IMG/VR virus record: IMGVR_UViG_3300009149_000025
Coordinates: 5,825 to 69,824 of that record
Source of the DNA: a virus
Length of the DNA stretch: 64,000 nucleotides
Reading direction: 5' to 3' (one strand)
The notes below the pieces were generated by a model. That model had not been told where the DNA came from and ran no database searches. It saw nothing but the letters and a program-made list of their open reading frames with translations. Of this stretch, positions 1-64,000 are shown in pieces (the stretch's first letter is position 1; the number at the start of each line of letters is the position of its first letter). A program made the position numbers and the translations under genes.

Positions 1-13
1 AAAAGACATATTA

Positions 14-313
14 ATGGACGGCATAATTTTATATACTAAAGATGATGAATTAAAATGGGAAGTATATAACGAAAAAGATTTGATTAGTGAATATAAAACA
101 AAAACGATGATTTCTAACTCTAAAGAACTTCAAATTAGGTTTTACTGTAATTATAAAGACATGAAAAAATCAGCTATTGAAGTAAATATACAATCTGAAC
201 CAAATAGGATTACAACATACGCATATATGTTATCTACTGATTTTCATACAGGTAATAGATTTAAAGAATTATCAGATTTAATTAACAATAAGTTGAAAAG
301 AGTGATATCTTAA
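14..313 (+). CDS. hypothetical protein
   Basis: 99 aa ORF with ATG start; no recognisable motif. Confidence 0.5.
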   Translation: MDGIILYTKDDELKWEVYNEKDLISEYKTKTMISNSKELQIRFYCNYKDMKKSAIEVNIQSEPNRITTYAYMLSTDFHTGNRFKELSDLINNKLKRVIS

Positions 314-377
314 TTTTTTTATAAACATTTTTGATTTATTAATAATTTTTATTATTTTTATTCAAAATAGAATAAAT

Positions 378-881
378 ATGAAAAAGATTTTTATAGGACA
401 AACAGATCAAAGGTTAAAATTTTTAGATTTAAAATTTTCATTTAAAATTTATAAAGTAGATAGAAATAGTAAAAATATTATACAAAAAATATCCAAAGGT
501 ATAAAAGACGATACATTTTTAGTATCTGAAGGATTACTTGGTTATTACACATACTTTGCAGCAGGATTGATGGATAATTGTAAAATTTCCATAGTTATTA
601 ACCCAATTTTCTTTACTAAGAAAGGATTAATGGTAACTCCATCATATGATATTATCAGTGATAATATTAGTAAAAATTTAGTTGTATTACATAAAGATTT
701 ACCTTACTTAAAGGAAACTATTAAATTATTAGAATCTAATGGTAATAAGTATGAAATTGTGGAAAATACTTCTAATGGTGATATATCTGGTATAATTGAA
801 AAATTTACAAATCCAGATACAAAAACTAAACCTTCTTCAAGTTCAGGTAAAAAAATATGGGGATTAGGTATAGATTGGTAA
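378..881 (+). CDS. hypothetical protein
   Basis: 167 aa ORF with A-rich leader. Confidence 0.6.
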   Translation: MKKIFIGQTDQRLKFLDLKFSFKIYKVDRNSKNIIQKISKGIKDDTFLVSEGLLGYYTYFAAGLMDNCKISIVINPIFFTKKGLMVTPSYDIISDNISKNLVVLHKDLPYLKETIKLLESNGNKYEIVENTSNGDISGIIEKFTNPDTKTKPSSSSGKKIWGLGIDW

Positions 882-882
882 A

Positions 883-1140
883 TTAACTTCTGTTTAAAAA
901 TCTTTCTATATTTTGACAAAGTGGAGATTTTCCAGATATTCTTTCGTTAGTATCTTGACAATTAAATCCTACACCTTGATAGTATCTTAGTACTATATTT
1001 TCATTTATTTTAAATCCAGAATTAGATAATAAGAACTCTAGTGATTCTTCATCATAATTTTCATTCATATAAATAATGTTTTTACTAACATTTTTATCTA
1101 AATTTCTATCAACTAATTTTTGTAATTTATCTTTTATCAT
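883..1140 (-). CDS. hypothetical protein
   Basis: 85 aa ORF overlapping the end of 1127..1462. Confidence 0.5.
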   Translation of the reverse strand: MIKDKLQKLVDRNLDKNVSKNIIYMNENYDEESLEFLLSNSGFKINENIVLRYYQGVGFNCQDTNERISGKSPLCQNIERFLNRS

Positions 1141-1462
1141 TTGGTCCTACTTTTTTTATAAATATTCCACTTTCAGATAACCATTGAAACTCATAGAATA
1201 TACCTTCTACAACATCGTGAGCATCCGTATCTTCTATTATCTTAGTATCAACATTAATTAATAATTCATAATTTTCTTTATCAATTTCATTAATATCTAT
1301 TAATGTTATAGTATCTGTCCAATTCAATTCGTTTTTAATAGCATCTTTGATATTACTCTGTCCAGATACTTCTAATAAATAATCTTTATTTATTTTACAC
1401 TTAACTGTGAATTTCATATTATTTATATTTTCATTTAGATAATTTTTATATTTCTGTAACAT
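1127..1462 (-). CDS. hypothetical protein with capsid-targeting-like leader
   Basis: Starts MLQKYKNYLNE; upstream TTTAATATATA motif on the minus strand. Confidence 0.6.
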   Translation of the reverse strand: MLQKYKNYLNENINNMKFTVKCKINKDYLLEVSGQSNIKDAIKNELNWTDTITLIDINEIDKENYELLINVDTKIIEDTDAHDVVEGIFYEFQWLSESGIFIKKVGPNDKR

Positions 1463-1528
1463 TTGGTAGAATCATTTTTTATTTATATATTAAATATTAT
1501 ATATAGAATAAATTATAATGTTTTAAAA

Positions 1529-1741
1529 ATGGTAGATATTATAGAAGTACCATCAGGTGAAATAATAGAAGTGACTGAAAGACAGTTAAAAGGATTGATA
1601 CATCAAGGGTTAGTAACGTATGCTAAAAGTTACAATAATTCTGAAATAAATGGGTATGTCTTTTATTTGCCATATAAACAAGACATTTTTAATTATATCG
1701 ATAGAACAGGTATAGATAATTTTCAAAATTTTTTAAGATAA
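1529..1741 (+). CDS. small hypothetical protein, paralog of 1743..1994
   Basis: ATG at 1529 gives MVDIIEVPSGEIIEVTERQL, which aligns with the next ORF. Confidence 0.65.
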   Translation: MVDIIEVPSGEIIEVTERQLKGLIHQGLVTYAKSYNNSEINGYVFYLPYKQDIFNYIDRTGIDNFQNFLR

Positions 1742-1742
1742 G

Positions 1743-1994
1743 ATGGATAGAAATGACATTGTAGGATTACCATCAGGACAAGTGATAAGTGTCACTACAG
1801 GACAGTTAAACTATCTTAAAGGTTTATATTTAGTCTATTCCGTCCCCAAATATAATGGTAAAGATTTAGGTTATGATTGCTTCTCAGATACACAATTTCA
1901 AGATGTTAAAGCTAAAGCTTTAGAACAAATACTAGATGAGATAACAAACGATGACGATGGTGATGATGGGGAGTATGGTGAAATATATTATTAA
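1743..1994 (+). CDS. small hypothetical protein, paralog of 1529..1741
   Basis: DIVGLPSGQVISVTTGQL; acidic C-terminal tail. Confidence 0.65.
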   Translation: MDRNDIVGLPSGQVISVTTGQLNYLKGLYLVYSVPKYNGKDLGYDCFSDTQFQDVKAKALEQILDEITNDDDGDDGEYGEIYY

Positions 1995-2131
1995 CAATTT
2001 TAAATCTGTGACGACCAACATTATATAACCGATCATACAAGATCATGATATATATAAATATATTATAATATTATTAAATCCTGTTATACCCTAATTTTTA
2101 ACTATATACTAGGTAAAATAACAAATTTGAT

Positions 2132-2812
2132 ATGGTATATGTTGGTATAGATATTTCGGTTAATTCGACTGCAGTTTCAATTTTTGATGGTGAATATAAT
2201 TTTTATAATTATACAACAAAGAAATCCAATTACACTTGGATAAAAAAAACAATAGATATAATCAATTTTAGATTTTTCCATTTTGGTTATAAAGATATTG
2301 TTGAATTCTCAGATAAATTATTATCGAAAGTAAAAGATTACGATAGTTATTCAGATTTAATTATTAATGATATAAAAAGTCATGGATGTATTCCATGTGG
2401 TGATAAATTTGTAATAGGTATTGAAGGATATAACTATGGTCTGAAGACAACAGATTCTATTATAGATCTTGCTGAATTAAGTAGTATTATAAAAATGAAA
2501 TTGGTAAAGAACTTTCCTGACTCTCAAATTATTATAATGCCACCAAAGACTGTAAAGATAAAATCCTGTAAGATGGTATATAAGGTGATTGATGGTAAAA
2601 AGGTTGTTAGAAATGATAAAGGTGTTGCTGGTGGTAGTTTTGATAAGCATGATATGATGGTAGCTCTTTTGGATAGTAAAATGGAAAATAAATTAATAGA
2701 ATTTTTAAAAGAAAATCAGGAAATTTTATTAAATATGAAAAATATCCCTAAGCCGTGGGACGATATAACTGATTCTCTATTCATTATGGAAATTGTTAAA
2801 AATGAAATTTAA
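2132..2812 (+). CDS. RuvC-like Holliday junction resolvase (RNase H fold)
   Basis: YVGIDIS, IGIEGY and DDITDS give the RuvC acidic catalytic pattern. Confidence 0.75.
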   Translation: MVYVGIDISVNSTAVSIFDGEYNFYNYTTKKSNYTWIKKTIDIINFRFFHFGYKDIVEFSDKLLSKVKDYDSYSDLIINDIKSHGCIPCGDKFVIGIEGYNYGLKTTDSIIDLAELSSIIKMKLVKNFPDSQIIIMPPKTVKIKSCKMVYKVIDGKKVVRNDKGVAGGSFDKHDMMVALLDSKMENKLIEFLKENQEILLNMKNIPKPWDDITDSLFIMEIVKNEI

Positions 2813-3001
2813 CTTTTCATTTATTTTTTCGTTGTATTTAATTCTAAATAATTTTATATTATGTTTTTTACAATAATTATTTTTAATTTTATCATTTATT
2901 TTAGTATTCTTTAAATTATCATCACCACCAAAATAATCTATAGATTCAAAATGTTGAATTCCATCATATTCTATACAATAATTAGTTGTTAATTTTTTCA
3001 T
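2777..3001 (-). pseudogene. internally deleted PD-(D/E)XK/Vsr-like homing endonuclease remnant
   Basis: MKKLTT joined directly to YCIEYDGIQHF...KNNYCKKHNIKLFRIKYNE, matching the C-terminus of 9732..10631 but lacking the repeats and the FDFYLP motif. Confidence 0.7.
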
Positions 3002-3159
3002 ATAAACATATCTTTTTCTATTAGATTATTATCTTTCATATCTTTATATATTAAATATTCTACATATTTTGATTTATTTTCAAAATTTTCAGACAAGAAT
3101 TCTATGAGTTCTGGAATCAGAGTTATTGTTACTTTTTGTTTTGTTATTTTCTTTTTCAT
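2998..3159 (-). CDS. small ribbon-helix-helix-like protein (type B), not in ORF track
   Basis: Hand translation MKKKITKQKVTITLIPELIEFLSENFENKSKYVEYLIYKDMKDNNLIEKDMFI; paralog of 57019..57183; ATGA overlap with 2777..3001. Confidence 0.75.
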   Translation of the reverse strand: MKKKITKQKVTITLIPELIEFLSENFENKSKYVEYLIYKDMKDNNLIEKDMFI

Positions 3160-3257
3160 TTTGTTTTCTTTTTATTAGTATATATAAAATAAAATATATC
3201 ATATTTTTCCATTTTAGAACATGATTTATAAATATATAAGAATAAATTAGATAGAAT

Positions 3258-3434
3258 ATGATAGGAAGGCCTAAGATTAAAAATAAGAAAAAGAATTTAT
3301 CATTATCATTAAATATTGAATTAGTAAAGATATTAGATAAATATTTAGAAGATAAAGATATTAATAAATCTAAATATGTAGAATACCTTATTAAAAAGGA
3401 TATGAATAAATCAAATAAAGAATTTAATATATAG
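3258..3434 (+). CDS. small ribbon-helix-helix-like protein (type A), not in ORF track
   Basis: Hand translation MIGRPKIKNKKKNLSLSLNIELVKILDKYLEDKDINKSKYVEYLIKKDMNKSNKEFNI; paralog of 56730..56939. Confidence 0.75.
   Translation: MIGRPKIKNKKKNLSLSLNIELVKILDKYLEDKDINKSKYVEYLIKKDMNKSNKEFNI
3423..3433 (+). promoter_or_regulatory. recurrent TTTWATATATA motif, putative phage late promoter (representative copy)
   Basis: Same motif lies just upstream of many starts, e.g. 20534-20544, 36134-36144 and 48984-48994 (+), 38294-38304 and 56460-56470 (-). Confidence 0.6.
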
Positions 3435-3438
3435 ATAT

Positions 3439-3942
3439 ATGAAAAATTTTAAAGAATTCATGAACGAAAGTAATATAGACAAAGATACATTAGTTATTTC
3501 TGGATTTCCAGGTATAGGTAAGTCACATTTCTATAGAAAGAATGAAAAAGAAGGTAAAATTGTATTAGATTCTGATTCTAGTAAATTTAGTTGGATAAAA
3601 GATGAAAATGGTAATAACACTAAGGAAAGAGATCCAAATTTTCCTAATAATTATATTAAACACATAAAAGAAAATATAGGAAAAGCTGATATAATTTTAG
3701 TATCATCACATAAAATTGTTAGAGATGTTCTTGTAGAAAACAATATAACATTCACACTTGTTTATCCATCAAGAGAAATAAAAGAAGAATATTTACAACG
3801 ATATAAAGATAGAGGTAGTGATGGTCCTTTTGTGGAATTGTTAAATAATAATTGGGATAATTTTTTAGATGAATTAGAAGAACAAAAAGGTTGTGATAAA
3901 ATAGAATTAGAAGAAGGTAAATATCTTAGTGATTATTTATAA
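3439..3942 (+). CDS. P-loop NTPase / kinase
   Basis: Walker A GFPGIGKS; LDSDSS; leader MKNFKEFMNE. Confidence 0.7.
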   Translation: MKNFKEFMNESNIDKDTLVISGFPGIGKSHFYRKNEKEGKIVLDSDSSKFSWIKDENGNNTKERDPNFPNNYIKHIKENIGKADIILVSSHKIVRDVLVENNITFTLVYPSREIKEEYLQRYKDRGSDGPFVELLNNNWDNFLDELEEQKGCDKIELEEGKYLSDYL

Positions 3943-3974
3943 ACTCATTATTATATATTTATATATAAGTAGTT

Positions 3975-5492
3975 ATGATTATAGATAATAAATGTAAGAT
4001 TAAAATCACGAATAGGAATAAAAAATATTTTAAATCTAAAGGATATTTATGTGATAATGAATACGAAAATGTAAATCCAAATGATTTGAGTAATGGGAGT
4101 AATATTAAAATTACGGTTAAATGTGATTATTGTGATAATATAAAAAATATTTCTGTAAAAAATTATAATTCTGTAAAAAGTAAAAATAATGATGAATATT
4201 ATTGTTCTAAATGTTGGAATAAACGATTAAAAAAAATAATGATAGATAAATATGGAGTAGATATTCCATTAAGAAATAAAAAAATACAAGAAAAACAGAA
4301 AAATACATTATATAATAATTATGGTGTTTATCATCCATCTGAAAGTAAATTATTGAAAGGTAATTTAAAAAATATATTAATTGATAAATATGGTGTAGAT
4401 AATGTGTCAAAAATTGATACTGTTAAAATAAAAAAAATAAAATCCTTAAAAAAATCTTCTTTATTTAGATTAAAATCTAAATATAATGAAATAATAGATT
4501 TTGATTACGATACAAAGATATTGAAATGTGTATGTATTAATCATAATTATAATATATCATATGATTTATTTTACAATAGAAAGGAATTAAATACTGTAAT
4601 ATGTACAATATGTAATCCTATTAATAAAAATATATCTGGTTTAGAAATCCAATTACAAGATTTTATTAAAGACAATTACACTAATATTATATTAAATGAT
4701 AGACATTTAGGTAAAGAACTTGACATTTATGTTCCTGATTTAAAACTTGCATTTGAATTTAATGGTTTATATTGGCACAATGAAATTAATAAAGAAAATA
4801 ATTATCATTTAAATAAAACTGAATTATGTGAAGAACAAGGAATTCAATTGATTCATATTTATGAAGATGATTGGTTATATAAACAAGATATTGTTAAATC
4901 TGTGATATTAAATAAATTAGGTAAATCTGTAAATAAGATATATGCCAGAAAAACAGAAATCAGAGAAATAACTGATAATAAAATAGTTAGAGAATTTTTA
5001 AATAAAAACCATCTTCAAGGATTTATTGGTGGTAAAGTAAAATTAGGTTTATATTATGATAATAAATTGACTAGTTTAATGACATTCGGAAAAAGAAGGG
5101 TTGTAATGGGTAAAAAGGGTTCAGAAGAAGGAGAATATGAGTTATTAAGATTTTGTTCCAAACTAAATACAAATGTAGTTGGCGGTGCAAATAAATTATT
5201 TAAACATTTTGTTAGGAATTTTCAACCAAAAGAAATAACAACATATGCTGATATGTCATGGAGTAATGGTAATTTATATGAACAATTAGGGTTTGAATAT
5301 CAGGGCAAAACAAAACCTAATTATTATTATATAATTGATGGAATTAGACATTATAGATTCAACTACAGAAAAGATAAATTAATGAAAGAAGGATATTCTA
5401 AAGAAAAAACTGAAAAACAAATAATGTTAGATAGAGGAATTTATAGAATATATGATTCTGGTAATCTAAAATTTATATATAATATAATATGA
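3975..5492 (+). CDS. Hef-like homing endonuclease with zinc-finger repeats and C-terminal GNAT-like domain
   Basis: CDYC, CSKC and CTIC pairs; KYGVD repeats; ELDIYVPDLKLAFEFNGLYWH nuclease motif; ELLRFC...GGANKLF...TYAD C-terminal domain. Confidence 0.75.
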   Translation: MIIDNKCKIKITNRNKKYFKSKGYLCDNEYENVNPNDLSNGSNIKITVKCDYCDNIKNISVKNYNSVKSKNNDEYYCSKCWNKRLKKIMIDKYGVDIPLRNKKIQEKQKNTLYNNYGVYHPSESKLLKGNLKNILIDKYGVDNVSKIDTVKIKKIKSLKKSSLFRLKSKYNEIIDFDYDTKILKCVCINHNYNISYDLFYNRKELNTVICTICNPINKNISGLEIQLQDFIKDNYTNIILNDRHLGKELDIYVPDLKLAFEFNGLYWHNEINKENNYHLNKTELCEEQGIQLIHIYEDDWLYKQDIVKSVILNKLGKSVNKIYARKTEIREITDNKIVREFLNKNHLQGFIGGKVKLGLYYDNKLTSLMTFGKRRVVMGKKGSEEGEYELLRFCSKLNTNVVGGANKLFKHFVRNFQPKEITTYADMSWSNGNLYEQLGFEYQGKTKPNYYYIIDGIRHYRFNYRKDKLMKEGYSKEKTEKQIMLDRGIYRIYDSGNLKFIYNII

Positions 5493-6448
5493 AAAGAAGT
5501 GAAGATTATTTAAATTTTAATAAGCATAAACCTGAAAAGGTAAAGGGAGAATTCTATACAATAAGAAATACTGTCAATGAAAAGAATATTCCTTTAAATA
5601 AAAGAAAATATAACAGTAGAGGTAATGTAATTAATGAAGCCCAAGATTTAGATGCGTCTTTGATACAAGGATTACCTGTAAACCAAAGAGTAAAATTTGA
5701 TCAGGGATTAATGGTTAAAGCTATTCAAAATGGTTTAGTTATAATGATTAATTATAATGGCGATAAAGATAATTGGAAAGGTGGAAGAGAAAGAGTTATA
5801 TATCCAATGGTTATTGGTGTTAATAGAAATACTGGTAATATGTTAATTAGAGGTTGGCATTTAACAGGTTGGTCTGTATCTAAAAAGAGAAATGTTGCAA
5901 AAGAATGGAGATTGTTTAAAGCTAAAAATATTAAATCAATGATGTTCACTGGTGACTTTTATAGATTAATACCAAAGGGATATAAGATGAATGATAGGGT
6001 AATGACCGAAAGATTAATTAAGTCTGCAGATTTTAATGAAATTAGAAGAAATCAAGATGCTTTGGTTAAATCAGGTAAGTTAGAAACTATGCAAAAACAA
6101 ACAATAGGACAAGAAGAATTAGGTGGGATAGTAAAATTAGATGCAAGAACAACCGATACAATTTTTAATTTAGCATTGCCATTTGATAATGAATACACTT
6201 CTGATTATGAAAAGAAACCAGAAGATATGAAGATGACTTTCATGAAAAATATAAATAAAAATGAACATGTTGCTATTGTAGGTGCTTTAGGTACAGTTAA
6301 TAGAACAGTTAAATTATATGATGGTAAAGAATTCATTGGAAATTTTAAAGTTAGAAAAAGTGTTAAAGGTAGAGATATAAAAACTACAAGAAATATAGAT
6401 GGACAAACCGAATTTCCATTGTATACATTTAATGAAGTAATGAAATAA
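5489..6448 (+). CDS. WYL-like domain protein
   Basis: ERVIYPMVIG...GNMLIRGW...EWRLFKAKNI resembles the WYL pattern. Confidence 0.5.
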   Translation: MKRSEDYLNFNKHKPEKVKGEFYTIRNTVNEKNIPLNKRKYNSRGNVINEAQDLDASLIQGLPVNQRVKFDQGLMVKAIQNGLVIMINYNGDKDNWKGGRERVIYPMVIGVNRNTGNMLIRGWHLTGWSVSKKRNVAKEWRLFKAKNIKSMMFTGDFYRLIPKGYKMNDRVMTERLIKSADFNEIRRNQDALVKSGKLETMQKQTIGQEELGGIVKLDARTTDTIFNLALPFDNEYTSDYEKKPEDMKMTFMKNINKNEHVAIVGALGTVNRTVKLYDGKEFIGNFKVRKSVKGRDIKTTRNIDGQTEFPLYTFNEVMK

Positions 6449-6458
6449 AATAATTATT

Positions 6459-7265
6459 ATGAAAAGGTTTAATAAATTTATTAATGAAATTAATTTTGAT
6501 GATTTCGAAGACGAATTTGATTTCGAAGACGAATTTGATTTCGAAGAAGAAGAATTTGATAGAGTTTATGGGTATACCTGTCAATATAGTAAACGTGATA
6601 TATTATCATCCAGAGTTACGAATAAAGAAATTAAATATAAAGAATTAAAAACTTTTGATTTAAGTTATGAAAATATTCCATTTACAATAGAAATGAACAC
6701 AAGTGGTTTTGCTGGTTCAGATGCTCCTATTATTTTAGTGAAATTTATAATAGATAGAGCAGTAGTTGATGCATTAGAAGATGATGAATGTATAGGATTT
6801 AATAGTACTTATGGTGGTAATAAAAATATAGATTTGAGAGCAGGTTCATATGTTAAAAAGTATGGAATGCATAAATTAATACCTGTTTATAAGAAAGCAT
6901 ATGAATGGGTGTATGATGATGAATTTCCTTTTAAACATATAAAAGAGTCAAGACAAAGTGTTAGAGTTTATAGAGAAGATTGGAAAAAATTTGTAGATAT
7001 GTTATCTAATGGAAAATGGGGACAAACTAAATTTGGTAAATATGTTAAAAGTAAAAAACCTTTATGGTGTGCTCATCACGACTGGAATGAAGTCACATAT
7101 GATGATTTTGAAAGATATTATCCCAATAAAGATTATATATATGTTTATGGATTTAGTGGATGTTTAATACCTCATTATACCAAAAAATATAGACATCATT
7201 ATGGAAAATATTATGTAGATTTTAAAGACATTTTAAGCCATGATGCTACTTATAAAAAATATTGA
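6459..7265 (+). CDS. hypothetical protein with capsid-targeting-like and acidic leader
   Basis: MKRFNKFINEINFDDFEDEFDFEDEFDFEEEE. Confidence 0.65.
   Translation: MKRFNKFINEINFDDFEDEFDFEDEFDFEEEEFDRVYGYTCQYSKRDILSSRVTNKEIKYKELKTFDLSYENIPFTIEMNTSGFAGSDAPIILVKFIIDRAVVDALEDDECIGFNSTYGGNKNIDLRAGSYVKKYGMHKLIPVYKKAYEWVYDDEFPFKHIKESRQSVRVYREDWKKFVDMLSNGKWGQTKFGKYVKSKKPLWCAHHDWNEVTYDDFERYYPNKDYIYVYGFSGCLIPHYTKKYRHHYGKYYVDFKDILSHDATYKKY
6501..6547 (+). repeat. 18-bp coding tandem repeat GATTTCGAAGACGAATTT, about 2.6 copies
   Basis: Read directly from the sequence; encodes DFEDEF units. Confidence 0.85.
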
Positions 7266-7271
7266 TAAATA

Positions 7272-7700
7272 ATGTTTGAATTTCTAAGTGAAATGATAAA
7301 TAAAAAAGGTAAAGTAAGAAAAGTCAAATTACATTTATCCGAAAATTTTCTTAAATTTGTATTGAATAACAGAATTAAAGCATCTGATCTATTAATGGAT
7401 TTTAAGGAAGAATGTGAAATTTGTTATGTTGATATATCTAAAAATGCTGGATATGTTAAGATAATGACAACATCTAAATATTTACATATTCTTAAAAAGA
7501 ATAAAATAGATGGGATGGAAAACGAATTTTTAAAATATTATAAAGATAAAGAAAACGATATCAAAGAAGTAGAACAAAGTATTCAAGAAATGAGAATAGG
7601 TAGATTTATAAATAATATTGTAGAAATCGAACCATATGATGTAGAAACTTTTGTGATAAGATATAAATATTTCCAAGAAAATGAAGTTAAAATAATGTGA
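7272..7700 (+). CDS. hypothetical protein, short member of the 26175/49015 family
   Basis: LHLSENFLK...YVDIS...MRIGRFINNI...VETFV matches the N-terminal half of 49015..50046 and 26175..27251. Confidence 0.55.
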   Translation: MFEFLSEMINKKGKVRKVKLHLSENFLKFVLNNRIKASDLLMDFKEECEICYVDISKNAGYVKIMTTSKYLHILKKNKIDGMENEFLKYYKDKENDIKEVEQSIQEMRIGRFINNIVEIEPYDVETFVIRYKYFQENEVKIM

Positions 7701-7729
7701 TAAGTTCTTGTTAAGAATAAGTTAAAATC

Positions 7730-8983
7730 TTAAACGACATACCAATCATCACATATATACCAGGGATAAAATTTTATTATTTTCATTATTTTTACACCTT
7801 GTTTATCTTTATCAATCATTGATACTGTATGATCATATTTCCAAGTAGATGTTAATTTTCCTTCTGTATATATTCCATCATTATTTTCATTGAATGTTCT
7901 ACGGTATGTTTTATTTTTACATCTCACAATATCACCAACTTTAATTTCATTTGGTTGTTCTTCTTCGAAGTCAAAATCTTCATCATTAAAGTCAAAACTC
8001 TCTATAATTATATCATCAACACAATCAAATGGTATAAACCAATCATTATCATCAAAGTCGAATGATTCATTAATTATTTTATATAAATCAAATTTTTGTA
8101 CATACCACCCATGTCCATATGGACAACCATATCCAGTTGCGTGATTCATTTCCCTATCATTCATTATACTATCTGGTAAATTTTTATCAAAATTTACATA
8201 TATATTCCAACTACTACGGATATTTAAAATTGTTCCTTTACCATATTTTTTATGAAATACTCTTTCTCCAACTTTGAATTTAGTCCCATAAGGTGGTTTA
8301 ATAATCTTTGGTTTTTTAAATTCTTCTTCATCCCAATCAAAGTCATCATCATCAAAATCAAATTGTTCATTAAATTTTATTATTCCATTTTCTTTTAGTG
8401 GAACATATTTATCAACTTTTCTTTTATATAATTTACCATCATATTTCATGAATTTATATTTCCCATCAAGATTATAAACGATATAATAACTATCAGGTTT
8501 CAATTCCGAAAAATATTTCATATTTTTAAATTGGTTTTCATATGCTAAATTTATAAAATCAATATCAACATTTCTTTCTCTTTTTTTATTTTGTTTTAAA
8601 GATAAATCTTTAGTGCCCATTAGATGAATGAATAAAATAGTATAATTATGTTCTTTTGATAAATTTGTAATATTGGTAATATTATCTTTTTGTGTTCCTG
8701 TTGTATCATATATGAATGATTTTCCATATTCTATAAATAGTTTCAATCTTCTAACATTTAATTCTGATGTACCTTCTTTATATCTATTAGGATCTTTTGT
8801 AAATACTAATGAAACATCATCAGTTGAAAATATTTTAATATTTTGATTTTTATTTAAAATATAGTTTTTAGCGAATGTTGATTTACCAATACCAGGTGCC
8901 CCCAATAAAATTATACCTAATTTATCATTTCTTGTTATTTCAGGTATGGGATCATTTTTTGAATGTTCATATATTTGATGCAT
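7730..8983 (-). CDS. AAA_33/zeta-like P-loop kinase fused to small domains separated by acidic linkers
   Basis: GAPGIGKSTF, YDTTG; three internal (N/I)E(Q/S)FDF-acidic linkers. Confidence 0.7.
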   Translation of the reverse strand: MHQIYEHSKNDPIPEITRNDKLGIILLGAPGIGKSTFAKNYILNKNQNIKIFSTDDVSLVFTKDPNRYKEGTSELNVRRLKLFIEYGKSFIYDTTGTQKDNITNITNLSKEHNYTILFIHLMGTKDLSLKQNKKRERNVDIDFINLAYENQFKNMKYFSELKPDSYYIVYNLDGKYKFMKYDGKLYKRKVDKYVPLKENGIIKFNEQFDFDDDDFDWDEEEFKKPKIIKPPYGTKFKVGERVFHKKYGKGTILNIRSSWNIYVNFDKNLPDSIMNDREMNHATGYGCPYGHGWYVQKFDLYKIINESFDFDDNDWFIPFDCVDDIIIESFDFNDEDFDFEEEQPNEIKVGDIVRCKNKTYRRTFNENNDGIYTEGKLTSTWKYDHTVSMIDKDKQGVKIMKIIKFYPWYICDDWYVV

Positions 8984-8998
8984 TTTAATTGTTTAATT

Positions 8999-9745
8999 TT
9001 AAATTGGTTCGAACCAGTAATTAAAGAAGTAGTAGTCATTATTTTTCAAATAATACTTCTTATCATTTTGTTTCATAATAATATATGGTGTTCCATCTTT
9101 TTCCATATCAACCCCTTTGATTTCAACTATACTACCTTCTTTTAATTTAACAACAGTACCCATATCATTTTTAACACGACAATCTTGTTTCAGGTTGGTA
9201 TATAATTCTTTTTTCGGTCTGAACCAATTATCTAATATGTTTTTCATATAAGCACTTAATTTAAGTCTATATTCATAATCCATATAATTAAATCTACCAT
9301 CTGTAAACATTTCAGATTGTAAAAAAGTTTCAGAGAAAAAATTGAAATTTTTAAATACACCAAAGAATTCTTCATCATTGAAATTAAATGATATAAATAT
9401 ATCTAAATGGAGTGAATCATTTTTAAATATTCTTAAAATTTTATAGTCTGAATAATTTTCAATATCGTCTAAATAATTATCTTGTTTTGATAATTCAATA
9501 GATGTTTGAATATCATTCATAGCTGAATTAGCTATTTGTTTTAATCTTGATATAGAACCACCAGTTCTTGAATAATAATCAACATAAGGGCTAGCTGAAT
9601 CTTGTCCATATATAGATAAATTTGGATCGGTGGCGAATCCATATGCTGGACCAAGTGGGTTTTGTGCTCCTATATCCATTTGATATTGGTTAAATTCAGA
9701 ATATTCTAGAATTAATTTTATATTACTATATTTAAGATTTTTCAT
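8999..9745 (-). CDS. hypothetical phage protein
   Basis: 248 aa ORF; LILEYSEFN near the N-terminus. Confidence 0.6.
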   Translation of the reverse strand: MKNLKYSNIKLILEYSEFNQYQMDIGAQNPLGPAYGFATDPNLSIYGQDSASPYVDYYSRTGGSISRLKQIANSAMNDIQTSIELSKQDNYLDDIENYSDYKILRIFKNDSLHLDIFISFNFNDEEFFGVFKNFNFFSETFLQSEMFTDGRFNYMDYEYRLKLSAYMKNILDNWFRPKKELYTNLKQDCRVKNDMGTVVKLKEGSIVEIKGVDMEKDGTPYIIMKQNDKKYYLKNNDYYFFNYWFEPI

Positions 9746-10631
9746 TTAGAATTAACATATTTAATTTTTCAATAATATTTTCATCATATTTAATTCTATA
9801 TAATTTAATATAATTGTTTTTGCAGTATATATTTTTAATTTGATCTCGTTTTTTTCGTATGTTTAATTTATCGTTATTTTCTTCAAATCTATATTTTCTA
9901 AAATGTTGTTCTCCATCATATTCTATACAACAATTAAAAATTGGTAAATAGAAGTCAAATTTTAATAAAGATTTATATTTACATTTTTTAAATGTTTTTT
10001 GAGTTTCAAAATTTATTTTATTATTTAATAAATAGTTATTTATTTTCTTTTCACCTTTGGATTCATTACATCGTGGACAACCTGAATTTGTGTGACTTTT
10101 TGGTATTTGTTTAAATATTCCATGAATTGGACAAATAATTTCAATTGGAGTTCTACTATTTTTATAATCGATTAAAGAATAATCATATTTATAATTATGA
10201 ATGATATTAGATTTATCTATAAATTTTTTTAGTTGTAGTTTTTGTTTAGAAAGATTAGAACATTCTAAACATCCATTTCCTCTTAAATGTGAATATGGGA
10301 TTTGTTCAAAAATCCCATGTTCTGAACATATTATTTTAATTTTATTAACTCTATTTTTATAGTCGATTAAGGAATAATCATATTTATCACCATGAATTTT
10401 TTTAGACTTTTTAATAAATATATCATTATTCATTTTTTCACAATTTACACATTTAGGACAACCTCTACCATTTAGGTGATTATTTGTAATTTGTTCAAAA
10501 ATACCATGTTCAGGACAAATAATTTTAATTTTATTTCGTGTTCCATTATAAACGACTAAACTATAATCATATTTATTACCATGTATTTTAATAGACTTTT
10601 CAATAAATTCATTTGTGTTGTATTTATCCAT
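9732..10631 (-). CDS. homing endonuclease with three DUF723-like zinc-ribbon repeats and PD-(D/E)XK/Vsr-like domain
   Basis: Three KYDYSL...IIC.xHGIFxQ...GC..C repeats; SKGEKKI, FDFYLP, IEYDGEQHF. Confidence 0.8.
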   Translation of the reverse strand: MDKYNTNEFIEKSIKIHGNKYDYSLVVYNGTRNKIKIICPEHGIFEQITNNHLNGRGCPKCVNCEKMNNDIFIKKSKKIHGDKYDYSLIDYKNRVNKIKIICSEHGIFEQIPYSHLRGNGCLECSNLSKQKLQLKKFIDKSNIIHNYKYDYSLIDYKNSRTPIEIICPIHGIFKQIPKSHTNSGCPRCNESKGEKKINNYLLNNKINFETQKTFKKCKYKSLLKFDFYLPIFNCCIEYDGEQHFRKYRFEENNDKLNIRKKRDQIKNIYCKNNYIKLYRIKYDENIIEKLNMLILNEKS

Positions 10632-10683
10632 ATTTTTGATTCCAATCTTTTTTATATATATTAAAAAATATTAATCAAAAAAT

Positions 10684-10896
10684 ATGTCTAAATTAAAGAA
10701 AACAGTATTAATAGAAAGACTTTCTAAATTAGGAGTAGAATATGATGATAGTATGAGTTATAATGATTTATATAAATTATATAAGATTGTTAATTGGAAT
10801 GACAATAAATTAAACGCTTCATATACGTATATTCCTGGTGAAGGTGAAGAACTATTAATGGATAGACCAAGTACACCAGTTCAAAAATTGATTTAA
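10684..10896 (+). CDS. small protein, possible HeH/LEM-like domain
   Basis: LIERLSKLGVEYDDSMSYNDLYKL. Confidence 0.4.
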   Translation: MSKLKKTVLIERLSKLGVEYDDSMSYNDLYKLYKIVNWNDNKLNASYTYIPGEGEELLMDRPSTPVQKLI

Positions 10897-10957
10897 ATTC
10901 ATTTCCTATATTTTGAATTATAATTTTTAATATATAATAAAAAATATACTATCTAAA

Positions 10958-12805
10958 ATGGATTTAAAAAACATTACAACATTTAACGAATTCAAAGAAT
11001 ACAAAGAAATAGATATTCTATTGGAAGAAGCATTACCAAGAGATTACGCTTCAAATGCAACTAATTTTTCTACAAGTTTATTGGGAAGAGGAGTAAACAC
11101 ATTATTTAAGTTTTTAAATAAGGGTAAAAATTATGCTAAATTATATCTACATAATAAAAGATTTAGAAATGAATTGGCTATGGGTGTATTAAGAACATGG
11201 GAAAAGTTAGAACCAAAAATTAAAGATTGTTCAGAAGAACAAGGTGGTGGAGATGGTCAAGGACAAGGAAATTACCAAGGAGATGGTCAAGGAGATGGTC
11301 AAGGGCAAAATTCAAATGCTGTTTGGTTTCATTATAAAGTCAATCCAAATGCGAAAGTTAAAAATAAACAAAACCCTAATGGTCCACAGGTGATTTCTCC
11401 AAATGCGGGATTAATTTTTTTAGTTGAAAAGAAAATTTTAAAAAAAGATGGTAAAGATAAAACTATTTATCAACCAACTTATAATATTGGGAGAAGTGGG
11501 GGATCGTGGATAGGTGTTGACAATATGACACCGATAACTAATTTGGATATAGTTAAGGCTAATAAAATATTATCAAAAGTATATGATTTTATAAGTAAAA
11601 ATGAAGTAAATGAAGGTATAGTACAGGAAGTTAAAAATGGTATTGAATCTTTGAAAGGTTATAACGATTGTCCAGTTTTCAAAAGAAATAGAGAGTTATT
11701 ATTAAATAAATTAGAAAGAACACCTGAAGATAGTCCTACAAATAATTTGATAGATTTTTTAGAATCTATAGAAGTAAATGAAAGTTATCATTTTTATGGT
11801 GATGTGTTAAATGAACGTAATGATATACCAAGTTTAAGACATAGTAAACAAACTGGATCTAAAGTAAAAAAAATGACAAGGACATCTGGAAGATTCGCCC
11901 CAGTTGAAATATTAGGAGATGCTACCAAATTAGATTGGTCTGTATTTGAAGGTGAAAAACCAAATCAACTATGTGAATATTTTAGTAATCATGTGTGCAT
12001 AGAAGGTGAAGGTGGAAAAATAAAACGTATTGAAGGTAAAGACTTAAAAAAAGACGCAACATCTAATGTTAATATTGATGCTATTATCGCTATACAATAT
12101 TCTATATTATCAGCAATACAACATACTGATAGTACAGATTCTACAAAAATGTTTGCGCAGAAAGGTGGTGGAATATCTGGAAACAATACTACAACAGGAT
12201 TAGATAGAGTTTGGCATCGTATGGTTAGTAAAACTTTGGCTGAATTTAAATGTTTCTTAAATGTAGAAAATTTAAATCCATATGATTTAGCATCTAAAGG
12301 TGAAAATAAAGATACTCGTAAAAATGCTGAAGGAATAGGTAAAAAAATAGATGATGATTTAAAGGGTGCTGAACATAAAAAATTAGTTTACGATGCTATA
12401 CTTAATTCAAAAGCAAAATCTGCACCATTTAAAGATGTACAAGCTGTTTTAGTAGAAAGAAAAATGGATGAAGATAAATATAGATTCTATTACTTTACAC
12501 ATATAGAAAAAGAAGATGAAGACATAGTGGTTAATAAAATCTATAGATTGAATGGAAAAATAGAAACAGTAACTCAAATAACTAAAGCAGTTGATCAAAA
12601 TAAAAAGGTTTATTTCCCAGATGGTGCAAGTAATAGAGATAGAACATATAAAGGATTATCTGAAAGAATGTATCCTGCTTTAGAAAAATTGATAGATGCT
12701 ACTGACGATACAGGATATAATAATAATTTCAACATATCTCATGTATATCATATTTTTGATAAAACTGTAGCATATGATATAGGAAAAATGAAAGTTAATA
12801 TTTAA
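10958..12805 (+). CDS. large hypothetical protein, probable virion/internal protein
   Basis: 615 aa; leader ITTFNEFKE...ILLEE; Gly/Gln linker GGGDGQGQGNYQGDGQGDGQGQ. Confidence 0.6.
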   Translation: MDLKNITTFNEFKEYKEIDILLEEALPRDYASNATNFSTSLLGRGVNTLFKFLNKGKNYAKLYLHNKRFRNELAMGVLRTWEKLEPKIKDCSEEQGGGDGQGQGNYQGDGQGDGQGQNSNAVWFHYKVNPNAKVKNKQNPNGPQVISPNAGLIFLVEKKILKKDGKDKTIYQPTYNIGRSGGSWIGVDNMTPITNLDIVKANKILSKVYDFISKNEVNEGIVQEVKNGIESLKGYNDCPVFKRNRELLLNKLERTPEDSPTNNLIDFLESIEVNESYHFYGDVLNERNDIPSLRHSKQTGSKVKKMTRTSGRFAPVEILGDATKLDWSVFEGEKPNQLCEYFSNHVCIEGEGGKIKRIEGKDLKKDATSNVNIDAIIAIQYSILSAIQHTDSTDSTKMFAQKGGGISGNNTTTGLDRVWHRMVSKTLAEFKCFLNVENLNPYDLASKGENKDTRKNAEGIGKKIDDDLKGAEHKKLVYDAILNSKAKSAPFKDVQAVLVERKMDEDKYRFYYFTHIEKEDEDIVVNKIYRLNGKIETVTQITKAVDQNKKVYFPDGASNRDRTYKGLSERMYPALEKLIDATDDTGYNNNFNISHVYHIFDKTVAYDIGKMKVNI

Positions 12806-12823
12806 AAAAAACAATTAAATAAA

Positions 12824-13018
12824 ATGGTTTTAAGATTTAAAGAATTCCTAAATGAACAAGAAGATAAATCTAAAGAAGAAATTCAAAAATTAGATAAAGA
12901 TGTTAATGATACAACTATTGACCTGAAGAAAAAACAGATAGAAATCAACAATAGAAAAAAGGAATTACAAAAGAAAGAAGAAGAATTCCTAAAGAAAAAG
13001 GAATCTGAAACTAAGTAA
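12824..13018 (+). CDS. small coiled-coil protein with capsid-targeting-like leader
   Basis: MVLRFKEFLNEQE. Confidence 0.6.
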   Translation: MVLRFKEFLNEQEDKSKEEIQKLDKDVNDTTIDLKKKQIEINNRKKELQKKEEEFLKKKESETK

Positions 13019-13080
13019 TATTTAAAAATAAGATCAGAATTTATCTATCTTACTATATAAATAAAAACGGATAATTTTCA

Positions 13081-16000
13081 ATGGCAGTAGATAGAGAATT
13101 TGTAGAAAAATTAGATGCTTTTACCGAAGCATTAGGTGATGTCGTAAAAATCCTTAAATCGGATATAGATAAAAACAATACTGATACTATAGATAAGGCT
13201 ATGGATAGTATGCCTGATAAAATTATTCAAATATCTGAAGATTTAACATCAATTAAGAAAGATATGAAAAGTTTAATATCATCAACAGGTGATATTAAAA
13301 AATCTATTGATGAAATCAAAAAAAGTAAGGAAACTGGGGTTTTTGGTAAAATATCTAATTCAGATAATAAGAAAAAAATTGTAGATGGTATATCTGTTAT
13401 TGGTATGATAGCTGGTGGGGTGTTAGCTATGGGGTTAGCATTTAAGTTGATAGGCAAAGTAGATTTTTTATCTGTAATAGCTTTATCTGCTGGTATGGTA
13501 GCAATGTCATATTCTTTCGTTATGATAACTAAGTCAATGAAAGACAATAAGTTAAAATCTGGAGATATTATGATGACTTCTGCTATTTTACCCATAATGG
13601 CATTGGGGTTATTGGGTTCTGGGATGATAATGTCAAAGATGCCAACAATTGGATTAATGGAAGGTATTTCTATATTGGTTGTATCAATTGCTATGGGTGC
13701 GTCATTGTTTTTTATGACTAAGGCGTTGAAAGAATCTAAAATGAAGGGTAAACACACTTCACAATTTTTATTATTACCAATTATTTTACCAGCTATAGCT
13801 CTTGGTTTGTTGGGTTCTGGGATGATATTATCAAAGATGCCAGTAATTGGATTAATGCAAAGTGTTTCGATATTAGTAGTATCGATAGCTATGGGTGCTT
13901 CGTTGTTTTTTATGTCTAAGGCTTTAAAAGAATCCAAAATGGAAGGTAAACATACATCACAATTTTTGTTATTACCAATAATATTACCAGCGATAGCTTT
14001 GGGTATAGTTGCATCATCATGGGTATTGCAATTAGTAAATGGAAATATAGATTTATTGGATGTTTTAAAAGCATCTTTGGCTGTTGGGATATCTGTGTTG
14101 GTTATGATGCCTACTATTTTATTAATTAATAAGTTCAAAGTAAGTACAAAAGACATTATAAAGGGAGGATTTTCGATACTTACTTTATCTGGTATTGTGG
14201 CATTATCATCTATGGTATTATCAAAAGGTGATTATAGTGGTAATGTACCAGATTATCAATGGAGTTTAAAAGTTGGGTTATCTATGGTGGTATTTGGTGG
14301 TTCAGCAGTTTTACTTGGATTATTATCTAAGAATGCTTTGATACAAGGTATGATAGCTATGGCATTACTTGTTCCTACTATATGGTTAGCTGATTGGATA
14401 ATAAGTAAGGGAGATTATAGTAAATATCCATCTACTGATTGGTCGTTGGGTGTTGGGTTAAGTATGTTGATATTTGGTGCGGCTACTGCGGCTTTAGGTT
14501 TTATTGCGATTAGTGGATTAGGTGCTGGTGCGTTAGCATTAGGTTTAATTGCGGTTATTGGGATAGCTGCATTGATGGTGGAAGTAGATAAATTATTATC
14601 CCCTAGAGGTTGGAATAAATTTCCAAAACTTGATTGGTCAAAAGGTGTGGGTCAAGCGTTATTGGTTTTTGGTACTGCTACTGTGGTTTTAGGTGCATTT
14701 GCACTTGCTACATTTGGATTTGGTGTGTCCGCTGGATTATCCGCTGTTAATGATATTGCTCAAACAATGGTTGATGTTGATAAAAAATTATCAGAAGGTA
14801 ATTGGGGATCATTTCCACCTATGAAGTGGAGTGAATCGGTTGGTTTATCACTTATGAGTTTTACAAAGGCGATTGCTAATAATTCACCTGGTTTGTTGGA
14901 TAAATTTGGGGATTGGTTATTTGGAACAAGTCAAGGTGAAAATCCATTATTATCTGTTGCAAAATCAATGAAATCTGTTGCAGAAGAATTAAATTGGGAA
15001 GGTTGGGCAAATGCTAAGTATCCAGATGTTAAATGGGCAGCTGGCGTCGGTGCGTCGTTAATAGCTTTTTCAGCGATGGAAGTTGGTGCTGGGGTAGGAA
15101 AAGCAATTAGTGGTTTATTGAGTAAAATAGGTGGTGGTTCAGGTAGTCCTTTAGAAGATTTAGCAGGAAGTATGGTAGCTATTGCTAAAAAAATGAATGA
15201 CCCAATTTGGGATAAAGTCAATAAATCTGGTGGATACCCATCGGAAGAATGGGCAACTGGTGTTAGTATGGCATTGGGTGCTTTTTCAAATATAATGAAC
15301 ACATTAGATGATATTGGTGTTGATAATGATGAATTTGGAGAAGAAGCAATTTTGATTATATCTGGATTAAAACGAGTTGCTATTTATATGAATCAAGATT
15401 GGGGAAAACCTAATGACGATATAAATAAATGGGCTGAAGGGTTATATTTAGTTGTTGAAAATCTTGTAAAAACATTGAATTACATAGATGATGCGACATA
15501 CGAAGCAGATGATAGAATAGGTTTAGTTAGTATGTTTAATAGTATGTCATTAGTAAATGAAAAATTAAATGTATCATGGAATGATTTACCAAGTGACTGG
15601 TCTAAAAATTTATTCCCAATAGTTCAGAATCTTGTAAAATCTTTAGATTATATTGACGCGGCAACATACGATGCAGATGATAGAATAGGTTTAGTTAGTA
15701 TGTTTGAAAGTGTAAGATTAGTAAATGAAGAATTAAAGATATCAAAATGGAATAGTTTACCAATTGCTTGGTCTAAAGATATATTTCCAATAGTTAAAAA
15801 TTTAGTAAAATCTTTAGATTTTATTGATATGGCGACTTATGATACATTTGATAGAACAAGTTTAGTTAATTTATTTTCTACTATAAATGATATTAATGAA
15901 ACACTTGGTGAAAATAATAAATGGAACACAATTGATGGTGATTGGTTATCATCAATGAAATTGGTGGTAGACACTATTCTATCTATATCTCCTGAATTAT

Positions 16001-16491
16001 TATCTAATACAAATGATATAGTTAAATCATTTGAAAAATTATCAGAAATAAGTGATGCTTCGGATAATTTTAAAGTGTTGGCTGATTCAATCAAGTACGT
16101 TGCAGAAGCTTTAAAAGATGTTAATACAGATGTATTGGACAATTTATCTAAGTTTTCAGGGAGTATGTTGGTGTTGTCATTGGTTGATGAATCAAAATTA
16201 AACGAATTTATAGATGTTATTGATGATAGAAAAGATGTTTTAAAGGATATAATATCACTTGGTCAAATGGGTGAAGGTGGATATGAAAATATCAAGTCTA
16301 CGACTACACAAATTATTACTAAAACAGATAAAGAAGAACAAAAACAAAGAGAAGAAAAATTTAATGAATTAATAACAGAAATAAAATCATTAAAACAAGT
16401 ATTATTATCAATTGATGGAAATACAGATTTATCTAAAACTATAAATTCACCAAATAGATTAAAAACATTTGTTCCAGATTCATTACAATAA
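13081..16491 (+). CDS. tape-measure-like protein
   Basis: 1136 aa, helical, Ala/Gly/Leu-rich hydrophobic repeats with periodic Trp; 66-aa internal duplication. Confidence 0.55.
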   Translation: MAVDREFVEKLDAFTEALGDVVKILKSDIDKNNTDTIDKAMDSMPDKIIQISEDLTSIKKDMKSLISSTGDIKKSIDEIKKSKETGVFGKISNSDNKKKIVDGISVIGMIAGGVLAMGLAFKLIGKVDFLSVIALSAGMVAMSYSFVMITKSMKDNKLKSGDIMMTSAILPIMALGLLGSGMIMSKMPTIGLMEGISILVVSIAMGASLFFMTKALKESKMKGKHTSQFLLLPIILPAIALGLLGSGMILSKMPVIGLMQSVSILVVSIAMGASLFFMSKALKESKMEGKHTSQFLLLPIILPAIALGIVASSWVLQLVNGNIDLLDVLKASLAVGISVLVMMPTILLINKFKVSTKDIIKGGFSILTLSGIVALSSMVLSKGDYSGNVPDYQWSLKVGLSMVVFGGSAVLLGLLSKNALIQGMIAMALLVPTIWLADWIISKGDYSKYPSTDWSLGVGLSMLIFGAATAALGFIAISGLGAGALALGLIAVIGIAALMVEVDKLLSPRGWNKFPKLDWSKGVGQALLVFGTATVVLGAFALATFGFGVSAGLSAVNDIAQTMVDVDKKLSEGNWGSFPPMKWSESVGLSLMSFTKAIANNSPGLLDKFGDWLFGTSQGENPLLSVAKSMKSVAEELNWEGWANAKYPDVKWAAGVGASLIAFSAMEVGAGVGKAISGLLSKIGGGSGSPLEDLAGSMVAIAKKMNDPIWDKVNKSGGYPSEEWATGVSMALGAFSNIMNTLDDIGVDNDEFGEEAILIISGLKRVAIYMNQDWGKPNDDINKWAEGLYLVVENLVKTLNYIDDATYEADDRIGLVSMFNSMSLVNEKLNVSWNDLPSDWSKNLFPIVQNLVKSLDYIDAATYDADDRIGLVSMFESVRLVNEELKISKWNSLPIAWSKDIFPIVKNLVKSLDFIDMATYDTFDRTSLVNLFSTINDINETLGENNKWNTIDGDWLSSMKLVVDTILSISPELLSNTNDIVKSFEKLSEISDASDNFKVLADSIKYVAEALKDVNTDVLDNLSKFSGSMLVLSLVDESKLNEFIDVIDDRKDVLKDIISLGQMGEGGYENIKSTTTQIITKTDKEEQKQREEKFNELITEIKSLKQVLLSIDGNTDLSKTINSPNRLKTFVPDSLQ

Positions 16492-16551
16492 ATTAGTCAA
16501 TTTATTAAACAAATTTCTAATTCTTGATATATATTAAAAAAAGTATTTTTT

Positions 16552-17043
16552 ATGTTTAAGTCCATATTGAACTATATTAGATATAGGAAGTTAATTGATC
16601 TTAATAGAGAAGAATTAGAAAAAGATTTTGATATTAAAGTAGATAAGATCTATCGTTTAGGAACAAGAGTATCATTACCTGAAAATAAGTATACTGTTTT
16701 AAAGGAATATAAAAATTCCGAATTAGACATTTACAAAAATCTTGACGAAGAAGTTAAAAGAACAATTACTAGATTGGATAGATATTTCATGCAAAAGAAT
16801 CTTGTTGAATATGTTGGAATATTTAATGTAGATAGAGTTGATGTGAATTTGGTAATTGTAATATTATCTTATAGGTTGTTTAATGTGGTTAAAGTGATAA
16901 ATGGTAATAGGATATTTTCTATATTTTCTTTTTTAGGATTATCCATTGGTTTTTGGGATGTGTGGTATATGATTCCATTTGGTGTTATGTTAATTTTATC
17001 ATTATTATTAAATCTCGTATTATTTAAAAAACTTTTCGTATAA
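16552..17043 (+). CDS. membrane protein
   Basis: Two C-terminal hydrophobic segments. Confidence 0.6.
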   Translation: MFKSILNYIRYRKLIDLNREELEKDFDIKVDKIYRLGTRVSLPENKYTVLKEYKNSELDIYKNLDEEVKRTITRLDRYFMQKNLVEYVGIFNVDRVDVNLVIVILSYRLFNVVKVINGNRIFSIFSFLGLSIGFWDVWYMIPFGVMLILSLLLNLVLFKKLFV

Positions 17044-17081
17044 GATATTGTATATAGTATAAATAAATAAAATTAAATAAA

Positions 17082-17510
17082 ATGGCAAAAGAAGATTTTT
17101 TGGAATTAGAAGGAGATATTGTAGAATTTATAAAGGATGTAGAAAAAGATTTTAATCTACCACTTGATATAACATTTAAGTATGTTGCAAATGTTAAACA
17201 GAAACAATTAATCAAATTTACTAAAATTCCTGATATGTATGCTTGTGACACAGCATTAAATTCAGATATTATGGTAGTGGTGAATGATGAATATTATGAT
17301 AATTTTGATGATGAAACAAAAAAGATATTAATTGAAAAGGAATATGATAGAATTGATTTTAATTATGAAAAAGGAACAATTAAAGTCATTAATCCAAAGA
17401 TTAATGTGAATAGTGGATTTGTTGATAAACACACTTGGGAAACAGTATCAGATGCTCTTAAATTAGAAGAAGAGTATGAACAACAAAGAAAAGATAAAGA
17501 AAATAAATAA
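17082..17510 (+). CDS. hypothetical protein, resembling putative phage metallopeptidase family without HExxH
   Basis: DIMVVVN...DDETKKILIEKEYDRI. Confidence 0.4.
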   Translation: MAKEDFLELEGDIVEFIKDVEKDFNLPLDITFKYVANVKQKQLIKFTKIPDMYACDTALNSDIMVVVNDEYYDNFDDETKKILIEKEYDRIDFNYEKGTIKVINPKINVNSGFVDKHTWETVSDALKLEEEYEQQRKDKENK

Positions 17511-17516
17511 AAAACT

Positions 17517-17735
17517 ATGAGTATAGAAATATTGAATGAATATAACAATTACCGACTAGATGAGTTTGTGATGTGTAAGAAAAGTATTGGTAGCTGGAAT
17601 GAAGGTTCTACCTATAAAATTACTGAAATCAAAAAATTGATAAATCGTGAACGACATGTGGAAGTAAGAATTTCATTAGAAGGTGTCTATTGTGGTAATA
17701 TGAATGAAGAATATTTTTATTCACTAAAAAAGTAA
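17517..17735 (+). CDS. hypothetical protein
   Basis: 72 aa ORF within a co-directional run. Confidence 0.5.
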   Translation: MSIEILNEYNNYRLDEFVMCKKSIGSWNEGSTYKITEIKKLINRERHVEVRISLEGVYCGNMNEEYFYSLKK

Positions 17736-17751
17736 AAAATAATAATTAATT

Positions 17752-18621
17752 ATGAATAAAGATGGAATTTCTGCAGAAGAAATGAAAGAATTGGTAATTG
17801 AGGATTCACAAGGCGAATTTGATATTGATAATACAGATTATGAAATTACAACATCTGATGATGTTTTTGATTTTGATTTTGATTCTGATAAAGAATTCGA
17901 TATCGAAACTGCATTCGATTTTGTTAAACATTCTTCTAAACCTAAAGAAACTAAGGAATTAGTAGAAAAAAAGGAAGCTGATAATGTTGTTAAATCAACG
18001 GCAGAAACATTTCTAAGTCCAGAATATGTAGAATTGATGGATAATGGATATGCTAAGTTACTTGCAATTTTGAAAAAATATGAGGTGAATTCAGATTATG
18101 TTAAAAGTATGTCAGAAGCTGATAAAGATAAAATCTATATCATTGCTGAACATCTTTTTAACGAATATCAAAAGAATTTGAATAAAATGGATTTCAATTT
18201 TGAATTAACTCAAGATGAATGGAAATTCATGATAGATGTTCTAAAACATAAATTAGAATATGATCAGAATGAAATTTTTCAAATGGAAGAAGTTAGGAAA
18301 GAATATTTAGATGGAGCAGAAGAAATTCAAAAATCTATGCCGAAAGATGTAGAAGAAATTCCAACTATCATTAATGTTAATAACATAATCATTCTTTACC
18401 ACTTAATTTCTAAGTATAAAGTGAAAGGTATAAATAAACAACATTATGCATTCCTAACACTTTTAACTAAAATTGGTGAAAGAATTAAACTATTTAATGC
18501 TTATACTGTATGGGTTCAACGTTTAAGTGAAGATTTCCAATTATGGGGTGGAAGCTTATCAGTTGATGATAGTGTGGTAAATGGTAGTGTAATTCAACCA
18601 GAAAATCCTACTGATGGATAA
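17752..18621 (+). CDS. hypothetical protein
   Basis: 289 aa; acidic N-terminus. Confidence 0.65.
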   Translation: MNKDGISAEEMKELVIEDSQGEFDIDNTDYEITTSDDVFDFDFDSDKEFDIETAFDFVKHSSKPKETKELVEKKEADNVVKSTAETFLSPEYVELMDNGYAKLLAILKKYEVNSDYVKSMSEADKDKIYIIAEHLFNEYQKNLNKMDFNFELTQDEWKFMIDVLKHKLEYDQNEIFQMEEVRKEYLDGAEEIQKSMPKDVEEIPTIINVNNIIILYHLISKYKVKGINKQHYAFLTLLTKIGERIKLFNAYTVWVQRLSEDFQLWGGSLSVDDSVVNGSVIQPENPTDG

Positions 18622-18809
18622 TGAACAATATTGATTCATATGTTTCAATAATTGATGAATTGAAAAGGGTGTATTGGAACGGAAGAACTCATACACCTTT
18701 TCTTTTACCAATTGAAATGAAAATTTGTGCTCAATCAATTGGATTAGAATTGGTAAGTGTAAAACCAATGAAATCACCTAATTATAAAATAAATTACAAC
18801 TATGGATAA
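18621..18809 (+). CDS. hypothetical protein; C-terminus weakly resembles a gp23-type capsid segment
   Basis: AQSIGLELVSVKPMKSP; start overlaps the previous stop. Confidence 0.45.
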   Translation: MNNIDSYVSIIDELKRVYWNGRTHTPFLLPIEMKICAQSIGLELVSVKPMKSPNYKINYNYG

Positions 18810-19314
18810 TGAAAAAGTAAAAGAAATTCCTTATATGGATAAATCATATAATGAAAAAAGAAAAATTTTAAGAAGACAACATTTTATATCAAAAGATATT
18901 TTTGAATTAACAAACCAAGTGTTATACAAAGTTCTTAAAAAAATTAAACCTAATAAATTTGTAGATTATAAAGAAGTAATAAAACATATACTTGTTGATG
19001 GGTATGTTGCATATGAAAAAATTTACGATGATAATGATAAAGTAATAGCATTAAATCCAATTGATCCGATATCATTGGTATTATCAGTGGAAAAAGATGG
19101 ACAAATTTTGTGGCATCAAAACAAAGGAACACCTTTTGCAAGAATTTTATACGATTCACAGGTATTGTATGTTAAATCTGGATTAGAATCGTATACATCT
19201 TTAGTCGAATTATGTTATATAAAAATGATAGATAAGGATAGTAAATATTCTTTGAAATATTGTGTAGATAGTGTGGTTGATTCTTATAATGAAAGTTTTT
19301 TAAAAATAAAATAA
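18802..19314 (+). CDS. truncated portal-protein (T4 gp20-like) paralog
   Basis: HILVDGYVAYEKIYD...IALNPIDPISL...WHQ...RILYDSQVLYV resembles the gp20 segment WYVDGRIFFHKIID...LRxLDP; only 170 aa. Confidence 0.55.
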   Translation: MDNEKVKEIPYMDKSYNEKRKILRRQHFISKDIFELTNQVLYKVLKKIKPNKFVDYKEVIKHILVDGYVAYEKIYDDNDKVIALNPIDPISLVLSVEKDGQILWHQNKGTPFARILYDSQVLYVKSGLESYTSLVELCYIKMIDKDSKYSLKYCVDSVVDSYNESFLKIK

Positions 19315-19322
19315 AATAAAAT

Positions 19323-20024
19323 ATGAAAGATGAAGACAATTTTCCATTTGATGAATGGGATGATGAAGAATTTGAAGAAACAAATGAAAATTTAGAATTT
19401 ATTTGTAAGAGAGAAATACCTACACCAGTTTGTAGTATTATGTATGTGGATTTTCGTTATAATGAACCACAAGAAGAAACTATTGTAGATTTAGATAACC
19501 CTTTAACAAGAGAAAACGAAACTATGGGTCAAGTAATAGTACCTGAAGTTTTTAGTAAAAATGTTGAATTGAGTGAAGATTTTATTTCGGAAGATGATGT
19601 AAAAGAAAAAGCTATAGAAAAAATCATAGAATTATCTGAAAGGAATTTTAATGGTAATAATGCTGAATTATATGAAAAATTTAAATTTAAATTTTCAGAT
19701 TTTCCAGAAAATACTAGTAGAAAGTTAATGTCAAAAATATTTACTGGTAGTAGTGCAATTGCAGTTAATGGTAGAATTGGTCCTGCTCAATATATGATAA
19801 TTTCTGAGGAAATTTATAACGAACATGGATTATCTGATATATCTGGAACAATTACACCGATTTTTTACGATACTAAAGATATATATCTTTTTAGAAAAAA
19901 TACTATGGATCAACCAGGTTTAGTTTATATAACAAATAATGATAAATATTCCTTAGTGGATATTGGATTTTATCCAGAAAAACAATTTTTAAAAATAAAA
20001 TTAGAAAGAGAAAATGAAGAGTAA
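19323..20024 (+). CDS. truncated major-capsid-protein (T4 gp23-like) paralog
   Basis: PTPVCSIMYVDFRY, RKLMSKIFTGSSAIAVNGRIGPAQYMIIS and IYLFRKNTMDQPGLVY follow gp23 motifs in order; only 233 aa. Confidence 0.5.
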   Translation: MKDEDNFPFDEWDDEEFEETNENLEFICKREIPTPVCSIMYVDFRYNEPQEETIVDLDNPLTRENETMGQVIVPEVFSKNVELSEDFISEDDVKEKAIEKIIELSERNFNGNNAELYEKFKFKFSDFPENTSRKLMSKIFTGSSAIAVNGRIGPAQYMIISEEIYNEHGLSDISGTITPIFYDTKDIYLFRKNTMDQPGLVYITNNDKYSLVDIGFYPEKQFLKIKLERENEE

Positions 20025-20496
20025 AATTTATGTTAAATTACACAACAAAAATTGCGAATTGGTTTCATTCGGTAATTGGATTGATTTAAGATCATCTGAA
20101 ACAGTGTCGCTTAAAAAATTTGAATTTAAATTAATAGATTTAGGTGTTTCTATGAAATTACCAAAATATTTTCAAGGAAATATTGTACCAAGATCAGGTA
20201 CTTATAAAAATTTCAAACTTATACAAACAAACCATTATGGTGTAGTCGATGGACTAACAAAAACTGAATCTGGGTATTCTGGTAATGATGATAAATGGAA
20301 ATTTGCAGCATTGTCAATGGATGATACTATTATCAATGAGGGTGATAGAATTTGTCAATTTGAAATTAAACCAACAATGTTTGCACCATTTTTAGTAAAA
20401 CTTAAATGGTTATTTTCAAATGGAATTAAAATTATTTATGTTGATGAATTAAATTCCAATAATAGGGGTGGTTTTGGAACTACAGGAAAAAAGTGA
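20014..20496 (+). CDS. dut: trimeric dUTPase
   Basis: IDL, PRSG, GVVD...YSG, GDRICQ and RGGFGTTG motifs. Confidence 0.92.
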   Translation: MKSKIYVKLHNKNCELVSFGNWIDLRSSETVSLKKFEFKLIDLGVSMKLPKYFQGNIVPRSGTYKNFKLIQTNHYGVVDGLTKTESGYSGNDDKWKFAALSMDDTIINEGDRICQFEIKPTMFAPFLVKLKWLFSNGIKIIYVDELNSNNRGGFGTTGKK

Positions 20497-20497
20497 G

Positions 20498-20523
20498 AAA
20501 GGGTGGTTTTAACCACCTTTTTT
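20498..20523 (+). terminator. intrinsic terminator
   Basis: GGTGGTT-TT-AACCACC hairpin followed by a T run, directly after dut. Confidence 0.75.
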
Positions 20524-20548
20524 GTTTTAATATTTTTATATATAAGTT

Positions 20549-21052
20549 ATGGAATTTTTACCACATAAAGGTTATGATATAAATGATATTACAAATATTG
20601 TCACACCAAATGCTAAATTTAAATCTATTTATATGGGTGTGGAAGGTGGTGATGTTAAAGATATATTAGATAAATTAAATCCTCAATTCGAAAAATCAAA
20701 TCCATTTGATGGTGTATTCACATTATTTACAGAAAATTTACCCAAATCTTTTATTCAAAAAGGTATAAGATTTTTTCTATTTAATGAAAATTTAGTAGGC
20801 AATGGAAGACAGATTGTGAAAGCATATAGTAATAACGGTGAATATATCACTAAATATAAAGTGAAAATCAATAGTATAGATTTGGATGAAAAACAAGAAA
20901 TACCATATAAAACAACTTCAGGGATACCAATTGGTCCATCTTTACTCGAAACAGTTAAAACTGAAAAATTTCAAAGAATAATAAATTCTACAAGTAAATT
21001 TGTTAGATTTAATGAGTTTAACACAGATATTGACTTTCAAGAAATAATTTAA
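20549..21052 (+). CDS. hypothetical protein
   Basis: 167 aa; upstream TTTTATATATA. Confidence 0.6.
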   Translation: MEFLPHKGYDINDITNIVTPNAKFKSIYMGVEGGDVKDILDKLNPQFEKSNPFDGVFTLFTENLPKSFIQKGIRFFLFNENLVGNGRQIVKAYSNNGEYITKYKVKINSIDLDEKQEIPYKTTSGIPIGPSLLETVKTEKFQRIINSTSKFVRFNEFNTDIDFQEII

Positions 21053-21390
21053 CTTTTTTCCATCTCAAAGAATTTCTTCAATTTTTCTATGTGACGACAA
21101 TCATTATCAGAATTGAATTTATCACAATCACAATATAGTTCGGTATGATTTATTATCTTCATTTTATGCATCTTAGTATCTTTAAAGATGATATTTTTAA
21201 CAGAAGATCTATCATTGTTTTTAGTTTTTGATTTATACCAAACCATTATTAAATCTTTTTCGGTTATATCATTGTTTAAAACATGATACATTATATAATC
21301 AATGATAGCATATCTTTCATCATGATTATTAGTAGTTATTGTGGGTTTATGTCTTATCTTTTTTGGTAATTCTCTTAATATATTAATCAT
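21049..21390 (-). CDS. SWIM-type zinc-finger protein
   Basis: YCDCDKF...CRHI (CxC...CxH). Confidence 0.55.
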   Translation of the reverse strand: MINILRELPKKIRHKPTITTNNHDERYAIIDYIMYHVLNNDITEKDLIMVWYKSKTKNNDRSSVKNIIFKDTKMHKMKIINHTELYCDCDKFNSDNDCRHIEKLKKFFEMEKS

Positions 21391-21961
21391 CGTTGAAAGT
21401 TTTCTTGTAAATTGATTTTATTGCGTTTATACCATTTTGATTTAATTCCCTTGTTCCAACACCTGCGAAATTTTTAGATAATGTAGGTTCTTCTATTTCA
21501 ATAAATTCATTGTCCCATTTAAACCAATTGTTTTTATCTTGATCAAATACATAAACAGGTTTATCTGATTCAATTCCCATCATAACAGCATAACCAGTTC
21601 CACCATCAACTACATCAATATCAGATTTATTTACATATTTTTTACCTTTTTCACCAGGTTTTAATATATTACCAATAGCAAATATAGCATCAGCGTTTTT
21701 AACCTGAAACCAATTTCTCGATAATAATCTTCTTACATATTGTGATGATTTTTCTACATATTTACCCATTTTGGCAGCAGAAATAAGAACCATTTCCCAC
21801 CCTTCATGTAATTCTTCATCTGTTAATATTTCTCTATTGGGGGATAAACTTCTATGTTTATCAAATGAAAAAGCTACGGTTTGAACATTATATTTTTTTC
21901 CAATTATTTCCCATCCCATATCGGCACCTCTTGCACCTCCACTAAAATTATAATAATTCAT
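21383..21961 (-). CDS. SLOG-superfamily (YspA/DprA-like) protein
   Basis: SGGARGAD, RNWFQV, GGTGYAV, GVGTR. Confidence 0.65.
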   Translation of the reverse strand: MNYYNFSGGARGADMGWEIIGKKYNVQTVAFSFDKHRSLSPNREILTDEELHEGWEMVLISAAKMGKYVEKSSQYVRRLLSRNWFQVKNADAIFAIGNILKPGEKGKKYVNKSDIDVVDGGTGYAVMMGIESDKPVYVFDQDKNNWFKWDNEFIEIEEPTLSKNFAGVGTRELNQNGINAIKSIYKKTFNDD

Positions 21962-22005
21962 ATTTTTTTATTTTAAATATAATTAAAATTTGATTAATAA
22001 AAAAA

Positions 22006-22527
22006 TTATTTGATATCGTTTATAAATTGTTGAACCTTTTCATTGAGTTCTTCTAATCCATTGTTATTATCAATAGTATATTGATATTCAAAATTGTTAA
22101 CATTTTTATCAGAAAAATTATCTGGGTGTATTTCGACATCTTTATTTACAATTAATGTGATACAATTATCACCATATATTTTTTGGATTTTTGCAATTTC
22201 TTCTGGTTCTCTTATATGTACAAAATAAACATTGTTTTTGATATTTTTACCTTTTTCTATACAATATTTAGTATCAATATCTATTCTATTTAAAATATCA
22301 TTAGTTGGTCCATCGTTAAATTCTGACCAAGATCTTTTAACATCAGATAGAAATTTTCTTGATTTTTCATCTTTTTTACCATTCCAACCGAAACAAAGCT
22401 CGGCAACGTTTTTTACTCTATCTACAGATGAATAATTTTTAACTCTTAATCCACTTATATCTTTAAATATTTTTACAAATCGATCTTTTCCAACACCTGC
22501 GCCTCCGTTTACGACTATTACTCTCAT
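22006..22527 (-). CDS. P-loop kinase (dNMP-kinase-like)
   Basis: NGGAGVGKD, GWNGKKDEKSRKFL, HIREPEEI. Confidence 0.7.
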   Translation of the reverse strand: MRVIVVNGGAGVGKDRFVKIFKDISGLRVKNYSSVDRVKNVAELCFGWNGKKDEKSRKFLSDVKRSWSEFNDGPTNDILNRIDIDTKYCIEKGKNIKNNVYFVHIREPEEIAKIQKIYGDNCITLIVNKDVEIHPDNFSDKNVNNFEYQYTIDNNNGLEELNEKVQQFINDIK

Positions 22528-22537
22528 ATTCTTTTGA

Positions 22538-23323
22538 TTATTTTATTTTTTTATAACTCCAATAAAAACCACCAGATGACTTTGTGGTTTGTCTAGCACA
22601 ATTTCCAATTGCAATATTATTTAAACTCAATTTTCTACTTGCTTCAGAACAGCTTTTCCATTCTTTAATTAATTTAAAACTTTTTGTATATTGATAAACT
22701 TTTTTAGAATTTATATCATGTCCTTTACTAAAAGAAGTTTTATTGGGTTTTTTGATTTTATCATTAGCCCATTTTATATGTTCTAATAATTCATCACTTG
22801 ACATATTAGTATATTCTTCATAATATAACCATATATAACCTTTACAAGTTTTTCTGGATTTATTAAGAGTTCCTCCAAGATTACCACCATTTAAATCAAA
22901 ATACAAGTTAGCATCTTTGATAGATGGAAAAATTTTAAATATATTACCATTTGTTTTTAATGATATAACTTTTTTATTACCATCCCCTTTTTTAAATGAA
23001 GTTTGATTACCAAATGTTAAACCATATCCTCCTTCGGTATGATTAACTAATTTACAACCTTTATCTGTGTAATATTTAATCCAGTATTTTTCTCTTTCTT
23101 TCCAATTATCGTTGTTAGTTTCTTCTATCATTTCCATAATTGGTTTCAATCCATCTTTTATCAATTTGTTAATCCAATTTCTTTTGTGGGTGTTTTTATC
23201 CCTACATTTATTTATATGATTTTTAAATCTTTGTTTTAAATTTCTAGATTTCCCGACATACCTTATCTTGTTATTGATTGGGTTTTTTAAAACGTAAATA
23301 AAACATTTATTATCCATAATCAT
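22538..23323 (-). CDS. GIY-YIG homing endonuclease with NUMOD1-like DNA-binding repeats
   Basis: FIYVL...YVGKS...QRF...REKYWI...LVN; C-terminal EWKSCSEASRKL...GGFYW. Confidence 0.85.
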   Translation of the reverse strand: MIMDNKCFIYVLKNPINNKIRYVGKSRNLKQRFKNHINKCRDKNTHKRNWINKLIKDGLKPIMEMIEETNNDNWKEREKYWIKYYTDKGCKLVNHTEGGYGLTFGNQTSFKKGDGNKKVISLKTNGNIFKIFPSIKDANLYFDLNGGNLGGTLNKSRKTCKGYIWLYYEEYTNMSSDELLEHIKWANDKIKKPNKTSFSKGHDINSKKVYQYTKSFKLIKEWKSCSEASRKLSLNNIAIGNCARQTTKSSGGFYWSYKKIK

Positions 23324-23358
23324 TTTTTATATTTATATATAAAAAATGAGCAGTCCCA

Positions 23359-23541
23359 TTAATTATTTTTTTCACAACCATATCTAGTTCCTAACCAATT
23401 GAAACTTATTTCAATAAATGGTGTTATAAATATGGAATATTGCTTAACTTTATTGCCGTTCATGGTGTTACTACCAATACCAATTATATAAGGTATGATC
23501 CACCAAAATTTTGTTTTTAATTTACAATTATATTCTTTCAT
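23359..23541 (-). CDS. hypothetical protein
   Basis: 60 aa ORF within a minus-strand run. Confidence 0.45.
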   Translation of the reverse strand: MKEYNCKLKTKFWWIIPYIIGIGSNTMNGNKVKQYSIFITPFIEISFNWLGTRYGCEKNN

Positions 23542-23554
23542 TTTTCTTTTTTAT

Positions 23555-23710
23555 TTATTCATCTTCTTTAACTGAATATTCATACCACATTTTTTCGGCA
23601 AGGACTCCAATTTTAGAACCACAATCATCACATATCGCAGTTGTTTTAGTTTTAGTTTTAATTTTATCACTATCACATACTGGGCAAATTTTTATATCTT
23701 TTATTTCCAT
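23555..23710 (-). CDS. small zinc-ribbon protein, not in ORF track
   Basis: Hand translation MEIKDIKICPVCDSDKIKTKTKTTAICDDCGSKIGVLAEKMWYEYSVKEDE; two CxxC. Confidence 0.6.
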   Translation of the reverse strand: MEIKDIKICPVCDSDKIKTKTKTTAICDDCGSKIGVLAEKMWYEYSVKEDE

Positions 23711-23717
23711 ATTCAAT

Positions 23718-24236
23718 TTATTTTTTAGGGTTAATCGTAACCGACATTCTTTTATTTTCTAATTTTGGCATAGATTCTATCTTACCATATTCTTTTAATG
23801 CGTCTACAAAACGAAGAATAAGTAATTCACCTTGATCTGCAAATTGTATTTCTCTTCCATGAAACCACACAGTAGTTTTCACTTTATCGCCTTTTTCTAA
23901 AAAATTAATAGCGTGTTTCAATTTGAAATTAAAATCATGATCACCCGTATTATAAGTAAAACGAATTTCTTTTACTTTAGTTTTCTTTTGACTTTTCTTA
24001 TTTTCTCTTTCCTTTTGTTTCTTTTCATAAATGAATTTTTGAAATTCAATTATTTTACAAACAGGTGGATTTGCATTTGGTACAATTTCCACGAGGTCTA
24101 ATTTCATATCAGTGGCAATTTTCAAAGCTTCTGATATGTCAACAATTTGACTTTCGATATCTTTACCAGTTATTCTAACTTTTGGTGATTTGATTTTTTC
24201 ATTGACTCTGAAAAAATTCTTATTTGTTTTTATCAT
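23718..24236 (-). CDS. infC: translation initiation factor IF-3
   Basis: RVNEKI, LDLVEIVPNANPPVCKI, KEIRF, HDFNFK, GDKVK, FHGRE. Confidence 0.95.
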   Translation of the reverse strand: MIKTNKNFFRVNEKIKSPKVRITGKDIESQIVDISEALKIATDMKLDLVEIVPNANPPVCKIIEFQKFIYEKKQKERENKKSQKKTKVKEIRFTYNTGDHDFNFKLKHAINFLEKGDKVKTTVWFHGREIQFADQGELLILRFVDALKEYGKIESMPKLENKRMSVTINPKK

Positions 24237-24268
24237 ATAAACATTATATTTTTCTTTTTCTCTTTTGT

Positions 24269-24685
24269 TTATTTTAATTCAGGGTAGTGTTTGATGAAGT
24301 TTTTATAATATGTAGACATATTCTTAAACCCAATGTAATTAGCTGTGTGAAATCTCATTTCAGGCAATGATATATTTTTATCTAAAGCATAGTCACATAA
24401 CCATTTTACTGAATCATATCCTGTTTTTTCTTCAAAGTCTTTACTAATATCAAACCCATTTCTTATGGCGGCAACTGTTACTTGATAATGTTCATCAGCT
24501 AAATCGTGATCGAAACTAGCAAGTTTTGGCATACCATTTTCAGATACGTAATTTATGAATTCATCGTGTGATCTAACTACAATCCATTTCAATTTATTGT
24601 ATGTAGGATCGTTTTTATATAGTGTCACCCAATCGGGTTCACGAACATCATCTAAAAATATATTATATGTTGATTTGTTTTTCAT
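24269..24685 (-). CDS. cyclic-phosphate-processing receiver-domain protein
   Basis: IFLDDVREP, SFDHDL, TGYD, HTAN. Confidence 0.75.
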   Translation of the reverse strand: MKNKSTYNIFLDDVREPDWVTLYKNDPTYNKLKWIVVRSHDEFINYVSENGMPKLASFDHDLADEHYQVTVAAIRNGFDISKDFEEKTGYDSVKWLCDYALDKNISLPEMRFHTANYIGFKNMSTYYKNFIKHYPELK

Positions 24686-24753
24686 AGTATAAATATATGA
24701 AAAAAATAATAGAATAAGAAAATATTCTACAAATTTTATATAGGGTATGAAAA

Positions 24754-24915
24754 TTATTTGTCTTTGGGATAACCAAAGGACATAACTTTAACATCTTGTT
24801 TTACTTTTTCTTTAAGGTACTGAATTTTTTCATCGCTTATATTGTATTCGTTTTCAATAGATGCGAAATAATTATCGAACAATTCAATAACTTTTTCTTT
24901 GATGTCGTCACTCAT
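24754..24915 (-). CDS. small hypothetical protein, not in ORF track
   Basis: Hand translation MSDDIKEKVIELFDNYFASIENEYNISDEKIQYLKEKVKQDVKVMSFGYPKDK. Confidence 0.5.
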   Translation of the reverse strand: MSDDIKEKVIELFDNYFASIENEYNISDEKIQYLKEKVKQDVKVMSFGYPKDK

Positions 24916-25021
24916 TAACTTTGAATAAAAATTCTTTTTTTTAATTTGTAGGATTTTAAGGATTTTTAAGTAATTAAATTAACTAATATGTTTGTATATA
25001 TATAATTTTAAAATTCGTTTT

Positions 25022-25759
25022 TTATTTATTAATCCATGAACTAATAGAATGAACTTGTCTTTTTATTCTTCTTTTTCTATATACACCATCTCCTTCTCTT
25101 GAACCTTGTTCATTTGTGTTACCTTCGACAGTGAAATAATATTTGTCATTTTCGCCATCATAAAAACCAATATGAGCTAATCGTTCTTTTTTAGGAAACC
25201 ATATACCAATAAGATCACCAAACATCGGTTTTCTTAATTGAAATTGTCCTCTAACCATAATGAGTTTATTTTCAGGGAAATAAGATGGCACCCACGCTGG
25301 GTATTTTAAGTTTAATTTTATATCACATTCTAAAAGTGACCAATTTATATAAGCTGCACACCAAGCATAACCTTTACCTAATCCTGCAGATTTTAGATAT
25401 TTTTCGACATCGAAACCATCATTGTTACCTGTTAATTCTCTTATACCAATTTGACTATAATAGACATTTTTAACACATATTCTATTGTATACATCTAAAT
25501 TGTTTAAATCTCCAATTTCAATATTAAAATTAGAATCATCTTTATTAGGTATACTAATAATTTGATTGATAAATATCATATTAGATGTTAATCCATTTAA
25601 TTCTTTTATATCATCAATAGATACATCATACTTCATTGAAATTTTAGAAAGACTTTCTCCTGATTTTACTATATGTTCTGTTATATTACTCTGGCTAAAA
25701 GAACAATTAATAGAAAAAATAAGGAAAATAGCCACAATACAACTTTTGATTTTTCCCAT
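25022..25759 (-). CDS. LysM plus CHAP-domain peptidoglycan hydrolase with signal peptide
   Basis: N-terminal hydrophobic signal; HIVKSGESLSKISMKYDVS...NGL (LysM); WCAAY, HIGF, TVEGNT (CHAP). Confidence 0.85.
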   Translation of the reverse strand: MGKIKSCIVAIFLIFSINCSFSQSNITEHIVKSGESLSKISMKYDVSIDDIKELNGLTSNMIFINQIISIPNKDDSNFNIEIGDLNNLDVYNRICVKNVYYSQIGIRELTGNNDGFDVEKYLKSAGLGKGYAWCAAYINWSLLECDIKLNLKYPAWVPSYFPENKLIMVRGQFQLRKPMFGDLIGIWFPKKERLAHIGFYDGENDKYYFTVEGNTNEQGSREGDGVYRKRRIKRQVHSISSWINK

Positions 25760-26055
25760 TGTGTCATTTGATTATTTTCTACTTTTAGATTATCCCCTAA
25801 GGCATCATCTAAATATTTATATACTTCTGGAAATGTTATTTTCATAAATATCCATATTACTCCAGAATATATGAAAAACTGAATAATTGAAAACAATATA
25901 ATTTGAAATATACCAGCATCATATGTAGCTGAAGTTGGGTCTAACCATCTTAAAAAAGTATCACTGAAGTACCATAAAATTAATGCCAATGGTATTGTAA
26001 CCAATTCACTCCAACTTGCTAAAAATTTAAAAATTTTTTTAATTGTTTTTTTCAT
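25681..26055 (-). CDS. holin-like membrane protein
   Basis: Three hydrophobic segments; lies directly upstream of and overlaps the lysin. Confidence 0.55.
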   Translation of the reverse strand: MKKTIKKIFKFLASWSELVTIPLALILWYFSDTFLRWLDPTSATYDAGIFQIILFSIIQFFIYSGVIWIFMKITFPEVYKYLDDALGDNLKVENNQMTQWEKSKVVLWLFSLFFLLIVLLARVI

Positions 26056-26174
26056 AGTGGTTTATTATTTTTATAAGTATCTTTTAGTATATATAAATAA
26101 AAAATTATGATAAAATTTTCAATTATTATTTTTTATATATACTAAAAAATGAAGTATTTTTATAAAAATAAAAT

Positions 26175-27251
26175 GTGGTAGATATGAAGATAATGAAAAA
26201 GTTTGGCAACTATATAAAAGAGGATGTGGAAACATGGGACGATGCTATCGATGATATTCCAGATTTCGATGATGAAGAAACTGGAACAGAAAAGAAAGCA
26301 GAAAGACCAAAACCTAGAAAGAGACAAAAGCCACCTTCAGTTTCTATGAGAAATCCTAAAAAGGAAGAAGAAGTTGTAGAAGATGAAGTCAAAACTGATG
26401 AAGATGGTAATGTAATAAAACCAAAGAAGAAACTTGTAAGAAGTGAAGAAGGTAATGTTAAGGTGAGATTCACTACAAAACTTAAAAAAATTTTTAAGAC
26501 TCTACAGGCACGAAAGGATAGTAAAGATATTGCCGATGCATTTATAGCTAGTTATAGAAAACTTGGAAGTGATATATCATTTTTGAATATGGTTGATGAC
26601 GTAAATGACCAATTATCTTATTTGCCAAGAAATAGAATTGTTGGGATGGAAAGAACTAAGAGTGAAAAAACTGGTAAAATGGTTCTTAATTCTTATGGTA
26701 GTGATCAAAGACAACAAATGAGATTAGGTAGAATCATTAATAGATTATGGCCTGATAAATTTAATGCAAGACAAGTTGAATTGTTTGTTAATGAATATAA
26801 AGGTGAACATGATATGATGACTGGTAATATCGATATTGAATTGATTCATGGGAAAGATATTTATGAATGGTATCAACAAAAAAAATATGCAGGTGGAGGC
26901 ACATTGGGAAATTCTTGTATGAGAGGAGCTGGTAAACAACAAATGGCCATGTATACCGATAATCCACAACAAATAAGAATGGCAGTATACAGAAGAGCTG
27001 GAAAATTGGAAGCAAGAGCACTTGTTTGGACAACAGATCATGGTATTTTTATGGATAGGATTTATTATACAAAAGATCATTTGCAGAATGCGTTTAGAAG
27101 ATATGCGGATAGAAATGGTTGGATGTATAGGGAACAAAATCCTAGACCACCACATTTGACAGTTAGATTACAAAATCAAGTTAGAGGACAACACCCATAT
27201 TTAGATACATTTAGATTGACTCACAATGGTGCAAGAGCAGAAGCTTTTTAA
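26175..27251 (+). CDS. conserved phage protein (GTLxxSCMR family); true start probably a few codons downstream
   Basis: GTLGNSCMR, RALVW, FMDRIYY, PYLDT shared with 49015..50046; leader MKKFGNYIKE. Confidence 0.65.
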   Translation: MVDMKIMKKFGNYIKEDVETWDDAIDDIPDFDDEETGTEKKAERPKPRKRQKPPSVSMRNPKKEEEVVEDEVKTDEDGNVIKPKKKLVRSEEGNVKVRFTTKLKKIFKTLQARKDSKDIADAFIASYRKLGSDISFLNMVDDVNDQLSYLPRNRIVGMERTKSEKTGKMVLNSYGSDQRQQMRLGRIINRLWPDKFNARQVELFVNEYKGEHDMMTGNIDIELIHGKDIYEWYQQKKYAGGGTLGNSCMRGAGKQQMAMYTDNPQQIRMAVYRRAGKLEARALVWTTDHGIFMDRIYYTKDHLQNAFRRYADRNGWMYREQNPRPPHLTVRLQNQVRGQHPYLDTFRLTHNGARAEAF

Positions 27252-27265
27252 AATAATATTTTTAA

Positions 27266-28003
27266 ATGAAGTCTTATATTAATTTTGTTAATGAACAAAA
27301 GTATACCCATAAAGAATTAAATAAAAAATTTTGGACAGATTTTGAATTTGATGAAGGTGTTAAAGAAAAATTGGTAGAAATTGCTAATGATTTCTATGAT
27401 ACTCTTGATAAATTTGATTTAGATATAGATGATATACATTTAACAGGTTCAATATCTAATTATAATTATCATCCAGATTCAGATTTAGATGTTCATATAT
27501 TGGTGGATTTTGATGAATATGATGGTGATAAAGATATTTTGGTTAGTATGATACAATCAAAGTCTTTTATTTGGAATTTAAAACACGACATTAATATTAG
27601 AGGAGCTGATGTTGAATTATATGTTCAAGATAAAAATGAAGAACATATATCATCAGGTATATATTCGTTACAAAATGATGAATGGATTAAAAAACCATCA
27701 TATAGTGATCCAGATGTGGATGATGATGACATTAATCTAAAATATAAAAGATGGGTATTTGAAATAGATGAAATTGCTAAATCTGAAGACGATGAAAATT
27801 TATCTGAAGAAGATAAAAGAGAACGTTTTGAAAGATCTGAAAAACTTAAAAAGAAATTGAAAAAGTTTAGAAAAGAAGGATTAGAAGGTGTAGGTGAATA
27901 TTCAATTGAAAATTTAACTTTTAAGAAATTAAGAAATGATGGGCATATAGAAAAATTATACAAATCAAGTGTTGAATTTTATGATTCAATCTTTAGTCAG
28001 TAA
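27266..28003 (+). CDS. Pol-beta-superfamily nucleotidyltransferase
   Basis: LTGSISNYN...SDLDVH, VELY; leader MKSYINFVNE. Confidence 0.8.
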   Translation: MKSYINFVNEQKYTHKELNKKFWTDFEFDEGVKEKLVEIANDFYDTLDKFDLDIDDIHLTGSISNYNYHPDSDLDVHILVDFDEYDGDKDILVSMIQSKSFIWNLKHDINIRGADVELYVQDKNEEHISSGIYSLQNDEWIKKPSYSDPDVDDDDINLKYKRWVFEIDEIAKSEDDENLSEEDKRERFERSEKLKKKLKKFRKEGLEGVGEYSIENLTFKKLRNDGHIEKLYKSSVEFYDSIFSQ

Positions 28004-28420
28004 CGTTTTATTTTCAATATCAATTTTAGAAACCAATTCAAAAATTACGTCATTCCCCAATATACCATCAATAACATTTAAGTGATTAGTTGATAGTGTA
28101 TTATTTAAATTGATCAAATCTATAACATTAAATTCTTTATTTGTTAATATAGATTCCCCTATACTAAATTCATTAATTTTAACCTGATAAGTATCTATTT
28201 CTTTATTTATACTTGATGTATCTAAAGACTTCAGGGGCTTAACTGAAGTGAATTTATCAATTTTTCTCAAATCGATAACACTAGTCGATGCCCCTGTGTC
28301 TAATAAAAAGATGGCACTTATTTTATTGATATTAACATTTATTGTTAATATTTTACCATCATTGAAATTGTTTATATTAATCGGTATTTCCAATTTTTGA
28401 ATCCTTTTCTGCGTTTTCAA
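27986..28420 (-). CDS. retropepsin-like aspartic protease
   Basis: FLLDTGAS and GILGND. Confidence 0.85.
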   Translation of the reverse strand: MKTQKRIQKLEIPININNFNDGKILTINVNINKISAIFLLDTGASTSVIDLRKIDKFTSVKPLKSLDTSSINKEIDTYQVKINEFSIGESILTNKEFNVIDLINLNNTLSTNHLNVIDGILGNDVIFELVSKIDIENKTLLTKD

Positions 28421-29042
28421 AATTTATATCTTTTGAAGCTTTCACTGATCTAGATTTTCTAAACGAAGAAGTGTAGTTACTAATATTTGCGTATGCAAAG
28501 TTCATACCAGCATCAGTTGCTGCGTAATCCAAAGTTTTACCTCTTTTCACACCCATTTTACTACCTTCGCCGAAAGCATCTTGATTTGCCCCTAAATAGA
28601 TAAATGACCAGTCATTTTTTTCTTCTCTTTTATTAATCATTTTGAAAACTTCGTCTTTACCAAAAGTACGACTTGAATTTTCTTCACCATCAGTGATAAT
28701 TACAAAAAGAACCTTTTCAGGTCTTTCATCTTTATCTAGGTTTTTAATTCTTTTCTTTAAAGCTTTAATTGTTTTACCAATACAATCGTAAAGAGCTGTT
28801 GCACCACCAGGTCTGTAATTTTCAGTTGTAAGTTCAGATATTTCTTGTATATCTACACTATCAAAAACTATTTCTTCTTTACCTGGGGAACTAAATAGAA
28901 CAAGAGAAAAATTTGCATCTCCGTCTAATTGTTTTTGTTCGTTGAGGAATTCGTTGTATCCCTCGATTGTTCTTGATTGTAAACTCGACATTGAACCAGA
29001 TTTGTCAATGATCGTAACGATTTCTGTTAATCCTTTTTTCAT
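28377..29042 (-). CDS. vWA-domain protein
   Basis: MIDAS DKSGSM, TALYD, ITDGEENSS; ATG at 29042 preferred (MKKGLTEIV). Confidence 0.85.
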   Translation of the reverse strand: MKKGLTEIVTIIDKSGSMSSLQSRTIEGYNEFLNEQKQLDGDANFSLVLFSSPGKEEIVFDSVDIQEISELTTENYRPGGATALYDCIGKTIKALKKRIKNLDKDERPEKVLFVIITDGEENSSRTFGKDEVFKMINKREEKNDWSFIYLGANQDAFGEGSKMGVKRGKTLDYAATDAGMNFAYANISNYTSSFRKSRSVKASKDINFENAEKDSKIGNTD

Positions 29043-29228
29043 AATACATTTTTTATTTTTGTTTGTGTTGTCGTCAGTCTTATTATTGTTCTTCACAATT
29101 CAAAAGCAGGTCAATCCTACTCAAAACCATCGAAACCCAAAATGTCTCTAATGTATATATTAAAAAAGGTGGGTTGTTTGAAATTATTGATATATTATTT
29201 TTAATATATAAAAGAAAACACTTTTAAT

Positions 29229-29663
29229 ATGAAAAAAATATTTTTATTTTTAGTTATTCTATTTTCTTCATTTTTAATGTTTTCTCAATCGGATGATAAT
29301 TTTGCAATAAACATACCATTTGATTGGTTACAAGTTGATAGAGTTGGTAATAATTATGAATATGGTTATGATATTCACAATGTACATAGTCCATCTTTTA
29401 TAATAACAAAAACAGTAGAAAATACTAAAAATGGGTATTTATATAAAATATGGGTTGCATCTAATACAGTTCAAAATGGTGCTTATCGAAATATTCAAAT
29501 AGATGATATTTCTGTTTTATATTATGGTGGTTATAATTGGATAAGTGTTTTTGATATTAACTTTACTATTATAGGTGGAGAATCCACACTTGTGACTTAT
29601 TTTTATAATAATGATCCAAATTTACAAATATCATTTCAATGGTATAATATAAAAATTAATTAA
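29229..29663 (+). CDS. secreted protein with signal peptide
   Basis: MKKIFLFLVILFSSFLMFSQ, a Bacteroidota-style signal ending before Gln. Confidence 0.65.
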   Translation: MKKIFLFLVILFSSFLMFSQSDDNFAINIPFDWLQVDRVGNNYEYGYDIHNVHSPSFIITKTVENTKNGYLYKIWVASNTVQNGAYRNIQIDDISVLYYGGYNWISVFDINFTIIGGESTLVTYFYNNDPNLQISFQWYNIKIN

Positions 29664-29669
29664 ATAATT

Positions 29670-30026
29670 ATGACTGTTCTATCAGAAGACAATGTTGTTC
29701 AAATTAAGATGAGTTTTTTAATTTGGTTTTGTGTTATTATTTTTAGTGTGTTTTCGGCTTTATTTGGTTGGCAACAAATTCAATTATCAAATATGAAAGA
29801 TAATATAAAAGATTTTGAAGATAATCAAATTGCAAAAATATATGAAAGTATAGGAGAAAATGGTGATAAAATATATGTAATACAAACTACAGATTTACCA
29901 AATATTACTACTTTAACATCTGTCCAACAGTCACAGTTAAATACTATATTTACAGTTCTTTTTGGAAAACCAGTTGAAAGTAATTTCAATACAAATTCAC
30001 CGACTTTACCAACGAGAGGTAATTAA
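29670..30026 (+). CDS. single-TM coiled-coil protein
   Basis: FLIWFCVIIFSVFSALFGW. Confidence 0.55.
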   Translation: MTVLSEDNVVQIKMSFLIWFCVIIFSVFSALFGWQQIQLSNMKDNIKDFEDNQIAKIYESIGENGDKIYVIQTTDLPNITTLTSVQQSQLNTIFTVLFGKPVESNFNTNSPTLPTRGN

Positions 30027-30115
30027 ATAAAACCAATTTTGAAAATTACTATATAATAATTGACGTATTAAATTTGACTTTTGAGGGTATAAGATGCCCT
30101 TAAAAAAAAATTTTT

Positions 30116-31030
30116 ATGAAGAAAGTAAATTACAGAACGAATTACATTGAACCTCAGGATTTTAACGATACAATATCGAAATTAAGAGGTTTTTTTATGC
30201 AAAAAGGATTTATTGAAACATTCCCACAACCTAAGTTAACAATCCTAGCAGCATGTGAAGATCCAAAAACAGTGAAGACATTTAATTTTGATAATAATGT
30301 TTGGCCTTTACCACAAACTAACCAAATGAATTTAGAAGAAGAATTAATGGTTTCTAAAGATGTAGATGGGTTATTTTGTATGACGGCATCATATAGAGAT
30401 GAACCAAATCCAGTAGAAGGAAGACATATGAAAACATTCCCAATGTTTGAAGCAGAACACAAGGGGGATTTTGAACATTTAATAAAAACAATTAGTGAAT
30501 GTTGTGTTTATTTGGAATTAGTGGATAGTGTAGAAGATATACCAATTTTTACTTATGATGAATTATGTGAACATTACAAAACAGATGAATTAACATCAGA
30601 ACACGAAACTAAAATGTGGGAAGAATATGGTAATGTTGTTGCTATAACATATTTTCCAGAAAGAACAAGTCCATTTTTCAATATGAAACAAGGTGGGTAT
30701 AATAAACAAGGTGAAAAGATTTCTAAAAAAGTGGATTTTATAGTATGTGGTCAAGAAACTTTTGGTTGTGCTGAAAGGGAATGTGATGTAGATGTCATGA
30801 GAGAAAATTTCCACACAATTAGTGATGGTGAGTATTCTGGACTATTATATGATAAATTTGGAAAAGAAAGAGTATCTGAAGAACTTGAACAATTTCTTAA
30901 ATTACCTATGATAGATAGATGGGGATTTGGTATGGGAATTACTAGGTTGGTTAGAGCTCTTAAAATAGTTAAAGAACAAAAAAAGGTGAAATCGGCTCAC
31001 GAAATATTCTTTAGTCAAGAACATGTGTAA
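30116..31030 (+). CDS. class II aaRS catalytic-domain protein (AsnRS/AspRS-like, no anticodon-binding domain)
   Basis: Motif 2 SYRDEP...RH...FPMFEAE; GQETFG; motif 3 GFGMGITRL; 304 aa. Confidence 0.85.
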   Translation: MKKVNYRTNYIEPQDFNDTISKLRGFFMQKGFIETFPQPKLTILAACEDPKTVKTFNFDNNVWPLPQTNQMNLEEELMVSKDVDGLFCMTASYRDEPNPVEGRHMKTFPMFEAEHKGDFEHLIKTISECCVYLELVDSVEDIPIFTYDELCEHYKTDELTSEHETKMWEEYGNVVAITYFPERTSPFFNMKQGGYNKQGEKISKKVDFIVCGQETFGCAERECDVDVMRENFHTISDGEYSGLLYDKFGKERVSEELEQFLKLPMIDRWGFGMGITRLVRALKIVKEQKKVKSAHEIFFSQEHV

Positions 31031-31032
31031 AT

Positions 31033-31065
31033 AAAAAAAGGGGTGAATTTTCACCCCTTTTTTTT
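31033..31065. terminator. bidirectional intrinsic terminator
   Basis: A-run GGGGTGAA-TT-TTCACCCC T-run between convergent genes. Confidence 0.85.
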
Positions 31066-31067
31066 AT

Positions 31068-31991
31068 TTAATTTAAATAATCTTCTTCATCATTTTCTAA
31101 CCATCCTCTAAAACCAGGATCATTTCTGAAACCTTCATCTATCAATCCTTGAACAATATCTTCTTTGGTCAAATCACGATTTCTAACTCCGAATACTGCT
31201 TCCATATCTTCAGTTGTTGATACACCTACTCTACGTAGTGCTCTTTTAACATCTGTTGATAAGTTATGTCCACCTAGTCTATCATCAAGACAATTCTCTC
31301 TTCTATAATAAGAATATGCTGTTAAATATACACATATATCACCATCACCCATACCTGCTTCATAATTATCACTAACTGCGAAAAGATAATCATTAGGAAC
31401 ATTATCTACTTTATTATCTCTATCCCAAATATCATCATTGTTATTATTAAATCCACCACCATTTCCAACTAATCCATCATCGAAATCACTATCTATTTGA
31501 GTAGATGGATCGATAGTTGTAAATCTATTTGTTGAATAGTAAAATACTTTCTTTTTACCTTCATCAGTGTGTCTATGACAACCAATGTCAATTTTACCAC
31601 TTGAATTAATTTTTAAAACTGTAAATTTATCTTTTGTATTTAAGAATTGGGTTGCATATGATGGTAAATTATCTCCTGATTTGGTTAATGGGTAAACTTC
31701 GTCACCAATATCAAATTTTTTGGGTGGTCTTGGTATTTTACCAAGTGGTTGTCCATCACCATCAACCAAATTAAATCCACCAAATTTTTTGGGTGTGGAT
31801 TGCCTTGTTTCAGATGGGGTTGATGGTTGGTTTTTAAGTTTTTCTAAATTTATATCTTCTCCATTGGATATTTTATTTAGTAAATCTTTTTCTTCATCTG
31901 TTAATTTATCGAACCCATCATTTGAAATTTTATCTAATAATGCATTCATTAAATCATTAATATCATTAAAATCGTTGTAGTTTATAATCAT
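31068..31991 (-). CDS. hypothetical protein with DUF6576-like N-terminal helical domain
   Basis: ALLDKISNDGFDKLTDEEKDLL. Confidence 0.6.
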   Translation of the reverse strand: MIINYNDFNDINDLMNALLDKISNDGFDKLTDEEKDLLNKISNGEDINLEKLKNQPSTPSETRQSTPKKFGGFNLVDGDGQPLGKIPRPPKKFDIGDEVYPLTKSGDNLPSYATQFLNTKDKFTVLKINSSGKIDIGCHRHTDEGKKKVFYYSTNRFTTIDPSTQIDSDFDDGLVGNGGGFNNNNDDIWDRDNKVDNVPNDYLFAVSDNYEAGMGDGDICVYLTAYSYYRRENCLDDRLGGHNLSTDVKRALRRVGVSTTEDMEAVFGVRNRDLTKEDIVQGLIDEGFRNDPGFRGWLENDEEDYLN

Positions 31992-32023
31992 CTTTATTAT
32001 TTTTTTGTAAAGATAATAATTTT

Positions 32024-32434
32024 TTATTTATTTAGGAAACTTATTGGTAATTTTTTTCTAATTGAAATCCAATCAGAAATTTTTCTAGTTAAATATTGGA
32101 ATGATTGTTCAAGGTTTAATTTTCCATTATCTGTTAATTTTCCATCATTCCATTCGTATCCTCTTATATCCAATTGGTGAAGTTGCCAAGGTTTGCCTTT
32201 AATTTCGTGACATTTAAATTCATGGATATTATTATCGTTAGTTGGGTTTATAAATATGACTTTATCACAACTGTTTAAGTCATCGTCTGTGAATGAATTG
32301 AAATCTTTTTTGGTTTTTATATGCGATAATTTATTTTCTTTTATCCAATTATTAATCATATCAATCATTTTAACACCTATTCCATTATCTTGATTGGTGT
32401 TGTTTTCTGTGCAATAAATAAGAATGTTTTTCAT
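32024..32434 (-). CDS. degenerate LMW-PTP-like protein
   Basis: ILIYCTENN, DDLNSCDKVIF; lacks the CX5R arginine. Confidence 0.35.
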   Translation of the reverse strand: MKNILIYCTENNTNQDNGIGVKMIDMINNWIKENKLSHIKTKKDFNSFTDDDLNSCDKVIFINPTNDNNIHEFKCHEIKGKPWQLHQLDIRGYEWNDGKLTDNGKLNLEQSFQYLTRKISDWISIRKKLPISFLNK

Positions 32435-32482
32435 AATAACTATTTGTTTTTATAAATATAATAAAAATTATTAAAAGTTTAT

Positions 32483-32764
32483 CTAGTTCTTCTTAATTTG
32501 TTCTTTAAATAATCTATATTGTTCTTTGAACCAGGGATGTTCTAATTCTTCATCCCAAGATGTAAATGTTAAATTAACTCCACGATCATCATCATCATGT
32601 GAATAATAATCAGTTAATACTATAACAGCACAACCACCATCTTCTACACTTAATTCATCATCTGGATCAATCATATCATTGAATTTATTAAAAATATCTT
32701 GTTTTGTTGGTTCTTCATTGTCCCAATCGTCATCATAACCTTCATTAAATTTTCTTATTTTCAT
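32483..32764 (-). CDS. acidic hypothetical protein
   Basis: Leader MKIRKFNEGYDDDWDNEE; ends in TAG. Confidence 0.6.
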   Translation of the reverse strand: MKIRKFNEGYDDDWDNEEPTKQDIFNKFNDMIDPDDELSVEDGGCAVIVLTDYYSHDDDDRGVNLTFTSWDEELEHPWFKEQYRLFKEQIKKN

Positions 32765-32771
32765 TTTCTTA

Positions 32772-34970
32772 TTATTGTTTTTTGTACCAATTATCTATAT
32801 TTTTTATACCTAAGTTATAAGTTCTACTATTAGATAATTTTAAATTTCCATCATCATCAATTTTAGCTCCTTTGTTATAAATTCTTTTGTAAGAATCACT
32901 TAATATGCTTATTGTTCCATTATCTCTTTTATCTGAATAATCAAAAATTAATGGTTTATAATCATCTGGTAATCCATTTTCGATATAGTCTTCAATCGAT
33001 TCTTTGTAATGTGGGTGTCCAAATACCGATGTTAGGTTTACTAAGCTCATCACCATATCATCATGTCCTGATTGTGATTTATATGTTACATCCCCAGATG
33101 GTGTTTCTTTTTTGGCAAATGATTTTAATTCTATTATATTGGAATCATTACTAAGAGATAAATTATCTTTTATCATATTATCTTGAAACTCTTTTATGTT
33201 ATATTTTTTATCTCTACCTATTAATAGTCCTTTTTTAACTATTTTATCTTTTTGATTGTGTTTAAATCTCAAGAAAACATAATCACCATAATCGTTTTCG
33301 CCTTCAAAAACATATGGCATAGATTGGAAAAGTAGATTTCCTAAATTTTTATTCATTTCAACTACACATTTAACTTTTTCAGGATCAAAGAATTCAAATA
33401 CCAACATGTAAAGAATATGGGCAAGTTCACTTATTTTATAAATATTTGATCTCCATAAACCTATTTGTTCCAATTTAAAGAAATCGTAAAGATTGTGTAT
33501 GGATTCTTTGTTATTTTCAATCCATTCTTTATCTTTTGGTAATAATCTAAATATATTTATAACACTATAATCTAATCCTAATCCTTCTGCTAAATCTATA
33601 CCAATAAAGATATGATAATTTTTTTGATTACCCATTTCAAATATTTCTGGACTATCGTTTACAAAATGTAAATTGTTATAAGGGATTGGTAATTTTCTGC
33701 TAAAATTATCGATTTCGATATGTTCATATTTTTTAATATTTTTAGTCATTTGTTGGAATTTAACAGTGTCAAATAGTGTTTTATCGTCTGTTAAAAATTC
33801 TAATCCAAATTCCTGTTTGAAGAAACTTTCACCACCAATAAGTTTTGTTTGTTCTTCTTCCCATGTGCTGATTTTACACAATTCTGCTAATGGAATTTTT
33901 TTACCATCATTCATAGGAATCATAAGTTTTCTAATATCGGTAACTCCTGCTTTTGGATATGGTATAGTTTCTTTTTCGTCTTTATAAAATTTGATGAATA
34001 TTGTAACATCACTATTTACAGTTTCTTCATATAATTTATACCCTAAAGATTTTAAATAATTTTTAATAAATGTTCCTGTTATTCCATATTGTGAATATTT
34101 TCTAATTTTGGTTTTATTTAATAATATTTTAGTATCTCTTCGTCCATTTTTTTCATACCAATATACTCTCATAGGTTTATATCCATTGTTATCATCATCA
34201 TCTTCTGGTTTTTCGGCACCTGTTATTAATTCCCAAAATAAGTTAAATCCATCAGGTGTTGATGATATAATAATTTTAGAATCGTTAATGGACGACACAA
34301 CAGGAACAACTTCAGCATAATATTTCCTTATTATTGTATCAGGTACTTTGGCAAATTCATCAAGATATAGTAAATCAATTGTAAAACCGATAGCTGGTTC
34401 AGCTGTTCTTGCTTCTGTTTGAATTCTTGAACCATTTTCAAGTGCAATTGCACTTTCATTCCAGTTCGTAACTCCCTCTTTTAAGAAAAATGGTAAAAGC
34501 TTGTAAATCCCTTTTATTTTGTTTATAATTTCCTTTGTGGTTTTAGATTTATTTGCAACAATCATTACACCCTTATTACTATGAAATAAAACAAACCATA
34601 AAATATAGATGGCTGCCGATACAGTTTTACCAGTTTGACGACTTGCCATTAAAATGGAATATCTATTATCGTTAAATAATTTTATTATTTCTTTTTGATA
34701 TCTTCTTAATTTTATTTCACCAATTGTACCATCTTCTCTTTTAATTTTACAATATTTTTGGGCGAAATAAAAAACACTTAATTTACATTTAATATATTCT
34801 TCTCTTTCAGCCTTAGTCATAGCAAATGAAATTCCACCTTTTCTAACTCCCCTATTTCTACTGTGCCATAGAATTTCGGTTCTTTTTAATTTAAGAGCAT
34901 ATTTTTCTTTCTGTTGGATTTCATCTACCTTTTTGGTAGTCATTACATTACTTTCTTGGTTATCAGCCAT
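32772..34970 (-). CDS. terL: terminase large subunit (T4 gp17-like)
   Basis: LRRYQ, SRQTGKT (Walker A), LLYLDEFA (Walker B), SSTPDG, GIDLAEGLGLDYS, HDDMVMS. Confidence 0.95.
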   Translation of the reverse strand: MADNQESNVMTTKKVDEIQQKEKYALKLKRTEILWHSRNRGVRKGGISFAMTKAEREEYIKCKLSVFYFAQKYCKIKREDGTIGEIKLRRYQKEIIKLFNDNRYSILMASRQTGKTVSAAIYILWFVLFHSNKGVMIVANKSKTTKEIINKIKGIYKLLPFFLKEGVTNWNESAIALENGSRIQTEARTAEPAIGFTIDLLYLDEFAKVPDTIIRKYYAEVVPVVSSINDSKIIISSTPDGFNLFWELITGAEKPEDDDDNNGYKPMRVYWYEKNGRRDTKILLNKTKIRKYSQYGITGTFIKNYLKSLGYKLYEETVNSDVTIFIKFYKDEKETIPYPKAGVTDIRKLMIPMNDGKKIPLAELCKISTWEEEQTKLIGGESFFKQEFGLEFLTDDKTLFDTVKFQQMTKNIKKYEHIEIDNFSRKLPIPYNNLHFVNDSPEIFEMGNQKNYHIFIGIDLAEGLGLDYSVINIFRLLPKDKEWIENNKESIHNLYDFFKLEQIGLWRSNIYKISELAHILYMLVFEFFDPEKVKCVVEMNKNLGNLLFQSMPYVFEGENDYGDYVFLRFKHNQKDKIVKKGLLIGRDKKYNIKEFQDNMIKDNLSLSNDSNIIELKSFAKKETPSGDVTYKSQSGHDDMVMSLVNLTSVFGHPHYKESIEDYIENGLPDDYKPLIFDYSDKRDNGTISILSDSYKRIYNKGAKIDDDGNLKLSNSRTYNLGIKNIDNWYKKQ

Positions 34971-35434
34971 TACATGTTAATTGATTTTTTAATATTATCA
35001 AATTTTTTATTTGATATAATTTTTTTGGAACTATATAAATAGTCTTCTACTTTCTTTTTTATGTTATTATCAATGGGTTTTATGATATAATCAATTGAAC
35101 CAATGTTGTATCCTTTTATTTTATCTTCATTTGTTTCATATATTGCTGTTATAAATACAATAGGAGTATCTATGTTTTTACCATATTTACCATATTTTAT
35201 CTTGGTAGCTAATTCATACCCATCCATTCCATTCATTTGGATATCTAACAGTAGTAGAGAAAAGTCTATTTCTTTAAGTAATTTTTCAGCACCAAATGGA
35301 TTATAAGATTTATATATTTTTACATCTTTGATTTTTTCAATGTACCCTTCTAATAAAGTAACATTATCTACTGTGTCATCAACGATGAGTATATTATGTG
35401 TTTTTTTGTTAAATATTTTTGATAAACATTTCAT
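34970..35434 (-). CDS. stand-alone response regulator receiver domain
   Basis: ILIVDD, LLDIQMNGMDG, FITA, DYIIKP. Confidence 0.9.
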   Translation of the reverse strand: MKCLSKIFNKKTHNILIVDDTVDNVTLLEGYIEKIKDVKIYKSYNPFGAEKLLKEIDFSLLLLDIQMNGMDGYELATKIKYGKYGKNIDTPIVFITAIYETNEDKIKGYNIGSIDYIIKPIDNNIKKKVEDYLYSSKKIISNKKFDNIKKSINM

Positions 35435-35449
35435 GATTTTATATTTTTT

Positions 35450-35824
35450 TTAGTCAATAATAAAATTTATATTATAGTTATTAATACCAAATCTAAGATA
35501 CATTATATCCCTCAAAGTACCTTCGTATATGTCTACATTAAGTGAATACCCAATTGTGGATAATTCTGGTATATATGTATTGATTTGATTATTCATTCTT
35601 TTCTTTATTTCATATGATGGTATAGAAGTTGACCATAAATAATATTCTAAATTTGAACCAATATTAAAGTCACCATATAAATCTCCTTGATTTGTAAAAA
35701 TTAACATTTCTAATTTTTGTATAAGAACGTTAATTAGTTCTTCTTCAACTAATTTACCTTCTTCGTAATTTGGGTGTGATTTTCCTTTTATGTAAAAATC
35801 AGTATGATCACTATTCTTTGCCAT
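35450..35824 (-). CDS. gp25-like baseplate wedge protein
   Basis: QKLEMLIFTNQGDLYGDFNIGSNLEYYLW...QINTYIPE. Confidence 0.65.
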   Translation of the reverse strand: MAKNSDHTDFYIKGKSHPNYEEGKLVEEELINVLIQKLEMLIFTNQGDLYGDFNIGSNLEYYLWSTSIPSYEIKKRMNNQINTYIPELSTIGYSLNVDIYEGTLRDIMYLRFGINNYNINFIID

Positions 35825-35874
35825 ATCTAAAGACCTTTTTCTTTTTATATATAAAAAATAAACAATCTTATTTT

Positions 35875-36138
35875 ATGAATATATCGGTTATTGATTACAT
35901 TGGTGAATTACATGGTGGTGTAGCTATCTTATTATCGTGGATAATAGATGATGAATATTTTGAATTTGTATTCTGGTTTGATAGGAATGACGAATATAAA
36001 GTTTATTCCGATGAAAAATTAAACAATAAGTTAGGTATAGATGATATTATGAAATGGGATAAGTTACAATATTTGATAATATATGTTAATTTGATTTTAC
36101 CATCAAAAGATGATATATTTAATGAATTTAATATTTAA
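35875..36138 (+). CDS. hypothetical protein
   Basis: ATG at 35875 (MNISVIDYIGELHGGVA) preferred over the upstream TTG. Confidence 0.55.
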   Translation: MNISVIDYIGELHGGVAILLSWIIDDEYFEFVFWFDRNDEYKVYSDEKLNNKLGIDDIMKWDKLQYLIIYVNLILPSKDDIFNEFNI

Positions 36139-36149
36139 TATATAAGGAT

Positions 36150-36809
36150 ATGAGCTCGGAAAATGAATCAATGAAAAGCAACACTATCATTGAAAGGATG
36201 ATGAATGAAACCTCTACCGATGGAATGGATTGGATATTCTTAGGTGTGGGTATGGATGAAGGTGGCAAGAAAAATATATTCATGTCTTTTGTAAATTTAT
36301 ATGGTGCTAAAAATTTGATAATTGAAGTATTGATGTATAAAGATAAACATAAGAATAAGATATTAATTTATATGGAAAATGCAAAAACAAATGATCAAAT
36401 ACCATTAAAGGATATTAAATTTAATAAAAATATTACAAAACTGTGTTTAAAGGTTTTAGATTCAGTAAAAGGTTATCTTGATGATGAGGAATTTTTGGAT
36501 ATTTATAAAGAGTTGAAACCTTTGTATAAAGTAGAAGATAATTTTAACGATTTTTTAGCTTTTGAAGAAGAAGAATTTGAAGATGAAGAAGAAATAAGTA
36601 ACAAACTTGTAGATACAGATGCTTCTGAAACTAGTTATTTGGATTATGAGGATGAAATAAAAAAATTGTTATATAAAAAGGGAGATAAAAAATATTGGGA
36701 TAATTATGTAAAAGGTTTTATATTTAGTCAGTATGTATTGGATGGTTGGGAAGATAGAATCACACCAGAAGAAGTATCTAGTGATATTCACACAGATCAC
36801 AAATTATAA
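36150..36809 (+). CDS. hypothetical protein
   Basis: 219 aa; internal NFNDFLAFEEEEFEDEEE. Confidence 0.6.
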   Translation: MSSENESMKSNTIIERMMNETSTDGMDWIFLGVGMDEGGKKNIFMSFVNLYGAKNLIIEVLMYKDKHKNKILIYMENAKTNDQIPLKDIKFNKNITKLCLKVLDSVKGYLDDEEFLDIYKELKPLYKVEDNFNDFLAFEEEEFEDEEEISNKLVDTDASETSYLDYEDEIKKLLYKKGDKKYWDNYVKGFIFSQYVLDGWEDRITPEEVSSDIHTDHKL

Positions 36810-36810
36810 G

Positions 36811-37476
36811 TTAAGATACAATAGTAATAGTTATACCATTTTCTTTTAAGATAACCTTTATATCATCATTAGATAGTATGTCTTTAAATACTTCATCTTT
36901 ATTTTCAATGTTTTTCAGTATCCAATTTTGTCCATTACTAACATAGATATATTTTTTATCGCCTTTAACAAGTTCAATTGTTTTTGAACTTAGTTTTTCA
37001 TAGAAATTGCTAAAATTACCGTTTATTTTATAGATTTTAATTTTATCCCTATTCCATTCACCATTTATATCTTTTGTTTGGAATATAACATATAAAGGAT
37101 CATCCAATTTTTCTAACTTATCCATTTTTCTATTTTCTCTCTTATGAATTAATAAATATTTAATATCATCAATTATGTAAGTATCATAATCTTTAGTATT
37201 TTGTAATTCACTTATGAATAGTTCTTTCTTTGATAAATTATCATTGAAATCTGGATTGTCTCTTAATTGTTCTAATGTGTAATTGTCATCATATTTTTTT
37301 ATATCAAAATTGAAAGGTTCTCCTACAAAATCAACTGGTTCTGCATTTACTGTATTCATTAACATATCAGAATCAACAACAATACTTTCGAGTATTTCTG
37401 CATCAGCTACTAATGGTATGTTTTCAATTTCTTCTAAGAAATTTTCAAATAAAAATATATTGTAATTTTTTAACAT
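36811..37476 (-). CDS. hypothetical protein with capsid-targeting-like leader
   Basis: MLKNYNIFLFE. Confidence 0.6.
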   Translation of the reverse strand: MLKNYNIFLFENFLEEIENIPLVADAEILESIVVDSDMLMNTVNAEPVDFVGEPFNFDIKKYDDNYTLEQLRDNPDFNDNLSKKELFISELQNTKDYDTYIIDDIKYLLIHKRENRKMDKLEKLDDPLYVIFQTKDINGEWNRDKIKIYKINGNFSNFYEKLSSKTIELVKGDKKYIYVSNGQNWILKNIENKDEVFKDILSNDDIKVILKENGITITIVS

Positions 37477-37490
37477 TTTGGTTTTTTGTT

Positions 37491-37922
37491 TTATAGATTA
37501 TTTATAATATTATCATGATCTCTATCACGGATAAAATTTTTCTTTTTTTTATAAAGTTTTTTAATCATTTTTAATATTTTTGATGAATATGGTATTTTCG
37601 GTGTAATGATTTCATTGTCATCAACAACATCATCCCATTCTTCATCCTCTAAATCTTCATTGTCTTTTATTAAAATTTTAACATTTGTGTATCCGTGTCC
37701 CATTGTTATATTATCACTCATTGTTACTATATATAAATATAAATCATCATTATCTATTTTGAAATCCCATGTATGGTTTGGGTTGTGATGCACGTTATAA
37801 TCTATATTATCACTTTCGTAAATATCTGTCAGTTTTTTATGTATTAAATCTATAACTTTATTAGTTTTCTTACTATTAAATATTCTAATACCCCATTCTT
37901 CATATAATTTTAAATGTTTCAT
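37491..37922 (-). CDS. MKHLKLYE-leader family protein
   Basis: MKHLKLYEEW. Confidence 0.65.
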   Translation of the reverse strand: MKHLKLYEEWGIRIFNSKKTNKVIDLIHKKLTDIYESDNIDYNVHHNPNHTWDFKIDNDDLYLYIVTMSDNITMGHGYTNVKILIKDNEDLEDEEWDDVVDDNEIITPKIPYSSKILKMIKKLYKKKKNFIRDRDHDNIINNL

Positions 37923-37952
37923 AATGTTTTTATCATTTTTTTAATATTTTAT

Positions 37953-38288
37953 TTATAATACTTTTCTAATTCCTTTACTGTGTTCTCCATGTATAACACA
38001 GACATCAATTGGTAATATTATTTCTTTATTATCATGATCTTTAATAACAGCAAACATCATTCCTGATTTACTTCTTGATCCAATCATTTTTTGTATTTTG
38101 AATTTATAACCGATTAATTTATATAATTGTATTTTTCTATTTGGATCTGTTATATTGTACATATAATCCACTAAATTTGGTTTAATAACTATAGTATCAC
38201 CTTTTTTAAATGGTATGTATTTTTCTTCTTCATCAAAGTCATCTTCATCCCATTCATCGAAATTTTCATATAATTTTAAATGTTTCAT
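37953..38288 (-). CDS. MKHLKLYE-leader family protein
   Basis: MKHLKLYENFDEWDEDDFDEEE. Confidence 0.65.
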   Translation of the reverse strand: MKHLKLYENFDEWDEDDFDEEEKYIPFKKGDTIVIKPNLVDYMYNITDPNRKIQLYKLIGYKFKIQKMIGSRSKSGMMFAVIKDHDNKEIILPIDVCVIHGEHSKGIRKVL

Positions 38289-38351
38289 GATGTTATATAT
38301 TAAAAAACAAAATCTAAAAATTGTAATATAAATAAAAAATAAACTATAATT

Positions 38352-38990
38352 ATGGAAAGTGCGTTTGATTTTTTCGATAAAATGTTTTGTATCAATTTAG
38401 ATGAAAGAACAGATAGGTGGGAAATTTGTAAAAAGGAATTTGAAAAGGTTGGTATATTGGATAAGGTGGAAAGATTTTCTGCTGTTAAAGATGTTGATGG
38501 AAGAATAGGTATTATTAAATCTAATTTGGAAATTGTTAAATATGCCAAGGAAAATAAATTAAATAATGTTCTTGTATTTGAAGATGATGTGGAATTTATA
38601 ACTGATGATACAGAAGGTAATTTGAAAAAATCTTTATCACAAGTTGGGACATTAAAATGGTCACTTTTTTATCTTGGAGCAAATACACATAATAAACTTC
38701 TTAAAATAAAACCAAATTTAATTTTAATTAAAAATTCATATGCTGTTCATGCAATGGCTTATAATAAAGTGGTTTATGATAATTTTATAAGAAAGTATGA
38801 AGGAATGGATAGAATAACAAAGCATTCTGATATTTTAGATGTTTATTTGGCTGAACAAATTCAATCTAAATATGTTTGTTTGATGACTAATCCAATGTTG
38901 GCAACACAACGAAACGATTATAGTGATATAGAAAAAAGAGAAGTTAATCAGAATTACATTGAAGAAAGATTTAAAAAGAACATAAAATGA
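38352..38990 (+). CDS. glycosyltransferase family 25
   Basis: CINLDERTDR, ERFSAV, LVFEDD, YLGA, HAMAY. Confidence 0.85.
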   Translation: MESAFDFFDKMFCINLDERTDRWEICKKEFEKVGILDKVERFSAVKDVDGRIGIIKSNLEIVKYAKENKLNNVLVFEDDVEFITDDTEGNLKKSLSQVGTLKWSLFYLGANTHNKLLKIKPNLILIKNSYAVHAMAYNKVVYDNFIRKYEGMDRITKHSDILDVYLAEQIQSKYVCLMTNPMLATQRNDYSDIEKREVNQNYIEERFKKNIK

Positions 38991-39213
38991 TTTTAGAAAG
39001 AGTGTATTTTTTTATGATTTAAAAGATTATGATGAATTATTAAATAGTATTAAATTTAATGATAAAATGAACAATATAGATAGGGATTATATTTTATATA
39101 AAGTAAAATTATCAGATAGAAATATTATTCATACTGATCCAAATTATATAAATGGTTTTTACACAACTGATAATATTAGTCCATTCGATATTGAAATAAT
39201 AAAAATAAATTAG
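38987..39213 (+). pseudogene. frameshifted, truncated remnant related to 60495..61247 (ART/Tpt1-like)
   Basis: MILERVYFF, then a -1 shift in the T7 run at 39007-39013 gives YDLKDYDELLNSIKFND...TDPNYINGFYTTDNISPFDIEII; compare RIFF...NSIHFQ...DDNSNGIYTNDLIPKEKI. Confidence 0.6.
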
Positions 39214-39223
39214 AAAATCGTTG

Positions 39224-39595
39224 TTATTTACTATTTACAAATTCATCTCCATTAATTATTTCATACCCGTCACTATTTAATTCCTTGAATCCGTTGACAC
39301 GATCTACACTATATTGATTATCTGACCATATTATAACTGAGTCACCACCACCATCTAATAAATCATATCCATCGTTATCTAATAAATCGGTAAATTTATG
39401 GAGATTATTTAATCTTAAAAATTTAATATAATAAATTTTACCTGTTACATATCCACCACCAGGTTTATTTATATCATCAATGTATTCAGTAATATAATCT
39501 GTATATATTTTTCTATTTATAGTTTCATCTTCTTCTTCAAAGTCGAAGTCATCGTCATTAAAATCGAATTCTTCATATAGTTTTAAGTGTTTCAT
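39224..39595 (-). CDS. MKHLKLYE-leader family protein
   Basis: MKHLKLYEEFDFNDDDFDFEEE. Confidence 0.65.
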   Translation of the reverse strand: MKHLKLYEEFDFNDDDFDFEEEDETINRKIYTDYITEYIDDINKPGGGYVTGKIYYIKFLRLNNLHKFTDLLDNDGYDLLDGGGDSVIIWSDNQYSVDRVNGFKELNSDGYEIINGDEFVNSK

Positions 39596-39597
39596 AG

Positions 39598-39939
39598 TTA
39601 TTTTATTATATCCATATTCATAAATTCATCATATTTAATATTACTATTATGATTTTTTCCAAATCCTCTTGTCCAAGATGTGTGTGTCCATGAAGGTAAA
39701 AAACAATTCCATTTTTCTCCATCATAATTAGTAGAATTTTCATCATTTAAAATATCACTCTCACCAAGAATTCTAAACCCTAATCCTTTTAATTTATTAA
39801 CAATATCAATAGCTTCTTCATTTGTATTGAAAAAGATTATTCGTTTTAACAATTCATCTTTAGTTAAAGTATCTTTTTCTTCAAAATCAAAATCATCATC
39901 ATTAAAGTCGAATTCTTCGTATAGTTTTAAGTGTTTCAT
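39598..39939 (-). CDS. MKHLKLYE-leader family protein
   Basis: ATG at 39939 gives MKHLKLYEEFDFNDDDFDFEE, identical to the neighbour's leader. Confidence 0.65.
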   Translation of the reverse strand: MKHLKLYEEFDFNDDDFDFEEKDTLTKDELLKRIIFFNTNEEAIDIVNKLKGLGFRILGESDILNDENSTNYDGEKWNCFLPSWTHTSWTRGFGKNHNSNIKYDEFMNMDIIK

Positions 39940-39995
39940 ATATTGTATATATAAACTTTTCATTTTTATTTTAATATATTTTAAAAAATTGAATT

Positions 39996-40781
39996 ATGAT
40001 AAATATTATTATATTTAGCCGCGATAGAGGTTCACAATTAGAACTTCTATTAAGAAGTATGAAATTACATTTTAAAGAATGGGATAAACAAAAAATATAT
40101 ATATTATATACATTCTCTAATTATTTATTTGGTAAAGGATATGATATAACAAGAGAATTACATCCTGAGTTTAACTATGTTAAAGAAAAGAATTTTAAAC
40201 AAGATTTATTATCTTTAATGGATAAAAGTAAGAAATTTAGTACATTTTTAGTTGATGATATAATTTTTAAAGAAGATTTTTCGATTGAAGATGAAAAAAT
40301 GAAAATGTTAGAAACAGATAGTAACATTTTATGCTTATCTTTAAGATTACACCCAAGATTATCTTATTGCTATCCCGCTCGTTGTAAAATGGTTAGTCCA
40401 TCACCAGATAAGAATAATAAATTTAATTGGATAGGGAAAACTGGTGATTATGGTTATGCGATGTCTTTGGATTTTCATGTTTTTAGAACAAATGAAATAC
40501 TTTATAGATTACAACATTTAAATTATTCTAATCCAAATACATTAGAATCAAATTTGGCAGCCATGCCAATTAAAAAACCTTTTATGTTAATGTATGACAA
40601 ATCTATCATAGTTAATAATCCAGCTAATAAAGTTCAAAATTTTAATCAAAATGTTCATGGAAATATATCAGCGGAATATATCAACGAAGAATACTTAAAA
40701 GGTAAAAAAATATCATTAGAAAATTCAAAAGGATTAGAAAATATATCCTGTCATCAAGAAATCGACATAATATTTGAATAA
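39996..40781 (+). CDS. putative GT-A-fold glycosyltransferase
   Basis: IIIFSRDR..QLELLL, FLVDDII, SLRL. Confidence 0.55.
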   Translation: MINIIIFSRDRGSQLELLLRSMKLHFKEWDKQKIYILYTFSNYLFGKGYDITRELHPEFNYVKEKNFKQDLLSLMDKSKKFSTFLVDDIIFKEDFSIEDEKMKMLETDSNILCLSLRLHPRLSYCYPARCKMVSPSPDKNNKFNWIGKTGDYGYAMSLDFHVFRTNEILYRLQHLNYSNPNTLESNLAAMPIKKPFMLMYDKSIIVNNPANKVQNFNQNVHGNISAEYINEEYLKGKKISLENSKGLENISCHQEIDIIFE

Positions 40782-40815
40782 ATAATTTTTATATATAAAG
40801 AAAAATAATATAAAT

Positions 40816-41109
40816 TTGATGTTATTAGATTATAAAAAATTCAAAGAAAAAAGTATATTGGTTGAAAGTGTTATTGAAGATGTTGGTGAAGATAATATTG
40901 ATAATTTAATAGATGATGCATATAAACATTTTAAAGAAATTCAAAAACCAGTTAATACTTTGAATATAATAAATTATGTAGAACAAAGTATAGGTAAAGA
41001 GTTAGATGATGAAGATTATTACGATCTTTATTATAAGATAACGGGTGAAGAGTATGATGGGGATGAGATTGATGATCTAGATGATGAAGAAAAATATATT
41101 ATAAAATAA
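40816..41109 (+). CDS. acidic hypothetical protein
   Basis: LLDYKKFKE...LVES leader. Confidence 0.55.
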   Translation: MMLLDYKKFKEKSILVESVIEDVGEDNIDNLIDDAYKHFKEIQKPVNTLNIINYVEQSIGKELDDEDYYDLYYKITGEEYDGDEIDDLDDEEKYIIK

Positions 41110-41118
41110 AGAATAATA

Positions 41119-41304
41119 ATGAAAGTTTGTTTCGAAAAGAAAGATTTAGATAAATTCAGTGTAGAAGAACTGAGAAAAATGTTAGAGATACAAATCAGTA
41201 TTGAAAGATTTGAAGGAGCTAGTGTCATAAGGGATGTTATTGAAGAACGTAAAAAATCTTACGGTATTGGTGAAAGTAACGATGATGATGGAGAATTACA
41301 ATAG
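41119..41304 (+). CDS. UVR (UvrB/C) motif protein
   Basis: LEIQISIERFEGASVIRDVI. Confidence 0.55.
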   Translation: MKVCFEKKDLDKFSVEELRKMLEIQISIERFEGASVIRDVIEERKKSYGIGESNDDDGELQ

Positions 41305-41770
41305 AGATATTTTGAAGTATAGAGATTTTGAGAAAATGAATGTCAGAGTTACATCTGGTATTGTTTTCATTTATAGGAATAAAATTATGTTGGTACACCC
41401 ATCAGATAGAAAATGGGATAATTCTTTTTCATACCCTAAAGGAAAAATCGATAATGGTGAATCTATAAAGGATGCTGCTGTTAGGGAAACAGAAGAAGAA
41501 ATAGGTGTCAAGTTTCCAAGAAAATTCTTATCTAATAAAAATTTATATAGAATAGTAAATAGGGATGAAGAATTCGGTGGACTTATCAAAATAGATTATT
41601 ATTATTTAGTAAAGTTAGATGACAATATGTTTAGAAAGTATTTTAAACAAGATATAATAAAAAGAAAAAAACTTCCACATGGTGAATTAGATTGGGGTGG
41701 ATTTATGTCTAGTAAACAATCTAAGGGTAGAGTGAAGGATAGATTAAAAACAATATTAAGACACGTATAA
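41282..41770 (+). CDS. Nudix hydrolase
   Basis: Nudix box PKGKIDNGESIKDAAVRETEEEIG; start at one of the ATGs at 41282-41288. Confidence 0.88.
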   Translation: MMMENYNRDILKYRDFEKMNVRVTSGIVFIYRNKIMLVHPSDRKWDNSFSYPKGKIDNGESIKDAAVRETEEEIGVKFPRKFLSNKNLYRIVNRDEEFGGLIKIDYYYLVKLDDNMFRKYFKQDIIKRKKLPHGELDWGGFMSSKQSKGRVKDRLKTILRHV

Positions 41771-41803
41771 AAAAAGTCAGTAATTTCTTACTGACTTTTT
41801 TTT
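41769..41803. terminator. bidirectional intrinsic terminator
   Basis: A-run GTCAGTAA-TTTC-TTACTGAC T-run. Confidence 0.8.
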
Positions 41804-41824
41804 ATAAACGGGGCTTTTTTAATC

Positions 41825-42310
41825 TTAAAATGGTAAGTTTTCTTCATCGTCAAAGTCATCATCATCCATATCTTCTTCTTGTGATATATTGTCCAATTCA
41901 TCTTTGTATCCTTTTTGAGAATCTAGATATACAATATACAAGTCTTCTGGTATGTGGAATACAATTTCATCACCTTCTTCTTTCATAGAAGCTGTTGTTG
42001 TGTCATCATCGCTGATTTCTTCCATAAACCATTCTTGAAATGATTCAAAGTCAGTTGGTAAATCTAATTCACCAATATCGTCCCATGAATCAGTTTTTTG
42101 ATTATATACTATTTCTAATAAATCATCGATTTCTTCATCTTCTGAATCGGTTTCTATTTCACTTTTGAATTCTGTTTTATCATCATCACCATCAAAAAAT
42201 ACATCTTCTGTATCAATATCCGAATCTGGTTGAATAGTTTCAAATTCGTCTATTTCTATGTTTTCGTTTATAAAGTCTTTAAAATTTTTAATTTTTTTCA
42301 TAATTTTCAT
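41825..42310 (-). CDS. highly acidic protein with capsid-targeting-like leader
   Basis: KIKNFKDFINE; D/E-rich; ends ENLPF. Confidence 0.6.
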   Translation of the reverse strand: MKIMKKIKNFKDFINENIEIDEFETIQPDSDIDTEDVFFDGDDDKTEFKSEIETDSEDEEIDDLLEIVYNQKTDSWDDIGELDLPTDFESFQEWFMEEISDDDTTTASMKEEGDEIVFHIPEDLYIVYLDSQKGYKDELDNISQEEDMDDDDFDDEENLPF

Positions 42311-42401
42311 AATTAGTTTTTAGTTATTTATATATATAAAAATAAAAGTCCAGTTTTTTAAACTTTTGATCTTTTTTTTAATAAAAAAACAAAATAAAGA
42401 A

Positions 42402-42677
42402 ATGAATGTGGAATTAGATATTAAGGAGAAAATTACATATAAAAGTTTCAAAACTCAATCGGAACTTAATGAAACTATTTTAAATATGATATTTGAATCA
42501 AAAACAGATAAAATTATATTTAAAGGAGATCCTTATGATATTAATTATAAGATGATGAAAAAGTTGATATCTCTTGATAATCCATTAGTTATGGAAGGTG
42601 ATATTAGAGGAGCATTTAGAAAAGTTATTCAATTAAGCAATAACGAGCCTTACTGTATGGTATATAAAAAATCATAA
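42402..42677 (+). CDS. hypothetical protein
   Basis: ATG at 42402 (MNVELDIKE). Confidence 0.5.
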   Translation: MNVELDIKEKITYKSFKTQSELNETILNMIFESKTDKIIFKGDPYDINYKMMKKLISLDNPLVMEGDIRGAFRKVIQLSNNEPYCMVYKKS

Positions 42678-42846
42678 TTAATTAATAATAATTTTACCAT
42701 TTTTATCGATATTCCAAATATCACAATAATGCCACCTGTCACCATATTGTTCCATTATAAGATTATCAATTTCTTCTTTAGTTGGATTTCCATTTAATGT
42801 GAAAGTATCAGATATTTTATAATTTTCCGATAAATAAACTACTACT

Positions 42847-43530
42847 TTAATCATCTTTTTTAATTTTTTCTGTGTATTCGATGAATACTTTTTTCATTAA
42901 TAAGGAAGCTTCATCTCTATCACATTTGCTTTTCCAATCTAATTTAGAAAATACTCTTATTAATCTATAAATATATTTATCATATTCTTCAAATACTTTT
43001 TCTTTGTCTATTTTTATTATTCCTAATAATCCAAAACATAAATAACACTTACTATCTTGGAAATCATAATCTAATACTTCAGTATAATTCATTTCCACTG
43101 TCTCAATGAATTCGTTTTCACTATCTAAACCTCCACCACTATTTATTTTCTTGCTAACTTCAGCATAATAATAATGAATAATTTCATCGGTGTATCCAGC
43201 TGCGGTATATGATTTTGATAAAAATTTTACAAAATCAGTTTTATATCCCAATTCTTCAGATATTTCTTTTTTAATAGTTTCCAATGGTGTTAAATTTTCA
43301 TCATCAATCATCCCAGCTACTAATTCAACTATTTCATTTTTTGAACCAGGTCTGAATTGTTTAACGAATAAATACTTATTGGTTGATGTGTTGTATACTA
43401 CAGCCGATACAGCTGGTAATCTTACAATGTAATCTCTATGGTATTCAACATCACCATCTTTAACATATATTCTATTTGTTGGTGAAAAGGATTCATCACA
43501 TAATCTTTCGGTGTGTAAAATTTCTGTCAT
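42847..43530 (-). CDS. ADP-ribose pyrophosphatase-like Nudix hydrolase
   Basis: VKQFRP, ELVAGMID...KEISEELGY, GYTDE, GGGLDSENEFI. Confidence 0.85.
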   Translation of the reverse strand: MTEILHTERLCDESFSPTNRIYVKDGDVEYHRDYIVRLPAVSAVVYNTSTNKYLFVKQFRPGSKNEIVELVAGMIDDENLTPLETIKKEISEELGYKTDFVKFLSKSYTAAGYTDEIIHYYYAEVSKKINSGGGLDSENEFIETVEMNYTEVLDYDFQDSKCYLCFGLLGIIKIDKEKVFEEYDKYIYRLIRVFSKLDWKSKCDRDEASLLMKKVFIEYTEKIKKDD

Positions 43531-43656
43531 ATTATTTTCTTTACTTCAGCGTTTTTTCCAATGAAAAATGATTTATCAGTATACAATTTGGATAATTCTA
43601 AGAATCTATCTATATCTTTAAGTTCTATCAATTTTTTATCTTTTAATTCAATCATT

Positions 43657-43902
43657 TTATATTTGTTTAATTTTTTCAGATTTATTAATTAATTTAAATT
43701 CTGATTCGGATAGTTTCTTTCCTTGAAAATAATATAAATCTGTAGTTTCACTAGAAAAATATTCAATAGCTGGACCATCAATTCTACTTAATTGATTATC
43801 TTCTTTATATTCAATTCTATCTTTAAATCTTATAATTTGAAATTTATCATTGGTCATCCAATCGAGAATACCAATGTCATTTAGGTAAAATTCTTTATCC
43901 AT
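43657..43902 (-). CDS. hypothetical protein with RxDGPAIE motif
   Basis: LSRIDGPAIEY. Confidence 0.55.
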   Translation of the reverse strand: MDKEFYLNDIGILDWMTNDKFQIIRFKDRIEYKEDNQLSRIDGPAIEYFSSETTDLYYFQGKKLSESEFKLINKSEKIKQI

Positions 43903-44080
43903 TTTTAATAATATCTATAATTGTTACAAAAAAATCAGAAATCCAAGTACCTATAAATGTACCTGATTGTTCTGGAAATAAAATAATAATAGCAATTAAT
44001 AGATATATTAGATGTATCCATTTCAGTTTTTTCAAAAAACTTACTTTTTTAATCGTTTTTCCATCTCTTAAGTCGTACAT
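43895..44080 (-). CDS. small membrane protein
   Basis: Hydrophobic LIYLLIAIIILFP. Confidence 0.5.
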   Translation of the reverse strand: MYDLRDGKTIKKVSFLKKLKWIHLIYLLIAIIILFPEQSGTFIGTWISDFFVTIIDIIKNG

Positions 44081-44118
44081 TATTAGAATACTTTTTTTAT
44101 TATATTAGAAATGAATGA

Positions 44119-44637
44119 TTAAGTTTTAATAAAATTAATATTGATATCAAAATCTACCCAAGGCTCGATTTTGTATGCCCATTCTTTAAGAATGTTTATT
44201 TCACTATCTCTATCTTCCCATATTTCAATTTCTTCTAAATTTGGGAATTGTGGAATATATTCATCTAAATCATCAGCTTTTGTTAAAAAATATGATCTTC
44301 TATATAATTTATCATCGAATTTAATTTTAAATTTATCTAATATTTTAGATACTTCTTTATCCAATGTTGGTAATCTGTGAGTTAACATGATAACCCATGT
44401 ATCGTTTATGTTTGCGTATCGTCTAAAATCAAATAACACATGTGGTTTTGGTGTTATTTCATCTTTAAAAACTTCTATATCTAAAGAATATGGTTCTGTC
44501 CACCACGCTTTTGATGGGTATTTTTCACCGTAGTGTTCTACCCATTTCTTTATACCATCTTTTCTAAATGGTGTATTCATTAATGTGTTGTCGAAGTCAA
44601 AAACACATAATTTTTTTATATCTCTTTTATTTTTCAT
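44119..44637 (-). CDS. HAD-superfamily phosphatase (Swiss Army Knife RNA-repair-like)
   Basis: VFDFDNTL, WW...SL, LTHR, IWEDR. Confidence 0.8.
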   Translation of the reverse strand: MKNKRDIKKLCVFDFDNTLMNTPFRKDGIKKWVEHYGEKYPSKAWWTEPYSLDIEVFKDEITPKPHVLFDFRRYANINDTWVIMLTHRLPTLDKEVSKILDKFKIKFDDKLYRRSYFLTKADDLDEYIPQFPNLEEIEIWEDRDSEINILKEWAYKIEPWVDFDININFIKT

Positions 44638-45662
44638 AATTCTTCTAATAATTGTAATGATTCATTGTATTTGTAATGGTTTTTATCATTTGCTATTTTT
44701 GATAAAATTAATATAGCATCTACTTTTTTATTTAGTTTAATATAACAAAGAGATAATAACCAATCGGATTGATCAACAAATATGCTATCTTCTTTTATTA
44801 TTACACTGAAATTTTTAACACTTTCTTCATAATTACCAAGTTCCATATTTGTTATACCTAAATAAAAATTAGTATTTATATTATTATCTTTTTTAAAGGT
44901 TTCTAATGCTTTTTCATATTTACCATCTTCATATAATATTGTTCCATTATAAATAATGTTTTCATTATTTGATAAACTTCTGGTTGTTCCGACTATTGTG
45001 ATGTCTGATTTTTTATAGTAATTATCATAATAATTACTATAATTATGTTCGTTGAAATGAGAATGTAGATGTATACTAATGGATAGTATTAATAATATCA
45101 AACATAAAGTTATAAAAATTTGATATCTTTTCATTTTCTTTATTATCTTATTAGTTTTTTCTAATTTTTTTACGTGTGTAACATCATCATACATAGATAC
45201 TAATTCATATTTACCATTAGTTTCTATTCTATATATGTAACTATCTCTATAACTATTTATATTACTATCTTTGTAATAACCTTGATGTTTTATTGGTGTG
45301 CCGTTAAGTAAAACATCGTCAAACAAATCAATAATTCCAAATTTTTCTATACTATTATAAATGTTTTTTAATTTTTCACCTTTTTGTTCACAAGATAATT
45401 TATCAATTATTTGTGATTTTTTATTAAAATCAACTAATATATAATCACCTTCACCATCTTTTTTAATAATAACAGTGGCTAAATGTAAATTGTTGAAAGT
45501 ATCACTTAATCTACTATTTTGAATTTCTAAGGAATTTTTAATTCTTTTTAATTCTTTTGATTGTTCTAAAAGATCATGTTCTCCAATTACCTTACTTTGT
45601 AATAACGTATTACCTTGAAAATCAATACTTGTCTGGTCATATTCTTTTTGAAAAATCTTCAT
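44634..45662 (-). CDS. PAS-like domain plus TM plus TPR membrane protein
   Basis: YILVDFN...YDDVTHVKK (PAS/PAC-like); one TM; FYLGITNMELGNYEES and WLLSLCYIK (TPR). Confidence 0.6.
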   Translation of the reverse strand: MKIFQKEYDQTSIDFQGNTLLQSKVIGEHDLLEQSKELKRIKNSLEIQNSRLSDTFNNLHLATVIIKKDGEGDYILVDFNKKSQIIDKLSCEQKGEKLKNIYNSIEKFGIIDLFDDVLLNGTPIKHQGYYKDSNINSYRDSYIYRIETNGKYELVSMYDDVTHVKKLEKTNKIIKKMKRYQIFITLCLILLILSISIHLHSHFNEHNYSNYYDNYYKKSDITIVGTTRSLSNNENIIYNGTILYEDGKYEKALETFKKDNNINTNFYLGITNMELGNYEESVKNFSVIIKEDSIFVDQSDWLLSLCYIKLNKKVDAILILSKIANDKNHYKYNESLQLLEEL

Positions 45663-45783
45663 ATGAATTGTTAATTTGCTTATATATAAAAATTTACTTC
45701 TGTATTTTTTATTTTATATATAAGAATAGTATTATTTTCTATCGGTGTTAAAATAATATATAAAATAAAAATATAACCATTTT

Positions 45784-48105
45784 ATGGATTTATGGAATGT
45801 AAAATTTGATTGGGAATTTAATAGTGGAGTAACAGTATTTCCTAGTCAGATAATTATGACTTATGGAGTTTGGGAAAAAGTTAATAGATTAAATGAATAT
45901 GTTAATGATAATACTATAGATAATTTAGATGAAGTTTATTTTAAATTTCAAAAGTGTATATCAGGATTGACATATCAATATGTATTAGATCTATATGATA
46001 TATATGAAAGAAATATAATGGTTGGTGATGTGGAATATACTGAATTGTTTTATAATGAATATGATGTTATAAATGAATATATGGGTAATTTCAATTATGT
46101 TGATTTTTATATAGATGAACAAATTGATATAAACCAAAGAATAACTAAAATTGATGGACATTATTTAAAATCAGCACATAAAATATTAGTTGCTGGACAA
46201 ACAGGTAAAACTGAAAATGGTATTTATTCATTTGACGTAGATGGATATTTACAGAAAACTACAGATTTAGATACAACAGGTAATACATATAGATATGGGT
46301 GTCATGTAAAAATGGATAATAGTAATAACATAGAATTCTTTTTACAAAATAGTGGTAATACATTTCCAATAACAGATGAAGAAATGGATTTTATGACAGG
46401 GCACACTTATATATTGAAGAATGGGTTTGAATATAATATAAATAATACGGGAACAACATATGATAGTATACCAAAATTGTGGTTTACAGATTATAATTTT
46501 GCTAGAAAATTAAATAAATTAAATTATAGTTTATATAATACAATAGAAGTACCGACAATACCAACAACTACTTTTTCAATACAATATAGAAATAACCCAC
46601 CAGTTGTTTTTGATGTATCTCTTGGAAATTCTCAGACATATGGAGGAGATTTTGAATATTCCATATATTCTGGTAAAACTATTTTAACATTATTAGATAC
46701 AGTATCTTCTACATTTTGTAAACCAGGTGATTATTTATATATCGATACAAGGTCCAATATTACATCTACTGATAATATTGCATTATTTAATACAATAGTA
46801 GATAGTTTCGATGGTACTAATATTATATTGAATGAATATGTTCCAAATTATGTTCTATCTGGTGATACATCACAGACTTTGGTTATTGATAATCTTAATA
46901 ATATTAGACCGAGTCTTGGAGATATCAATTTGATATATTTAAATGGTCATTATTATAGTGAGTTTTTTACATTTAGTGGAGAAACTCTTGATCAATGGTC
47001 TGGAACAGTGAATTTAAAAATCATTCCAAAGGAAAATGAATATAGTAAATATATTGATTATGACGCATTTACTTTTACATTCGATTCAACTGATTATACG
47101 TTCACATCAGATAACCATTACATAGATTATAAGTTATATGAACATTTGAGTGGTATTACTAGTGATGTATTTAATAGTTCATTTGATTTGGGTTCAGGGT
47201 ATACTATGAGTGAATTTTCATCACAATATACATATTTGATAGATGATACATCTTATCCCCAACAGATAGTAGAACAAGACAGTCCAATAAAAATAACACC
47301 AGCATCAGAAGGTAGTTTAGATAATTTCTATAAATATACAAGTGTTTATATTAATGAAAATTATGATGATAAAGTTTTTGTTTTAGATAAGGATAATACA
47401 TCAATAACAATTGAAAAACCATTTTCTATATCAGTAAAAGGCGACATAACGGGGATTACTTCATTTTATTCATTAACAGGTATTTCTGAAACGTTGTATG
47501 ATGTTTATTTAAATACAGGTGTAACATATTACACTAAAGATGATGAATTTAGAGCAAGAATTTATAGGACTTATAATGAATTATTATCAGTAGATAGTAG
47601 AATAAAAGAATATACAACAGGTACAATTACCGCAAATGATAAAAATAATTATATTCTTAAACTTTATAATTATAGAAATGGATATATTACCGATTTAACT
47701 GGTAATACAATAGGTGATGTTTATTATGAAAATGATAATAACCTATTATTTAAACCATTAGAAATAGTTGATATTGGTATTGATAAACAATCAAAAATGC
47801 CTCTTTTAATTTATAATGACGATTTACGAATATCAGATACTATATCCAGTGGTCATACTGTAAGTATAATTAAAGATTCAGTTGAAAGTAATATTACATT
47901 GATTGATGGGATGACTATTGAAAAATTAAAAGTTAAGTATATTTGGATTTTTAATGCAATAATTGAAGATGCCTTAATTGGTGAAGATGAATATGGTTTG
48001 GTATGGTATAAAGGAACATGGGTATGTGGAGATTGGACAGATGGTACATGGTATTCGGGGACTTGGTTAAATGGGACATGGAAAAATGGTAAATGGTTAA
48101 GTTGA
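45784..48105 (+). CDS. large virion structural protein, N-terminal part
   Basis: IDGHYLKSAHKILVAGQT...ENGIY (tail/decoration-type motif); Trp-Gly pentapeptide repeats start at the C-end; TGA followed in frame by 48106..48975. Confidence 0.65.
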   Translation: MDLWNVKFDWEFNSGVTVFPSQIIMTYGVWEKVNRLNEYVNDNTIDNLDEVYFKFQKCISGLTYQYVLDLYDIYERNIMVGDVEYTELFYNEYDVINEYMGNFNYVDFYIDEQIDINQRITKIDGHYLKSAHKILVAGQTGKTENGIYSFDVDGYLQKTTDLDTTGNTYRYGCHVKMDNSNNIEFFLQNSGNTFPITDEEMDFMTGHTYILKNGFEYNINNTGTTYDSIPKLWFTDYNFARKLNKLNYSLYNTIEVPTIPTTTFSIQYRNNPPVVFDVSLGNSQTYGGDFEYSIYSGKTILTLLDTVSSTFCKPGDYLYIDTRSNITSTDNIALFNTIVDSFDGTNIILNEYVPNYVLSGDTSQTLVIDNLNNIRPSLGDINLIYLNGHYYSEFFTFSGETLDQWSGTVNLKIIPKENEYSKYIDYDAFTFTFDSTDYTFTSDNHYIDYKLYEHLSGITSDVFNSSFDLGSGYTMSEFSSQYTYLIDDTSYPQQIVEQDSPIKITPASEGSLDNFYKYTSVYINENYDDKVFVLDKDNTSITIEKPFSISVKGDITGITSFYSLTGISETLYDVYLNTGVTYYTKDDEFRARIYRTYNELLSVDSRIKEYTTGTITANDKNNYILKLYNYRNGYITDLTGNTIGDVYYENDNNLLFKPLEIVDIGIDKQSKMPLLIYNDDLRISDTISSGHTVSIIKDSVESNITLIDGMTIEKLKVKYIWIFNAIIEDALIGEDEYGLVWYKGTWVCGDWTDGTWYSGTWLNGTWKNGKWLS

Positions 48106-48975
48106 TTGATAGATGAATTTAAATTCTTATCAACTGGTGTACTAAAAAAATTGGATGATAATAAAAAATATTCTATATTTGTAAATGGAACATGGAGAAA
48201 TGGTTTATGGTATAATGGCATATTCGGTGACGAAATTTCTATAAGTGGATATACATCCGAAGCGTTCTTAAACCATACTGATGTTTTACCCAATTTAAAT
48301 GTTGCGACATGGAAGAATGGTAATTTTTATGATGGGGTATTTAAAAATTCCATATGGGAAAATGGTAATTTTATAAGTGGTAAAATGTATGGGGGTTATT
48401 GGAAAAATGGTGTATTTAATAATGGAACATTTGATGGAAATTGGTGGAATGGATCATTTAGTAATTCAGATTTTGTTAGTGGGGTATGGGAAAATGGTGT
48501 ATTTTCATATTCGAGACTTGGATACAACACTGGAACCACATCTGCAACAACTACAGAATGGTGGAATGGTAATATGAATTTATCTGAAGTTTATTCTGGT
48601 ACATATGAACCAACTAACTACAATAGAACCCATTGGTATAGTGGTGTATTTAGAAGTAGTAAATGGTATGGTGGGCATTTTTTTACTGGAAATTTCATAG
48701 ATAGTACGTTTTACGATGGTGTATTTGGAACTAATGATACAGATGTATTAAGTGATAAGAGATATAGTGGTATAACATTTACTAGTGGTGATTTTATAAA
48801 TGGATTATGGGTAAATGGGATATTTGTGGATGGTAATTTTAGAAATGGTGTATGGTTGAATGGGGTATTTATAGATGGAAATTTAAGAACATTAAATCCA
48901 AATATTACTCAGGGTAAAAATGTACCAACCCTATATGTTGGAAACAAAAATATTAAAAATCGTAAAATATTATAA
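48106..48975 (+). CDS. in-frame continuation: W/F-x-x-G-x pentapeptide-repeat (beta-solenoid) region
   Basis: Same frame as 45784; only a TTG start directly after the TGA; repeats continue. Confidence 0.6.
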   Translation: MIDEFKFLSTGVLKKLDDNKKYSIFVNGTWRNGLWYNGIFGDEISISGYTSEAFLNHTDVLPNLNVATWKNGNFYDGVFKNSIWENGNFISGKMYGGYWKNGVFNNGTFDGNWWNGSFSNSDFVSGVWENGVFSYSRLGYNTGTTSATTTEWWNGNMNLSEVYSGTYEPTNYNRTHWYSGVFRSSKWYGGHFFTGNFIDSTFYDGVFGTNDTDVLSDKRYSGITFTSGDFINGLWVNGIFVDGNFRNGVWLNGVFIDGNLRTLNPNITQGKNVPTLYVGNKNIKNRKIL

Positions 48976-49014
48976 AAATAAAATTTAATATATAAATAAA
49001 ATTAAAATACAATT

Positions 49015-50046
49015 ATGAGTCTTGGTAATTACAGTGATTATATAGTGAAGGAAGCTTTGACTCCTGAACAAATACAGAAAAAGAAAGAATTAGCCTTATC
49101 TTCTCAGATGAGAATGTATTTATCTAAGGGACTATCTGATATCTTAAAAACAATGAGTAGCCCGATTGCTAAGGATTTATTATCATTATCATCTCAAGAT
49201 ATTAAATTTGATATATCATATATGGATGTATCTGGTAATGAAGGTATGGTTACATTTATTTCAACAATTAAAGCGTTGAAGATTAATCCAGATTTAAAAA
49301 GTGATAAAATGTCACCTGAAGGAACTGATGTGTGGTCATCTCCACAAAGAGTTCAACCAACTAAAATTGGTAAAATAATAGTTAAACTTTTTAAAGGAAA
49401 ATACACACCATCACAAATTGAACAATTTGGTAATGAATTTAGAGCTAAATGTAGTAAAGATGATAGTAAAATGAAAGTTGTTTATGGTGAAGATATTAGA
49501 AAATATTATAACGAAAATACTTATAGTAGGGAAATATATGGTGGAACTTTAAAAGGTTCATGTATGAGATATAAAGAAAAACAGGGTTATTTCGATATTT
49601 ACTGCGATAATAGTCCTGGTAGTGGTTCTTTTTCACATGTTGGGTTATTGATTCTTTTGGATGATGATGAAAAATTAATTGGTAGAGCATTAGTTTGGTT
49701 TAATAGTGTTAGACCTGAACCAGGTAGAATTTTTATGGATAGAATTTATTATATGAGGGATTCAGACCAAACAGTATTTATTGATTACGCTAAAGAAAGA
49801 GGTTGGTTGTATAAACAATCTCAAACTTTCAATAATGCAAATTATATTGATCCAAAAGATGGTAAAAAACATGGTCTTACATTAACTTTCAGATTAAAAA
49901 ATAAAGATTATAGAAGATATCCTTTCTTGGACACTTTATTATTTTACACACCAGAAACAGGTAGAATATCATCTAAACAAAATAAAAATCCAAAATATAA
50001 GTCGTATAGAATACAAAATCAAGATGGTGGTGCGGCAGGTGTCTAA
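49015..50046 (+). CDS. conserved phage protein (GTLxxSCMR family)
   Basis: GTLKGSCMR, GRALVW, FMDRIYY, YPFLDT; paralog of 26175..27251. Confidence 0.7.
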   Translation: MSLGNYSDYIVKEALTPEQIQKKKELALSSQMRMYLSKGLSDILKTMSSPIAKDLLSLSSQDIKFDISYMDVSGNEGMVTFISTIKALKINPDLKSDKMSPEGTDVWSSPQRVQPTKIGKIIVKLFKGKYTPSQIEQFGNEFRAKCSKDDSKMKVVYGEDIRKYYNENTYSREIYGGTLKGSCMRYKEKQGYFDIYCDNSPGSGSFSHVGLLILLDDDEKLIGRALVWFNSVRPEPGRIFMDRIYYMRDSDQTVFIDYAKERGWLYKQSQTFNNANYIDPKDGKKHGLTLTFRLKNKDYRRYPFLDTLLFYTPETGRISSKQNKNPKYKSYRIQNQDGGAAGV

Positions 50047-50057
50047 CCAATAAAAAT

Positions 50058-50088
50058 AAAACCTTGTAATTTTTACAAGGTTTTTTTT
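50058..50088 (+). terminator. intrinsic terminator
   Basis: AAACCTTGTAA-TTT-TTACAAGGTTT plus T run. Confidence 0.8.
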
Positions 50089-50109
50089 ATTTTATATTAT
50101 AAATTGTGT

Positions 50110-50117
50110 TATATTTG
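50110..50117 (+). promoter_or_regulatory. Bacteroidota-type -7 promoter element (TAnnTTTG)
   Basis: TATATTTG 24 nt before the ATG at 50142. Confidence 0.55.
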
Positions 50118-50141
50118 ATGTATAATTAAAAATATATTATT

Positions 50142-50702
50142 ATGGCTCTAACTATATCAGAATTTAAGAAGTTTTCAATAGACAAACACAATTTACCATC
50201 AGATTCACAGAGATACGGAAGTGCACCGTACGCGGTTCACTTAGATGGTGTAGATAAAGTATTTGAAGAATATGAATATTTACTTGTTGGTGAAGATAAG
50301 ATAAATGCAAGATATGCGATTTGGGGACATGATTTGATAGAAGATACAGATGTTAATGTTAGGGTAATTGCCAAATTAACTAATCACATCGTTGCTGATA
50401 TCGTATATAGAGTAACTAATGAAAGAGGGTACTGTAGAAAAGAAAAGAATTTCAAAACTTATCCAAAAATTTGGTCAAGTGATTTAGCAATTTTTGTTAA
50501 GTTATGTGATAGAATTTCTAATACAAGAAACAGTAAAATCTATGGACAAAAATCAGGTGTTGAAGAAGATGTTGAAAAGGCAGTTGAAATGTATAAGGTA
50601 TATAAAGAAGAATATCCTATATTCAGATATGCTTTAAAGGTGAGAGGGTTATATAAAGTAATGTGGGATGAATTAGATAGATTATATGACTATGAAGCTT
50701 AA
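50142..50702 (+). CDS. HD-domain hydrolase (SpoT/Mesh1 small-alarmone-hydrolase-like)
   Basis: PYAVHL, HDLIEDT, VKLCDRISN. Confidence 0.8.
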   Translation: MALTISEFKKFSIDKHNLPSDSQRYGSAPYAVHLDGVDKVFEEYEYLLVGEDKINARYAIWGHDLIEDTDVNVRVIAKLTNHIVADIVYRVTNERGYCRKEKNFKTYPKIWSSDLAIFVKLCDRISNTRNSKIYGQKSGVEEDVEKAVEMYKVYKEEYPIFRYALKVRGLYKVMWDELDRLYDYEA

Positions 50703-51081
50703 AATCCTTACATATTTATCGGAATATTCAGTATATATACTATATGTTCTTAGTTGTGTAATATTATCAATTCTAATATCTTTGTTATTTTATAAAACCT
50801 TTACATTTATATTATACATATTTATTTGTAGTATTACCGCTTTTGTAATGACAGTATTATATCAATTTATATTACAGGAATGGTTGGTTGAATTGAATTA
50901 TAAACTTGGGTATAAGATGTATAAGAAATTCAAAATAGAAGAAAAAATAGTTTCTAATAGAATAGAAAAACAAAAACAAGAAAGAAAAAATTCTTTTTTG
51001 AAAATTGAAATAAATAAAAAACAAATGGATGAAATAAGTCCTATAAGAGGAATAATAATTAAAAGATTAGAAGATGAATAA
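50686..51081 (+). CDS. membrane protein
   Basis: Two N-terminal hydrophobic segments. Confidence 0.55.
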   Translation: MTMKLKILTYLSEYSVYILYVLSCVILSILISLLFYKTFTFILYIFICSITAFVMTVLYQFILQEWLVELNYKLGYKMYKKFKIEEKIVSNRIEKQKQERKNSFLKIEINKKQMDEISPIRGIIIKRLEDE

Positions 51082-51280
51082 TGTATTTGAGATTGGTATG
51101 AAAATAGAAATTTATGAAAATCGACTTCTATTTATTAAGAAAGATTTACAGAAAGAATTAAGTAAACATGAAATTAATTGGGAGCAAGTTCATAAACTAT
51201 CTACGAAGGCTGTAGATTATAATGAAAAAATAAAAGAACATTTTAATTTGAAATTAAAATGTATTCATGAAAGTGTATGA
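51074..51280 (+). CDS. hypothetical protein
   Basis: 68 aa; overlaps both neighbours. Confidence 0.5.
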   Translation: MNNVFEIGMKIEIYENRLLFIKKDLQKELSKHEINWEQVHKLSTKAVDYNEKIKEHFNLKLKCIHESV

Positions 51281-51462
51281 AAAAATTTAAAATTATAAAA
51301 ATTAATGATGGATATATCATAAAGAAAAGAAATTTTCTTTTCTTTTATGAAACATTACATGGTTCTGTTTTATATAAAACTGAAAACGAAGCAATGACAT
51401 ATATACATACGTTATATTACCCAGATGAATGTGATATTAAGTATGTTGACTTATTAAAATAG
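51277..51462 (+). CDS. hypothetical protein
   Basis: 61 aa; ATGA overlap. Confidence 0.5.
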   Translation: MKKFKIIKINDGYIIKKRNFLFFYETLHGSVLYKTENEAMTYIHTLYYPDECDIKYVDLLK

Positions 51463-51510
51463 TATTGTTAATTTATAACAGTTCTATTCATTTTATGTTG
51501 ATATTTGTCG

Positions 51511-51518
51511 TATATTTG
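51511..51518 (+). promoter_or_regulatory. Bacteroidota-type -7 promoter element
   Basis: TATATTTG upstream of 51551. Confidence 0.55.
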
Positions 51519-51550
51519 TAGTGTAAACAAAAAAAAGAAAGGAGTAAATT

Positions 51551-52432
51551 ATGGGACATGGAAGTTATTCATTTAGTGATAGAACTACTAGATCGACCAA
51601 GTTGGGTTATAATACAAAATCCGCTAAAGATATTTTTGTAGAAAAAAACTTAAACAAAGAAATGAACCCCAAAGGGGTTGCAATAAGAGAATCCAGAGAT
51701 TCAGATGAACATCCAGAATCAGTGGCAATTATGTTAGGATTGGATGTAACTGGTACAATGGGAACAGTTCCACATTATTTGGTAAAAAATGGTTTACCAA
51801 CTATTATGGATAAAATAATCGAAAGTGGTGTAAAAGATCCACAAATTTTATTTATGGGTGTTGGAGATCATAGATGTGATAGAGCACCATTACAAATTTC
51901 ACAATTTGAATCAAGTGATGAATTGATGGACAAATGGTTAACATCTGTTTATTTAGAAGGTGGTGGTGGTAGAAATGGTGGAGAAAGTTATTTTCTACCC
52001 TGGTATTTTGCATCAAGACACACATCTATAGATTGTTTTGAAAAAAGAGGTAAAAAAGGAATTCTAATAACAATTGGTGATGAACCAACTCACGGTAGTA
52101 TAACTAAAAATGAATTGAAAAGAATCGTTGGTAAAACTTTTGTTGAACAACCAATTGTAGTTGATGATACATTTGAACAATGGGATGATGATTTCGTAGA
52201 AATCGATGAACAAGAATATGAAGATAAAGATAATTTTACTGCTGAAGAATTGTTGATTGATGCACAAAAAATGTATGATGTTTATCATATACATATCGCT
52301 CAAACAAAAAGTGGAAAAATTGAAAGTACTGTAAACAAATGGGATGATTTATTAGGTGATAATTTACGTGTTGCTGAAACAAGAGAAGATGTCCCAGATA
52401 TTATTTCAAAAATTATAAACTCTAAAAATTAA
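51551..52432 (+). CDS. vWA-like domain protein
   Basis: LDVTGTMG, GVGD, EGGGGRNGGESY, TIGDE. Confidence 0.75.
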   Translation: MGHGSYSFSDRTTRSTKLGYNTKSAKDIFVEKNLNKEMNPKGVAIRESRDSDEHPESVAIMLGLDVTGTMGTVPHYLVKNGLPTIMDKIIESGVKDPQILFMGVGDHRCDRAPLQISQFESSDELMDKWLTSVYLEGGGGRNGGESYFLPWYFASRHTSIDCFEKRGKKGILITIGDEPTHGSITKNELKRIVGKTFVEQPIVVDDTFEQWDDDFVEIDEQEYEDKDNFTAEELLIDAQKMYDVYHIHIAQTKSGKIESTVNKWDDLLGDNLRVAETREDVPDIISKIINSKN

Positions 52433-52437
52433 AAGAT

Positions 52438-53541
52438 ATGAAGGCGGTAATTGGATTAGGATTCGGTGATGAAGGTAAAGGTTTAGTTACTAATTATTTA
52501 GAAGGATCATTGGTGATTAGATATTCAGGTGGACAACAAGCTGGACACAATGTTGTTTTGAAAGATGGTAAAAGCCATATCTTTTCAAACTTCGGTTCAG
52601 GTACTTTGAAAGGTATACCAACATATTGGTCAAAATTTTGTACAGTTGATCCAGTTGGTATGATGAATGAACTAAATGATTTATTGGAAAATGGGTTCAA
52701 TCCCGTTTTGTATATCGATGGTGATTCTCCAATTACCACTCCATATGATAAGTATCACAATAGTAATAATGTAGCTGATTTAAATCATGGTACATGTGGT
52801 GTCGGTGTCGGTTCTACATTTAATAGAGAAGAACATTTTTACCATTTAACATTCAGTGATATCTTTAATTCGTGGATATTAGATACTAAATTAAATAATA
52901 TTGCTAAATATTATGGATATTTGTCTCATGAATTAATAGAACAAGTTGAAGAATTTTTAATTATGTGTGATGAAATGGTCAAAAGTGGAAATTTTCATTT
53001 AGTTTATGGTATTCCAGATGGTTTTGATGAAGATGGATATGTTTTTGAAGGTTCACAAGGGTTGTTATTAGACCAACACTATGGATTTTTCCCACATGTT
53101 ACAAGATGTAATGTAGGAACAACAAATATTTTAGAAATGGTTACTGATAAATCTTTCGAATTATTCTTGGTGACAAGAGCTTATCAAACAAGACATGGTA
53201 ATGGTCCAATGACTAATGATAATATAGATTTTGATGTAAATAACCCAAATGAAACAAATGTAGATAATGAATATCAAGGTAAATTTAGAAAATCAATTCT
53301 TGATGTATCATTGTTAGAATATGGTATAAATAAAGATAAGTATATTAGAGAAAATCCTAAAAATTTAGTAATTACTTGTCTGGATCAAGTTGATGAATAT
53401 ACATTTACATATGATGGGTTGATGGTTTTATGTGATGATGAAGATGAATTTGTTAAAAGAATTTCAGATATTCTAAATATAGATAGTGTGTATATAAGTA
53501 AATCAAACGTTAGTGAAAATATAAAAAAATGGAATAAATAA
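52438..53541 (+). CDS. purA: adenylosuccinate synthetase-like protein
   Basis: GLGFGDEGKG, QAGHNV, HGTCGVGVG, FEGSQGLLLD, FPHVT, TRHGNGP. Confidence 0.8.
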   Translation: MKAVIGLGFGDEGKGLVTNYLEGSLVIRYSGGQQAGHNVVLKDGKSHIFSNFGSGTLKGIPTYWSKFCTVDPVGMMNELNDLLENGFNPVLYIDGDSPITTPYDKYHNSNNVADLNHGTCGVGVGSTFNREEHFYHLTFSDIFNSWILDTKLNNIAKYYGYLSHELIEQVEEFLIMCDEMVKSGNFHLVYGIPDGFDEDGYVFEGSQGLLLDQHYGFFPHVTRCNVGTTNILEMVTDKSFELFLVTRAYQTRHGNGPMTNDNIDFDVNNPNETNVDNEYQGKFRKSILDVSLLEYGINKDKYIRENPKNLVITCLDQVDEYTFTYDGLMVLCDDEDEFVKRISDILNIDSVYISKSNVSENIKKWNK

Positions 53542-53572
53542 AAAAAGGGAGACTAAATTGTCTCCCCTTTTT
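53540..53572. terminator. bidirectional intrinsic terminator
   Basis: A-run GGGAGAC-TAAATT-GTCTCCC T-run. Confidence 0.8.
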
Positions 53573-53575
53573 CTT

Positions 53576-53770
53576 TTATTTCTTCAAACTTTTCGTGATT
53601 TCTACAGAAGCTTTTCTGTATGGTGTGACTAGTTTTTTAATTTCACCAAGAGCAACTCTAACGTCAGCTTCAGCAGATTTATTGCCTTTTTCAATGAATT
53701 TTTCATGTCTAGCTTTGACTATTTCAAATTGTTCTAAAATTGCATCGTAAATTGATTCTAATTCTTTCAT
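53576..53770 (-). CDS. histone H1-like (Hc1) protein
   Basis: KFIEKGNKSAEADVRVALGEIKKLVTPYRKASVE resembles the GNKAAGxRARK...RKxS pattern. Confidence 0.65.
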   Translation of the reverse strand: MKELESIYDAILEQFEIVKARHEKFIEKGNKSAEADVRVALGEIKKLVTPYRKASVEITKSLKK

Positions 53771-53891
53771 ATATTTTTGTTTAATTTTTTGTATCCCTTA
53801 CTTCATAAAGGATTTATGGGTATATATTCAAATGTGACGGTTCAAAAATAATATATAAACAAAAAAGTAATATTTATATAAGAATTTATAT

Positions 53892-53899
53892 TATCTTTG
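53892..53899 (+). promoter_or_regulatory. Bacteroidota-type -7 promoter element
   Basis: TATCTTTG upstream of the leader ORF at 53919. Confidence 0.6.
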
Positions 53900-53918
53900 T
53901 AAAAAATAAATACAAAAA

Positions 53919-53967
53919 ATGAAGAAGAAAGGATATGGTCTATAAGTAAAAAATAAAACTTATAGAC
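53919..53967 (+). promoter_or_regulatory. leader ORF (MKKKGYGL*) overlapping a 10-bp hairpin that abuts the next start codon
   Basis: uORF 53919-53945; GTCTATAAGT (53938-53947) pairs perfectly with ACTTATAGAC (53958-53967); ATG at 53968. Confidence 0.7.
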
Positions 53968-54270
53968 ATGAAAAAAATAGAACAATACGGTTGGACAAAC
54001 AATCGTTCAGTTTACAACAAACTTCGTAAATATCATTTACAAGGAGTTGGGAAAATCCGTTGTGCTTGGTGTGGTTACAACAAAAACGAAAATAGTAACA
54101 AACACTGGTATGGTGGATTTGAAGAAGATTCCGTAAAATATCCTAGTTGGAAAATTGTTTCTAAAAATAGAAAACAATGGATGGATAAACCAAAAGGATA
54201 TAAAGTAACAAAAAAAGTAATTAAAAGAAGTTGGAGAGATCCATATACCTTATATGAAGTTATTTGGTAA
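53968..54270 (+). CDS. basic Trp-rich hypothetical protein with CxxC
   Basis: KIRCAWCGY, WYGG, YPSWKIVSKNRKQW. Confidence 0.7.
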   Translation: MKKIEQYGWTNNRSVYNKLRKYHLQGVGKIRCAWCGYNKNENSNKHWYGGFEEDSVKYPSWKIVSKNRKQWMDKPKGYKVTKKVIKRSWRDPYTLYEVIW

Positions 54271-54300
54271 AAAATTAACTAATAAAAAAATAAAACAGTC

Positions 54301-54978
54301 ATGAAAACAGTACTAATAGAAATTAGGGACATGGAAGGTGGTGATGATGCTAAGCTTTTAGTCCAAGAAATGAAAAATATTTATCTAAAATCAATAAGAA
54401 TAAATGATTTTAGAATTACATCTATGGATGAAAAATATGGTTAGTTAACCATTGAAGTCTGTGGTGATAATGTAAAAAAATTCTTCTCAAAAGAAATAGG
54501 TGGACACAGATTTCAAAGAGTTCCACCAACCGAATCAAAAGGTAGAGTACACACTTCTACAATTTCCGTATCAGTTTTAGATAGTAAGTCAGAAGTATCT
54601 GATAATCTAAATATGGATGATATTAATGTTTTTTATACAAAAGGAACAGGACCTGGTGGACAACATAAGAATAAAACACAATCATGTGTTAATATGGTAC
54701 ATATACCTACAGGTATAAAGGTAATGGTAGATGGGAGAAATCAACACCACAATTACGATGGAGCTTTAAAAGAATTAAAAAAAAGATTGAAAGATAAGAA
54801 TCAATCGGATTATGATAAAGGATATTTTGATGAAAAAAGAAATTAAATCGGTATTCAAAATAGAAGTAATCGTAGAAGAACTTACAATTTTAGAAATGGA
54901 ATAGTAACAGATCATTTAACTAATAAGAGTACAACAGTGAAGAATGTATTAAAAGGAAAAATTGATTTATTACATTAA
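54301..54978 (+). CDS. prfA: RF1-like class I release factor lacking domain 1, with in-frame TAG (54442-54444) and TAA (54844-54846)
   Basis: One reading frame: IEIRDMEGGDDAKLL, GHRFQRVPPTESKGRVHTS (PxT), GPGGQHKNKT, HIPTG, NRSNRRRTYNF, VTDH, VLKGKID. Confidence 0.85.
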
Positions 54979-54983
54979 TGGAT

Positions 54984-55019
54984 AAAAAAAACCTCAAATA
55001 ATTTATTTGAGGTTTTTTT
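54984..55019 (+). terminator. intrinsic terminator
   Basis: A-run CCTCAAATAA-T-TTATTTGAGG T-run just after the final RF stop at 54978. Confidence 0.8.
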
Positions 55020-55079
55020 GAAAATTTAAAAAAATATGAGTTTGAAATCTTTATATATACTATAAAATATAAAGAAGAT

Positions 55080-55235
55080 ATGAAGAAATCAGATAAAAAG
55101 TTGTGTAATTTTTGGCTACCCAATGAAATTTATGAACATTTAAAATTAAATTCAAAAGATAATTATATGTCAATGACAGATTATGTTATTCAAATGTTAT
55201 TAAGAGATAAAAAAAAATTAGATAAAGGTGTATAA
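55080..55235 (+). CDS. small Arc/RHH-like protein, not in ORF track
   Basis: Hand translation MKKSDKKLCNFWLPNEIYEHLKLNSKDNYMSMTDYVIQMLLRDKKKLDKGV; overlaps the start of the HNH gene. Confidence 0.6.
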   Translation: MKKSDKKLCNFWLPNEIYEHLKLNSKDNYMSMTDYVIQMLLRDKKKLDKGV

Positions 55236-55854
55236 TCATAAAGAATATCAGAAAAATTATTATGAAAATAATAAAGAAGAATTGAATAAGAAATCAAAAG
55301 AATGGGGATTAAAAAATAAAGAAAAGGTTAAAGAATATCGGAAAGAATATAATTTAAAAAATAACAATGTAAATAAAGAAAGAAGCAAAAAATGGGCATT
55401 AGATAACAAAGATAAATCAAAAGAATGGGTATTAAAAAATAAAGAGAAGATTAAAAAATATAAAAAAGAATATAGATTAAAAAATAAAGAAAAAATAAAA
55501 GAAGATTATAAAAAATGGCGTTTAGAAAACAAACAATGTAGAATTCGTAGATTAATTGGTAATTCTTTTAAAAATTGTGGGTATAAGAAAAACACAAAAA
55601 CTGAAAAAATATTAGGTTGTACATTTGAACAATTTAAAACACATATTGAAAACCAATTTGAAAATTGGATGTCGTTTGACAATCATGGTAAATATAATGG
55701 AGAATACTTCTTTGGGTGGGATATAGATCATATAGTTGAATTAAAAAGTGCTAAGACAGAAGAAGATATATTGATATTAAATCATTATTCAAATTTAAGA
55801 CCATTGGATAGTAAAATCAATAGAGTTGATAGAAACAAAAAAAGAGAAAGTTAA
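55228..55854 (+). CDS. HNH-type homing endonuclease with basic helical repeats
   Basis: KNKEKIKEY-type repeats; ILGCTFEQFKTHIE, WDIDHI, NHYSNLRPL...N. Confidence 0.8.
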   Translation: MYNHKEYQKNYYENNKEELNKKSKEWGLKNKEKVKEYRKEYNLKNNNVNKERSKKWALDNKDKSKEWVLKNKEKIKKYKKEYRLKNKEKIKEDYKKWRLENKQCRIRRLIGNSFKNCGYKKNTKTEKILGCTFEQFKTHIENQFENWMSFDNHGKYNGEYFFGWDIDHIVELKSAKTEEDILILNHYSNLRPLDSKINRVDRNKKRES

Positions 55855-55870
55855 TAACCTTCTCTTTTTT
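55838..55870. terminator. probable bidirectional terminator
   Basis: AAAAAAGAGAAAGTT-AAT-AACCTTCTCTTTTTT between convergent genes. Confidence 0.6.
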
Positions 55871-55888
55871 ATTTGAATTTGATAAAAT

Positions 55889-56086
55889 TTATATGATTTC
55901 TACATTTGTAGCAATTTTGCCTTTTTTACCATCTGTTAGTTCAAAACTAACTTCATCATTTTCTTTGATTGTGTCTACTAAACCTGTGACATGCACAAAG
56001 TACTCATCTTCTGTTTCAGATTCTTTAATAAATCCAAATCCTTTTGCATCGTTAAAAAATTTTACGATACCTTTTAATTCACTCAT
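55889..56086 (-). CDS. cspA: cold-shock protein
   Basis: GIVKFFNDAKGFGFI (RNP1), YFVH (RNP2). Confidence 0.95.
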   Translation of the reverse strand: MSELKGIVKFFNDAKGFGFIKESETEDEYFVHVTGLVDTIKENDEVSFELTDGKKGKIATNVEII

Positions 56087-56164
56087 TATTTATTTATTTA
56101 TTTTTTATACGGAAATATTCCGCACATCTATATATAGATATGATAATGTTGGAAAAAGTTGTTT

Positions 56165-56455
56165 TTAATTTTTAAAATGGTTTTTAAGTAGGGATAATCT
56201 CTCTTTTAGAACAAATATCATTTTTTCTTTAGTAACTTCTAAAGTTGGGTGAACTTCTTCATTTTCCCAATAACGAATAGCCTTATTTATTAGTTTTAAT
56301 TCTGATTCATAATTTTCTTTTTCGAAGTTTCTAAACCATGTTTTGTTTGATTTGTATTTAATTCCTTCTGGTATATCAAATTCCTCTTCATCAAAATCAT
56401 CATCGTCCCATTCACCGAAATCTTCAAATTCTTCGTATAGTTTTAAATGTTTCAT
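56165..56455 (-). CDS. MKHLKLYE-leader family protein
   Basis: MKHLKLYEEFEDFGEWDDDDFDEEEF. Confidence 0.65.
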   Translation of the reverse strand: MKHLKLYEEFEDFGEWDDDDFDEEEFDIPEGIKYKSNKTWFRNFEKENYESELKLINKAIRYWENEEVHPTLEVTKEKMIFVLKERLSLLKNHFKN

Positions 56456-56501
56456 GTATTATATATTAAAAAAATAATTTGGAAATTAAATAAATTGGAA
56501 A

Positions 56502-56720
56502 TTAAATAATTTCCCATAATTCCTTTTCAACATCCATGTTAATTATGTCAGATTCATTGTCGTTTAATAATTTTATGGTTTTATCTAATTTTTCTTTCAA
56601 TAATTTATAATCAGAATCATCTTTATAAGATTCTAATAATTTATTCCAATAATTCCATCCATTATCAGTTTTATTTATTGTGTGACATATTACACAATAT
56701 TTGTCTTTTGTTGTTGTCAT
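56502..56720 (-). CDS. hypothetical protein
   Basis: 72 aa; CVICH. Confidence 0.45.
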   Translation of the reverse strand: MTTTKDKYCVICHTINKTDNGWNYWNKLLESYKDDSDYKLLKEKLDKTIKLLNDNESDIINMDVEKELWEII

Positions 56721-56729
56721 AATGATATA

Positions 56730-56939
56730 TTAAATCTTTCTATTCCATTCATTACGAAGATTTTGGAGTTGATCATCAATCTTATTTCCCATATCTTTTT
56801 TAATCAAATGTTCAATATACTCCGATTTAGATAAGTTATTTTCATCTACAAAATTATTCAAAATTTCATTCAATTCCTTTTTTATTGTGATGGACATAGT
56901 TCTCTTTTTGTCTTTTTCTTCTTTTTTTGGTCGTGCCAT
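56730..56939 (-). CDS. ribbon-helix-helix-like protein (type A)
   Basis: MARPKK...MSITIKKELNEIL...SKSEYIEHLIKKDM; paralog of 3258..3434. Confidence 0.75.
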   Translation of the reverse strand: MARPKKEEKDKKRTMSITIKKELNEILNNFVDENNLSKSEYIEHLIKKDMGNKIDDQLQNLRNEWNRKI

Positions 56940-57018
56940 ATTAAAATCTTTTTTCTTTATATCATTTTGGAAAAAAATGGTTTTATTTATTTTATATATA
57001 GTAATAAAACAACAACAA

Positions 57019-57183
57019 ATGAAAAAGGTAAAAACTAAAGTTAGTATATCAATTGCTATTAATAATGAATTATATGATTATTTAAAAGAAAATATAAATA
57101 ATAGATCAAAATATATTGAATATCTTATTTATCAAGATACTAAATCTAAAGGATTAATTGAAAAAGAATTGTATATAATATGA
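57019..57183 (+). CDS. ribbon-helix-helix-like protein (type B)
   Basis: ATG at 57019: MKKVKTKVSISIAINNELYDYLKENINNRSKYIEYLIYQD; paralog of 2998..3159. Confidence 0.75.
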   Translation: MKKVKTKVSISIAINNELYDYLKENINNRSKYIEYLIYQDTKSKGLIEKELYII

Positions 57184-57980
57184 AAATAGATAAAGAAACA
57201 TCTTATATGATTGGTTTTTTCCAAACTGATGGAAATTTATATCAACAGAAAAATACTAAATATGATAAAGGAAAGGCATCTATAGAAATATCTGAAAAAG
57301 ATATAGATATATTAGAAAAATTGAGTAATATAATACCATATTATTCAAGTATTAGAAAAAGGAATAGGGATATTATAATGAAAGGTAAAAATTACAATTT
57401 TAATAGTGTAAATTTAACTATTTGTAATAAAGAATTTAGAAAATTTCTAAATGAAAATGGTGTTCCTTATGGTAAAAAATCAAAGATTATTAAACCACCA
57501 CATAATATAATAAGAGAAGATTATATAAGGGGACTTATAGATGGGGATGGTTCATTGGGATTTATTAAAAATGGAAATCCATTTGTTACATTTGTTTCGG
57601 AAAGTGATGATGTTATTGGTTATTTATTAGATTATATTTCCGATATAACTGGAAACGAAAAGAAAACTATGAATAGAAACAATAGGGATGGTATATACAA
57701 TGTTATGATAAAAAACGAAGATGCAATGGTGTTTTGTGATAATATTTATTATAATAATTGTTTATCTTTGGATAGAAAATATAAAATATCACAGGATATT
57801 AAAAAATGGAAAAGACCTGAAGGTGAATTCAAAGTCACTTGGCAACGAAGAAGATGGACGGATGGTGATGATGATTTTATATTAAATCATGATATTTATG
57901 AATCGATGGAAAAATTAGATAGAACTGAAAAAAGTATTAAAATGAGATTAATTAGATTAGAAAATAATCATAAGTATTAA
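57180..57980 (+). CDS. LAGLIDADG homing endonuclease (double motif)
   Basis: YMIGFFQTDG and YIRGLIDGDG. Confidence 0.9.
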   Translation: MKIDKETSYMIGFFQTDGNLYQQKNTKYDKGKASIEISEKDIDILEKLSNIIPYYSSIRKRNRDIIMKGKNYNFNSVNLTICNKEFRKFLNENGVPYGKKSKIIKPPHNIIREDYIRGLIDGDGSLGFIKNGNPFVTFVSESDDVIGYLLDYISDITGNEKKTMNRNNRDGIYNVMIKNEDAMVFCDNIYYNNCLSLDRKYKISQDIKKWKRPEGEFKVTWQRRRWTDGDDDFILNHDIYESMEKLDRTEKSIKMRLIRLENNHKY

Positions 57981-57989
57981 AAAATTTTG

Positions 57990-57997
57990 TATCTTTG
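57990..57997 (+). promoter_or_regulatory. Bacteroidota-type -7 promoter element
   Basis: TATCTTTG upstream of rtcB. Confidence 0.6.
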
Positions 57998-58023
57998 TAA
58001 AAAATTAGTAAAGAATAGAAATT

Positions 58024-59439
58024 ATGTTAGAAATAAAAGGAAAATATACAGACGCACTAATCACAATTGATGATATCGAAGAATCATGTTTACGTCAAGT
58101 TTACGCTATGGCTAATCATGTTGCTTTTGATGGTAAAATTGTTATGATGCCAGATTGCCATGCTGGAAAATCAGCTCCAGTTGGATTTTCAATGCCTTTG
58201 GGTGAAAAGGTTCTACCCAACTCGATCTCTGTGGATATTGGATGTGGAGTCTTATCTGTTAATGTAGGTGATCAAATATCATTAAACAAAGATAAATTAT
58301 TGAAAATCGATGGATATATAAGGGATGTTGTTCCAATGGGAAATAAAATTCATCAAAGAAGTTCAATTCCTTCAAAATATTTTGAGAAGAATTTTCAATT
58401 TGACGAAGTAACAGAAGTTGCTAGAAAATTCATTATGAAATATAATAAGAAATTTAATACAAATTTCGATTATGTTAGATATTCATATGAATGGTTTTTA
58501 AATAAACAAAAAGAAATTGGAATGAAGCAAGATGCTGAATTAGCTATTGGTACACTCGGTGGAGGTAATCATTATTGGGAAGTCGGGGTATCAGATAGTT
58601 GTGGTGATGTGTGGATTACTGTTCATTCAGGATCAAGAAATTTTGGAAAAATGATTTGTGAATTTCACCAAAATAACGCTAAAAAAATATTAGACAACAA
58701 AAGAAAAATTTCTTTAACTGAAAAAATTAAAGAAATTAAGGATAAGTTTCCTGGTAGAGATATTCCAGTTGAAATTAAAAAAATAAAAAAGGATTTAGGT
58801 CTGGATTTTGATTTTAATATCAATGGTATGGAGTTTTTAGAAGGACAGGATGCTATTAACTATTTTATGGATATGATTTTTGCACAGAAATATGCGGATT
58901 TCAATAGAACTAGAATGATAGAACTTGTTGTTAATAAATTGAATATTAAAATTTTGGATTCAATTCATTCAATTCACAATTTTATCAATTTCGAAGATAT
59001 GATTATTCGTAAGGGTGCTATTTCTTCATATGTTGGTGAAAGAATGGTTATACCATTAAATATGGCTGATGGTATGTTGATTTGTGAAGGTAAAAGTAAT
59101 CCAGAATGGAATCATTCAAGCCCACACGGTGCAGGTAGAATTATGTCGAGAGGTGAAGCATCTAGAAAAATTGATTTGAAAGATTTTAAGGCTAAAATGA
59201 AGGGTATAGTATCAACAAGTGTTTGTAAAGCGACTCTTGATGAATCCCCTCAATCATATAAGAATAGTGATATGATAGAAGCTGCAATCGAACCAACAGC
59301 TTTGATTTTGGATAGAGTTAAACCTATCTTGAATTTAAAAGATAAAGGTGATTCTATGACTTGGAAAGAAAAGAGAATGAAAATGAAGAAGGAAAGAAAG
59401 AACGATAGAAAGCAAGTCAGAAAAATGAAAGGTTTATAA
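58024..59439 (+). CDS. rtcB: RtcB RNA ligase
   Basis: MPDCH, VDIGCG, GTLGGGNH, VHSGSR, HN, RKGA, HGAGR, DESPQSYK. Confidence 0.95.
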   Translation: MLEIKGKYTDALITIDDIEESCLRQVYAMANHVAFDGKIVMMPDCHAGKSAPVGFSMPLGEKVLPNSISVDIGCGVLSVNVGDQISLNKDKLLKIDGYIRDVVPMGNKIHQRSSIPSKYFEKNFQFDEVTEVARKFIMKYNKKFNTNFDYVRYSYEWFLNKQKEIGMKQDAELAIGTLGGGNHYWEVGVSDSCGDVWITVHSGSRNFGKMICEFHQNNAKKILDNKRKISLTEKIKEIKDKFPGRDIPVEIKKIKKDLGLDFDFNINGMEFLEGQDAINYFMDMIFAQKYADFNRTRMIELVVNKLNIKILDSIHSIHNFINFEDMIIRKGAISSYVGERMVIPLNMADGMLICEGKSNPEWNHSSPHGAGRIMSRGEASRKIDLKDFKAKMKGIVSTSVCKATLDESPQSYKNSDMIEAAIEPTALILDRVKPILNLKDKGDSMTWKEKRMKMKKERKNDRKQVRKMKGL

Positions 59440-59452
59440 CCTTTCATTTTTT
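59422..59452 (+). terminator. intrinsic terminator overlapping the rtcB stop
   Basis: AAAATGAAAGGTT-TAT-AACCTTTCATTTT. Confidence 0.7.
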
Positions 59453-59533
59453 ATTTATTTATATATTTTGTAAAATTTGTTAATTTTTTTTGTTATCTTT
59501 GTGAATAATTAATAAATCTATAAAACTATAAAT

Positions 59534-59764
59534 ATGAGAATGACAAAAAAGAATTTTGAAATTGAATTATTTAAACATTTCCGTGCAGCTACAAACAATG
59601 GGGAAAATATTGGTAAAGAAATTGTTAAGGAAAGAATAGCTAAAAACGACAAACTTGTTTATGTTACTATAACTGTATACTACCTTAATGACTTACATGT
59701 TGCAACATGGAGTAATGGTAAAGGTCATATCTTTGATGAATCATTAATAAAGTTGTTAAATTAA
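59534..59764 (+). CDS. hypothetical protein
   Basis: 76 aa; TATCTTTG at 59494-59501 upstream. Confidence 0.55.
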   Translation: MRMTKKNFEIELFKHFRAATNNGENIGKEIVKERIAKNDKLVYVTITVYYLNDLHVATWSNGKGHIFDESLIKLLN

Positions 59765-59770
59765 AAAACC

Positions 59771-60109
59771 ATGATTAAAGAAGGAGAATGGGAAGAAGTC
59801 GAAGTTAATGATGAAGATGGTGATGTCTTTGAAGTAGAACTATCTAAACATAAGTCTGTATTTAATTGGATAATGGGTAATTCTTGTGAAAAAAAGGTTA
59901 TTTATTACCAATTTAGGAAGTTTGTTGCATTTAAATATATTCCAAGATTTGGGAAGAAATATCAATATGTTGTTGAATTATTCGATGAAGATGGAAATAG
60001 TGTGTATAAATATAATAGGAAATATAGGTATCAAGGTGATACATTTACAGATTTTTCACTTAAAAGTAGAATTAATAATATGATAAGATATGGACATATT
60101 AGACGATAA
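59771..60109 (+). CDS. hypothetical protein
   Basis: 112 aa; acidic Trp-containing N-terminus. Confidence 0.55.
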   Translation: MIKEGEWEEVEVNDEDGDVFEVELSKHKSVFNWIMGNSCEKKVIYYQFRKFVAFKYIPRFGKKYQYVVELFDEDGNSVYKYNRKYRYQGDTFTDFSLKSRINNMIRYGHIRR

Positions 60110-60428
60110 AAATTGGGATTTTGAAGAAATCGAAGAAGTTGATATTTTTGATGTAGATGAACGCATAGTTTATTCTCCTCTTTATGATTTGCCATTAATT
60201 GGGACTTTGATAGGTAGTAAATGTTATGTCAAGTATATTGATTATAATGGTAATGATTTTTCGGTTCATTTTTTCCCATTTGGTAAATTTCTTAAAAAAC
60301 CATACATGGTTATATATGACACCAATGGTGATATTATATATCACATAAAAACATATGAATCTTTTAGAATATATAGTCAATATTTTCCCAATGATAAGTT
60401 AAAAGAAATTATAGATGAAAGATGTTGA
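60090..60428 (+). CDS. hypothetical protein
   Basis: 112 aa; NWDFEEIEEVD; weak similarity to the preceding ORF. Confidence 0.55.
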   Translation: MDILDDKNWDFEEIEEVDIFDVDERIVYSPLYDLPLIGTLIGSKCYVKYIDYNGNDFSVHFFPFGKFLKKPYMVIYDTNGDIIYHIKTYESFRIYSQYFPNDKLKEIIDERC

Positions 60429-60494
60429 TATTAACTTTTTATAAACATTTGTTATATTTATATATATTAAAATAAAACAAATAAAGGTAGGAAT

Positions 60495-61247
60495 TTGAAA
60501 AAATTGTTAGATTACTATAAATATTCATTAAATGAATTATTGTATAATACTATGAACCCTAATCAAACTGTTCATAAGATAACTACGGATATTTATAATA
60601 TAAATAATGGTGAAATATTTGATAATAATTTTAATTTGTATTTCGAAGGTAGGTTGATGATAATAGAATTGAAGAATAATTATAATATAAATGATATTTA
60701 TTCTATTTTAACTTCAATATATTCAACTGGTTATTTCATATCACAATATTATTGTGATAAAAACAACATTAAAAATTATTTGATTAAATCTGAAGATGGT
60801 TTTATTAAGGAATTTAACAATGGTGGTATATTAAAAATAAAATTTATATGTGAGCCAAAAACTGATAATACAGTAAAGGAATTACCTGATAAAATATATC
60901 ATATAACATCGAAAGAATATACCGATTTCATTTTAAAAAATGGAATATTACCTAAAAGTGGTAAAAAGAAAGGATTTCATCCACATAGGATATTCTTTAT
61001 ATTGTCATTAGATGATGTGAATGATATGAAAAATTCTATTCATTTTCAAAACATGATAATAAAACATAAAATGGATAATAAGAAATTAGAATATGATGTT
61101 TTAGAAATTGACACAAAGAATTTAAAGTCAAAGGGGTTTAATGGTGATGTATATGATATTGTTTTTTATGATGATGATAATTCAAATGGTATATATACAA
61201 ATGATTTAATACCAAAAGAAAAAATTAAAAAAGTAAATGGATTTTAA
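60495..61247 (+). CDS. ART-fold (Tpt1/KptA-like) protein
   Basis: IYHIT...ILKNGILPKS...HPHRIFF...GIYTNDLIPKEKI. Confidence 0.6.
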   Translation: MKKLLDYYKYSLNELLYNTMNPNQTVHKITTDIYNINNGEIFDNNFNLYFEGRLMIIELKNNYNINDIYSILTSIYSTGYFISQYYCDKNNIKNYLIKSEDGFIKEFNNGGILKIKFICEPKTDNTVKELPDKIYHITSKEYTDFILKNGILPKSGKKKGFHPHRIFFILSLDDVNDMKNSIHFQNMIIKHKMDNKKLEYDVLEIDTKNLKSKGFNGDVYDIVFYDDDNSNGIYTNDLIPKEKIKKVNGF

Positions 61248-62235
61248 TAAAGATTACTATAGTGTATTGGGTGTTGATAAAAACACATCTCAAGAAGAAA
61301 TAAAGAAAACATTCAGGAAGAAAGCTACTAAGGTACACCCAGATAAGCATGGTGGTGATGATACTGAATTTAAAGAATTAAATGAAGCTTATCAAATAAT
61401 TGGTGACGAAGGGAAAAGAAGTCAATATGATGTTCAGAGTCCTCATGGTCAAAATTATAATCCTATGGGTGGTGGATTTAAAAGTATTTTTGATATATTT
61501 GGGAGTGGGAGTCCATTTGGAGACGGTGGAAGCCCATTTGATTCATTTTTTCATAGAAGGAGTGAATTTGTTGAAAATTTAGATGTAGGATTATCTGTTG
61601 ATGTTACATTAGAAGATGTTTATAACAACACAGATAAAAGGGTTAAATATACAAGAAATGTTACTTGTGATTTATGTAGAGGTAGTGGATTTGATCCAGA
61701 TAGTGAATCAAATGATTGTCTTGTGTGTGATGGGACAGGTAAGGAATGGAATCCAGCAACTGGACACGTTAATTGTAAGTATTGTCAAGGTAGGGGTAAA
61801 ATTAATACTGGCACTTGTAAGAAGTGTAATGGTGAAAAAATTATTCAAAAAGAAGAAGAATTCAGATTAAATAATGTTTATAGAATAACGGGAAGTGATA
61901 ATAAATATCTAAGAGGATATGGTCATCAATCTAAGTATTATTTAAATAAAAGAGGAAATTTAGTACTCACTATAAATTATATTCATAGTGACATATATTT
62001 GAGAAAACCTGATGGATTATATTATAAGATGAATTTACACTTTCAAGAAGCAATTGATGGTAAATCTTTTGAATATAATCATTTAGATGATAAAAAGTAT
62101 AATTTAAAAATTCCACCAAGAACAAAAGACGGTGATGTATTAAGGATGCCAAATAAAGGATTATTGGTGGATGGTACTAATCGTCAAAATTTTTATTTAT
62201 TATTGAATATAATTATAGATTACGATAAAGTATGA
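61237..62235 (+). CDS. dnaJ: DnaJ chaperone
   Basis: KDYYSVLGV, HPD, four CxxCxGxG-type repeats, C-terminal domain. Confidence 0.92.
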   Translation: MDFNKDYYSVLGVDKNTSQEEIKKTFRKKATKVHPDKHGGDDTEFKELNEAYQIIGDEGKRSQYDVQSPHGQNYNPMGGGFKSIFDIFGSGSPFGDGGSPFDSFFHRRSEFVENLDVGLSVDVTLEDVYNNTDKRVKYTRNVTCDLCRGSGFDPDSESNDCLVCDGTGKEWNPATGHVNCKYCQGRGKINTGTCKKCNGEKIIQKEEEFRLNNVYRITGSDNKYLRGYGHQSKYYLNKRGNLVLTINYIHSDIYLRKPDGLYYKMNLHFQEAIDGKSFEYNHLDDKKYNLKIPPRTKDGDVLRMPNKGLLVDGTNRQNFYLLLNIIIDYDKV

Positions 62236-62774
62236 AAAGATTTTTAGAAAGATTAAATATAGATTTTGGAAAATTTAATTTAACAGATGAAGATTTTAAA
62301 ATAGATTCTGATATTCATGGAATTGGTCACGTATATAGGGTAATGTTTAATACGTTATTACTTGGTAATCAATTAGATGATGTTAAAAATACTAAAAATT
62401 CATTTTATGCTGCGTTTATTCATGATTTATCTAGACGACATGATGGACATTGTGAATTACATGGTGGTTTTTCAGTTGATGAAAATTTTGATAAATATAA
62501 ACATTTATTTGTTGATGGGAATTTTGATGATATAAAAATGGCTTGTATACGACATTCTTTGTCCAATGAACTACCAAAAGAACATAAAAGTTACAAATCC
62601 ACTGCTATATTAAAAGACGCAGATGCATTGGATAGAGTTAGATTATCAGAGTTAGATATAAAGTTTTTAAGATTCAAAGAATCACATGATTTAATAAAAA
62701 TATCCGAAGATTTATTTTTTAATTACAAAAATTATGATTCTTTTGAAGATTTTTTATACAATAATTTAGATTAA
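62232..62774 (+). CDS. HD-domain phosphohydrolase
   Basis: HGIGHVYRV, FIHD, HG, LKDADALDRVR. Confidence 0.8.
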   Translation: MKRFLERLNIDFGKFNLTDEDFKIDSDIHGIGHVYRVMFNTLLLGNQLDDVKNTKNSFYAAFIHDLSRRHDGHCELHGGFSVDENFDKYKHLFVDGNFDDIKMACIRHSLSNELPKEHKSYKSTAILKDADALDRVRLSELDIKFLRFKESHDLIKISEDLFFNYKNYDSFEDFLYNNLD

Positions 62775-62813
62775 TTCAAATAATTTTCTTATTTTTACAT
62801 AAAATTATAAATT

Positions 62814-63626
62814 ATGGATAACAGATTATTTTGGGTATTATTAATTATATTTCTTCCACAAATAGTAATTATATTGGATTACCTTTTAAAATCTCTTTAT
62901 ATTGGTTATTGGGATTTTGTTTATAGTAGTAGATTGGATATTTTTATTGAAAATTTGGGAACAAAAAAGACAATAATAAGGAGAAGAACAATAGATGGGT
63001 TTTATATAATAAGTACTTATACTATGTTTTCAGATAGACCTTATGAATTTGTTGGTGATATGAAGGGGAATATTTCAGTTTTTGGTGCTAGAACAAGAGT
63101 GGTTAAGCCATTTATTGGTGATGGGATAATTGCTCCTTGTGATATGAAAATTTTAGAACGTGATAAAGACAAGTATGTTAAATTGATAAATAGTCATGTT
63201 GATGATAGTTATGGACAATATAGTAGATTACCTATTATGGGACCATTAAGATTAGCTCCAAAATGTGATATCAAGAAAATGGGTGCAGATTCATTTAGTA
63301 TTAGACAATATAACCCAACAATCCAAGATGAACTTGATAAAATTCTTGTGAATGGAATAGAACAAAAAGAATTTGTTATAGATAAAAATGATCCTGATAT
63401 AAATAAACAAATAAGGATGTTAGGAATTAAAACTTTTAATAGAAGAAAGAAAAATGGTGAACCAGATTTAGAAAAAATGATAAGAATTGGTTATTTTATA
63501 TCATTATGTGTAAAAAAACAATTGAAAACAGAATCAGAAGTTAATAAATTAATTACAGAAATGATTTATAATTTGGTTTATGGTTATGAAGATGAATTGG
63601 ATGAAAAATATAGTTTAATAGGGTAA
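62814..63626 (+). CDS. membrane-anchored hypothetical protein
   Basis: N-terminal TM; 270 aa. Confidence 0.55.
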   Translation: MDNRLFWVLLIIFLPQIVIILDYLLKSLYIGYWDFVYSSRLDIFIENLGTKKTIIRRRTIDGFYIISTYTMFSDRPYEFVGDMKGNISVFGARTRVVKPFIGDGIIAPCDMKILERDKDKYVKLINSHVDDSYGQYSRLPIMGPLRLAPKCDIKKMGADSFSIRQYNPTIQDELDKILVNGIEQKEFVIDKNDPDINKQIRMLGIKTFNRRKKNGEPDLEKMIRIGYFISLCVKKQLKTESEVNKLITEMIYNLVYGYEDELDEKYSLIG

Positions 63627-63956
63627 TTATTTAAATTTCTCAAAGATAATTTTATATACAACTTCTTTTGATGATGGGATTTGGTCGTCATAAGCCAATT
63701 CTACATAATATTCTCTTTTATCCATAGCACCATCTGATAAATCTAATTGTAGTACTTCACTTGGATCTACGTATTTATAATCCATATCAGATATTTGAAA
63801 TTTAATAAAATATTCACCATCTTCTTCAAAGAAAGAATGTTTTTTAACTTTTTCATACATACTTCTTGCAATAATAAGTGCAGATTTAGACACTCCGTCT
63901 GGTAATCCAGTTGGAGTATCAGCTGATTCTAAAAATAGATTATAATTTTTTAACAT
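63627..63956 (-). CDS. hypothetical protein with capsid-targeting-like leader
   Basis: MLKNYNLFLES; upstream TTTAATATATA. Confidence 0.6.
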   Translation of the reverse strand: MLKNYNLFLESADTPTGLPDGVSKSALIIARSMYEKVKKHSFFEEDGEYFIKFQISDMDYKYVDPSEVLQLDLSDGAMDKREYYVELAYDDQIPSSKEVVYKIIFEKFK

Positions 63957-64000
63957 TTTTTCATTCTTTTTGTATTTCTATATATTAAAATTAATCTTCC

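Follow-up and report, generated by a model that had tools for sequence, protein, structure and literature searches.

Truncated capsid and portal paralogues in a dUTPase operon of a huge phage: candidate soluble mimics of the portal-capsid contact

Why does an operon that closes with a dUTPase gene carry what look like pieces of phage head proteins? The question arises from three consecutive open reading frames (ORFs), o62, o170 and o233, in the window analysed here, a stretch of 64,000 nucleotides covering positions 5,825 to 69,824 of the IMG/VR record IMGVR_UViG_3300009149_000025. The source DNA is a 69.8-kb fragment of an uncultured phage of ~700 kb, kin of the 735-kb phage LR756501. A first-pass annotation had read the trio as fragments of the phage's own capsid and portal proteins, expressed apart from the morphogenesis genes and perhaps acting as a decoy for bacterial immunity. 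The reading frames are indeed there as described, all on the + strand (Table 1).

The three ORFs are translationally coupled and lie 5′ of the dUTPase gene. The stop codon of the preceding gene, o289, overlaps the start of o62 by 1 nt (TAATG), o62 and o170 overlap by 8 nt, and o170 and o233 are separated by 8 nt; the dUTPase start overlaps the o233 stop by 11 nt, an overlap that recurs identically between the o233 homologue and dUTPase in the relative L071. The hairpin that follows is a consensus match only, with 4 such sites in 9.5 kb against 1.8 expected. The operon comprises o289, o62, o170, o233, dUTPase and this terminator, and o233 is not sited in a head module near portal, protease or scaffold genes, which bears out the original proposal as far as placement goes. 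The trio is probably co-transcribed with dUTPase, apart from the late head genes.

Table 1 Features of the operon, with positions in the window.
Feature	Position	Strand	Basis or remark
o289, conserved acidic protein	17752..18621	+	Upstream anchor of a variable slot
o62, 62-aa ORF	18621..18809	+	Conserved 27-aa N-terminal half, then a copy of a capsid segment
o170, wing-only portal paralogue (mini-portal)	18802..19314	+	Portal sequence match and AlphaFold model
o233, mini major-capsid paralogue	19323..20024	+	Capsid profile match and AlphaFold model
dUTPase, last gene of the unit	20014..20496	+	PF00692 5.6e-7; phrog_135 3.6e-20; TIGR00576 7e-13
Terminator-like hairpin closing the operon	20496..20523	+	12-pair stem with 4 G-C pairs, then a T run

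The slot that the trio occupies is variable. The o289 protein is 84% identical in L071 and 49% identical in LR756501 (dN/dS 0.18), and in the latter phage its homologue is followed by an unrelated 107-aa ORF and then dUTPase, in place of the trio. Family searches returned no match for o289; considered as a scaffold homologue, it had no BLAST match among the ORFs of 67 related loci; and PADLOC and NCBIfam searches gave no match for o289, o62, o170 or o233. A search of the ESM Atlas yielded no usable match either. Homing endonucleases are frequent near the locus, and in L071 an endonuclease ORF lies inside the adjacent dUTPase gene. The full capsid and portal genes of this phage are absent from the contig, so their features are taken from relatives; of the claim that the trio comes from the phage's own head proteins, what stands is derivation from those of its lineage.

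The protein encoded by o233 is a capsid paralogue, as had been proposed, although the evidence lies outside Pfam. Its match to Pfam Gp23 (PF07068; E 0.17, 11.7 bits) falls below the gathering threshold of 24.4, and weak matches were seen in 3 of 14 members of the mini-capsid family (best E 0.044). In contrast, a profile of 40 distinct full-length capsid proteins (544–610 aa) of related huge phages matched o233 with E 6e-19 and collinear blocks, so the gp23 or HK97 match that the first-pass annotation had named as its check is sub-threshold in Pfam but clear in the lineage profile and the fold. Nothing in o233 corresponds to profile positions 1–102 and 131–298; at 233 aa against 520–610 aa, it is about 40% of the size of the lineage's capsid protein rather than the half first estimated. 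What remains is a minimal HK97 fold lacking the N-arm and the insertion domain, preceded by an acidic, disordered leader of 23 residues.

The AlphaFold model of o233 (pLDDT 79) covers residues 106–520 of T4 gp23, starting at about gp23 103–107, and VIA-align superposed the two with Z 14.8 over 199 residues (rmsd 4.8 Å); HK97 gp5 (Z 12.2), the Myxococcus xanthus encapsulin EncA (Z 12.0) and T4 gp24 (Z 11.9) follow. VIA-align and Foldseek both identify an HK97 fold with A and P domains and an E-loop. All Foldseek matches at ranks 1–50 are chains of capsids or encapsulins, apart from one 'phage-related protein', and a 'head vertex protein' of 297 aa from Vibrio phage nt-1 appears among the BFVD matches. 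The mini-family profile found no capsid among PDB sequences (its best match was an unrelated protein, E 0.089), nor did it directly match T4 gp23 or gp24; what ties o233 to T4 is therefore structure, together with the long capsid proteins of the lineage as an intermediate. Together, these results make o233 the lineage's T4-type capsid protein stripped to its HK97 core, with an acidic tail in place of the N-arm and the insertion domain deleted.

The mini-portal assignment of o170 was likewise borne out. Here too the Pfam match (Phage_portal, PF04860; E 0.076, 12.6 bits) is below its cut-off of 39.1, while residues 7–124 align with residues ~80–250 of portal ORFs of 431–608 aa at ~30% identity, with E down to 4e-15. 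The AlphaFold model is confident (pLDDT 89.7, pTM 0.83), and among the matches listed by Foldseek and VIA-align there are only portal, connector or neck entries. Residues 14/18–170 of the model span T4 gp20 70/74–422 (Z 9.2–9.9, 145–156 aligned residues). In T4 gp20, the wing comprises residues 70–254 and 378–450, the stem 255–278 and 359–377, the clip 279–358 and the crown 451–524, by the domain limits set out in PMC4493910. Both the alignment and the T4 mapping place the C-terminal end of o170 at the point where the stem helix starts; o170 has the wing fold and lacks the stem, clip and crown of the DNA channel. The protein is therefore a portal wing domain alone, from which stem, clip and crown have been cleanly excised. 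Four homologues of 165–169 aa are 54–65% identical to it. The T4 portal wing is described as the main portal-capsid contact, and has been proposed to capture gp23 and so start assembly (PMC4493910, PMC7136217).

As a side observation, inspection by eye of the C-termini of the window's ORFs revealed no shared tag, although o170 and o233 both have FLKIK-like C-terminal residues. Those of o233 are the capsid protein's own last strand (profile 541–561) and those of o170 align with the portal NQLK motif; we treat the likeness as coincidence.

The third ORF, o62, is a different case. Its Gp23 match in Pfam is again below the cut-off of 24.4 (E 0.21, 11.4 bits), and its residues 28–58 match positions 89–119 of the lineage capsid profile (E 3e-8), with 60–77% identity to long capsid proteins over 26–30 aa. 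This part is the most conserved N-terminal segment of the capsid protein, comprising a helix, a strand and the start of the E-loop; it joins the N-arm to the core in the capsid protein and corresponds, in a weak alignment, to T4 gp23 95–121. The resemblance noted earlier is thus upheld, but not the placing of this segment simply before the first motif of o233, because the last ~18 residues of o62 and residues 25–42 of o233 cover one common capsid segment. This shared coverage also shows that they are not two pieces of a single gene that was split. We rejected a split gene or intron joining them: they share a reading frame, but no intron was found and the ORFs overlap on the capsid segment. Rfam returned 0 matches at gathering score over the 64 kb, with chance-level matches only in 18000–20500. 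Homologues of o62 are 57 aa (L071) and 39 aa (P0021) long, and its dN/dS of 0.87 (95% CI 0.44–1.90) is statistically indistinguishable from neutral. As a real gene, o62 is weakly supported, and it may be decaying.

Selection on the other two genes is of another kind. The dN/dS values of o170 (0.30, 0.18–0.47) and o233 (0.47, 0.32–0.70) compare with 0.10–0.18 in five flanking genes; values of at least 1 occurred in 0 of 1000 bootstraps for either gene, and neither frame remained open in any of 3000 neutral simulations. Both are under purifying but relaxed selection, and length is conserved in four o170 and thirteen o233 homologues. Conservation of the fragments, which the first-pass annotation had made a further check, is therefore seen for these two and not for o62. 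The mini-capsid family has 507 cluster representatives, and 144 of the best 150 are shorter than 350 aa.

Relatives show how the two capsid forms are distributed. In three complete genomes and one 80%-complete genome (243–676 kb) that hold both, each of the four has one full capsid gene (544–610 aa), at ~4.5 kb from the portal gene, and a single, distant mini copy, which is the sole sizeable capsid paralogue found there. Four complete or near-complete relatives with a mini capsid have no mini-portal, and joint action of the two is therefore not a necessity. LR756501 encodes a wing-type portal paralogue of 342 aa behind thymidine kinase, at a distance of 2.5 kb from two capsid-fragment ORFs, and a LAGLIDADG gene adjoins the fragments; the pairing of a portal paralogue with capsid fragments thus recurs in that phage. 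Among 130 neighbour proteins at 17 mini-capsid loci there was no portal, protease, terminase, sheath or tube; the neighbours include ribonucleotide reductase, thymidylate synthase, dNMP kinase, methyltransferases, a helicase and glycosyltransferases. At 11 of the 17 loci, 7 of them one syntenic group, distant family members have glycosyltransferase genes nearby, which could point to another role.

The mini capsid also evolves far faster than the real capsid protein, in the manner of conflict genes. Two of the relatives (G001 and G002) have capsid proteins that are 93.75% identical, whereas their mini copies align over just 32 aa, at 37.5%, and the two mini-capsid neighbourhoods have no gene in common; across all four relatives (G001–G004), BLAST found no conserved neighbour of the mini-capsid gene. 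Fast evolution and placement in variable accessory regions, both expected of a decoy or mimic, are therefore observed, and the mini copies do not co-evolve with the major capsid protein in the way of gp24.

The reading that we tentatively put forward, as possible rather than probable, is that the trio serve in conflict, either as an immune decoy or for interference, by mimicking in soluble form the surfaces at which portal and capsid meet. The cassette would consist of non-structural 'self-mimic' genes, none of o62, o170 and o233 being able to form a shell or channel, and the mini proteins would be soluble copies of both faces of the portal-capsid contact. Such copies would bind whatever normally reads capsid or portal protein, most likely a host sensor, for which they would serve as decoy or blocker; the assembly machinery of a competing phage is a less likely target. 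Avs-type capsid and portal sensors are switched on by target binding; to work on them, a faithful mimic would need to bind and yet leave them inactive, which counts against a decoy. 'Decoy' is accordingly used here for a leading hypothesis among several and not for a finding. The portal is reported to be read by Avs4 and Avs11, the HK97 fold by Avs7, Avs8 and Avs10, and short capsid motifs by Lit and CapRel (bioRxiv 10.64898/2026.01.04.697583).

In the literature that we searched, no phage is reported to encode a decoy of capsid or portal. Truncated capsid paralogues, a wing-only portal and Mahaphage capsid genes of this kind are likewise not described in that literature, which includes a jumbo-phage survey (PMC7824862). 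A bolder proposal, which we regard as rather doubtful, is that these genes form a previously undescribed class in huge phages, encoding soluble, early-made replicas of both portal-capsid nucleation faces (a bare HK97 core, a wing-only portal and short capsid-segment peptides) that would blind or pre-empt Avs-, CapRel- or Lit-type immunity reading late head proteins.

Several other roles have to be weighed against soluble mimicry. The mini proteins copy surfaces that meet when a head is started, and the portal wing of P22 is described as a scaffold binding site (PMC13386823, PMC9320234), so the wing-only portal and mini capsid might bind the phage's own capsid, portal or scaffold and thereby postpone or restrict head nucleation, the capsid being very large. 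Such self-regulation is unlikely: a protein that binds a 94%-conserved capsid protein would be expected to be conserved too, which the mini copy is not; four complete or near-complete relatives lack the mini-portal; and the genes sit with nucleotide metabolism rather than late genes. The mini capsid could instead be a pentameric vertex protein analogous to gp24, or a minor part of the shell, with the mini-portal a minor head protein. T4 vertices do use a smaller capsid paralogue (gp24, 427 aa against 521 aa), to which o233 has its structural match of Z 11.9, the nt-1 vertex protein appears among the BFVD matches, and the relatives hold no other sizeable paralogue. Near-identical capsid proteins with barely alignable mini copies nevertheless argue against a vertex role, and the missing N-arm, a dN/dS well above that of the flanking genes and a position beside head genes in 0 of 17 loci make it very unlikely.

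Interface copying, fast evolution and placement in variable regions would serve equally well for a weapon against other phages, in which dominant-negative pieces would cap or derail the heads that co-infecting relatives or satellites assemble; the closest likeness is to the lineage's own proteins, at the risk of self-poisoning, and no competitor is known, leaving this decidedly unlikely. It is scarcely likely, too, that the mini capsid is an encapsulin-like shell or platform organising the adjacent nucleotide- or DNA-modification enzymes. Its size and fold are those of encapsulin shell proteins, and dUTPase, dNMP kinase, thymidylate synthase, ribonucleotide reductase, methyltransferases and glycosyltransferases recur as neighbours, but by sequence o233 is a deletion derivative of a phage capsid protein and not an encapsulin, and the adjacent enzymes vary between loci. 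The genes might, finally, have no function, as remnants of a second head module that has degraded or as fragments carried with homing endonucleases. The near-neutral dN/dS of o62 and its 62, 57 and 39 aa in three lineages would fit, as would the endonucleases in the L071 dUTPase and by the LR756501 capsid fragments, and T4 SegD, located between genes 23 and 24. For o170 and o233 a relic origin is already unlikely, given dN/dS clearly below 1, frames that no neutral simulation kept open, conserved lengths, confident and compact folds, and a family of 507 representatives; for the trio as a whole we consider it extremely improbable.

Capsid and portal proteins now rank among the chief cues known to alert bacteria to a phage. 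As a phage answer to such fold-level sensing, a large, fast-evolving mini-capsid family under selection would be a concrete, testable candidate. Should immune evasion not be their role, these genes may instead point to a further, new level at which head assembly is controlled in the largest phages known. In either case, the mini proteins are small and fold confidently, and could be expressed and tested directly.

Among known systems, SaPI1 CpmB and P4 Sid are small satellite proteins that imitate part of a head-assembly protein in order to bind capsid protein; they copy scaffold rather than capsid or portal, and they redirect capsid size. The mini proteins would resemble them as copies of a morphogenetic interface. 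Encapsulin shell proteins share with o233 a minimal HK97 fold of similar size that is used outside the virion, a likeness of fold alone (Z 12.0), whereas the sequence of o233 still shows its origin, by deletion, from the capsid protein of its own lineage. T4 gp24 is, like o233, a smaller HK97-fold paralogue of a gp23-type capsid protein kept in addition to the full gene; however, it has 427 aa and belongs to the head module, where its gene follows gene 23 at ~0.8 kb, while o233 has 233 aa, lacks the N-arm and insertion domain, lies in a dUTPase operon and belongs to a family that diverges far faster.

The T4 Gol peptide, which together with EF-Tu activates the Lit protease, shows that a short stand-alone piece can be biologically active in T4. 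The 29-residue Gol region lies in the conserved N-terminal quarter of gp23 and has been called its most conserved part (PMC3014915); the capsid part of o62, by its alignment to gp23 95–121, would fall in the same quarter and may be equivalent, although unlike Gol it evolves near neutrally. The T4 gp20 wing is reproduced in o170 (gp20 70–254 plus the closing helix, Z 9.2–9.9), with a sequence that matches the lineage's portals; unlike gp20, o170 lacks stem, clip, tunnel loop and crown (domain limits as given in PMC4493910) and has 170 aa against 524–608 aa, so that it has no channel, no docking site for terminase or neck, and probably no 12-mer ring. The bacterial sensors Avs4, Avs11, Avs7/8/10, CapRel and Lit, for their part, are host systems and are reported as readers of both of the proteins copied here (bioRxiv 10.64898/2026.01.04.697583).

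A pattern scan of IMG/VR for the o233 family returned 67 loci, whose matching open reading frames (ORFs) form three sets: 46 long (544–609 aa), 19 short (193–321 aa) and two partial long, one split and one cut by a contig end. On sequence grounds the long ORFs are T4-type capsid proteins, and the one in locus L030 finds T4 gp23 at E 5e-8 in a PDB sequence search. A capsid profile built from 40 distinct long proteins matches o233 at E 6e-19 over a series of collinear blocks (see table), bearing out the first-pass annotation, which had seen gp23-like motifs in this ORF; Pfam Gp23 stays below threshold on both o62 and o233 (E 0.21 and 0.17). The structural model of o233 (pLDDT 79.0, pTM 0.73), disordered at residues 1–21 and at the E-loop tip, matches T4 gp23 with Z 14.8 (199 aligned residues, rmsd 4.8 Å, model 21–229 on gp23 106–520), HK97 gp5 with Z 12.2, the M. 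xanthus encapsulin with Z 12.0 and T4 gp24 with Z 11.9. An HK97-fold match thus joins the match to the lineage's own capsid profile, and the fold comparisons indicate that o233 is a predicted HK97 core running from the strand before the E-loop through the C-terminus. It has neither N-arm nor insertion domain, and its acidic leader is kept in its closest relatives.

The end of o62 had likewise been compared to a segment of gp23, and the capsid profile agrees, matching o62 at E 3e-8 (residues 28–58 on positions 89–119). The match is to the N-terminal stretch on which capsid proteins are most conserved, with 18 of 26 positions identical to its consensus. In an alignment with ten capsid proteins, the last ~18 residues of o62 and residues 25–42 of o233 fall on the same capsid segment, and most mini-family members begin at that segment without an upstream piece, so o62 is a separate copy of the conserved stretch. 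The two ORFs share a reading frame, but the double coverage of one segment rules out that they are halves of a single gene, and no intron was found. Further small ORFs with the capsid N-terminal segment occur in the large genome records G001 (94 aa) and G002 (104 aa) and in loci L043 (111 aa) and L053–L055 (162–165 aa). The complete relatives G001 and G002 (640 and 676 kb) also contain more small ORFs, dispersed along their genomes (102–282-aa frames) with capsid-like stretches of 30–45 residues, 33–58% identical to residues 45–111 and 436–480 of their own capsid proteins.

For o170, general libraries offer no more than sub-threshold hints of a portal, Pfam Phage_portal at E 0.076 and the PHROG portal family phrog_12 at E 4.7e-4. 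Its residues 7–124 match residues ~80–250 of 17 ORFs (431–608 aa) that sit ~4.5 kb upstream of long capsid genes, which by gene order would be the portal position of a T4-like head module. The o170 model (pLDDT 89.7, pTM 0.83) retrieves portal, connector or neck entries and nothing else, and aligns with T4 gp20 at Z 9.2–9.9 (model 14/18–170 over gp20 70/74–422), so the portal likeness noted at first pass holds. In the available part of the T4 portal description, gp20 is divided into wing (70–254 and 378–450), stem (255–278 and 359–377), clip (279–358) and crown (451–524) (PMC4493910). The o170 sequence begins with the conserved motif near the portal N-terminus and stops where the stem helix starts; compared with full portals, 36 residues are deleted and 17 inserted. 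o170 is a wing-only portal. By sequence, its closing helix would share ancestry with the beginning of the stem; by the model, it would take the place of the later wing helix. Judged on length, domain make-up, Pfam cut-offs and gene location, the trio falls outside the classes of capsid protein, vertex protein and portal; the three products are new variants of known folds.

Features of the cassette, its flanks and related loci (identity, amino-acid identity of L069/L071 to the window; dN/dS, against L071)
Feature	Location	Strand	Remark	Identity	dN/dS (95% CI)
o163			flanking gene	82%	0.10
o142			flanking gene	86%	0.12
72-aa ORF	17517–17735	+	between o142 and o289		
o289	17752–18621	+	acidic protein; tightly coupled to trio and dUTPase	84%	0.18
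o62	18621–18809	+	tightly coupled ORF	53–58%	0.87 (0.44–1.90)
o170	18802–19314	+	tightly coupled ORF	65%	0.30 (0.18–0.47)
o233	19323–20024	+	tightly coupled ORF	57–59%	0.47 (0.32–0.70)
dUTPase	20014–20496	+	downstream end of coupled run; divergent 160-aa form		
Terminator-like hairpin	20496–20523		after dUTPase		
o113			flanking gene		0.14
o192			flanking gene	80%	0.15
o233 block	residues 24–51		capsid profile 103–130		
o233 block	residues 61–101		capsid profile 299–340		
o233 block	residues 131–175		capsid profile 417–459		
o233 block	residues 170–203		capsid profile 482–516		
o233 block	residues 208–228		capsid profile 541–561		
1136-aa protein	13081–16491	+			
IF3 homologue	23718–24236	-			
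Large terminase	32772–34970	-	732 aa		
367-aa protein	52438–53541	+			
LR756501 dUTPase	L104:7907–8350		canonical 147-aa form		
L071 dUTPase	L071:9208–11069		canonical, split		
LR756501 cluster	L106:1668–6628, about 141.2–146.1 kb	+	tightly packed		
LR756501 479-aa ORF	L107:2753–4192, ~517 kb		capsid-like core inside		
Syntenic group	L017, L044, L058, L059, L060, L064, L065; about 4.2–6.0 kb in each locus		distant mini capsid branch		
G001 capsid-like stretches	G001:C1:281183–281305, 312687–312800				
G002 capsid-like stretches	G002:C1:258750–258869, 224011–224100, 504206–504340				

In the metagenome contig L071 the o233 homologue overlaps the dUTPase start by 11 nt, as in the window, and the 735-kb relative LR756501 has, downstream of its o289 homologue (49% identity), an unrelated ORF of 107 aa and, beyond it, a dUTPase; the trio therefore occupies a variable slot with conserved genes on both sides. 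The gene after the slot is a dUTPase in all three, but of differing kinds: BLAST finds no similarity between the window and L071 enzymes, and in the latter an intein-like insert breaks the GTID/DYRGE motif and holds an ORF of 300 aa, by eye a putative endonuclease. The 72-aa ORF has no counterpart in L071, where o142 and o289 lie 17 nt apart.

The whole arrangement is kept in L069 and L071, which are near-identical to each other, and dN/dS was estimated by the Nei–Gojobori method with codon bootstraps. When neutral evolution was simulated to the synonymous divergence seen here, o170 or o233 remained open in 0 of 3000 runs and o62 in 2.6%. Homologues number four for o170 (165–169 aa) and thirteen for o233 (181–277 aa), but only two for o62, 57 aa (L071) and 39 aa long, the shorter without the capsid-like half. 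Thus, o170 and o233 are clearly maintained and evolve faster than their flanks, and the conservation expected of the proposed fragment cluster stands for these two; o62 is doubtful as a maintained gene.

The mini capsid family is large: among 1.84 billion representatives, a profile search retrieved 507 at E ≤ 0.001, of which 263 reach ≤ 1e-10 and 55 reach ≤ 1e-30, and 144 of the 150 best matches are shorter than 350 aa. Five records were searched whole (G001, 640 kb with terminal repeats; G002, 676 kb; G003, 323 kb; G004, 243 kb; G005, 71% complete). Each of the first four has one long capsid gene, one distant mini copy (193–239 aa) and only full portals (599–605 aa), with no mini-portal found; G005 has a single 321–329-aa capsid form and a 295-aa wing-type portal paralogue. 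In LR756501, a 342-aa wing-type paralogue that outscores the real portal on the mini-portal profile overlaps the end of a thymidine kinase gene, followed by a 61-aa ORF, an M16-type peptidase, a LAGLIDADG endonuclease, a HAD phosphatase and two capsid-fragment ORFs (101 and 78 aa, matching capsid profile 418–444 and 502–551). Together with the window, this cluster makes two independent occurrences of a wing-type portal paralogue near capsid-derived mini-genes. A capsid-like core also lies inside a 479-aa ORF elsewhere in LR756501.

Among 130 proteins neighbouring 17 mini-capsid loci (up to four genes each side, duplicate loci dropped), none was a portal, prohead protease, terminase, sheath or tube, and two fell in head or tail categories, one being a capsid fragment of 66 aa and the other a coiled-coil 'tape measure'-like match. 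Named neighbours included ribonucleotide reductase, thymidylate synthase, dNMP kinase, DNA and other methyltransferases, and helicase. Glycosyltransferases lie near 11 of the 17 loci, counts that are not independent, as seven form one syntenic group: a phrog_1721 gene (~250-aa 'galactosyl transferase') is directly upstream of the mini capsid in six of these and one HNH gene further upstream in L017, and other glycosyltransferases occur near four more loci. The distant branch of the mini capsid may thus be functionally linked to glycosylation.

The source record, of which the window covers bases 5825–69824, has 69,824 bases at a CheckV completeness of 10%, from which we infer a genome of ~700 kb; G+C of the window is ~25%. 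Among phage records, DNA similarity is limited to LR756501 and LR756503, both entries of one 735,411-bp uncultured phage, and protein matches of o233 extend to the 634–642-kb records LR756502, LR745206 and LR756504. The contig encodes a large terminase, IF3, RtcB, several homing endonucleases and nucleotide-metabolism genes; no full-length capsid or portal gene was found on it. Inspected by eye, the C-termini of the window's ORFs show no shared tag. The terminase's phrog_2 match covers residues 84–680 yet only 361 profile positions, which hints at an insert. A 367-aa protein of the adenylosuccinate-synthetase-like family phrog_1211 (E 6.5e-48) is presumably PurZ-like, as in phages whose DNA contains 2-aminoadenine. 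The 1136-aa protein, with many hydrophobic segments, internal repeats and a weak tape-measure-like PHROG match, is aligned twice by relatives' 1359- and 1411-aa versions (66.8% and ~30% identity), suggesting that repeat number varies. The N-terminal domain of the IF3 homologue (phrog_9787, 1.2e-46) resembles the capsid segment copied in o62 (L030:4966–6600, residues 81–132; 18/56 identities, pairwise E 0.002), and a PDB IF3 N-domain is that segment's sole match (E 0.44); the likeness is probably a common helix–strand–hairpin pattern or chance.

According to the available text of two T4 studies, the portal wing is the main portal–capsid contact; in situ, the portal N-terminal region and two wing loops grip gp23, Met98 of the N-arm and P-domain residues included, a grip proposed to capture gp23 and start the head (PMC4493910, PMC7136217). 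By this comparison, the cassette would encode free copies of both contact faces, without anything needed for polymerising. Combined with relaxed purifying selection, capsid-independent drift and non-late gene placement, this suggests that its products may be soluble mimics acting in conflict.

Such products might alternatively regulate the phage's own head nucleation or interfere with competing phages, or the mini capsid might be an encapsulin-like enzyme platform. A structural role for it at the vertex is argued against by G001 and G002, whose capsid proteins are 93.75% identical (544 aa) whereas no more than 32 aa of their mini copies can be aligned, at 37.5%, in 14-kb neighbourhoods without a common gene at E 1e-5; a penton protein fitting a near-unchanged hexamer lattice ought not to drift in this way. 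That the ORFs are relics is plausible only for o62. We tentatively rank first, at rather less than even chances, the reading of the trio as a candidate immune decoy or blocker, because bacterial STAND sensors and other systems, in the portion of the report available, read exactly capsid and portal (bioRxiv 10.64898/2026.01.04.697583); the chief objection to it is that binding itself sets off such sensors.

Neither mini capsid or wing-only portal paralogues nor capsid or portal decoys are described in the accessible text of the literature searched, including a jumbo-phage survey. The capsid stretch in o62 maps, by a weak alignment, to about residues 95–121 of T4 gp23. In the available text on T4, the 29-residue Gol region, which lies within the N-terminal quarter of gp23 and is its most conserved part, activates the Lit protease together with EF-Tu (PMC3014915); matched by region rather than by residue numbers for Gol, the o62 stretch would be its equivalent.

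Follow-up and report, generated by a model that had tools for sequence, protein, structure and literature searches.

The locus analysed here raises the question of how a gene might be controlled when its start codon lies directly behind a hairpin that also contains the stop codon of a short upstream open reading frame (uORF). The stretch analysed, called the window throughout, is 64 kb out of a 69.8-kb, 26% GC contig, which we assign to a phage because it encodes a T4-type large terminase. The standard genetic code reads well; an altered code was considered and rejected, as the longest ORFs are the same with TAG or TGA coding and most real genes are free of internal TAG or TGA codons. Shine-Dalgarno (SD)-like 4-mers precede the start in only 2 of the 77 ORFs of at least 100 aa (background 5.6%), and the sequence upstream of the ORFs is rich in A. 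The scarcity of SD-like sites together with a promoter-like motif of the form TAnnTTTG, which we take to be the Bacteroidota -7 type, indicates a Bacteroidota-style host.

As read from the plus strand, the leader begins with the promoter-like sequence TATCTTTG (53892-53899), a TAnnTTTG match located 19 nt 5′ of the ATG of an eight-codon uORF (ATG AAG AAG AAA GGA TAT GGT CTA TAA, 53919-53945) that encodes MKKKGYGL. The last sense codon and the TAA (53943-53945) are held in the 5′ arm, GTCTATAAGT (53938-53947), of a hairpin that continues through a 10-nt A-rich loop, AAAAAATAAA (53948-53957), to the 3′ arm, ACTTATAGAC (53958-53967), whose last base is directly 5′ of the ATG of the main gene at 53968. 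The stem is a perfect 10 bp and the whole hairpin occupies 53938-53967. A preliminary description of this locus had noted the promoter-like motif, the uORF, the 10-bp stem, the A-rich region and the ATG at 53968, and we found every one of these elements in its place. L001 and L002, the two closest relatives, also have a TAnnTTTG, 32 and 23 nt 5′ of the uORF, respectively, but it is found in just 4 of 68 leaders overall, compared with 559 of 6170 background windows.

RNA folding of positions 53900-54000 yielded exactly the 10-bp hairpin, at -11.5 kcal/mol, and none of 200 shuffles of the same segment was as stable (mean -2.7 kcal/mol, sd 1.84, z = -4.78). The two-arm pattern occurs a single time in the window and in none of 100 shuffles, and the arm sequence with up to two mismatches has 74 matches in the window where 85 were expected. 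A hairpin from one sequence is weak evidence by itself, since short inverted repeats are common in 26% GC DNA (227 pairs of at least 9 nt within 40 nt in the window); that it is more than chance follows from its conservation with covariation in relatives. An intrinsic terminator was rejected because no T-run lies 3′ of the stem, and the scan placed terminator-like sites only at 53540-53573 and 55838-55870. Rfam gave no match over the leader (positions 53500-54400, E <= 10), and in eight related loci (E <= 0.1) it returned just tRNAs and three sub-threshold matches elsewhere. Within its own genome, where 140 ORFs of at least 50 aa were tested, the leader precedes only the main gene, and two other matches, both in coding sequence, look spurious.

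The main gene (53968-54270, plus strand), defined by its ORF translation and by comparison with homologues, encodes a basic protein of 100 aa. Its family carries a conserved C..C pair and a WK..SKNRKQWM motif. The preliminary description had called the product a basic CxxC protein, which is accurate as a description, although two Cys only are conserved and they came with no fold or family match: Pfam, PHROG, NCBIfam and PDB sequence-profile searches returned nothing, Foldseek of an AlphaFold2 model (pLDDT 67) against the PDB had no match, and the ESM Atlas search gave nothing usable. Across the profile and structure searches no RNA-binding fold or family was detected, and in Pfam, NCBIfam and PHROG no match identified the main gene as an antibiotic-resistance gene. 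Relatives were nevertheless numerous. A word-indexed search found eight, a metagenome scan gave 149 matches, the best 80 of which were used, IMG/VR contributed 46 loci, and three huge-phage records match as well. Among bacterial and archaeal genomes there are 16 loci, of which 14 belong to Chitinophagaceae, one to another Bacteroidota genus and one to a Methanobacterium MAG. A full HMM search collected 325 cluster representatives at E <= 1e-3, all of them small stand-alone proteins.

The check that the preliminary description had proposed was a search for a conserved uORF and stem covariation upstream of homologues, and its outcome was clearly positive. Gene starts were placed in 125 loci and the window (locus L051 is without a start), giving 83 distinct upstream regions, and in 81 of these a single hairpin of at least 6 bp ends no more than 5 nt before the ATG. 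A strict minimum-free-energy test, which asks for an in-frame ATG and for a stop codon in the 5′ strand of which at least two bases are paired, was passed by 68 of the 83 leaders; of 619 other genes at these loci, 203 passed the hairpin test and only 27 passed both tests. Mean folding energies were -12.1 kcal/mol for the homologue leaders and -5.8 kcal/mol for the other genes. When the stop criterion was relaxed, 77 of the 80 distinct hairpin-bearing regions, from metagenomic phages, had an ORF of 5-14 codons that begins with ATG and terminates in the 5′ strand, while shuffling the 45 nt before the hairpin gave a mean of 9.5 and a maximum of 17 such cases in 200 trials. The exceptions are as follows: L022 and L075 (four loci) are without the leader motif, L064 (seven loci) has the uORF frame shifted by one A within an A-run, the stop falls before the stem in L107 and at the loop start in L113, and the L070 leader is cut off by the contig end.

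Among the 68 strict cases, the uORF has a length of exactly eight codons in 45, its stop sits 1-11 nt inside the 5′ strand of the hairpin, the stem ends 0-4 nt before the main ATG in all 68, and the spacer from the stop to that ATG is 14-29 nt long with no frame relation kept. The stop is TAA in 57, TAG in 10 and TGA in one, whereas 380 neighbouring genes end in TAA (258), TGA (84) or TAG (38), so TGA is avoided at the uORF stop (1/68 compared with 84/380). The uORF peptide follows the consensus M-K-[KE]-x-[F/G/L/Y]-x-[VAG]-L, with a hydrophobic position 5 and with Leu at position 8 in 36 of 45, written in five different codons. Its last residues vary and lie in the covarying stem, which makes constraint on the peptide and constraint on the RNA inseparable; because the last residue may be L, R, F, S or T, there is no fixed arrest motif. 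We conclude that the uORF and hairpin together are almost certainly a translation control device for one family of small basic proteins.

The stem itself varies freely in sequence while its pairing is kept. Among the 68 leaders there are 48 distinct 5′-arm strings, and the arms stay paired. The pair just before the stop is formed in 67 of the 68 (GC 35, CG 12, TA 9, AT 5, GU 5, UG 1), the one immediately 3′ of the stop is CG in 29, GC in 25, TA in 3 and AT in 2, among others, and the three bases of the stop codon are paired in 59, 63 and 56 leaders, respectively. Comparison of the window with L001, its closest relative (67% protein identity), shows two stem pairs in which both bases differ, one going from T-A to G-C and the other from A-T to T-A. 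G.U pairs outnumber A.C mismatches by 45 to 4, which identifies the structure as one of the sense-strand RNA; on this ground, and because the arm is not repeated in the window, a dispersed repeat or DNA operator was rejected.

MAFFT alignment followed by RNAalifold yielded no consensus structure, since neither the length nor the register of the 3′ arms is constant. We therefore used a covariance model, built from 29 long-hairpin leaders with the structure given by hand, along with stop-anchored counting. The model made 73 matches at E <= 1 in 83 sources, 60 of them at leaders of the 100-aa family, and it found the window leader weakly (24 bits, E 0.38). In the resulting alignment, each of the 12 modelled pairs showed changes of both partners, the number of cells with such double changes was 115 as compared with 45.4 ± 7.0 in shuffles, and the covariation score was 0.262 as compared with 0.114; none of 500 shuffles reached the observed values, and slid registers all scored lower. 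Only 66.7% of the alignment cells pair, as the 3′ arms differ in register. These figures are supportive but do not amount to a true probability, given that the alignment holds related sequences fitted to the model and includes 13 matches outside the leaders of the 100-aa family (12 of them unrelated); the leader structures, too, are minimum-free-energy predictions on related sequences.

The same arrangement is found before other genes. When 1109 further upstream regions from the related loci were put through a strict filter, 11 passed; in six of them the gene that follows encodes another small basic protein (62-82 aa) with a terminal ...WKHNRKTQWK or similar motif, and the covariance model adds one more case of this kind (L097:2590). 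The leader precedes two other groups of small basic proteins in the same phages. Homology between these and the 100-aa family is not established (hhalign E 0.017, probability 2.7%). In six loci, the frame of the uORF is open upstream and is in fact the 3′ end of a real 66-aa gene that uses the same stop in the stem. What all the loci would share is termination by a ribosome within the stem. In Chitinophagaceae, the leaders carry a uORF of the form MKK-x-[F/L/Y]-DAL with TAG or TAA in the hairpin, followed immediately by ATG or GTG; 14 such uORFs ending in DAL occur in 13 loci, and one in L137 ends in DGL. These copies reside in DNA of 34-50% GC, among ordinary, variable chromosomal genes.

We considered how a ribosome would fit onto this leader. 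In 49 of the 68 leaders, pairing begins 16-21 nt after the A of the uORF ATG. Coverage by the ribosome is described as extending about 12 nt downstream of the decoded codon (PMC4833913), and because the stem starts farther away than this, initiation on the uORF should be possible without touching the hairpin. The 5′ strand reaches just 0-7 nt past the uORF stop in all 68 leaders, so a ribosome with that stop in its A site would hold the entire strand. The RNA then left free, namely the 3′ strand and the start region, is predicted to be unstructured, with a median of -0.65 kcal/mol compared with -12.15 kcal/mol over the 68 leaders, and with 0.0 compared with -11.3 kcal/mol in the window. The idea already put forward for this locus, in which a ribosome at the uORF stop unmasks the next start, appears sound in this modelling. 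Because the genome is without SD sites, what the hairpin hides is the A-rich initiation region itself.

The main ATG follows the last sense codon at a distance of 20-35 nt (28 nt in the window), which is at least 27 nt in 50 of the 68 leaders and below 27 nt in 18. The spacing limit for two ribosomes is about 27 nt. The longer spacings could admit a second ribosome and the shorter ones are probably too short for two, requiring that the same ribosome start again, so that no single sub-mechanism fits all members. An ATG inside the spacer, mainly in the loop, occurs in 33 of the 68 and would intercept a scanning ribosome. A relay through a second mini-ORF begun at a loop ATG was rejected, since the frames and stops of these ATGs are inconsistent.

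We favor, with a probability of roughly 55%, an obligatory uORF-dependent unmasking of the main start, whether by translational coupling or by attenuation. We infer that the uORF is translated, that the folded hairpin represses the main gene and that unmasking activates it. Initiation on the main gene would need an open A-rich stretch before its ATG, the hairpin would bury exactly that stretch, and there would be no direct initiation while it is folded. The uORF has an open A-rich leader of its own, at which a ribosome could start without disturbing the hairpin, and the stem would be unwound as this ribosome reads the eight codons. Once the uORF stop is in the A site, the 5′ strand would be inside the ribosome and the 3′ strand and main ATG would be single-stranded. 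The main start could then be used by a second ribosome, where spacing permits, or by the same ribosome after release, where the spacer is short. The output of the main gene would accordingly depend on translation of the uORF and on the time that ribosomes spend at its end.

By its anatomy, the leader fits two kinds of control described in PMC12548453 and PMC8876359, RNA-unfolding coupling and single-hairpin attenuation. Coupling by RNA unfolding is presented as an established model for pairs such as phage f1 genes VII/IX, rpmI-rplT and MS2 coat-lysis, where structure silences a downstream start and upstream translation into the structure activates it; in f1, coupling is described as persisting while the upstream stop is still within the hairpin (PMC12548453). 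Our leader differs in having mostly a dedicated eight-codon mini-ORF, apart from the six loci with the 66-aa gene, and in being kept as a unit across a protein family. The inducible attenuators of cat, cmlA and ermC, as described in PMC8876359, likewise combine a short leader ORF (nine codons in cmlA) with a stem-loop that masks the next initiation region and is opened by a held ribosome. Here, in contrast, there is no resistance gene, the last residues of the leader peptide vary, the hairpin is single and without alternative pairing, no SD site is hidden, and the leader stop codon is part of the stem in nearly all members. Short non-functional upstream ORFs that enhance poorly initiated genes are also described for integron attI (ORF-11/ORF-17) and for bacterial 'leader genes', for which a boost of translation by re-initiation has been proposed (PMC8876359; PMC4833913); as these sources present them, they are without a conserved hairpin that embeds the stop, and their stop-start distances peak at 10-14 nt rather than spanning 14-29 nt.

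Known systems in which expression is set by what happens at a stop codon, either in a short leader or near the beginning of the gene, include TnaC and MsrDL, which arrest at the leader stop codon, and the autoregulation of prfB. These depend on a defined peptide or on an in-frame stop within the regulated gene, and no defined peptide was seen in our uORF. A bypass of the T4 gene 60 type takes matching take-off and landing codons on either side of a gap whose first codon is a stop in a stem-loop, together with a long signal in the nascent peptide. It was rejected: by eye, in the listed sequences, the last sense codon does not recur past the hairpin, the nascent chain has just eight residues, and the spacers keep no frame relation. 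In the ribosome termination structure (RTS) described in PMC7518266, a stable stop-associated hairpin also governs the fate of the ribosome after termination; that hairpin is placed 3′ of the stop, close to where the terminating ribosome ends, and acts as an insulator, whereas here the stop is inside the 5′ strand. We rejected assignment to the RTS class because the stop is paired within the stem and the whole 5′ strand lies within 7 nt of it.

The reporter results from E. coli bear on a reading opposite to activation. In the constructs described in PMC7518266, stable hairpins just past a stop codon lowered re-initiation and insulated the downstream gene, and because of this the hairpin of our leader could be purely inhibitory: the uORF would capture ribosomes, the hairpin would block both direct initiation and re-initiation, and a possibly harmful protein would be kept at a trace level. 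The strength of the hairpins (median -12 kcal/mol) suits such an arrangement. A hairpin alone would suffice for it, however, which leaves the near-universal uORF unexplained, and since the stop lies inside a 5′ strand that ends 0-7 nt later, the hairpin cannot stay folded during termination and the terminating ribosome must have melted the stem. We therefore think pure repression improbable. We give marginally more credence to an autogenous operator, itself unlikely, in which the basic protein would bind its own leader hairpin and stop translation, with the uORF providing a basal opening to be counteracted. The product is small and basic, each group of small basic proteins has its own hairpin, and in the long-hairpin class the loop (CTCAAATG, CTCTAATG or CTCACATG) is conserved while the stems covary. 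Yet the loop of the window class is plain and A-rich, no loop motif is common to the classes, the searches for an RNA-binding fold or family came back empty, and the position of the stop codon in the stem is left unexplained by this reading.

The genomic surroundings were of interest for two further readings. Genes for tRNA or tmRNA are present in 71 of 82 distinct phage loci, with the family gene inside such arrays. A tRNA starts within 100 nt past the stop of the family gene in 52 of the 82 (within 18 nt in 40 of these), 37 of the 52 downstream tRNAs have the anticodon CAT, and in 26 of 42 cases the closest tRNA upstream, within 1 kb, is tRNA-Leu(CAA). A T4 Rnl1-type RNA ligase is encoded about 2 kb downstream in 19 loci. 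The leader might on this evidence be a processing or stability element of tRNA-array transcripts, marking or protecting the mRNA end after tRNA excision, and in L088 the uORF ATG comes directly after a tRNA. We consider this very improbable, as the 64-kb window contains no tRNA gene, most Chitinophaga copies are without nearby tRNA genes and retain the leader, and neither the uORF frame nor the placement of its stop would be accounted for.

In the window, the gene 30 nt downstream of the 100-aa gene (54301-54846, plus strand) encodes an RF1-like class-I release-factor homologue without domain 1, and is the gene that the preliminary description had called the release factor; it has PCRF and RF-1 domain matches with PPT and GGQ motifs. 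Its best NCBIfam model is RF1, at 146.8 bits, below the cut-off of 400 because domain 1 is absent; PrfH scored 58.6 (cut-off 166.65). The gene has a TAG in frame at 54442-54444, aligned with a position where two phage relatives have F. An RtcB ligase is encoded 3.7 kb from the 100-aa gene (58012-59439), and other genes of the window include a PNK-like kinase, a cold-shock protein and a class II synthetase-like gene. The release factor had been thought to give the leader its meaning, and this is not supported: among 83 distinct contexts, such a gene is downstream only in the lineage of the window and in that of L080, L102 and LR756501, where a tRNA-Thr and a small zinc-finger gene come before it, and the Chitinophaga contexts are unrelated to translation.

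The preliminary description had gone further and proposed a sensor of termination failure. In its general form, this reading would have the main gene switched on solely while ribosomes are held up at the uORF stop or last codons, basal unmasking being brief, with slow release or recycling, a damaged decoding centre, tRNA shortage, or a ribosome-targeting toxin or antibiotic as possible triggers. It is a regulated version of the unmasking device. The geometry accommodates it by tying output to dwell time at the stop, the architecture is that of the single-hairpin translation attenuators described in PMC8876359, and the avoidance of TGA, the hydrophobic position 5 and the Leu at position 8 in five codons, and the translation-related context (tRNA and tmRNA genes, the RF1-like gene in two lineages, RtcB in the window) all point the same way. 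Against the sensor, the last residues of the uORF vary and are part of the covarying stem, a release-factor neighbour is rare, and the Chitinophaga contexts have nothing to do with translation. What survives of the proposal is its fit to the geometry; we entertain the sensor as a tentative possibility, while unmasking that depends on the uORF remains our preferred account. A little less probable still is an extension in which a kinetic dwell sensor at the end of the eight-codon frame would induce small basic proteins that act on the translation apparatus of SD-less Bacteroidota and their phages, the phages carrying them in tRNA/tmRNA arrays or beside a truncated RF1 against attacks on translation.

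A full-text literature search found no description of a uORF-hairpin leader of this kind. The leader is new within a known kind of control element, and it is attached to a protein family without a known fold or family. It provides a clean and widely conserved natural case of leader-ORF control without Shine-Dalgarno pairing, in a family of 325 sequence clusters that travels with phage tRNA, tmRNA and release-factor genes, and because it is also present in cultivable Chitinophaga species it is testable at the bench. If the leader reports ribosome dwell at the stop, it would offer a simple natural gauge of termination or ribosome health, and the protein that it controls would be a lead to a new translation-associated factor.

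The window carries genes for an RtcB RNA ligase (58012-59439), a PNK/PSTK-like P-loop kinase (7733-8992, minus strand), a truncated class II aaRS-like protein (30104-31027), a cold-shock protein (55889-56086, minus strand), an Hc1 histone-like protein (53576-53770, minus strand) and a purA-like adenylosuccinate synthetase (52438-53541), which together make up an accessory region of RNA-repair and translation flavour. The purA-like and Hc1-like genes converge on a G+C-rich, bidirectional terminator-like hairpin that lies between them (53540-53573), and all of the weak Rfam matches of the region fell on it. A single TGA separates two long same-frame ORFs, 778 and 290 codons in length, at 45769-48975; neither of them had a Pfam match.

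The RF1-like gene directly downstream of the family gene (54301-54846) lacks domain 1 and has a single in-frame TAG at codon 48 (54442-54444). This TAG is aligned to Phe in two phage relatives, those in the related locus L080 and in LR756504, and the matching position of E. coli RF1 is Tyr. The TAG could reflect a Tyr codon turned nonsense or a mistake in sequencing, or it could act as a self-limiting readthrough site within a factor whose own target would be UAG. RF1-like genes with in-frame TGA codons were found in three huge-phage records (L080, 4638-5321; L127, 2155-2833; L128, 601-1260), a pattern consistent with phages in which TGA is recoded and which supply an RF1 of their own.

Several variants of the leader, the short uORF with its hairpin, were found among the related loci. 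L121 (3614-3700) has two successive leader-gene units, where the TGA of the first gene overlaps the ATG of the second uORF. In L064 and six identical loci (3919-3979), the A run is 7 nt long as opposed to 8 in L037, shifting the uORF frame such that it crosses the hairpin and ends at a TAA 8 nt beyond the main ATG; the shorter run may be a homopolymer assembly error or a slippage site. In the class with longer hairpins (e.g. L058, 3010-3030; L008; L019; L119), the loop CTCAAATG / CTCTAATG / CTCACATG is kept while the stems covary, and the loop contains an ATG of non-conserved frame.

In the related loci L001-L126 the 100-aa family gene sits within phage tRNA/tmRNA arrays (e.g. L058, 3337-3412; L009, 576-647; L019, 4308-4382), and an anticodon-CAT tRNA mostly begins 2-18 nt past its stop codon. 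Judged by eye, the anticodon stems of these tRNAs lack the initiator-type three G-C pairs, which makes them elongator Met or Ile2 type. In L088 (3870-3970), a tRNA-Val gene has its 3′ end directly before the uORF ATG, such that tRNA processing would yield a leaderless uORF. Anticodon-CTA tRNAs, amber suppressors that ARAGORN labels tRNA-Pyl, occur in L018 (8063-8138), L031 (5959-6031) and L097 (65-137), where other small-protein leaders terminate in TAG. In phages with such a tRNA, the suppressor, once made, could cause readthrough of the uORF stop.
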